Shown one piece after another: positions 1-42,383 of a stretch of 42,383 nt of DNA (the stretch's first letter is position 1; the number at the start of each line of letters is the position of its first letter). The notes beneath the pieces were generated by a model. It was not told the origin of the DNA, did no database searches, and worked only from the letters and a program-made list of their open reading frames with translations. The stretch comes from Catajapyx aquilonaris (lineage: Eukaryota), in the NCBI GenBank assembly GCA_000934665.2, contig JYFJ02000159.1, positions 124,001-166,383 on the forward strand, read 5' to 3'. The position numbers were made by a program, and so were the translations under genes.

Positions 1-451
1 ATCAAGGTTTTACTGTAATTTGTTTTGTGGTCAACACCTCAAGTATCAATCACTTCATTGAGCCTCGGTATCATAAGTGAGAAAATGTACCCAATTAATT
101 TGGGCACAGGAAATGACAACAAATAAAATCTGCAGTGCGTACACCTTTTGTTTACATATCTTTTGCTTCACTACATATAAATTTACTAGACTAGCTAATC
201 TTGGTGGCCCTTGAAAGAGATACGCCACAAAACTAGAGTACTTTTTCATAATCAAAACATGTTTGTCATCACTGAAGGTTATGAATATCAAAATATGGCT
301 CCTGCCAAAACGAGAATGCATATTGACATTTTCGTTACAGGCCTTGAACATAATGTAAAATGTGCAACCCTTCATTTTTTTAAACTTCAAACTTGACATT
401 CTCTGTACTTTCCTAATCCGTATGAAACACCTGAGACGCAGCTGCACTCAC

Positions 452-563
452 ATTTAGAAGGGGGAACCGTGTGTATCAGAACGGCATGGTCCTGCGGGGT
501 CTCATCACTGTTGTCCTCCTCCTGGGACTGCAGGGGCTGGTACGAGGTGGACAGTGGTTCCAT
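452..563 (-). CDS. ATG9: Autophagy-related protein 9, first coding exon (gene continues beyond the window start)
   Basis: Minus strand: ATG at 563 reads MEPLSTSYQPLQSQEEDNSDETPQDHAVLIHTVPPSK, then a GTGAGT donor at 451. This matches the metazoan ATG9 N-terminal pattern as I recall it (YQxL, acidic stretch, 'xxHV...SK' just before W-x-H-x-E-x-LD). Exon acceptor ttccttttttcccccaacag ends at 616; upstream 5'UTR donor GTAAG at 754. Absent from the ORF track. Only 37 codons are visible. Confidence 0.75.
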
Positions 564-615
564 CTTCCTTCTCTGCTCTCTCTCTCCGACCCAAACACCA
601 TGCTACACTCCGCTT

Positions 616-1150
616 CTGTTGGGGGAAAAAAGGAACACCAAAACCCAAGTGAATTCAAAATTCAAAAACTCATCCCCGTTCAACCTGCTCTGAACACCTC
701 CCTTCCTCTGGTCCGTCATGCGTACCCTTCGTGGCCAGAAACACGTCGTCTTACCTTTTAGCACCACATGATGACAAAGGAGCCCAGCTGAGGCCCTTTA
801 TTTCACCTAGGCCTAGTCTCCCTTTCCAGCCCTGGTTTTTCCCATTTAAGTCCCTTTGTTCCCTAGCCCCGACCTGTGCAGCTCACCTCTGCCCACGGGC
901 GTCCCTCCTCCTCCTCCTCCTTTCTTTCTTCCTTCTAGTCCAGGATCATCCCCTCCTGCTGCCCCCGACCCCTCCCAACGACCTCTCTTTTCTGCTGCGC
1001 CGTCAAAACATCGTCATCCCTCCATACATGTCCCATCACTCTAATCACGTCGCCGTCTAGTCAAATCGCCGCTACTTGCAAAAGCAATCGCGGCTACTCC
1101 CCAACAAATCGCAATGGATAGAAAGGGCTAATGCAGAAAATCGCGCTTAA
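616..1150 (-). promoter_or_regulatory. Probable ATG9 5'UTR intron (754-616), non-coding first exon and GC/CpG-rich promoter
   Basis: Canonical minus-strand donor (754) and acceptor (616). GC- and CpG-rich segment around 700-1260, with four AATCGC motifs at 1064, 1086, 1107 and 1139. The TSS cannot be determined. Confidence 0.45.
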
Positions 1151-2203
1151 TTCCGTCGATCAGTGTTTGGTTCCATTACGGTTCTGAAAGTCGCGGACGG
1201 AGTGATGCGGTGGTGCCAACTGAACCGGAGGCGGACCTAACAAAGGACTGGTTTTAAGGACGGGGATTAAACTGGGCATGTCCAATCCATAGGAATATTA
1301 GGGTCGACAATCATGCGGGTTTTTAAACTGGGATTGAGCTGATATTAGGCAGGAAAGGGTTCAGATTCGGATATGAAGGTTGGATCAGCTGATTGGTGGA
1401 TTGGTATGAGTGATACCCCCTTTTTTTGTATGTAGCATAGGGGGAATAACAACTTGCGCAAATAAAAACATGCACAAAAAAAAGTGAGATGCGTTCTCTT
1501 ATCTGGTCGTACGATATACACTTCCCAGATGGAATATAATGCGTACTGTGCAGCAAGTTCCTCGTAATGTTTTATGAGTGGAGCTACCATTATTATGCAA
1601 TTTATTTTAGTTGAACTTCACGCGTAGGCCGCGCCCACTGGGGGGTGACGTCACTCGGTACAAAATAGTGCATCGTCATGACATGACATGATCAGGAAAA
1701 GTGCGATACTGTATAGACTTGAATTATTACGATGTGCCTTAGTTTGTAAACGGCGCCATCATAATGAACTTCATAATAATTTCAATTACGAAGGTGACAT
1801 TTCCTTTTTGTAAACTAGCCCAAAACATATAATGAGAGAAAAAATTGACTTGCAGCAAAAAGCAATTTAATTGGTGCCACCAATTTTTTTTGGCGCAATA
1901 AAAAAAGCAACAAACCATTTCAGCTTTCCTCCCCAGTCCCCAATAAAATATTTTATTGCCTTCATTACTAGTGCTCAATCATTTTGGTCGGGTAGCAAAA
2001 TTATTTTGGTCTCGACAAAATAACATATTTCGGCTGCATTTTTTTTACAAGGAAGATTTTTTTTTTTGTCTGAAATAACTGCTGCGACAAAGATCATCGA
2101 CCCGAATGAATCCAAACGGGAAAATACAGAGTGTGCGGGCTTTATTCCCTAAGATAATTTTCAGATAGATGCGATAGGAACACAAAAAATACTTCAGGAT
2201 AAT

Positions 2204-2497
2204 TCAGTGCGTCGCTTGCAGGTGCCAGCGGATCTGGGCGAGAAGAGTAGTTGTTAATTGGACCAGCGTCCTCATAATAATTGGGTAAAAAAATACTATA
2301 TTATTAAATCCGAACCACTGGGTTCCATTCACATTTTTAAAAACCTGCCCATAAATAATTGTGAATTATTTTTTTCTGCTATAGATGACTTTTGTTGAGG
2401 TAGACTATATGGCCAAGGCAAAATACTGAGCCACTTTTTACATACGTATATATGTATTAATAGTGTTTTTTTTTTATGTAGAAAGGAAGAATTTACA
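2204..2497 (+). promoter_or_regulatory. Putative initiator and 5'UTR exon/intron of SLC23 copy 1
   Basis: TCAGT Inr-like motif at 2204-2208, GTAAAA donor at 2285, T-rich acceptor ending AG at 2481, ATG at 2498. Copy 2 has the same layout. Confidence 0.35.
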
Positions 2498-5400
2498 ATG
2501 GAAAATCCTGCATTAATTCCCGACACTATTGCTCCGGAGGTAAGTCATTCATTCATTATCCAGCCCTGCCTTATTAGGATTAGAGTGCTAAAGCTTTGTC
2601 ACCTGCGTGCAAACCGCAAAAGCAACTGTACACAATACAATTAGCGAAATGTAACGTTGTTTAGCTAGCACAGAGGCCACTTACCGGAATGTACTGGTTT
2701 GGTATGACCGTGTGCGAAATATTAGTTAGCTATCCACTGGCACACATGGCCATTTTTGAGTCCCAGCATCGTATGTCTGGCACGACAACAACATTAGCCT
2801 ACTTTTTATCACAAAATATTGTGATAAGATTGCGAAACAATTTGAACTAGTTTTATTGACCTATCTGGTTATACAACGCAATATTCACTTAGCAACTTGC
2901 TGCTCTCATACATCGTAAATAGCAGACGGTATTCTCATGCGGATTGTTCATCGATTTGGAATGAGTTACGTATGACAATAACTCGTAATAAATATTCATC
3001 ATAATAGGCATGATAATGGGATAATCCTCGTCATCCTTTGCTTTCTGATTACTCAGACATTATTTTCAGCAAGAAGAAAACATCACTAGAGCAAATGTAG
3101 ACGTCAACTGCCAGGAAATAGAAACATCAGAAGGATCAAACACACATGAGACTTGGAATAAGCTTCTGTACACGGTGACTGAGGTGCCACCTTGGTATCT
3201 CACAATAATTCTAGCCTTTCAGGTATGGTACTTTGTAATAGTTTTGGTGTGGTGAGTCATTGACATTTCGATTACTTTATACCCAGCATATCTTAACCAT
3301 GATGGGATCAACAATCGCCTATCCTTTCGTGCTGGCTCCTGCTCTGTGCATGTCTGAAGATGACCCTGCAAGAGGAGAGCTCCTGTGCTCGATACTTTTC
3401 GCCAGTGGCATCATCACATTCTTGCAGACCACTTTTGGAGTCAGGTTACAACAATAATATTCCTCTTCATATATGTTTCATGTTTTCATGATCATGTTAA
3501 TCAGTATAACACTGCCGATCCTCCCATAACTTATTGTGCTCATTGCACTTCCCAGGTTACCAATAGTTCAGGGCGGAAGCTACGCGTTTGTCATCCCGGT
3601 TCTGGCGATTCTTGCGTTGCCCGAGTGGCAATGTCCAAAAGACATAGACAAGATGGATAAGAAGAGCCGCGATCAGCTGTGGATGGACAGGACAGTGGTC
3701 ATGCAGGGTTCTCTTGCAGTCGCTTCTGTGGTGCAACTAATCATAGGCGCATTTGGTAATTAAATAGAGTACGGTACACCATGAATCGGCTGCCTTTTTG
3801 TGTACCCAAATGCAGGTATGGTAGGTGCTATACTTCGCTTCATGACTCCTTTGACCGTGGCTCCTGTCATAACCATGGTGGGTCTCACATTCTTCCCGAA
3901 AGCCAGCTCCATGATGGCCGAAAACTGGCCCGTCTCTCTCACGTGAGTTGGTGCCAATTACCGATTGAGCCTTTGCCTGAATACATTAATGTGCAGGACT
4001 CTTGTGCTGGTGACACTCTCATCGCAGTACCTTCCGAACGTGGGAATCCCTCTTCCCTACCCCAGAGAAAGGCCAAGAAGTCGGTTTTATATCTTCAAGT
4101 TCTTCCCTGTATGGTATTGACATATTTCTCATATTAATCAGTGTTGTAAGTGCTTTTCTGTACAGGTGCTGTTATCAATTCTAACCATGTGGCTAGTGTG
4201 CGCATTGCTGACCATCTCTGGTGTCTTGCCAACCGACAGCCTCATTCGCACAGACAGGGCCACTTCGCTTATACAGCAATCTCCTTGGTTTCGCGTACCA
4301 TACCCAGGTACACCCATCCTTCAGCAGCATACGACGTTGCAAATTTCTCGCAAATTTTTTTCTGGCATTGGTAGGTCAGTGGGGACTTCCTGTAGTCAGC
4401 ATTAGTGCTGTGGTGGGCTTATGGTCTGGAACTATCGCAGCCACTGTTGAATCTGTTGGCGACTACTTCGCATGTGCTCGGCTTGCGGGTAAACACTGAC
4501 TTGTTCGAGATGTGCAATGTTTCTTCTTCAGGGTATTAAGCTCTATAGTGCAATTTGCCGCAACCAATTGCAGGGGCACCAGCACCTCCTGTACATGCTA
4601 TCAACAGGGGAATTTTGGTGGAAGGTTTCGGATGCATCCTGGCTGGAGTATGGGGTTGCATCATTGGAACTACCAGCTACGGTGAAAACATCGGAGCCAT
4701 CGGTATTACCAAAGTGAGTGTGCATCTGCTGTCCTCGTCTTCACTCTGGGTAATCGTCTTGATTGCTCCGCAGGTTGGTAGCCGTCGAGTAGTACAGGTT
4801 GCTGGTGTTCTTATGGTGATTCTCGGGACATTTAACAAGCTGGGTGCAGTCTTTGCCACTATTCCAGAGCCAATTATTGGAGGAATGTTTTGCGCATCTT
4901 TCGGCGTAATTACTACTGTAGGTTAGTGTCAACTACAGTGTTAGATGAGGCACTGAAAAAATGACCTGACATTCTACCACATTCTTTCAGGCATTTCAAA
5001 TCTTCAGTACGTGGATCTGAATTCTTCGAGAAATATGTACGTGTTTGGAGTGTCCATTATGTTAGGACTGGTGGTTCCCCAATGGATTGCCGGAAATCCT
5101 GATGCTGTAAAAACCGGATATGAAACGTTGGACCAAATTCTTATCATACTAATGAGCACTGGGATGCTGATATCTGGTATCGCTGGTTTTTTTCTGGACA
5201 ACACCATTCCAGGTGTGCTTCGCAACGTTAAGCAATGCATGAATAAGAGATTAAATATAAACTCAGATTAACGCAGCATATTTTAATACCTATGTACAGG
5301 TACAGCCAAGGAGAGAGGTGCGCTGTACTTGTCCGAGTCAAATGAGGAGACGAAAAGGAATTGTGCTGAAACTGAAAGTTACAATTTGCCGTTTGGAATG

Positions 5401-5606
5401 GACTATATTAACAGGTACTGTGGATATGGAAATGTTGTTATTATGTTTGTTGCAGAACAGGATGATCGGCAATTTTACATGTCTGTTTCACCATTTACAG
5501 CCATACGTGGACGCAGTTTGTGCCATTATTTCCGGGATACAGAGGATGGCGACATTGCTTCAAAAACTTAAAATGTAAAGTGACAGAGGATGACACAGGT
5601 TTATAA
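2498..5606 (+). CDS. SLC23A-like: SLC23/NAT family nucleobase-ascorbate transporter, copy 1 (13 coding exons, 592 aa)
   Basis: Exons 2498-2539, 3070-3222, 3287-3444, 3556-3755, 3816-3942, 3997-4108, 4166-4307, 4375-4488, 4574-4713, 4774-4921, 4991-5212, 5300-5414, 5501-5606. All introns are GT-AG; 1779 nt, open frame. Motifs: [45 protein letters not shown] signature [44 protein letters not shown]. Ends DTGL*. AATAAA at 5665. Confidence 0.95.
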
Positions 5607-6426
5607 GTTATTAATGACAGTATCGCCTTTTTGTATATATAAGTTACATCAATGAAAATGGAAAAATAAATTTTTATTAATTGTGATGTCCAGAAATGAA
5701 ACTTTTTACTTGTGCTTTACTTATAAGAGTGAAATACTCAATTCACCTTTGCTCTATTTTCAAGTAGATATATTTGACAATTTAATTTAGGCTAAAAAAC
5801 ATATTAGTCTACTATAGACTTTTACATGCTTCATTTCTGAATCTCGTGTTCCTAAAACTGATTTGTTATGTTCTGGCAAAATAAACATTTCGAAACGTCA
5901 TCAAAAATGCCTGACGTGTTTTATAAAGCTACAGATTGGGCCATTACTTTTTCATATATTACAGCAATTATTTGAATTTTGTACGTAGCCTACACTGATG
6001 TACGAGCAGAGGATGCTATACATATTGTAGAACTAATAATTAATTCGACCACATTTCTGGGATGATCAAGCAATGGCGAAGTCCTTAATTTGAAAACAAT
6101 AAAGAGTATACAATATTTTAGCTATAGTGTCAAATGTTACGGAACAAAGCAGGTGTTACCAACCTCTCGTACAATACATAATTAATCATATACATATACA
6201 TATTATTATAATATACATATTAATCGTTCCAAGATTATAATCGTGATAAGAATAGATCAATAGAATAATGCACAAAGTCTTTGCACGTCTGTAAGCCATT
6301 CCCTTTAGTTATATGGTATTTGCTAACTGCTTCATGAATCCATTCATAATATTATAATTAAGTAGCACAGGCGGATAAGTGCTTAAGGTTGCTGGCCATC
6401 AAACCATATTACGATACTCTTCCGCG

Positions 6427-6799
6427 TCAGTGTTTTGTAGTCTGAGAGCAGAATAAGAAGGAACTGTCTGTCACAAGTAGTTTGTTTGATACTATGTGTA
6501 GTATTAACAAAGTCTGACTCTATACACTTCTACGGGTTCTTATTTTTCGCATTGACTGTAAGTAACATATTTTAACTTACATGTGTAGGCATATGTGTCA
6601 CAACAGCTCTTGTGTATAGATAGTACAAGTTAATTTGACGTATTTATTTAGCTGCTACATCTATATTGTATACAGTATTTACATGTAAGAGAAATAATTG
6701 ATTTTCAGTGCACTGCATTTATCTGTAACTTTATATTTTGTTTTAAGAGCTTTGAGAACGACCTCAATATTGTCTTTTCCGTTCCTGTAGTGAAACATT
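6427..6799 (+). promoter_or_regulatory. Putative initiator and 5'UTR exon/intron of SLC23 copy 2
   Basis: TCAGT at 6427-6431, strong GTAAGT donor at 6558, acceptor ttttccgttcctgtag ending 6790, ATG at 6800. Confidence 0.4.
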
Positions 6800-9700
6800 A
6801 TGGAGAATTCCACTTGCAGTCATAACTTGGAGGTAAGTGTGCAACTAAGAATCAAAGTAATGTGTCTGACCACTGTTATTCGACCTGGGACTAAAATTCA
6901 TCAATTTTTATCGTTTTTGACAAATCATGCGGAAGTGCAAGTAAGGAAAGTCGTATTATTCACACTTAGGGAGTTGACGGGCCCATATCTTGCATCCGCA
7001 TCCCAGAAGACGCACTGAAGAAGAAAGAATCTCAGGCACAAATAATAAAGTTTTTGCGATTCACACTGGATGACATACCACCTTGGCCTATGACCATTTT
7101 GCTTGGCTTTCAGGTAAGTTTCAACACATTGGCGTGCATAAGTTAACGAGAATTTCCTGTAAATCAGTACAATGTACAACAAACGCACAAATTGTAGGCA
7201 TTGTATAAAGAGTTGTAAACTCAGTGTATCGTAATGCAACGTATGTATCCTCTGTAGATGTTCTTAGCAATGATGGTCAGCACCATTTCGGCGCCTTTCG
7301 TGTTGGCCCCTACATTGTGCATGGCTGAGGATGACCCTGCCAGAGGATACCTCCTTTGCTCGATCCTCTTCAGCAGTGGCATTGCAACCACTCTACAAAG
7401 CACGTTGGGAAACAGGTACAACCTCGTACAACCACTTCTTAGCATACTTTTAACGTCACCTGTTGTCTTCGTAATTCAGGTTGCCGCTAGTTCAGGACGG
7501 AAACACAGCTATTATAATCCCGATCTTAACTATCATGGCTCTTCCGGAATGGAAGTGCCCCGCAGATTTAGACAGTCTTGATCAAGGCACCAGAGATAAG
7601 CTATGGATGGAGAGAACTGCTCTCATGCAAGGATCTCTGGCTGTGGCTTCCCTTGTGCAAGTTTTCATCGGGGCTTTTGGTAAGAACAGTCCAAGGGGGG
7701 GGGGGGGGGNGGGGAACTACTTGGTTAATAATTTACGGGACTGATTAATTAGAATCTATACGTACATACTAATCTAGATTTATAAAGTTGTTTTTCCTTA
7801 ACAACAAACCTATATAACCGCCTCTAGTCAGCTCATATGCCTTTGTCCTTTAATATGCAGGAGTGGCAGGGTCCATCCTGCATTTCATATCGCCGCTGAC
7901 AGTGGCACCCGTCATCACTGTGATGGGCCTCACTTTGTTCCTCAGGGTGACTGTGATGATGGCCAAAAATTGGGCAGTTTCCATTGTGTAAGTCTGATAG
8001 TGTGCAGGCCGCATGCAACTCTCAACGTCATTATCATCGTGCAGTATGGTTAATCTATTTATTAATTCCATCCTCATTGGAAATCACATATGAAAGTGTA
8101 AAAAATCCGCGACTACGTTTTTTCCAATCAAAAGTACAACATGTAAAAGTTGTATTCAATATTCCCAACTGAAACTGGCCTCGTTCAAAAGTTGCATGCG
8201 ATAAAAGAGATGTTTACTCATGCAATTAAAGCGGTTCTATCTCCTCGTCGTTATAGGGCTCTCGTGTTGGTGACGCTTTCCGCCCAATATCTTGAAAACA
8301 TAGGAATTCCCATGCCTAACTTCTCTGCAAATAAACAGAAGAGAAGTAAATTCTACTTGTTCAAGTTCTTTCCGGTAACTTATTGTTATTTAAAATCAAT
8401 TCTCTAATGACTTGAACCTAAGATGAACTGCGCAAGTAATTCATTTCAAATCCTTTCAGTTCCTATTGGCTATGATGCTGACATGGACCATCTGCGGTCT
8501 TATGACTGTATTTGACATTTTGCCTTCTGATAACCACGCGCGTACTGATCGCACAACATCTCTTATTAACCATTCTCCGTGGTTCCGTATACCATATCCA
8601 GGTAAGTCCTTACCTGCAACCACCTGACCTTATATTTTGCACTTTTCGTCGCTTGCGGGCTAACATTAAACTGTGTGTATGTAAGGATAGACAACTTCTC
8701 TAAATTCAACCCTCGCTTTTCAAAGGTGAGTGGGGGATTCCTACTGTCAGTGCAAGTGCAGTGATTGGCTTCTTGGCCGGAAGCGTCGCCTACTCTGTCG
8801 AATCTATTGGTAACTACTACACTTCAGCCAGAATTTCAGGTATGCCGATTCGCATTATGCTTGGTTCAGAGTGTACGACTTGTGCCATGTCCACAGGAGC
8901 TCCTCCACCGCCAGTGCATGCGATCAACCGAGGCTTGATGGTGGAAGGCCTGGGTTGTGGCATGTCCGGTCTATTCGGAGGACTCAGTGGTACTACCAGT
9001 GCTTGCATCAGCCTTGGCACCATCAGCATTACCAAAGTACAGTGATGTACAGCAATGTAATGTAATCAGTAGCTTACTTTTGATTTGTTTCATTTACGTG
9101 CGCAGGTGGGAAGCCGTCGAGTGATTCAGGTTGCAGGTGTCATTATGGTGTTCTTTGGAACATTCAGCAAACTGGGTGCTGTCTTTTCCACTATCCCAGA
9201 GCCAATTATCGGAGGAATCCTATGCGCCACCATTGGAGTAGCTGCCTCCATAGGTACTGTGCACGTGCTGTACTATCGGTCAAACATTATTTTTGGAAAA
9301 GTACTTATTCGCTTTACTCTCTTGACATTGCAGTTGTCTGGTTTCAGACCTTATAGCAAAATATATCGAGATTTTTTGGCAATTTTGCATTATGTCACGG
9401 AGAAACACTATACGTCTCAATACACTATTTCTTTAGGTGTATCAAACCTCCAGTATGTGGAAATAAACTCTTCGCGGAACCTCTTCATATTTGGAGTGAG
9501 CCTAATGGTTGGCTTGGTGGTTCCGCACTGGGCAATCGAAAACGCCGGAGCCATTAAAACTGGCTACACAGAGTTGGACACCACTCTGACCATTTTGGTC
9601 AGCAACGGCATGCTGATATCTGGACTTCTTGGAGTGACGCTGGACAACACTATTCCAGGCGAGTGACTGCCATTGCGAACATTTTATCTGGGGGTGATCC

Positions 9701-9974
9701 CGGTTATCCAATTCTGTCAATCATTTCAGGAACTGCAAAAGAAAGAGGAGTCGAAAGATTTCAAAGGCCGACTCATGCTACTGCAGATAATTCGTCTCTC
9801 GGGAGCTACGACCTGCCATTTGGGATGAAATACATCAAAAGGTGACACTCATTTTTTGCTGTGCTAGTACAGCCAGAGTCACATTTGTAAATTATTTTCT
9901 ATAGGCACAAGTGGACTCGATATGTTCCGATTCTTCCTGGATTTCAAGGCTGGAGCGCTTTGTTCAGAAGATGA
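6800..9974 (+). CDS. SLC23A-like: SLC23/NAT family transporter, copy 2, divergent substrate pocket (13 coding exons, 575 aa)
   Basis: Exons 6800-6832, 6970-7113, 7258-7415, 7480-7679, 7861-7987, 8257-8374, 8460-8601, 8726-8839, 8897-9036, 9106-9253, 9437-9658, 9730-9841, 9905-9974. 1728 nt, open frame. Core exon lengths (158, 200, 127, 142, 114, 140, 148, 222) are identical to copy 1. Intron 9659-9729 is GC-AG. Scaffold motifs are kept (PPW, PWFRIPYPG, HAINRG, VGSRR, NSSRN, LDNTIPG, YDLPFGM); the signature is altered to TTSACISLGTISITK. Confidence 0.92.
7695..7714. repeat. Poly-G tract containing an ambiguous base (n at 7710)
   Basis: G15-n-G4 in intron 4 of copy 2. True length is uncertain and this may be an assembly join. 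Confidence 0.9.
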
Positions 9975-10189
9975 CCGTGCTGTGCCACGCAACAATGCTG
10001 GAACAACTCTAACAACTATCTATGGCCGTCAACATTTGGAAGGCTAAATTGCAATGTGAAAAATTCCATGTAACTTGAGCATAAAGCATATCAGTCTCAT
10101 CATAACACTAGACACTAGAGATATTTTGACATAAATTGCTAAATACGTAACCTTGCAGATTTGAGTGAACTCAGTTTCAGTGCTGGCTG

Positions 10190-10530
10190 TGTTTCCACCA
10201 AATTCTCCCACGTAATGTCGAGAATGGCTTCCGAACCCGATCCTGGCATCCACAATCTCTGTAAGATAAACTGTGAGTAAGGGGGGGCCAAGAAAGGCCA
10301 AGGCCAGATGAGTGTCAGGTAGCAGAGTCTGCGCCGGTCTGCGTCTGAAAACAATGAATTGACAGGGTCCAAGGAAGCATGTGACACAAGCAGTCAAGTG
10401 CAGAAAATGGAAGGAAGTGGTCGTGCTGGAATCAGGCCCGGGAGTCAAAGCTATCCGGCTATTGTTGAAGCCGTGGCTCTGATCCAGTGTCAAGGGCAAG
10501 GTCAAGGGGCTCACTATCAACACCCAGAAG
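10190..10530 (-). mobile_element. Decayed non-LTR retrotransposon (LINE) reverse transcriptase fragment
   Basis: Minus ORF 10044-10553 contains LTLDQSHGFN...SFHF...FLGPPLLTVYLTEIV...HYVGE. The spacing resembles RT motifs LDxSKAFD...LGPLLFxxYxxD...YADD, with catalytic residues lost. Boundaries are approximate. Confidence 0.5.
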
Positions 10531-11134
10531 TAGGTAAATGACTGTCCGAACACAGGTGAAGCCGACCGGACACAGTCAGGTAGAAATTATTGTTTGGTGT
10601 CTTCGCTTGCAGTCCAGTGTGATGGTGATCCTATCTGTAAAACTTGGTATGACCTAAATCTGAATTGCGATGGTGGTTGAAAGTTATGTGCCGCTGATTG
10701 CCGGGGAAAAACCGCAGCAGACTGATTCTCAAGAGCCGCTTTGTTGCCGTCTGAAAAGTCCCCAATTCGTGACTTCTGCTAACCCTAACAAGCATGGAAC
10801 ATTTGGGAAAAACATACCGTAAGGAAGGTGATGATTTTTCTTCTTTACCAAAACGAGTTGACGTGTGCAAATGGAATGCGGCGGCAACAACACAGAACGG
10901 CAGTGGTGGTTGGCTGCGTCGAATTGTTTCACATGGCGAGTGAGAGTAAGCCAGGCACGAATAAAATTATTGAGGGTACTAGTAGTACACAATCATGCAT
11001 TATGAGTTTACATGGTGTTCTGCTGTTCCAGTATAAAAATAGTTTTAAAACGTTTTCTCCCAAGCAAAAAACGAAATACCAAGTACAATCAGTCATGCAC
11101 ATTCACATGTAACAAAACCACGCACTAATTATAG

Positions 11135-11362
11135 CAGTGGTTTCCAACCAGGGGGTCGCGGGCAGGGTGTCGGGGGGATCGCGAGCCTTGGTTAAACTTT
11201 TTTTGGGTGCAATTTCCGTGTCTATTGAACAATTTTTGCGGCCGTACAGAGGGTACGTTTTCTGGAAAGGGGGCAGTTGTAGGTGGGGCCGGGGGGGGGG
11301 GGCACATTAATGGAAACATGTCAGTTTAGGGGGTCGCAGTTGGTAAAGGTTGGAAACCACTG
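11135..11362. mobile_element. hAT-type non-autonomous DNA transposon (MITE), 228 bp
   Basis: Perfect 15-bp TIRs CAGTGGTTTCCAACC (11135-11149) / GGTTGGAAACCACTG (11348-11362). Perfect 8-bp TSD AATTATAG (11127-11134 and 11363-11370). Subterminal GGGGTCGC motifs. Confidence 0.93.
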
Positions 11363-12053
11363 AATTATAGACTGATATTATACAGTATTATACTGCACAG
11401 TACATTCAACCAAGGAATGGTATACCCTGTACGACCTTAAATAGTAGGCTATATACTGTAGCTGCAGTACAGTTCTACTTGGTTCTACTGATGCTTGCTT
11501 GATGCAGGATGCGTTTATACCTTGTGTCAAGTAGCAAGTTACGAGTACATTATTAATAAGGTGTCACCGACTACACAAATGTGACACTATGAAAGGCCTA
11601 TAGTAATGTAACACAAATCATAAAAGCATCCACAAGTTAGATTACCTTGTTGCCATTCCGCACTTCAGCGATTCAGTGATCCATTGTGACTGCTGTCCTC
11701 CCGAAATAATGCACGCATCAACAAAGAGAAAATAAGAGCGATGCAGGGATTAAACAAACCGGAATTTAAAAAAAATACCTGGATGTCTGCATGCAAGGGA
11801 GTGGTTGTGGGAGGGTTGGCAGTCACATTCTCGTACCTTGTGTACTTGCAACAGATCGCGTGCACATACTATATTAGCTGGGTTCTACCCCAGAGAGAGG
11901 AGCAGCCCTTCACTCGTCAGATCGGAGGCGGACACGACGCGGTGTTGTTGTTCATATACCACAGCACCGCACAGGCCTTGGTCTGGCCTAAATGGCCAGA
12001 ATTTGACAGCGTGTCGAGCACAGTACGTGTGTACAGAAGGGATTTCAGGTTCC

Positions 12054-15000
12054 ATGGACAATCCTGCATTTCACCTGAACTCGGAGGTTAGTCCTGTTGT
12101 TATTACACTGGCAAGTCAGATCCATTGTCAGCGAATGCGATTGCGTTTATTTCATAAGCGATACGACACAATGCAAAGTCTCAATACTGATATTGTTGCA
12201 TTCCTATATGGCCGTAGACTCGGTATTTAGTACCTTACAGAGTTACATTTCTGCTGAGATAGGATACAAAAATTATGTCACAACCCAAGGGAAATCACTC
12301 GGAAAGGAGATATACAACAATGGTGCTATGCTGATCAAGTCATCTCTTGCCCATTATTTTATGTCAAAAAAGCGGGATTGTGCTTACGAGTATTTCAATC
12401 CCTTGTACAGTTTCACTAAACAAAGTGCTTGCGTGATCAGCATGATCATTAGGTTGTAAAAAATATATATATACCCGTCACTATAATGCCCAAATTAGGT
12501 GCCACGCATAATGATAAACACGCCAGGTGTGATAGCCAGTTCATTTGTTGTTTCTGAAAGATTCATGAATGAAGCCTACTGCTAGTACTGCATAGGTTAA
12601 TTTGTAAGTCACTAAATCACAGAACATACCGCCATGAATTGATGAATAAATTAATAGAAGCCAGTGGCTGCCTCGTTGCGCAACAATGACAGTGCCCATT
12701 ACAATCGGCTGATCACGTGACAAATTGCATGGCATGTGAATGTTGCCTTCTCTTTGTGCACATCACTTTATTGATGTTAGTACAGATATATAAATACCAC
12801 GCTGAGCGATCAGCTGTTGCATAGTAAAAGGAGAGCAGTCAGAAGCATTGCGGACGTCCGTGTGCAAATAATGTAAGTGCCTCCTGCAAGTGTGTAACAA
12901 CCTTCACAGCACAGGTAAAAAAGGCAATATTCCATTATCCGTCCAGATATACGCCTGCAGATTACAAAGCACCACCTACTACTTTTGTAAGAATATATGA
13001 GTGTTCAACAAAGTAAATGGGGAATGTTTTCAGGGAGGTGATGGAGGAAACGCTATTGATGGTTCAGCTTCCAACCAGTGTCACGTGAATCCTAAAACTT
13101 CATTGGATGCGGAAGAAGGAAAAGAAGTGAAACAACAGGTGATAGGACTGCAATACTATGTGGACGACATACCACCATGGCCTCTCACATTTGTCCTCGG
13201 ATTTCAGGTACCATAGCACTCTTACATTTTATTGCAGGATATTTATGACTGTCCCTAAATCCGCGCCAATATCATAAAAGGCGTGACAGAAGTATTCAGT
13301 CGCTAATAAAATATTACCACAAAAATGCATGCGCTTCTAGCTGCGTCTTAAAATGTTTTGGCAAAATTTTTGACATTATGTCGATAGCATTTTCTGACCA
13401 TGGTGGGCAGCACTATAGCAACACCATTTGTGTTGGCCCCTGCCCTCTGCATGACCGAAGATGACCCCGCCAGAGGATATCTCCTCTGCTCCATCCTGTT
13501 CATCAGCGGGCTCATCACCGTTCTGCAAAGCACTGTTGGAGTCAGGTGACACAGTAATCCGCCACATACGATGCGTATATAACATTTCAGTTTCGCAGGT
13601 TACCCATAGTGCAGGGCGGAAGTTTCGCCTTTCTGATTCCAATCATGGCCATCCTCGCTCTGGAATGGAAGTGTCCGGACGATTTGAGCAAACTGGACGA
13701 AGCGGCCAGAGAAAAACTTTGGGTCGAGAGGACCCTAGAGATGCAAGGAGCTCTTGCAGTGGCCTCCGTGGTTCAGGTGCTGATGGGGGCATTCGGTAAG
13801 GTTAGAGCCCTCGAGACCTTGGGGTGCCAATAATATATGTTTCCTCGAATCCCAGGTGTGGTTGGTGCTATTTTGCGCTTTATTACACCTTTGACGGTAG
13901 CACCTGCTATCACAATGGTGGGACTCACTTTTTACCCCACACTCGGAACCATGATGGCTAAAAGTTGGACTATCTCGATTTCGTAAGATTCAACTTTTTG
14001 CTAATAAACATAACTAGTGTATTCTGAGAATTTTTTTCTCTCGACGTTGTAGGACATTGATCTTGGTGACATTGTCGTCGCAGTATCTACAGAATGTTGG
14101 AATCCCTTTGCCGAACTGCTCCGATGGACCCAAAAAGAGGCTTTATATCTTCAAGTTCTTTCCGGTATATACAGAAGTGTAAATAACGTAAAGGGCATTG
14201 CATTAAAGCTGATTTCTCTAGGTGCTGATAGCAATGTTGGCAATGTGGCTTCTGTGTGCACTGCTGACCGTCTTCGACGCTTTGCCATCCGACAGCCCAA
14301 TCAGGACTGACAGAACGTCGTCTCTCATCCATCAATCGCCTTGGTTCCGGATGCCTTACCCTGGTATTTTCAAACAATAGTGCTCAATGTCCAGAACTTG
14401 CTGAATTGTTTGATATGCATTGCAGGTCAGTGGGGTCTTCCTACCGTGAGCGCCAGTGCAGTCATCGGCGTCTGGGCTGGAACCATCGCTTGCACCGTCG
14501 AATCCGTTGGCGACTACTTTGCGTGTGCTCGAATTTCAGGTGAATTGCACACTCATAGTACATTCCTGAGAAACAATGCTTTTCTTAACCAATATGTTGC
14601 AATATTCAGGGTCTCCGACGCCACCTGTGCATGCCATAAACAGAGGCATAATGGTGGAAGGATTAGGCTGTATCCTGGCTGCTCTATGGGGAGGAATTAA
14701 CGGAACTACCAGTTACTGCGAAAACATCGGAACCATCAGCGTCACAAGAGTATGCTCAACATGTGGGTGGTAAATTATTGGGTATATTATTCTGTCCATT
14801 TTATGCCCACAGGTGGGAAGCAGGCGAGTTGTGCAAGTCGCGGGTCTGATCATGATGGTCATTGGAACCTTTAGTAAATTGGGAGCTCTGTTTGCGACCA
14901 TTCCAGAGGCGATTGTTGGAGGCATATTCTGCGCCACTTTTGGAGTTGTCATCACTGTAGGTCTGTCACACTGCAGCGTATAAGGCGCATTAAAATGCAG

Positions 15001-15879
15001 CTAAAGTAACTTTCGTAATTACAGGGATTTCCAACCTGCAATCAGTTGACTTGAATTCTTCGAGAAATCTGTTCGTCTTTGGGGTGTCGATCATGATCGG
15101 GCTAGTGGTTCCTAACTGGGCCAAAAAGAATTCAGAGGCGATAAAAACAGGATCAGCTGAATTTGACCACATTGTCACCATTCTGCTCAGCACTAGCATG
15201 CTGCTAGCTGGACTCGTCGGGTTTGTTCTGGACAACACTATTCCAGGTTCGTTCTTCATTATTCCTAAGCACTCCCTACAGGTATTCCCTTGAAAAGTTT
15301 TATTTCGTAATCTAACTGGTTTCACATATTGTGCATCTTTGCAGGAACCAATGAAGAAAGAGGACTCGCTCAATTTGCCCAACAGTCTGCAGATGACGAA
15401 GATGGCTCAGTGTACTCAAGTTACGACCTCCCATTCGGAATGAACTACATTAAAAGGTGACATAAACACTACAATACATAGATTCGTTACAAGCTAATAT
15501 TTTGAACGTCTGTTTTTAACAGTAAACTTATCCTCGACCACTTAGTCAAAAGTGACTCCAACCTTATATAGAAAGTAAAACAATTAAGACATCCTAAAAC
15601 ACTAATAAGCTACAGTATTTCCATAAAAATATGAAACGACAAGGGCGCGCTACAGATATCATATGCCTTTTTGTTATAAGGTCATGATTTTATTAAAGTG
15701 AAAACAAATGCCCTGTAAATGATGTTAGTTGATACATAATGATAACTTGTTGTCACTCTTGATTTTTTAGCCACAAGTGGATTCGCTACGTGCCCATCAT
15801 TCCTGGATATAAAGGCCTCGATTTGTGCGGAAGATTCCGGCGCTTAATTACTAAGAAGAATGAAAATGTGGTTTTCTAA
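12054..15879 (+). CDS. SLC23A-like: SLC23/NAT family transporter, copy 3 (13 coding exons, 595 aa)
   Basis: Exons 12054-12086 ([11 protein letters not shown]), 13034-13207, 13388-13545, 13599-13795, 13856-13982, 14053-14164, 14222-14363, 14426-14539, 14610-14749, 14813-14960, 15025-15246, 15345-15456, 15771-15879. All GT-AG; 1788 nt, open frame. Motifs [43 protein letters not shown]. Ends NVVF*. The first exon is assigned by similarity to the other copies and by phase. Confidence 0.93.
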
Positions 15880-16149
15880 TTTTAAAATTTTATAGGTTAT
15901 CCAGTACAAAAATCCTTGCCATCATTGTGAAAACTGTAATATTTTTGTAGGGCGGATTTTTGTTGCACTTTTGAATAATTATGAATGCAGAGGAAACTTC
16001 GTGGAGATGACCACAAGAACTTTAATTATTTAAAAACTGCCATATTTTTTTAACCTGGCAGAAAAAGGATGTAAGTTATGGGCACAATGAGTGCCACCGT
16101 TATACAATCAATGTAATCGCAATAAATCAGTTTCTAATTTTAAGAAGTG

Positions 16150-16400
16150 CAATTCCTTGGATCAGCTGTTGCGGTATAGGCTCCTTATATTCAACAATAC
16201 AAATCTTAAGTCTGGATAGCTAAATTTCATCCAGATGAAAGTACACAAGGTGGCCTGAGCATTATGAATTAGTGATCTCCAAGAATCAGCCTCAGATTCC
16301 AGACAATTTTCTCTGTAGATATGTAATCTTGCCAATATGTGTGAAGATTATTTTCTAGCTGTCCAAGAAGAAGAGATGGGCGGATTGATCTAGAAAATTA
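16150..16400 (-). mobile_element. Possible highly decayed LINE endonuclease fragment
   Basis: Minus-strand translation SIRPSLLLGQLENNLHTY...LILGDH*, followed in another frame by KEP. Loosely matches APE-type YRPP...LE...IILGDFN...EPTR. Weak. Confidence 0.25.
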
Positions 16401-17435
16401 TGTCACGTGCTTCTTGAACTTTGACTCGAATCGTCGAATGTCACTTGCTTAACATGTCGCTACTTGGCACCCTCCTCGCAGAGCCGAGTCTACACTGATT
16501 ACATTTTAATTCTTATAATTCGTGATTCAGAGGTGCGAATCAATGTGACAAAGTGACTGATAAGCTCTTGCTGATACGTATATCAAAATGTTGAGTTTTG
16601 TAGCCCATTTAATTATTAGCCTTAGCATAAAATGTGTATGTTTCTCTTTCGATTTCACCTCTGACAGTGAGTGACATAATGCATCGGAAGATATTATTCT
16701 ATCTTATATTATAATACACTGTGTACCCTATACTCTATCATGCAACATTACAGTCGTTAGCACAATCATGTATCCTGATCGGACATCCATGAGCAGAAGA
16801 AGTTCATTATGATATTCCGAATGTCGAGAATTGCAGTATGTCTCAGGCAAAAAAATGGAAGTAGGCCAATGACTTCAGCACATTATTGGGCCGGATTTCA
16901 CCTGGAAAGAAGAAAGTTACATGTTAAATCTTTAAGGACGTGATGGAGTATTGGATAAATTCAATGTGACACAGAAAAATGCATTTATGAAATGAACATA
17001 ATAAACCACAAATTTTGAACTAGGCACATCATGCTTCGGTAAGTAATGCTAACGGAACAGGCAAAGATTTAAAATGATACGACATAGTTACAAATTGACT
17101 ACATTAGCTTATTTGGTGGCTTCCTAACTGAGACAATAACAGTAATGTAGCGAATGTTGTGATGAATCGTTCCTGATATTTACTATCTGTCGCACATGGT
17201 ATTAGCCTGTTATCATGAGTGAGAAATGGACCTGCACGGAGGAGAAAGCAAATTCACAGTGAGGAAAAGACGACTCCCAGTGATAGGTGAAGGTTACCTA
17301 CTTTCATGACTCCTGTGAAGGAATAATGCTGCCTCATTCAACGGAGGCCTAAGACAGGGTCCGGTAGTGCAGCTGTTTTAAGATTACTCGCACCCGTTAC
17401 TTCCAGTACCGCGGTTACAATATAACATTTACTTT

Positions 17436-20400
17436 ATGGATAATCCTACCTTCCAGCTTTCTGTTCCTAAGGTCAGTGTTTTCTTCCTCTTAAGCGCATG
17501 CGTTTATTTTTAAGTTGCTGGGCAAAATATGTCGTTTACTATTAATTACTAATAGTAGGACTTTATAACTAAGGGGTGTTGCAAGATACAGCACAACGTT
17601 CAGCATCTGCTTGGCTTGACATAACGTTACAATGCATTGCACAATCCGTATCCTCGTGGAGGTCCCAGAGTTGACAGTACGTATAGAGGCTACACCATAT
17701 CAATGTAAATATATATGCACATAATAAAATATTATAATCATGTAGTATGACTGTCACTTTAGAGCACATATCCTTCAAAAAAAATATGTCCCTTATTTTT
17801 GATAATAATTGGTGTTGCAATTGCTGACCACAAATAAAACTGAAACTGAATAATAACATGAAGCAGGTGCTTCTCCAAGACTCACCAATATTGCTGGATA
17901 ACTGGAACCCTTCCTGAGTCTTTTGTCTGAGTAAATTCTGGCGAAGCAATATCACATGGCAGAGAATATCTCCAACCATTTCTCCAACCGACCCCCAATC
18001 AACAACACTTCTGACCCAGTTGACCCACGCGCGATAAATGTTTCCAACTACTGGCTGAAGAGTTAAAATTTAGTGTCCTGCACGAATGAATACTTTTCTG
18101 AGACGGGGATTGGCTTGTGGCATAATCTCAGGCCAAGAGAGGACTGCATGAATACAGTGAGCTTCTCAGTTGTGGCCAAGTCATGGAGATGCTGACAAAC
18201 TCTAAAAATCACGAATCACCATCCCCCGAAATTGTAACTGTGAGTATACATCTGCAATATAGGACGCGACATTGGATTTCATTAGCGAAACATGTGTAAA
18301 TTAGTAGGTGATTAAAATGGTACCAATTAATATTATGTAATTTTACCAGGTAATTTAGGTTATTTTGTGATTAAGAGCGATTTGATATTACCTGGCCAAG
18401 TAATTTATCACCTCTGAGAACAATTCATATTTGTAAAGTGTTCAATTATCATTACTTTAATGTATGATCAGCTGTTTTTATGTTACGTGAATAGAGGCAC
18501 TCGAAGCATCATGTGTGCAGTGTGCACACATAACATCTATGCAGTGCAGTGCTCAGATATGCATGTATGAGTTATCATTAACTCTATCTGAGTCGGAGGC
18601 TGTGCTAGATGATGGGGGCGTTATAATCACGGACGTCCTCATTTGAGGGCCGAACATCCAGATATTTCACTGCCATATTATGCAATAAGAATCTCATAAC
18701 GTCTCCTGATAGCAAAGAATAATCCTATAACTACTGCAACACTCGCAATGCTTGTGACAGCAGACTAAGTACCGTGTTATAGTAGCCGGTCCCATAATAA
18801 GTGGATTAATAAATACTGCAGACTACAGAGAGTGGCCCTTAGACCGAGCAAAGAAGTGTAACGCGGCATAAAGTGTCATTAACATACAGTGTCCCATCTG
18901 ACAGGTACTCAACAAGTTTGCATGGTTAAATGGTAGACGAATAAGTGCTACGTACTAATTCTGTATTTGACCTAAATTATGTGTCTATAGGAAGATGGAT
19001 TGGGAGACGGTGCGACGAGGGAGAAGCCATCAGACACGGTTGAAATAGCCGACCCTGAAGAAGAAAAACAGGAACAAAATGATTCTGGGATGCTTTACAG
19101 CATTGAAGACACACCTCCATGGCTCCTCAGCGCACTTCTTGGATTGCAGGTAATTTTAAACCACCTGTAACTCTGAATTTGTCTAAACAGCTGGTGCATT
19201 TTTGTAGCATTTCTTGACCATGGTTGGCGGAAGTATATCCGCACCATTCATCCTGGCCACGGCTCTGTGTATGTCTGCGGAAGACCCTGCCAGAGGTCAG
19301 CTCTTGTCGACAATTTTGTTCGTCAACGGCATGATCACAGTCTTTCAGAGCACACTCGGAGTAAGGTGTGTCCGGTGCACGACTTTCCTCTCACATAATT
19401 ATTGTTCAACCCGTCCTATTTCTGCAGGCTGCCCATCATTCAAGGAGGAACGTTCGCTCTGGTTATCCCAATTCTGGCCATTCTTTCCCAGCCAGAATGG
19501 CAGTGTCCAGTGGACCTGGAGGAGCTGGACGCAGAAAACAAGACGTTGATTTGGACATCTCGAGTTCAGGAGATCCAAGGCGCCCTGCTGGTGGCGTCTC
19601 TTCTGGAAATATCTCTTGGAGCTTTCGGTATGCTGCGATACATCTATGCCTATATTTTGAAAACTAATGCTGTCGTACTTTTTCAGGAATAGTAGGTGCT
19701 GCACTTCGTTTTATTACGCCACTGACGGTGGCTCCAGCAATCACAATGATCGGACTGGCACTGTTTCCGGTGGCTGGAAAGATGTTGGCTGAGAATTGGC
19801 CAATTTCAATCGCGTAATATATTACTAAATCCAATTATATAGCCTACCAGAGGGTGCAATGCCAAAGGTCCCAGTTCAAGAGGGTGATACGTGAATAATC
19901 TACATGGATTATTTACCCAAGTCAGCGATTGAAAAAGAAGAAGAAGAACAATCACGACATAACAATGTGTCATGTTTGTTGCTTCTCTTCAAACTGGCTA
20001 CGGCGGTTCGAGTAAACAATCATGGCTTCTGTGCCTATCCTGGAAACTTCGGCAATGAATGACCCTGTATTAAGCTGTACCGGTATCACATCAATTATTG
20101 ATTTAGTAATCTGCTGACTTTCGCAGGACCATGATCTTGGTGACTCTGCTCTCTCAGCATCTCCATGGAATATGGCTCCCGTGTCCATTCACCAGCAGAC
20201 GATTCCCAATCTTCAAGCTGTTTCCAGTGCTCTTGTCCATTATGATCATGTGGGGAGTGTGCGCCATACTGACGGTCACGGACGTCCTCCCACCAAACAC
20301 CTCTACAAGAACGGACCACAAATTGGCAATCCTCCATGGCACCCCCTGGTTCCGTGTTCCCTACCCTGGTATGGCCATCGGGACACCAAACGACCAGTTG

Positions 20401-23100
20401 TCACAATGTATTGTCCATTTTCAGGTCAATGGGGTGCTCCGTCGGTGAGTGTCGGTGCAGCTGTTGGGCTTATGGCAGGGCTATTGGCGTCTGCAATAGA
20501 GTCCATAGGGGACTACTACGCATGTGCACGTATTGCAGGTAGATTACATTTTCATGGCCTCCTATAGCTTACAGACATGAGATGTAACACAAACCTTGGC
20601 AATGAATTCATCGCTCACATTAATCACTTGTTCTATCGGGTAATTCAATTTTTTGTCATTACAACATTGCAACAATTACAGTAGAAGTAATGAATCAACC
20701 AAAATTACTATTTCTTTTCTAGTGTGATTTTTGAAGTGTAATTATCGCATATAGGGGCGCCTCCACCGCCGGTACACGCCATCAACAGAGGCATCTTCAC
20801 AGAAGGAATCGGATGCTTCATAGCAGCTCTGTTCGGCAGCATCAATGGAACCACCAGCTTCGGAGAGAACATAGGGGCCATCGGAGTTACCAAGGTCTGT
20901 GGACTTACCCAAAAATGTGATAAGATGTTTCGCGCAGATGGTGATGGTCCACGCTTTGCAGGTTGGTAGCCGAAGAGTGGTGCAGATCGCCGGAGTGGTG
21001 ATGATGGGCGCTGGTATGTTCAGCAAACTGGGTGCACTCTTCGTCACCATACCAGAGCCAGTCGTGGGAGGTGTCTTTTGCGTCATGTTTGGAATTGTAA
21101 CTGCTGTTGGTCAGTGTACTGCACATCTTCCGATTAACGTTACGAAACTCGATTCCATTTTCAACCATATATTAGTGTCACTTATTCACATTACAGACTA
21201 CGGGTGGAATTTTCATCCCATTGCTAGTTACTGCGAATAAGTTAGCAGTAGACCTACCTAGCAGTGGGATTAAAATTCACGAGCTTATCATACACCGTTG
21301 CCATAATGAAGCCTATTAAAATGACCATTTATATTGCAGGAATATCGAATCTTCAGTTCGTCGATCTTAATTCTTCTAGAAATATTTTTGTGTTTGGTCT
21401 TTCCGTTTTCCTTGGGCTGGTGAGTATAGATATGAGTTTGCATATTTTCATTCCTTTCCTTTCTTAGACATACTTACTCCTGCCTCTAAATACGTGTGTA
21501 TTTTATGCACACAAATAAGGCTTTATCGAAGTCAGTTATGCAGCGGTGCTCCTGAAAATACATTAAAATTAATTTTAAATCAACAATATATTTGATTGAA
21601 AATATTCACATTATTATTACCTATACCTACACTATTAATTTTCCAAAAACCGTAACAATTGGGTCAGAAGTGACAGCCATGAATAGAAAACTTTCACGCA
21701 ACGAAAGGTAGCCTACCCTATATTAAGTTTATCAAAAATAGCAAATGTGGTTCGACGAATTCGTTTTCATTTTAAAATTCAATACATACACTTATCAAGC
21801 TAAATCGGTATGACTCTATGTTGTAGCCATTGTGTTGCCGAGAATCAGATTCATGAACATGTGGCGAGTACTCTATGCGAGACTCTATGCTGGTCTATTC
21901 GTAACGCTTAACTGACTTCGCTGTAACTAGAAAATATCCAATAGGCTATATTATTACACCAGTTTAACCTGAAGGTACGCTATATGTTTTGTATTTGTTC
22001 ACGCTGCTGATGCGATATTTATTAGAGCAACCTACACACAATATAGGTCTACTATACTGTATAGTATAGTCTACGTTGCCTCTTAGCGTAAAGTAGGCTA
22101 AATCCATAAACAAATGAAGAAATCAGCGTCACGTTCAGGCATAAAAATAATCCCGCTGTTTTGTTTAGTTGGATATTATATAGCCTATCATACGGCTGTA
22201 TTTATATTATATTCAGGTATTTATATTGGATAGGCCTATTTCCAGTTACATTGTTGCCGTTGTCGAATGTTATTGCTTTGGTACCCATTTTTGGTAGCAG
22301 AAATTTAATGACAGCCAATATATTCTGGCATGAAATTTTTTTACCAAAAATCGCCCGAATCCATAACATTATCAATACTCTTAATGTGACTGGCAATGAC
22401 CCTATTAACATTCTGGCATTGTCTCAACTGTACTGCTTTCTATGAGGGCCAAATGGCATCACCTCTTTACCATTGTTATTGTAACTTGATCAGTACCGCA
22501 AAAACAACACAATAATGTTACACCATCTACATCTTTGCAAATCTGACTAAACGCATACAGGGGGCAACGAAACGGCTGTGAATATTATTTGCACGAGTAA
22601 ACCTTAATAAGCGCATGTGGTAAGTCACAAACACCTGTCCTCCTCAGACTATTCCACAATGGTTCAAGAGCAATCCTACAACTCTGAACACCGGCAGCCA
22701 GCACGTGGACCAAGTCATCTCAATCCTGCTCAACACCAGCATGTTCATCGCCGGATTTACCGGATTCCTTCTGGATAACACCATTCCAGGAACGGCCAAG
22801 GAACGAGGAATCATTGCCTGGCAAGAGCACGGTCAGGTCGACCAAACCGACCCCCTAAGTGAACCCGTCACTTGCTACGACCTCCCCTTTGGAATGAACT
22901 GCTTGAGAAGGTACAGCACATGTGCCTCACATATCCTGTGACAGAGGCAACACTTTCGACATCTAATCTAAATACCAATGCTCATTCACGTGTTTCCTTA
23001 CAGGCACAAGTGGACTAGGTGGATCCCCATATTGCCTGTTTTTACCGGATGGAAGGTGCGATCATCATGCAGACGCAAACGAAACTCTAGACCAGTTTAG
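17436..23100 (+). CDS. SLC23A-like: SLC23/NAT family transporter, copy 4 (12 coding exons, 587 aa)
   Basis: Exons 17436-17471 ([12 protein letters not shown]), 18991-19149, 19208-19365, 19428-19627, 19687-19813, 20127-20368, 20425-20538, 20755-20894, 20962-21109, 21340-21419, 22648-22910, 23004-23100. All GT-AG; 1764 nt, open frame. Motifs [70 protein letters not shown] at 23164. Confidence 0.94.
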
Positions 23101-23569
23101 GGCGTGTGAAAAAAGTAGTGTTGTAACGATGTGTATATAAAAACTCATGCTATATTTGTGCCAAATAAATACTCTAATAGTTGCCTATTTTAGACTCTGC
23201 ACTCATATAAGCAAGTACAGTACCTATCCCAGATATAGTAGTATTGAAGATTATTATAGAGATGTACTATATGGCGCCATTTGCTATATAGTAACTGGCT
23301 GATTTGTATCAGCCAATGTTATACCCCAAGTAAGGAGGCCTTCAAATATGACACGAATTTGTCAACTCAAGTCACCATAACTAGGATCAGGCGCCAAGAC
23401 ACTGAGCTTTATTCTCCTCCAATTGTCGCAATAAGAACCGCAAAACAACGATAGTCGGTCCAGAACCTCGCTCCCTCTGTCCACCGTGACACATATCAAT
23501 ATCCATTTCCCCCTGACAAACAATCTGTTTGCTCAAAGCTCTGGCCCGGCGTATCATTTATCCCACACT

Positions 23570-23800
23570 CGTGCTTCAAATCGAATCAGGTGACTTGATA
23601 GTCATGTAGAAAAGATAGAATAAATAGGGCCGGTTATAGGCGGAGACCAAGGTCGGAAAGGGTCGACACGTTCACCAAAATGTTGAGACACAATTCGGGG
23701 AAAGATTAACTGTAATGAATGCAACTAGTTTCCGGCAAATTATCTCGGTAGATACTCGGTAACGACCATTTGGGACCAGTTGGGTTGCTTTTTCCGTCTC
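23570..23800 (-). mobile_element. Possible decayed LINE ORF2 fragment (RT N-terminal region)
   Basis: The minus strand gives frameshifted remnants TGP(N)G...KLVAFITVNLS...RPFP...NRP...SIFS in the order of GPDG...L..IFN.SL...PIPK...NYRPISIL. Approximate and degenerate. Confidence 0.3.
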
Positions 23801-26149
23801 TTGTCATCTCGTATGCTGAATTGAGCAAGAGAATGGCGTCAGGATGTAGGCATGATGCCAGGATTTTGGTGGAGAAAGGTCAGCTAACAAGGGTCTCCAC
23901 ATCTGCAAAAGGATTAGGAATACGCAAAGAGATCATAGTATGACGCGAATACGGTGATCGGCTGCATTCATGCAAAGTTTTGCATGTAATTGTTGAATGG
24001 ACAAGAGTCCGGATAATTCCAGCAAAAAAATATTTTAATACAAAGAAATAGCCTACCGGTACGTCGTACGTACAAAATAAATACAATAAATCAGGACATG
24101 TCATAAAAATGGCAAAAATAATCTTCGAAAGCTACACGATTCATATGGTCCAGCCCAGTTTCTTATGTGTTAGAAGTGATGTGGTGGTGGTAGTAGGGCA
24201 GACATATATTTTTTTAGCTAAACACGTGAGGCTGGGATGAGAGATAAATCCTAGCAAATGTGCGGCATGTATGAAACGGATCAATAACAAGTATTTCCTG
24301 CCAGAAAATCCGGTGCCAACCGCCACTACTGGGTCATAGGTTGGGATGGGACAAACCTTTGATCTATTTATCACTAATAGCGCAATTTTTTACGAACATT
24401 GCACGAAGGGGGAAAAAAATATGAGGCCGAATGTCGTCAATCTATTTAATACATCTTGTACTTCGGACACCCATGTCCTACTGTCATACTGAGCCAGTTT
24501 ATGCCACCCTGTGGTATTAGCCTGTTATCTCTCTTAAATCACTGTTGCATTATACTAATGATATGCAATTTATATCCTTATCAGTAATGTGGCTACGCGG
24601 CCAACTGTGCAAAAAATGCTTCTGAATAGCCTGCCAGTCGTGACCTGATCCAATGTGGACTGTGTCCTCTGCCAAGGGAGGGTTAAGGACGTCAGAATAA
24701 AACTGCTGACGAATTAAATACCCCCTATGGTCACACTAGTCCTTCGGAGCTTCTATTCTAAGATAGGCACAAATGTCCCTGCACAATATAGTCATTCAAC
24801 CCCTTAATTTCGAAAGGATAGTTTCGCCATTTCTGCTTAGTCTTAAGATAAAAGCGACATGATCTGACGTCAGGAAGTGCCCATTCAAAGGTCAAGTAGG
24901 TTTCGAAAGTGCATGACATTAATTCGATATCTCTGCCTCTTTTTAAGTGTCATTTATTCCCCCAACTTTTCTTGGGCGTGGATAAACTTGACTCTTTTTT
25001 TCTGGCACATAGTTATTGATAAAGGAGGTCTCAAATGGATCATAAATTATTATCGGCCTCTTCCTCTTCGGGTCACATGTGGATGTTGCCACATGGCTGC
25101 GAGTGGTGCTCTTTCATTTCATCGGGAAAAAGACGCACATATATCGTCTGATATGTGACGAATCCGATATACAGATTACGGTTCGATTCCACTCTTTCAC
25201 TGTACTCGACCTATCACCATATGACATCACTAAATCATACTTTTTGCTTATCGCTACCAAAAGTGCCTATCTCGTCGAGATAAGAGCAGATAATTAACTT
25301 CATCTAAGACACTTCCCCAATCACTTTGCCAATTTGCATTGACATGTCGAGTCTTCCTGTACCAACTTCTATCATAACGAATATTATCAAATTGCTTAAT
25401 GCAAATATGCTTCAAATTTTTCCACCGCTAACATCCCTTGTCTAATATATAAAGTGCACTTGAATACTCCTGGGCAATAAGGAATTTGCTGGCGTTGTTA
25501 CGTGCGCCTCTGATTATGTTGTCTCAAGGCCGATACCAATTTAATAGCATCCCTCCCACACGTTAATCATCGGCCTTGGTTCTACCAACTAACTTGCACG
25601 ATCTCTTGTCAATATTTATTCATCGCCAAAAGGACTTTAAAGCCCTCATTTTTTGCTGTATGTACTGGCACTTAATGTTTCTCGCACTGATAATATCTAG
25701 TTCCAGCTAGGATGTCCGTCCAAGCTAGAAAATATGCTGCACGAATAAACTGGTCTGAAGAAACTGAGGCTTTTCTATGATATTAGTATAATTATAACGA
25801 TGACATAAAATGACTAATGGCAATTACTGTGGAAATCAGGCCAGCCCGTGCAATTTTTTAACAGCACAAATCTGAAAGTGAAGTGTAAAAAATATTTCGG
25901 AATTTCGGATGACAATAAATGATTGCAGACGCTCATTGTCATAAAGATGCAGGCTCATATTAAGCAAATGCCAATTCATGTTAAGCGTACACATATTACA
26001 CATATTCCTATTACGCATATATTGCGATGGAAGCTTAACATTAATCGCATGTGCACCATAAAATCTGCATGTGTTTGAAATAATCCTCTACGTGCTATGC
26101 TAATCCATATAATTCATAATGTCATTTCTTAATAATTAAGATCATGCTT

Positions 26150-26725
26150 GACACATGATGCAGTTCATCACATGACTCGTGATTAACTCACTGTACGATA
26201 TGTTATTATTTAATAATAATCACGCCTAATCCGCAGATAATGTAACTTGTCATCAAGTTTGACCGGCTCAGACCTAGAACTGCCAACGCAACATCCAACC
26301 ACCCATACATCAGACCCAGTGAACCCATTTTTTCTATTTAAAAAAAACGCCCAATCAATATCACAAAATCGTCAAAAAAACATCCCGGGTTCACGACACG
26401 GTCCCACACGTGAACACAGGCCCGGTTATAGCGGGTTAGAGGGTTGGGTCAAAGTACTGTCCCCCCCTGACGTCAACAGCCTTTCAAATATTAATATTCC
26501 CCTTCATATAAAATTTTCCCTCTCCCCCCAACCTCCTCCTTACCCCCGCCCCCCTCAATTTCTCTCTTCGGAGGCCCGCCTGGAGAAAGCCGCAGTGCGC
26601 AGGCGCTTATCCTGACTACAAATCCTGCACGCGCGCTACGTTCGACCTTACTCGGCGCCTTCTGCCCACAAGAAGATCTTCTTCTGCTGCCTCACACACA
26701 CCCGATCAACCACACGCAATCCGCA
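26150..26725 (+). promoter_or_regulatory. PHGDH proximal promoter / 5'UTR (CpG-rich, no obvious TATA box)
   Basis: CCAAT 26351, E-box CACGTG 26407-26412, full CRE TGACGTCA 26468-26475, GC box CCCCGCCCC 26544-26552, NRF1-like TGCGCAGGCGC 26596-26606, ACTACAAATCC at about 26615. Motif matches only. Confidence 0.5.
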
Positions 26726-29700
26726 ATGGCCGTTGAGATCAGGAGTGTCCTCATTAGCGACCCGGTTGACCCCCTCTGCTCCAAAATCCTAGAGGATTAT
26801 GGCATCACCACGGTGCGACGAAGCAAGCTGTCCACCAACGAGCTCATCACCGAGTTGCAGGTGAGTCTGCTTATTAATATAGCGATATTGCCTAATTTTA
26901 TAAGCATTGTGTCAAATGAATGAAACTGTTAGTCTCAAGCTAGCCCATTCAAATGTTGCGTCTGTTTTTATGCAGCACCACGATGGACTTATTGTCCGTT
27001 CGGAGACCAAGGTAACCGCCGAGGTTCTGAAGGCAGTACCAAACCTGAAACTGATTGGACGCGCTGGAACTGGAGTTGACAATGTCGACTGCGACGCTGC
27101 TACTCGTCATGGAGTACTCGTCATGAAGTAAGTTCAACCGTTGCTAATTATGAAGGGTTTCTGCATGCCTACAGTTATTTACTGAGTAGCTCCTTGTCTT
27201 GGGATCGACACGGATACTTTATAGAACAATCAAGCAAAAAAAAATCGTTAGTGATAAAAACACAGGAATGAAAAGTATACAGCCTCGATATTACGTTATT
27301 GCTCCACGAACAGCTTCATTAATTCTAAACTACAGTGTATCCGGTAACATGGTTTAATTGCCCTTCCCATACACCACGTGAGTGCTTCGTTTGAGAAGGC
27401 AATTTTCAATGAATCTGAATAGATGTTCCTCTATGTATCATGTTAGCCGTGTCTTTAATTCATGCAAGAAAATAAATCACGCCATATAGTTGGCAGTACG
27501 ACAGCCTGGATTGATTCATTAATAATATACTCGTATCTATAGAATATAGGCCTATTCGTTGTGATAGGTTCGGGAAATCTAGATGAGCTTAACAAGCCTC
27601 GGACTTCCCAGTGATAGCCTTGATCGCCGTTTATAACATGTAAACAAACGTTGCAATATGCATCGGAGCTACTTTTATCAGCTTAGCACGCACAATGGGT
27701 TATCGCGTTTGTGAGGGTTGGGGGAGGGGGAGGGGGGTCCGAAGAAGGTGACCCTTCGGTGGGCCAAACCTCCTTATCACGAAATACCCCCTGAGATATG
27801 AGGCGTCTTTTTTTTTTTTTTGAAAAATATGATTGCACGTGTAATAGGCTCAATTTTTATTATGTCAAGCGCAAGGGCGGCCAAGGGCAATTCATCATCA
27901 GTGTCCTTCAACATGATATGCCAAGGGCTGAGGAATGTAAAAAAAAGAACATCAAATTACAATTCTCCTGAAGTGATGATAGGCCCCAAAAAGGAGGGGG
28001 TTCATGCCAGATTCACGTGACTTGGACATCTCTCTGGCTCCGAAAAGTCTCAGATGGTTGCATTAGGTGAGCTCGTGACCAAGTCTTGCCTTCAAAACAC
28101 GTAGAGCGTGTTTTGCATACGAAATGATGCTGAGAAGGAACAGCCGGATTGCCAAGAACACCCGGAGGCACATGTGGAACCGGAACGCGTAACCGCTTTT
28201 TCTGGTTAGAACCGGCTAAGTCCTCACCTATGCCCTCTTGGTCATTAACTAACATTCTCTCTCTCACTTTTTTTTTGTCTGGTTCTCTCCTGGGACCCGC
28301 TTTCCAATGTGGGACCCTCTTGGCACGGGCCACCGTCTTGCAGTACACGATACAGTTACACACAATGTACCCTGCGAGATGGGATGATTAAAGCATTGAC
28401 CTTCTCAATTAACGTGGAGCTTGCTGTGCAAATGTTGCAAATTATTAGGCTCCACATCTCGTATGCGCTGTTGTGCTACTACTAAAATAATAAGAAAACG
28501 AGTAGTACAAATGTAATATAACATCATTTACTGCAAAATGAATTGGAGCGCAAACATGTTTGCAACAAGAGTAGACAAGAGTGTCATCCAACCTCTCATA
28601 AAATTCTAGCAATTTTGTACCGAGTGACCTGACAAAATGCTTATAGCAGGCCAGGCTGCTGTTTGAACAAAGGGAGAGAAAGTATTGCAACGTAGGATGG
28701 AGTAAAAGCCAATGACCCTGTAAATCGAACACCCTTCTCTTGCCATCAGTATGAGTCACTAAGGCGCAAATGACAGCATTCCATTCTTGATGCATGCAAC
28801 AATTCATAAAAGGCTGCCCAGTCAACATCCTTTACGATGCTATAATCTACATGCACATGCCCCATTAACAGAAAAGACGTCAATGAAGTAAAATGTAAAT
28901 TTGTAATTTTTTCCAGCACCCCTGGAGGCAACACTTTGAGTGCTGCAGAACACACCTGTGCCATGATCTCTGCCCTGGCCAGGCACATCCCACAGGGCTA
29001 CAAGTCCCTCAGTGAAGGCGAATGGAACCGCAAGGCATATGTGGGGTCAGAGCTCTATGGAAAGACCCTGGCCATCTTGGGTCTGGGTCGCATAGGAAAG
29101 GAAGTCGCCACACGCATGCAGGCTTTCGGCATGAAGGTATGGTCAAGGCAATAGATAACAACTAGAATGATAACCTCAAGAGATAAAATGTACCCCCCAA
29201 CAAAAAGCAGAAAAGGAGGGATCCCAATATTGGAGATACAATTACCATCTAGAATGATCATATTCATAGAAATTTTATTTTTTTAAACCACAAATCTGTC
29301 AGGTATTTTTTACTGACCTGCCTCATTGTCACTTCCAGACCATCGGATATGATCCCATCATCCCTGCAGAAGTAACCCGTGAATTTGGTGTAGAGAAGAT
29401 GGAGCTAGAAGAAATTTGGCCTCAGGCTGACTTCATCACTGTCCACACTCCCCTCATTCCTCAGACAAAGAGTAAGCATAGGTTACCAATATAACAACAA
29501 TGGTTTAAAAATTTAAACACCACAAATGTATCCTAATTAGCCAACTTATTTTCCAGACCTCCTGAATGACACTGTATTCGGCAAGTGCAAGCGTGGTGTC
29601 CGCATTGTGAATGTGGCCCGTGGTGGAATCATTGATGAGCAAGCCCTCCTGCGTGCCCTGGAGAGTGGTCAGTGTGCAGGAGCAGCCTTGGATGTATATG

Positions 29701-30875
29701 CTGAGGAGCCCCCAAAGAGCCCATGGTACTTTGAGAAGCTGTTTGCCCACCCCCGCCTTGTCTGCACTCCTCACCTTGGAGCCAGCACTGTGGAGGCCCA
29801 ACTCAGGGTTGCAAGAGACATCGCAGAGCAGTTCGTTGCCCTGGCACAGGGAAGGGAAATGATTGGAGTTGTGAATGCACCCAACTTGAGCCGTTCCTTG
29901 GCACAGTCCCACAAGCCATGGATTCAGCTGGGGCAAGGCCTTGGGTTCCTCTCAGCTGGTCTGTCCGGAATGGCCAATGGTGCCAAGAAAGTCACTGTCA
30001 AAGTCACCACATATGGTTAGTTTAGTCGTCATCATTGCATTTTTGTGGGTTTGTCTGTGGGTTTCCAGCCATAATTTTGATGAGACAATATTAATGGAAA
30101 TTCATAGCCTCATGTATTGCTATCACTCCTTACTATAAGCATCATACTAGGGGGAAAAAACAAAAACTTGATTTTACAATCAATTACAGGAAAAGCACTG
30201 GACAAGAGCAACTTCTTGTCAGCTGCTGTGCTGGTCGGCCAAATGAAGGGAATGACAAGTAATGGCGTCAACTTGGTGAATGCCCCCACCCTGGCTGAGG
30301 AAGCTGGAATCACGGCCACTAGTACCCATGAGGATGTGGTTCCCATGGATCTGCCTGCTGAAGCTGCCCTCAAGGTTGATGTAAAGGTTGATACCACCTC
30401 CTACACTGTCTTTGGAGCTGTGGTGGGCACCACTCCAACCCTGTTTTCTGTAAATGGGGCAAATATTGAGGGTGGAATGGCCCTATCTGGCAACATCCTG
30501 TTCTTCATGGGACAAGACAAGCCTGAGGGAATGGCTGGAATTATGGGTAAGCTGTTTTCATTGTCTTATTCAACTGATATGTATGTCGCAATCTCACTAA
30601 GATGCAGAAGAATACTGCTGAGGCTGAGTTTAGCAATGTCCATATTATCATATGGCTAGTAATGTTTTACCCCCTAGAAACTGATTATTACAATAAGGGA
30701 ACATTACATTACAGCATCCCTGGCTCAGAAGAATGCTATGGTGACTTCTCTGTTGAGGTCAGCTCCTCTGGCAGCCAACAAAGTATGGTATGCTGCCCGT
30801 ACCAGCACCAAGATCGAACAACCTAACCAACTGAATGTGGCTCACATCCAGTACATTACACAGCGTACTTTTTAG
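26726..30875 (+). CDS. PHGDH: D-3-phosphoglycerate dehydrogenase, type I with ASB and ACT domains (7 exons, 538 aa)
   Basis: Exons 26726-26860, 26976-27127, 28917-29136, 29339-29471, 29557-30015, 30190-30546, 30715-30875. All GT-AG; 1617 nt, open frame. Motifs [43 protein letters not shown], Rossmann [14 protein letters not shown], catalytic Arg (NVARGG), Glu (DVYAEEP) and His (PHLGAST), VNLVNA. The last exon is the least certain. Confidence 0.97.
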
Positions 30876-32206
30876 ATCTAGAATCAGGCAGTGAATGGCC
30901 CAGCTTAAAAAACTATAAGGAAAGGCTACGAAGTTAATTCGTACATTTCTCACTCATTAAGAGTATTATTGTATTAGTCCTTAATTTTATTTCAAGTCAA
31001 GACCATGTTATAATATATTTTCAGTGTGTTGCGTTATGATAGAGTGTTGTGAGGTCTCAGAGAAAGTAAGTCGAAGAAAATGTAAAATAATAATCTACTC
31101 AAAATTGAATTAAATTATTTGATGAATGCAAGGATCGATTATTAGAACCTCTAGAAACATAATGTTACTCTCATTGTTAGAATATTAACATAAAACATTT
31201 TGTCATTATCCCTTTTTTAGTACCGAACTATTATTTGCACATTGTTATCTTACGATATTAATTGATTTTACGAATAACTAGTGTAGCATTAGGTACAAGA
31301 AATAGTTGGATAAGGCTGGGGATAGATTTCACACATGAAGATCACTTTTCCCAATAAAGACCCCCTCTGAAAACATGTTGTTCACTTTTAAACATTTTAT
31401 CCCAAGGCTCATTGCACCTACCGCATCACCATAATACATCATGATTGATTGTTGTAGTGGCAAAAATCCCATGAACATTCCGGATGCAGGTTGGCATCTT
31501 GGCTGGACTGCCCCTCCGCATGTCGTCAGGAAAGGATAAGAGTATTTTCTACAATTATTACAGCCCTTCACTCCTCTTTGTGTCACAGAGTATTGTTCTT
31601 GCAAGTTTACAGGAGTGTCATTTTAATGCGCAGGTAACCTATGACCTCTTAAGAAATCATAAGTGATTTTTAAAAATAAATATCAAAAGTAAGTCATGTA
31701 TAAAATATCCTTATAATTTTTGTCAGAAAGTGGAACTTTGTGAATGTATTAACATCAGGAGTATACTTATTCACCAGAACTTATCTCTAGAAAACAATCG
31801 CATATGTATACAGTGTGCAGATAATTATGTTACTTTGCCACTGTGAGCAGGTCATCCGGAAATCATTTACAACTGATCAAATAATTGCTGTCCCTTTATT
31901 CATCAGAAAATAATAATTTCTGCCTCCATTGCAGTAATGCACTAACTGTAAGACTAGAAAAAGTTATAAACTGGATGCAGAAGAGGAAAAAAACCAGTAG
32001 GGCTTTGTTGCAAGTGAATGTACTGTAACTAACTCCAATCAGCCTGCCAAATGCCTGCCATTTAGTAAATAGTAGAGCATCGCTACCTGTGTATTTCCTT
32101 ATAGGCAAACCAAACAAAAATTTCACACAGTAACATGCAATCAGAAGACATAACTTTAATTTTTTTTATAAGTGACATAATGGCCACATTTCGAACACCC
32201 TATCAT

Positions 32207-32668
32207 CAGCGCCGGATTTACGGCAAGGCAACCTAGGCAGTTGCCTAGGGCGGCAGATTTCAAGGGGTGGCAACTTTAGGCGTACACAAATAAGTAAATG
32301 AATAATGAATAATAAATAATTACAGGACTGGAAGCAGTGCTGGATTTAACATATGGTAGAGTAGGCAATTGCCTAGGGGCGGCCGTGAGTTGCAATAAAT
32401 ACAATAATAGGAATTAAAGGCATAATCATTTTAAAAATTCAAAATTTTCACTGGGGGAACCCCAGCGCCGGATTTGCAGCCAGGCAGAAAAACCTAAGGG
32501 CAGCCACCTTCAGGGGCAGCCATAAGTTGAAATATAAATTTTAAAATAAAATGAAATGAAATGAAGGAGAGAACTCGAGACAATTTTGAATTTTTAAGTG
32601 GCATGGGGGAGTGGGGGGGGATCTCAACTTCCTAGGGGCGGGCAGCCTGGGGGGTAAATTCGGCACTG
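32207..32668. mobile_element. hAT-type MITE with internally repeated left ends, 462 bp
   Basis: TIRs CAGCGCCGGATTTAC / GTAAATTCGGCACTG (13 of 15 match). 8-bp TSD CCTATCAT (32199-32206) / CCTACCAT (32669-32676). Further left-end-like units at 32335 and 32463. Confidence 0.85.
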
Positions 32669-33606
32669 CCTACCATTCAGGGAATGTCAGACAAAAAGGA
32701 ATATTCAGCAGTTCAGGTACATGCAGAAGAAATATCATATACCCCAAATATGTCACTGAGAAAATTGCACTGCACTACTAACAGTGTATCCAAATGGGCA
32801 TATCTTAACTGTTTCAATGAGCTGTTAGCTACACTGCTACAGCCCCATTGGTACAGAATAAGAAAATGATATTTGGATTTTGGAAAGCTGCTCTATCATA
32901 ATTTGGTTTGTTGAGTGATTCGATTGGCATGAAGCTTGGTCAATCACACTTAAGGATGCATCACTGACAAATATCCAGCCAATTAATCAATAATAATGCA
33001 TCTCATATTAATATCATTTGCCATCAAACTAATAAAGTTAGTGATCACATTAAACTGGTGCTGTAATGTCAAGTACACTTCATTATGAATAAACTGTAAC
33101 ACTTTGCAACATTCTTGTAATAAGTATGCTGAAAAAAGTATTTCATCCTTTGTCAGTAACATTATGCAAATACTTAAACTATTGAAGAGGTGCGATGTTC
33201 ATTACTATCATTAGTATCTATATTACGAAGATTGTTATAAAAGTTTATATTTTACTTCATCCATGTGTTAGAAATATCAAAACAGGCATTCTGGGATTTC
33301 AGCACTTCAAAGCCTTTATTTTCTTAAAACCATTACATACATAGTATATTACTTCCTTTGGCCTCTAGAATATTATCCTAAGTCTTCCCAAGGTGGCACT
33401 GGACCACAGGAGATAAAAGCTACGTTATTCTCTAAGCCCCTAGGTCTAGAGGATGTTGAAAGGTCAGTGTATTTCTAATCACTTCATTAACAAAAAAAAA
33501 TTACAATTATCTTGAAGAATATCAGATATGGCTTAATCGTTGAAGTCACATTCTCCCAGAAGTTATAGAAAATTAATTATCAATTCCAAAGTTCAGCTTT
33601 CCTGCC

Positions 33607-35057
33607 TTATATGCTGTCATATGTAGGTTGCCCAGCTGCTGCAGGTGACTTGCGTGGACGTGACACAGTGAATTTTACTCCGTCCTTTATAAAAAGCGAA
33701 TAATATTAATAAATAACACAGTAGCAACATTTAAATGTTCTTTTACCAAAAAAGGGAGGATTTGAAATAAATGCATCCTAGAAACTCCTGGCCACAACAC
33801 CATACATTATTATAATAGCATTAATAGGAGATGATTGAAACGACATCACAAGTTGAGTTTGTGGAAACTTTACAAATCCCTCCTTGCGCGAATTTCAGCA
33901 CACAAGGTCTTGATAACCACAAAGTGCATTCAGTATTTAAACTCCTCAAAATCACAATGTTCTTTAATAACAGCAACAGGAATTATCTAAGTTTACTTAC
34001 CATGACTGTGTCAGGCATCTTCTTCCAAAATTCATAATTTGGAATAATTTCACGCCCATGTGCTCCTTTGACAAACTTGTTGTACGTAACACCAGCAACA
34101 ACGTAGAAGGCTATCAAACTGACAAATCTAAAAAAAAACAGAAAGTGATTATCCAGAGCCATGGCAATTGACAGGTCACATGCATATCAGCTTCCAACTT
34201 ACACAATCACAATTACACTGCCAGTAGACAGATTTGAGCTTGCCGAGCTATTCACTCCTCCATTAGGCCCTGCAACATTTTGCAACAAGGGACACTTATT
34301 TGGGCAGCCACATTTGGATTTCACGTCAAACTTGTACCAATTTTGCGAAGAATTGCGAGACCGGGGGGCAAAGATAGGATCCTCTGCATTCATGTCACAG
34401 TGAATGAAGATTGTGACATTTCTACAAACCGAAGTCATAAGTAAAATATTATCGTGAATATGAAAGTGTATCACCACAAATAAAAATCACTTACATGTTG
34501 TAATGATCATTAATGTACTCCAGAATTAACTGCTCTCTCTCATACCAAAAAGCTTTCACCTTTCTCCAAAATTCAATCATGCGGCCCTTTATCTCCAAGC
34601 AAAGCTCACTTTGTTCACAGCGAGAACTGTAATATTCATACTTCTTCCTAGCAACATGGACTTTGCAGGGAAAGTAACTAGCTTCTATGATGTCCTCTCC
34701 ATCCCTTTCCGACAAAGCTGCTTTCAATCTGTTCAGAAAATAAAACATTATATATCAACATACACACAAGCTACAGTGTAGCATCATTCATACTAAATGA
34801 TCCGAGAGAAAATGTTATGATAAACATACATTTTTATTTCAACATATAATGTTGCTCATAGTAAAATAATCTACTTACACCTTTGGATTTCCGTCATGCC
34901 ACTGATGCCAGTTGAACAAATTAAATTCTCCCAAACCATTGGATATTGTACAGTTGCAAGGATTCTCTTCCATACATGTTACTTCACTAGCAGTGTCAGT
35001 ACCATATATGCTTCCAACCAAAAATGAAACGACGATCACAGTGTTTAGAGCCCACAT
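33607..35057 (-). CDS. CD-MPR (M6PR)/ATG27-like type I membrane protein, copy A (5 coding exons, 278 aa)
   Basis: Minus exons 35057-34879, 34728-34495, 34421-34203, 34127-34001, 33684-33607. All GT-AG; 837 nt, open frame. Signal peptide MWALNTVIVVSFLVGSIYG; Cys-rich MRH-like lumenal domain (C..NPCNC..GLGEFNL, YFPC, C...LC, VTIFIHC, YKFDVKSKCGCP); LSTGSV plus TM; tail GAHGREIIPNYEFWKKMP...DGVKF...TYDSI*. AATAAA on the minus strand at 33320-33315. Confidence 0.88.
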
Positions 35058-37159
35058 GGTTAATAAGGTCGCCACTCAATCTGACTGCACAATTTATAGC
35101 ATTGGGTGCATATGCACTGCGTCATCCTTGTTCTGATAACCTTATCAGATGGCAAGACAATTGAGTTTACCATCCTCATGTGACTGATCCTCCTCGAGAG
35201 ATTATTATTCACATGACAGGTATTTGGCAATATTTGCAATAACATCACAACAAACTGCACTTCTGACATTCTTAAAAACAAACTTTATGAGGCAACAAAT
35301 GGGACGGTTGTTCAACATGCTCTGGCATTTACAATGTTGAAATATCATGAAATTCCTCCCAGCTGCATAGGCAACTTGTGCACCTCTTCCAGTGCTCATA
35401 CATGGCAATTTGCACATTTAATATTTTATCCCTCCGTATATTTGGACCTTAAAAGTTATATCACATGCTTCTGTCACAATGAATCTGGTGCACCTAATAT
35501 CACACTGAAGCATGGAAGAAGGCATCAACATTTGCAAATTCGCATGCCTGATGCTCACATACAGTTCTGCAAAAACATTGTTTTGGAGTTGCAGATCCAT
35601 TACGCCAGCAAAAATATTACATATCCTTATACACATAATTTAAAAAGTACATCAGTCCCTGCCATAAGCACTACATTTTGGTTTATGTCTGTCGCATCAC
35701 AGATCCCCAGTTCTCGAAGCTACTAACTTTCACTATACCCTGCAGAGTGCATGAGCATGTCAATGTAAGTGATGAGAGTATGAACGATGTATGCCATGCA
35801 ACCTTCAAGAAAACTGTCAAAAAAATTTTGCTTTGTAGACAATATCAAATATGTTATTGTTATCTACCAAGGTTAAACCTCAAAACGGAATATTTTGAGA
35901 TTCTGCATAAAGTATTAATTCTAGTCAAGTCCACATTTCTTGAAATAATGCTGCAGATATGTACCATTTTCACTCTCATCACCTCAACTGGCCTGTACAG
36001 TCTCATAATTCTTTACATTTCACAATTCCACTTGTCTTAATAATATTGCAAAACAGAAATAGAAATAATAGGAAACAAATTTGAATCATCACCACAAATG
36101 AAAAGGCCCACAAATCTGTGTAAGAACTCAGATTTTGAAGATGACTCAATAACATTCATTACAATTCCATTAATTTTTTGAAAGGTATTTTTGCAATCAA
36201 CACAGTATGCATTTAATGAGTTGAGTGATGCTTCAAGTGGCAATTCAGCACCATCTTCGTTACTGCCACACAGTGAATGACAAACTACATAGCTTTAAGC
36301 CAATGTTTGCAGTAAACCTGAAATGTCTAGCTCAAAGGCTTCCTTTACTGAATCGCTAAATTCCTGGGTCATGTTTAAAAATTTAAAAAAAGTGGTACGT
36401 ACTCTCCTAGTAATGCTGCAAACCAAGGTAACATAACATCTGACAACTTCTACATCATCCTGCATATTTTCAGAGTAATTTAAACTGTTCATGGCAAAAA
36501 TACCTTTCAAAGGCAGTTACAGTAAAAATAACCAAACCCATATTTAATTATATTTGACACGAATATTTTTAGAAGTGAGAGAGTCTGGATTTTTTGTTCA
36601 GCATGCAAATTAAAACCATCTGAAAAAACTGTCACCGCCAACATGAAAGAACTTGCAGAACAAACAAATCCACTATCAACCTCAAAGTTACAAAAAATAG
36701 TGCATTATGAACGAAAAAGAAAAACTAGTCCAACAAATATGTCATGTCACATCGTTGTAAATGCATGTACTTGAAATTAATGCTGCAGCATGGGAAACTA
36801 CTGCAGCTACTCATTTACATCAAATATGATACAAAATGCCACAATATAGAGGTTTCTTTTCACTCAATGGAATATGACTGGATGAAAATGTTACATTACT
36901 CAACACTTACAAACAATACAGCATCAAGTAATAATTCCTTTCAGCAACATCACATCTATTTACAAAATTAATGTAGCAATAATTCCTGATGTAGCAAGTT
37001 AGTCCCGATGACGACTTACATTTAAGGCACATTACAGCAATTTTATTACTGACTTCAGCCGTTTCAAGGTTAAACTTCCAAAGAGCAGGCACTTTTTTTC
37101 TAACCAGATTAGTTTAGGCAACATTTCCCTGAGTCCAAAATTTTCAGAATATGTCGACT

Positions 37160-40100
37160 TCATATTCTGTCATAAGTCACTTGAGTTTTGCATCCGTTAA
37201 TGACAAAATTTACTCCGTCCTGTAAAAAAAAGTACGTTATGAATGAACTCTCTTATATTCCCAATAAGATCAATGTTGAAGAACAATGCTCACCGTAATA
37301 AGAGCTGGTAAGTCCACCCAGAAATCGTAGTTTGGAATCATTTCTTTTCCTTCTGCTCCTCTTACAACTTTCATTATGACCATTCCACCTCCAAAATACA
37401 CCACAAGTGTCACAAAGAAGATTATGCACAACACAGACCCAGTTGAGAGGCCTCCTGATTCATGAGCTGGTGGCGGTGATGATGTTGTTGTTGTTCCATC
37501 GGGTGCTGTAGGCACACATACAAGCGAGGTATGCAGTATAATGGTCTGCAGAAAAAAAGTCAATTGTCACTTTCTTGAAATTGACCTCGCAAAAGCTCAT
37601 TGCATAAAATGTCATGTAGCCACTGTCACTGTGAAATGTAGCTGCCTCTGTGCCGTTCATTTTTATTCCTTCAGCTTTCAATATGAATGTTTCATGTGAA
37701 TGTCGAATAATGAACTATAGCAGGTATTAAAGAATTAATCTTAATCCTAGTTCAACCACAGGGTGTTTTAATATCACGAGCATAGGATACCATTCTGAAT
37801 AGAAAATCCTATGGCATTTTTTTGCATAAATTACAGCTGAGATAGTACAGCCCTGCATGAGTTTGGGCAAGAAGTTCCAAATTGTGACTTTGGTATTTTA
37901 TCATGAAATATCTCTTCTCCCCACTCTTTCACATTTAACCCTTCCGTTACCGCCATAATGAATTTTGACGTGAATAGGTCTTTAAAATCGGGTCCGTATA
38001 GAGGGGGGGGCATGCAGGCAAACTCGAGCGTTACAGAAAAGCGTTACAGGCTATTATATCCGAGTCTACTATATCCTAAGTGGCGTGTGAGTGTTATAGT
38101 CAGGACCCTGCCAGGGGGCCCTGCCGTGGGGCCCATGGCAGGGGCATGCAGGGAAATTCTTAGGAGGGTCACCATGAGTGTCCAGACTTTAGGGTCACCA
38201 TGCATGTGTCCAGACTTCAATACTGATAATAAGCAATCAATTCACTCCCCCCAATACTGATCCGATTTTAAAGACGTATTCACGTCAAAAGCTGCGGCTT
38301 GTGTTCCAGACACAACCTAATGTTTCTTTTGGCATTTTATGAATTCCCTGGACACTATTTCCAAAAAACAAAAGTTTTTTCGTGGGTGGGGTTTAATTAT
38401 ATTTACAACCCTGGCCTTGTCATTGGCCACATGTCGATAAGCCAGATGTCTTTTTTTCCTCATAGCCAGCTTCACCAAAGCCAACCTTTGACCCAGTGCT
38501 AGCTGTTGACAAGTGGCCATAGGGCGACATCTATTGCATATTATCATGACTTCCTCCAATGAATCATCTGTAACGCACCAAATTCAGAGTCCAGAAATGT
38601 TACATCCGTGTTTCATAGTCGTTCATTATCGGCCCAATGAGTGTCAAAAAATTCATAGCCATTAATTACAATTTAGGAAGTAAATAGCGAAATTTAGAAA
38701 TTATGCCATTAACTTAACCTGTTGAGGGCGACGCGCCTCATGAGGATCTGCTGATGTTTGAATTTGGCGCGCTAAAATGTGCCCAGAGAATTCGAACTTT
38801 GCGGTTCCAAATTCAGTTCAATATACTCCTGCCATCTCTCGGATGGTGATTAAACTTCCATGACCCTCCCACAATCCACTGGGCAGGAGCAAAGCTGAGT
38901 CAAACATGCCAAGACCACACGGTTGCAGAGTCATCTTTCATGTAAAAAAAACGCCCTGAGTACAGGGTGTTCGTGAAGTCTGGACCCTTGGGAGTTTCTC
39001 ATAGTGTTGTGGTAATATTATGCAACCATAATAAAAGTGTATAATTATGTAAACTTGTCAGGCTTATCGACACTATGCAAGGGAAACGATTCTTAAAAAA
39101 TTATTTCTGGAACACACTGCAGATGAATTTTTTCCAGCATTTCACATTAAAAAGGCTCACCATGAATTAAAATGGTTAATTTTGGCATTAAGTTAATATC
39201 ACTCCTGCATTAAATTCTGGACAAAAAAAAAGAAAACAGCCCAAAACCTGCCAAAAACTCCCCCGTCAACAGGTTAATTGCTGTTACCTATATCAATGAT
39301 GGATGTCATGTCATTGGGCTTTTGCTAATTACGTACTTTGTAATGCCTTGTTTTCACCATAGTGCAGCTAAATGATGCCAATAATTATTAACTTCAACTC
39401 CAAAACATTTTTATGGGTAATTTTAGCATATTGGAAGGCAAAATAAGGCAACACTGAATAGAATCTGACATGAATGCAGGCAAGTGTAATCCGACCCTCA
39501 ACCTCTTTGTTTTACCGTCTTATCGGACATTCAAAATGTCACACTTGTGCAACGTATAGAAGGGGACCTGAGCCATGCACACAAATAGTTTTTCACTCCA
39601 TGTGTAAGCATTATTACACAGGAGAGTTAGATATTGGAGAAAAATTCAAATTATTTTTGCACGTTTCCACATCAACATTTCGTAACTACAGAAGTGACTT
39701 AAAAACATCAAATACATCTCATATGATACCAATGCCAACGAAATCTCACTCATTAACATCGTGACCTTGACACTCAAGATACAGCGATTTTGATTTTCGA
39801 GAGAGCGGCAACGGACAGGTTAAATTGTTGATTATAAAAATGAGACTTGCCAGTCTGATGACCATTGTAATGCACTAGACTGACTACAGCAATGCTTTTC
39901 AACTTTTTTGTTTTCATGGAACCCTTTTTATTCCACAAAACTTCACCAAAACCACAGGAAAATAATAAACTTGTGCTACGAATTTCACTTGATTTGTTAT
40001 TCACAATTCACTTGGGTTAGAGTTCAGTTAGCAGTTACTTCTTTTTAAGGCCTTTCTCACCTGAGAATAACTCAGTGTCCTACAAAATTTTTTGCATATT

Positions 40101-41959
40101 GGAATATTTATCAGACTAACACGTGATCCACCATTATTCCAAATACTGCAGGGCAATTCCAACGTAACTGACGCAACCCATGGGCAGGATTCACACTGCC
40201 TTTATATTTATTGCAATGGCAAATGCGAATGGAAAGAGAATGTAAAATTATTCCCATGTGGCTGCCTCCTGGTAGCTTCTTGCCATATTTTTATAATTTC
40301 GCAACAGTAACTTGAATGGACTCTGTAAAATATTAATGTAATGTAACTGACACAACACGAATAGGACAAGCTCTTTCGCGGGGGGTGCTGTAATGACGTG
40401 AAACTCTGTGAGCTGAATGTGTTTAGAAATGATGTTACAACTGATATGCAATCTACTCCTCAGGAGCAATTTTGTGCTTACTTTAGATCATGCCTGTTCA
40501 TATTCATATTTTCAGGAAAAATTAGGATCAACGTAACTGACTCAACAAACCTTACGAAGTTGTGTCAGTTGCAACTATTATATCTCGACTATTCCATGGC
40601 TCTTCTGCTATCTGGTAGCAGAATGTTGCTACACCTTCTTCATCTGACAAAATGGCCGCTTTCAATAAGTCATAGCCATCTCACAATGCGCGACTCAATT
40701 TTTGGATAGCGACTCTTCCGGCGTGGAATTACCCTGCAATTTTGTGAATGCTTCAGACAAGCCTGCATAACTCCAGGGGACTGTAGAGCATTGGTTGAAG
40801 ACCAAGGCACTAGAGTATGTCATCCCCTTTACCCTATTCTTAATAATGCCTCATTAATAATAACTCAGGAAAGAAATAGTGTACGTACATTATTATCTTT
40901 TGCAGTAAGTTTCCCATCAGGATCTGCCTTACTTGGACACATAAGATTCACTGTGGCAGTTCTGAAATAAATGCTTCATGTTAAAACTGTGGAAGTACTT
41001 CAACTGCGAATGAATAACAGCCAAGTTGTCGGCCACTGACGGGAGGATACGAACATGAATGGGCACCTGGTACGTGCGAGGCACTCATTGAATAATTTGG
41101 TTGATCTTGAATTTTCCATCACAAAATTGCATTGGTCTGTGCAGTCTTTCCAACTTCAATAATTCAATCACATAATTCTATTGACAAAGGTAGCAAAAGT
41201 AGACCATAAAATCATTGCATCTTCTCATATTTCTGCCTTGAGGAGGGAGCAACAGTCACAGTGAAGGGCACTGGTATTGTGATAACAGCTGGCCTTCATG
41301 CCTGCCTCCTCCCAAGGTAGAAACAGGCAGACCAAACATGCTGCTGTGTGCAATTATCAAGGTCATACTTTGGTTGAATTGTAATGCATTATCAGCAGCA
41401 GTGAAGTCCATTATCCCGAACCAATAACATGAAAATAGTGCGCACAAGTGCTTCAGTTCACAGATTCATGGTTGTTAATGCATAGAATAGGCTAGCCATA
41501 TAGGCTAGGTATGCAATATGGCATAAAGGTGTGTTTACATGTGAGCGATTTGATCACGCAATGTCATCGCTGACGCTGAGCGATGAATCCAATTGTTTGA
41601 GGTGAAAATAACAATCGATTTTCAGCTCAAACAATACTGGTTACTTTGGTTATGCAGAAATGTTACCTGCTGGCGATGACATCGCGCGATCAAATAGCTC
41701 ACATGTAAATGCACCTTAATGGTTAGAATGGACATTATAAGTAAAATTAGGCTACAAAAGTTGGATGTTTAAAAACCAAGACAACATGTTCTATAACAGT
41801 TATGTACCATCTTCCTTCCCTAAATCAATCTGAACTTGACACTTACTCCTTAGCATTGCGGTATTTGATATAATATGGTCCACTTCCTTCTTTGCCGAAG
41901 GCAGCTGACTCTTGGTTCCCCAAATTTGTGTCTTTACCCTTATTGTCTCTTCTACACAC
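37160..41959 (-). CDS. CD-MPR (M6PR)/ATG27-like type I membrane protein, copy B (3' four exons; 5' exons beyond the window)
   Basis: Minus exons 41959-41847 (VCRRDNKGKDTNLGNQESAAF...IKY), 40961-40889 (TATVNLMC), 37545-37294 (TIILHTSLVC...GGLSTGSVLCIIFF..TM..RGAEGKEMIPNYDFWVDLPALIT), 37219-37160 (DGVNF...TYDRI*). Phases are consistent and introns GT-AG. AATAAA on the minus strand at 37047-37042. Confidence 0.88.
38165..38217. repeat. Short imperfect tandem duplication (25/27 bp) within TE debris
   Basis: agggtcaccatgagtgtccagactt (38165-38189) and agggtcaccatgcatgtgtccagactt (38191-38217). An inverted copy of gtccagactt lies at 38976-38985. Confidence 0.75.
38718..39273. mobile_element. piggyBac-like non-autonomous element (TTAA target), 556 bp
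   Basis: TTAA (38714-38717) + CCTGTTGAGGG ... CCGTCAACAGG + TTAA (39274-39277). TIR is 8 bp perfect and 10 of 11 extended. Contains a TACAGGGTGTT Tc1/mariner-like end at 38961. Confidence 0.7.
40590..40740 (-). mobile_element. Decayed pogo/Tigger transposase fragment (CENP-B-type HTH)
   Basis: The minus strand reads PRRKSRYPKIESRIVRWL*LIESGHFVR*, resembling the R..K.P.LE..L..W....R..G..V start of the CENP-B HTH. Contains in-frame stops. Confidence 0.4.
41527..41716. mobile_element. Palindromic MITE, PIF/Harbinger (Tourist)-like, 190 bp
   Basis: About 45-bp imperfect TIRs (aggtgtgtttacatgtgagcgatttgatcacgcaatgtcatcgc versus the reverse complement of gcgatgacatcgcgcgatcaaatagctcacatgtaaatgcacct). 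TAA flanks both sides (41524-41526, 41717-41719). Internal inverted repeat attgtttgaggtgaaaat / attttcagctcaaacaat. Confidence 0.85.
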
Positions 41960-42213
41960 CTGCAAACAAAGCACAATTACGCAACATTATAAAAATCTAT
42001 TAGTGATAATAAATCTACTTCTCACACATGTCATAAAGCATAAACAATACAAAGATGGTGAGTAGGGACTAAAAGTCAACCTGGTGTCTTATAGATCCAC
42101 ACGTTTTCTGTCATTTGCATGAGACAGTTTCATAATTGTACAAAATGAGGGTGAATCAAGGCTGTGAGTGGCTTCATGTGTAATATGCCTGCATGGAATA
42201 CATACAGTACGTA

Positions 42214-42383
42214 CAGTGCTGGACATATTAGCCGTCGCTGAATGTTTTTTTCCGGCGGCTGCGGCGGCGGTGTTACCTGGCAACCCTGTCCGGCGGGCCA
42301 ATTCAAACATCAGCCCATGGAGAGCGCTTCCATTGTTGCCACTGTTTACAAATCGAGTGAGTGACGCGGACGACCCAGCGACG
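42214..42383. mobile_element. Possible left end of another hAT-like element, truncated by the window
   Basis: Begins CAGTGCTGGA, like the unit at 32335, with an abrupt switch to CpG-rich GCGGCGGC sequence inside a CpG-poor intron. The other end is not visible. Confidence 0.3.

Follow-up and report, generated by a model that had tools for sequence, protein, structure and literature searches.

Carriers of the SLC23/NAT family are a model for elevator transporters gaining new substrates, the change from nucleobases to ascorbate being one example. The locus described here raises the question of what an SLC23 gene does when it stands among canonical paralogs with most of its pocket residues replaced. 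The window, by which we mean the whole stretch of DNA that was analysed, is 42,383 nt of Catajapyx aquilonaris (GCA_000934665.2, JYFJ02000159.1, positions 124,001-166,383 of the forward strand); the coordinates below are window-relative and all features lie on the + strand. Four tandem SLC23 paralogs are found in it, with a PHGDH-like gene adjoining the cluster, and the gene in question, copy 2, is the second.

The coding part of copy 2 extends from 6800 to 9974 and consists of 13 exons (6800-6832, 6970-7113, 7258-7415, 7480-7679, 7861-7987, 8257-8374, 8460-8601, 8726-8839, 8897-9036, 9106-9253, 9437-9658, 9730-9841 and 9905-9974, the last including the stop), whose spliced translation of 575 aa has no internal stop. 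The first exon (MEN...) and last exon (HKWTRYVPILPGF...) were assigned through similarity to the paralogs; this short C-terminal exon is conserved and was revealed by comparing the sequence downstream of all four copies. When splice dinucleotides were listed from the sequence, 11 of the 12 introns were GT-AG and one was GC-AG. The latter, intron 11 (9659-9729), is predicted to splice from a GC donor (GCGAGT) to an AG acceptor at a junction where copies 1 and 3 have a GT donor and copy 4 has no intron. Exon lengths of 158, 200, 127, 142, 114, 140, 148 and 222 nt are identical in copies 1 and 2, while exon 6 measures 118 nt in copy 2 and 112 nt in copy 1. An assembly artefact was ruled out, as the sole N (7711) and a poly-G run both fall inside intron 4. 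With its frame open over 13 exons, usable splice sites and exon lengths mostly as in copy 1, the gene is intact, as the initial annotation had claimed; the range given there, 7258-9253, lies inside copy 2 but covers exons 3-10 only.

Copy 2 was compared with the Pfam model PF00860 (Xan_ur_permease, gathering cut-off 27 bits) as eight exon pieces. Three matched, two of them over the cut-off (8728-9036 with 36.4 bits and 9106-9657 with 59.4 bits) and one under it (7258-7413 with 18.9 bits), and the five other short pieces had no match to this model. The gathering score is exceeded and copy 2 belongs to the NAT / NCS2 / SLC23 superfamily. The closest solved relatives by sequence are mammalian SVCT1 structures (7ytw, 7yty, 8jew; E = 6e-17 to 1e-25 on exon pieces), which we used to assign residues to the pocket, Na1 site, gate and dimer interface. 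Copy 2 aligned lengthwise to the human and mouse SVCT1 chains, covering TM1-4 and TM8-14 without large gaps.

The three other genes are canonical, nucleobase-type SLC23 paralogs (SVCT4/SNBT1-like): copy 1 (2498-5606, 3′ limit approximate), with the motifs QH, QGGSYAF, ESVGD and SYGENIG, copy 3 (13001-15880, first coding exon not located) and copy 4 (18991-23101), in which the intron pattern differs. The four copies form a single clade (support 100/100 in one tree, SH-aLRT 99 in another) in which copy 2 is sister to copy 3 and copy 4 is the outgroup to copies 1-3. Identity between copy 2 and its paralogs is 51-65% across 494 aligned positions. Copy 2 shares intron positions, most exon lengths, scaffold motifs and the C-terminal exon with these canonical genes, but it lacks their TM1 His, TM3 Phe/Tyr, TM8 Asp, TM10 Tyr/Phe, Glu and Asn, and TM12 Phe, and its protein has evolved two- to threefold faster. 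The introns of copy 2 are longer than those of copies 1 and 3.

Of eight conserved positions in the pocket and gate, copy 2 retains only the TM8 Glu; the other seven are replaced (His by Met in TM1, Phe by Thr in TM3, Asp by Asn in TM8, Tyr by Ala, Glu by Ile and Asn by Ser in TM10, and Phe by Ile in TM12). The TM1 Met codon (7258-7260) opens exon 3 directly after the Gln that closes exon 2, and reads ATG where all three paralogs have CAT, a difference of three nucleotides; in 95 aligned animal relatives this position is His in 87, Gln in seven, Ser in one and Met in none. The TM3 loop and helix start is QDGNTAI (7493-7513; QGGSYAF, QGGSFAF and QGGTFAL in the paralogs). Its new Asp aligns with mouse SVCT1 Ala116, a position where each of the 104 aligned relatives has Gly, Ala or Ser, and its Thr sits at the Phe reported to serve both substrate and gate (mouse F119, human F112; PMC10011568, PMC11219872). 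TM8 reads ESIGN (8800-8814; ESVGD, ESVGD and ESIGD in the paralogs), where a GAC to AAC change places Asn at the Na1-binding Asp of SVCT1; this residue is Asp in 261 of 264 aligned relatives, Asn in two and Tyr in one. Mouse SVCT1 D345A is reported to abolish transport, and UraA His245 is given as the equivalent of SVCT1 Asp345 (PMC10011568).

The TM10 NAT signature of copy 2 is SACISLG (8998-9018), compared with SYGENIG, SYCENIG and SFGENIG in the paralogs. Ala replaces Tyr/Phe, Ile replaces Glu/Gln/Pro and Ser replaces the invariant Asn, which is present in 259 of 259 aligned animal relatives, while the downstream Gly, Thr and Lys are retained. Two Phe are replaced in TM12, GGILCATIG (9211-9237; FCASFG, FCATFG and FCVMFG in the paralogs), by Leu (9220-9222) and Ile (9232-9234), and the second corresponds to human SVCT1 Phe436, which is Phe in 146 of 147 aligned relatives. 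Phe436 is described as stacking with Phe112 in the extracellular gate (PMC11219872), and copy 2 has replaced both partners. The same is true of the hydrogen-bond pair described for UapA, His86-Asn409, of which Asn409 is termed irreplaceable for function (PMC3405029). Across 267 animal SLC23 sequences, whole or fragmentary, no more than two of the eight key positions are changed in any one, compared with seven in copy 2. All of the motif changes proposed in the initial annotation could be located in the sequence and the spliced translations, including the loss of two acids (TM8 Asp and TM10 Glu) and the gain of one in TM3.

To place copy 2 among known classes we used the three motifs (TM1, TM8 and TM10) by which PMC5972032 defines a canonical NAT, and copy 2 departs from each. 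Its TM1 has Gln-Met in place of Gln-His, and rare Gln-Met/Gln-Ile versions are noted, mostly in microbial NATs, in the same source (PMC5972032). Its TM8 motif, Glu-Ser-Ile-Gly-Asn, has the Glu and Gly but ends in Asn, and its TM10 motif, Ile-Ser-Leu-Gly-Thr-Ile-Ser-Ile-Thr-Lys, fails at positions 1 and 2 and agrees at Gly, Thr and Lys. Nor is it of the ascorbate type, as SVCT1 and SVCT2 have Ser-Ser-Ser-Pro-Asn in TM10 and Glu, Asp and Ser as Na1 ligands, where copy 2 has Ser-Ala-Cys-Ile-Ser with the Na1 Asp changed to Asn and the Ser to Cys. SVCT1 also retains His, Phe, Asp, Asn and Phe where copy 2 carries other residues. Vertebrate SLC23A3/SVCT3 is similar in character, being an animal SLC23 described as fast-evolving and without the functional motifs, and reported to carry neither nucleobases nor ascorbate (PMC5972032, PMC9233358). 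As described there, the TM1 Gln-His of SVCT3 is intact, its TM8 motif is missing and its TM10 motif is ascorbate-like; in copy 2 the TM1 His is gone, the TM8 Glu is still present and TM10 has Ile-Ser. We rejected an SVCT3 ortholog because copy 2 lacks the TM1 His and pairs with canonical copy 3 as its sister, within a clade of canonical genes specific to this lineage, which points to a separate origin in trees built without an SVCT3 sequence. The fungal UapD-like NATs, which PMC5972032 describes as divergent, without motifs for nucleobase or ascorbate transport and with no known function, are likened to copy 2 by that description rather than by sequence, and their fungal origin is unrelated. 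Calling this locus an undescribed system, as had been suggested, is therefore too strong, because motif-less NAT groups without a known substrate, SVCT3 and the UapD-like proteins, are already described (PMC5972032). Copy 2 resembles these non-canonical orphans and, judging from its place as sister of copy 3, appears to have arisen independently of them.

Copy 2 is not decaying. A two-ratio codon model gave an omega of 0.16 on its branch against 0.124 elsewhere, a non-significant difference (p = 0.32), and omega fixed at 1 on this branch was rejected (2dlnL = 40.3, p = 2e-10). Together with the intact frame, this purifying selection bears out the earlier proposal of selection rather than decay. 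Pairwise dS among the window copies is saturated at 1.8-3.4, with pairwise dN/dS of 0.09-0.15, and saturation defeated the YN00 pairwise estimates in five of six pairs. Saturation means that copy 2 is old, and it also leaves a brief recent neutral phase compatible with the data. A higher mutation rate was rejected as the cause of the long copy 2 branch, since synonymous third positions have no excess (34:36, 37:30). The alignment of 22 long relatives is ragged and gives only 83 columns conserved at 90% or more, and at five of these copy 2 alone differs.

The changes had also been said to concentrate on the pocket, and this is true in part. Of 16 pocket positions defined from the literature, nine carry a residue that copy 2 shares with no other copy, compared with 113 of the remaining 478 in the alignment (one-sided Fisher test, p = 0.006), while the other three copies have 2, 0 and 3 unique residues at the same 16. 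Four pocket codons of copy 2 are unlike every paralog at all three nucleotides, and of the 15 codons in 494 altered at positions 1 and 2 both, four lie in the pocket (p = 8e-4). Outside this enrichment the replacements are spread evenly, however, with copy-2-specific changes at 11/68, 14/60, 11/69 and 9/48 positions in two core and two gate blocks, and the protein has evolved two- to threefold faster than its sister copy 3 in core and gate domains alike. This faster evolution throughout is compatible with partial relaxation too.

Copy 2 is intact and selected, yet nearly all of its pocket residues are replaced, which probably means that it has a different job. The reading we favour, to which we give about an even chance, is that copy 2 arose long ago by duplication of a canonical nucleobase-type SLC23/NAT gene, has been kept by selection with a remodelled, non-canonical pocket, and is most likely a carrier of a different solute with its ion coupling changed or lost. 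In copy 2 the dimer-interface residues and an elevator scaffold of 14 helices would be preserved, whereas the residues that bind the substrate, bind the coupling ion and close the extracellular gate would have been exchanged, so that it would no longer act as a canonical nucleobase or ascorbate:cation symporter. From the alignment we infer a pocket that is wider and non-aromatic, with Thr and Ile in place of two Phe and Ala in place of Tyr, that has lost two of three carboxylates (the TM8 Asp is now Asn and the TM10 Glu is now Ile) and that has gained one where TM3 begins, Asp having replaced Gly. We likewise infer that the protein is made and still transports, and that its solute differs from that of its neighbours. 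The known non-canonical members, SVCT3 and the UapD-like proteins, are to our knowledge isolated lineages of old origin that lack a close canonical counterpart for comparison. Copy 2 lies beside its canonical sister and two other paralogs, with 51-65% identity, so that few replacements separate the two states and they are easily read: in two interacting pairs both members are exchanged, two carboxylates are lost and one is gained, and three aromatics are removed. If copy 2 is expressed, it is a compact natural experiment on what a remodelled SLC23 pocket binds, or on whether dead protomers regulate active ones; otherwise it is a divergent duplicate of the ordinary kind.

It is possible, though unlikely, that copy 2 is instead a transport-dead subunit: the protein would still fold and use its conserved gate domain to form homodimers, or heterodimers with the neighbouring canonical paralogs, and its role would be that of a regulator, chaperone or sensor. 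The loss of seven of eight key positions, including the equivalent of the Asn termed irreplaceable in UapA (PMC3405029), would fit such a protein, as would the purifying selection on its scaffold, the canonical paralogs alongside and the retention, in the alignment, of human SVCT1 Gln448 and Asn453, residues reported at the dimer interface in a protein whose transport reportedly needs dimer formation (PMC11219872). A mere scaffold would have no need of the TM8 Glu, the TM1 Gln or the TM10 Gly, Thr and Lys, however, all of which are kept. In addition, gate positions have evolved as fast as the core, which leaves the interface without special conservation, and heterodimeric SLC23 was not encountered in the SLC23/NAT literature examined. 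The narrower version, in which copy 2 is a dead protomer that pairs with the adjacent canonical transporters through the gate-domain interface and tunes their activity or trafficking, is less likely still; if true, it would give this family, in which transport needs dimerisation, its first regulatory heterodimer.

We consider it similarly doubtful that copy 2 is on its way out, unexpressed or recently freed from constraint and open by chance. Its branch in the protein trees has two to three times the length of its sister's, residues essential elsewhere are lost, one donor is the non-canonical GC and the introns are longer than in copies 1 and 3, all of which could be expected of such a gene. 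Against this stand the rejection of omega = 1 on its branch, the 13 of 13 open exons, the conserved C-terminal exon and the pocket codons, which took two to three nucleotide steps each. Changes of this kind need a long time, during which an unconstrained frame would break: in a substitution-only simulation scored for stops and splice-site hits, with indels uncounted, 15% of unconstrained frames were free of both at 0.02 changes per site and 2% at 0.04. Transport of nucleobases or ascorbate as in the neighbours, with the substitutions merely tolerated, is very improbable, because even with the substrate-binding TM8 Glu retained, rare TM1 Gln-Met/Gln-Ile reported in mostly microbial NATs (PMC5972032), weak activity reported for UapA D360A (PMC3405029) and the TM8 Asp to Asn change in 2 of 264 relatives, copy 2 jointly lacks the base-pairing TM10 Gln/Glu, both stacking aromatics and the invariant Asn, a combination of more than two such changes occurs in 0 of 267 relatives, and single substitutions at several of these positions are reported to abolish transport in UapA and SVCT1.

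Lastly, we searched for orthologs and similar cases. In the limited collection of literature searched, we found no tandem invertebrate SLC23 cluster with a member like copy 2. A protein search with piece 8728-9036 gave 453 longer-length and seven near-length candidates, none of them scored, and metagenome scans gave 392 pattern matches for piece 8728-9036 and 256 for piece 9439-9657, none of them confirmed. In an exhaustive representative search and a search with a copy 1 piece, the nearest relatives reached about 45-55% identity over their full length at best.

The window is eukaryotic DNA whose genes are spliced, and a tblastn search of it with our copy 2 model showed four SLC23/NAT genes lying head to tail on the + strand: copy 1 (~2498–5606), copy 2 (6800–9974, from the gene model), copy 3 (~13001–15880) and copy 4 (~18991–23101). 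Both profile and alignment place copy 2 in the SLC23/NAT superfamily; PF00860 matches three of its eight exon pieces, two of them above the gathering score, and among solved structures those of human and mouse SVCT1 (8jew, 7ytw) are nearest. Identity to the closest named relatives is just 44–55% for all four copies; these are SLC23 proteins from Daphnia, from a springtail (Allacma) and from copepods (Tigriopus).

The copy 2 model was built from the sequence, the frame table and splice-site trials and gives a 575-aa product from 13 coding exons with no internal stops; the region 7258–9253 singled out in the initial annotation covers exons 3–10. Intron lengths are 137, 144, 64, 181, 269, 85, 124, 57, 69, 183, 71 and 63 nt. 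GT-AG borders flank eleven of them. The exception is the GC donor of intron 11 (GCGAGT, 9659), a site that reads GT in copies 1 and 3. Splice-site trials found no in-frame GT alternative to it, and retention of this intron would bring a stop two codons on, beyond the last membrane helix. Exon 1 (MEN..., 6800–6832) is similar to that of copy 1, and the proposed conservation of core exon lengths holds against copy 1 except at exon 6 (118 vs 112 nt). In all four copies a donor directly 3′ of "...IKR/INR/LRR" leads to a short terminal exon of HKWTRYVPILPGF type (~5466–5606 in copy 1, 9905–9974 in copy 2, 15771–15880 in copy 3 and 23004–23101 in copy 4), a conserved cytosolic tail of the form HKW-x-R-[YFW]-[VI]-P-[IL]-x-P. 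Because an apparent in-frame stop overlaps this conserved donor, a naive reading of the ORFs cuts these proteins short by ~23–37 residues. Copy 2 introns 8 (8840–8896, 57 nt) and 10 (9254–9436, 183 nt) are multiples of three free of in-frame stops, and their retention would therefore add 19 or 61 residues with no truncation; read-through of this exon-intron-exon kind occurs in many fragments of other animals in the databases. A G run with a single N at 7690–7716 falls within intron 4 and leaves the coding sequence untouched; it probably marks a weakness of the assembly or of the sequencing.

Residues were mapped by aligning copy 2 to SVCT1 and are given in mouse numbering (human = mouse minus 7). 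All five motif changes first read from the sequence were found where they had been placed. Copy 2 has Met58 (His in copies 1, 3 and 4), Asp116 (Gly), Asn118 (Ser/Thr) and Thr119 (Tyr/Phe), keeps the Glu341 of its paralogs, and then has Asn345 (Asp), Ser384 (Ile/Asn), Ala389 (Tyr/Phe), Cys390 (shared with copy 3; Gly in the other two), Ile391 (Glu), Ser392 (Asn), Leu393 (Ile), and Leu439 and Ile443 (both Phe). It fails all three motif tests for a canonical NAT (TM1 Gln-His, TM8 ESxGD and the TM10 signature), which excludes it from that class. The suggestion that aromatics and two acids were lost and a TM3 Asp gained was likewise borne out: three aromatics became small or aliphatic, only one of three carboxylates survives, and TM3 has gained one at its head.

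In mouse SVCT1 the substrate is contacted by Cys62, Thr66, Ser117, Phe119, Thr387–Ser390 and Pro391, the Na1 ligands are Glu341, Asp345, Ser390 and the Ser388 carbonyl, transport is abolished by E341A, D345A and S390A, and the counterpart of Asp345 in UraA is His245 (PMC10011568). Human SVCT1 has an extracellular gate of Phe112 stacked on Phe436, with Phe112 holding Na2 through a cation-pi contact (PMC11219872); both partners of this stack are replaced in copy 2. Work on UapA terms Gln85, Glu356, Asp388 and Asn409 irreplaceable, lists Phe155, Glu356, Ala407 and Gln408 in the binding site, and pairs His86 of TM1 with Asn409 of TM10 by a hydrogen bond (PMC3405029), and again both partners of the His-Asn pair are replaced.

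To gauge rarity we searched exhaustively with the piece 8728–9036 and took the best 150 representatives of 625 hits (E up to 1e-3); to these we added the 120 listed highest among the 802 hits that a piece of copy 1 gave in a word-index search. The sets share 3 proteins and, with nine extra cluster members excluded, total 267 proteins or fragments; residues were counted by local alignment, and site coverage varies among fragments. Among aligned relatives, Asn occupies 392 in 259/259, Asp 345 in 261/264 (Asn 2, Tyr 1), Phe 443 in 146/147, His 58 in 87/95 (Gln 7, Ser 1), Phe/Tyr 119 in 89/104, Tyr/Phe/Ser 389 in 255/262, Glu/Gln/Pro 391 in 245/259 and Gly/Ala/Ser 116 in 104/104. The copy 2 residue is shared by two relatives at 345 and by none at the other positions. 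Copy 2 departs at seven of eight key positions (58, 119, 341, 345, 389, 391, 392 and 443), while none of the 267 fetched relatives departs at more than two, and five depart at two. Three animal SLC23 fragments or proteins (P0092, P0105 and P0065) have the TM8 Asp changed to Asn or Tyr with the TM10 Glu-Asn kept, so single departures there are known elsewhere.

The four copies form one clade (support 100/100 with 19 rows, SH-aLRT 99 with 31 rows) of topology (copy 4, (copy 1, (copy 2, copy 3))), and the tip of copy 2 is longer than that of copy 3 in both trees (0.55 vs 0.23 with 19 rows, 0.74 vs 0.25 with 31). Relative-rate tests over 494 aligned codons gave amino-acid changes for copy 2 against copy 3 of 74:38 with copy 1 as outgroup (p = 7e-4) and 68:25 with copy 4 (p = 8e-6), and for copy 1 against copy 3 of 40:35 with copy 4 as outgroup (p = 0.56). 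Synonymous third positions of invariant residues showed no copy 2 excess (34:36 and 37:30), which places the acceleration at the protein level and not in the mutation rate.

Pairwise dS among the copies is saturated (1.8–3.4) with dN/dS of 0.09–0.15 (NG86), and our own Goldman-Yang type branch model, whose omega values are rough because of this saturation, gave 0.16 on the copy 2 branch vs 0.124 elsewhere (p = 0.32 for the difference). The branch average is safely far below 1; the initial annotation had named dN/dS near 1 as counter-evidence, and omega = 1 was rejected on this branch (2dlnL = 40.3, p = 2e-10). The proposal that changes are concentrated on the pocket stood in part. A residue unique to copy 2 occupies 9/16 literature-defined pocket positions vs 113/478 elsewhere (p = 0.006, in a non-blind test, since we had read the finding before picking the positions from the structure papers), and copies 1, 3 and 4 have 2, 0 and 3 at the same 16. 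However, positions where one copy differs and the other three agree (45 for copy 2, 17 for copy 1, 12 for copy 3) are evenly spread in copy 2 (TM1–4 11/68, TM5–7 14/60, TM8–11 11/69, TM12–14 9/48), as in a general speed-up. At pocket codons 58, 119, 389 and 391 all three nucleotides differ between copy 2 and every paralog; 15/494 copy 2 codons changed at positions 1 and 2, four of them in the pocket (p = 8e-4), and no pocket codon did so in copies 1, 3 and 4. Repeated replacement of pocket codons, in a gene with an average omega of 0.16, fits directional remodelling, or constraint relaxed locally once the function had changed, and it does not fit uniform decay of copy 2.

Copy 2 keeps the parts that an elevator carrier would need, with core and gate helices, scaffold motifs rich in Gly and Pro, the TM8 Glu, TM1 Gln, TM10 Gly/Thr/Lys and interface residues. 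The binding residues for a planar base or ascorbate have been lost, as has the Na1 or proton-relay Asp. We give about an even chance to copy 2 being a carrier for a different, probably non-aromatic solute with altered coupling. That it is instead a non-transporting partner of the neighbouring paralogs seems unlikely to us. In favour of such a partner, copy 2 keeps the dimer-interface Gln and Asn in the SVCT1 alignment; in human SVCT1 the dimer contacts are Gln448, Asn453, Asn230 and TM13 phenylalanines, and transport falls when the dimer is lost (PMC11219872). A silent gene, or one recently released from constraint, is quite improbable: under simulated neutral change, frame and splice sites survived in 15% of runs at 0.02 changes/site, 2% at 0.04 and 0.1% at 0.067, with substitutions only (indels would cut survival further), so that a short recent neutral phase is possible and a long one excluded. 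Unchanged nucleobase transport is scarcely to be expected of a pocket with these replacements.

Copy 2 was also rejected as an ascorbate-type SVCT and as an SVCT3 ortholog. Kourkoulou et al. 2018 (PMC5972032) list SVCT3 and the UapD-like proteins of fungi as non-canonical NAT groups of unknown substrate, and copy 2 may work as they do, or is equally opaque. The novelty lies in its setting right next to a canonical sister, where it had an independent, lineage-specific origin, and in the replacement of interacting residues in pairs.

Copy 4 (20127–20368, 21340–22938) differs in intron pattern and lacks two introns that the other copies have, 6 and 11; FKLFPVLL is contiguous where they have an intron, the second junction sequence is likewise contiguous, and its TM13–14 exon is split by a new ~1.2 kb intron (21420–22647). 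Several long open frames of up to 180 aa lie on both strands of the 3-kb spacer that separates copy 2 from copy 3 (10044–12459); they gave no Pfam match and may be repeat or transposon remnants. Downstream of the cluster, at ~26.7–30.7 kb on the + strand, lies a D-3-phosphoglycerate-dehydrogenase-like gene whose ORF pieces match PF02826 (2-Hacid_dh_C, 80 bits) and PF19304 (PGDH_inter, 33 bits), a possible synteny anchor for the SLC23 cluster in related genomes.
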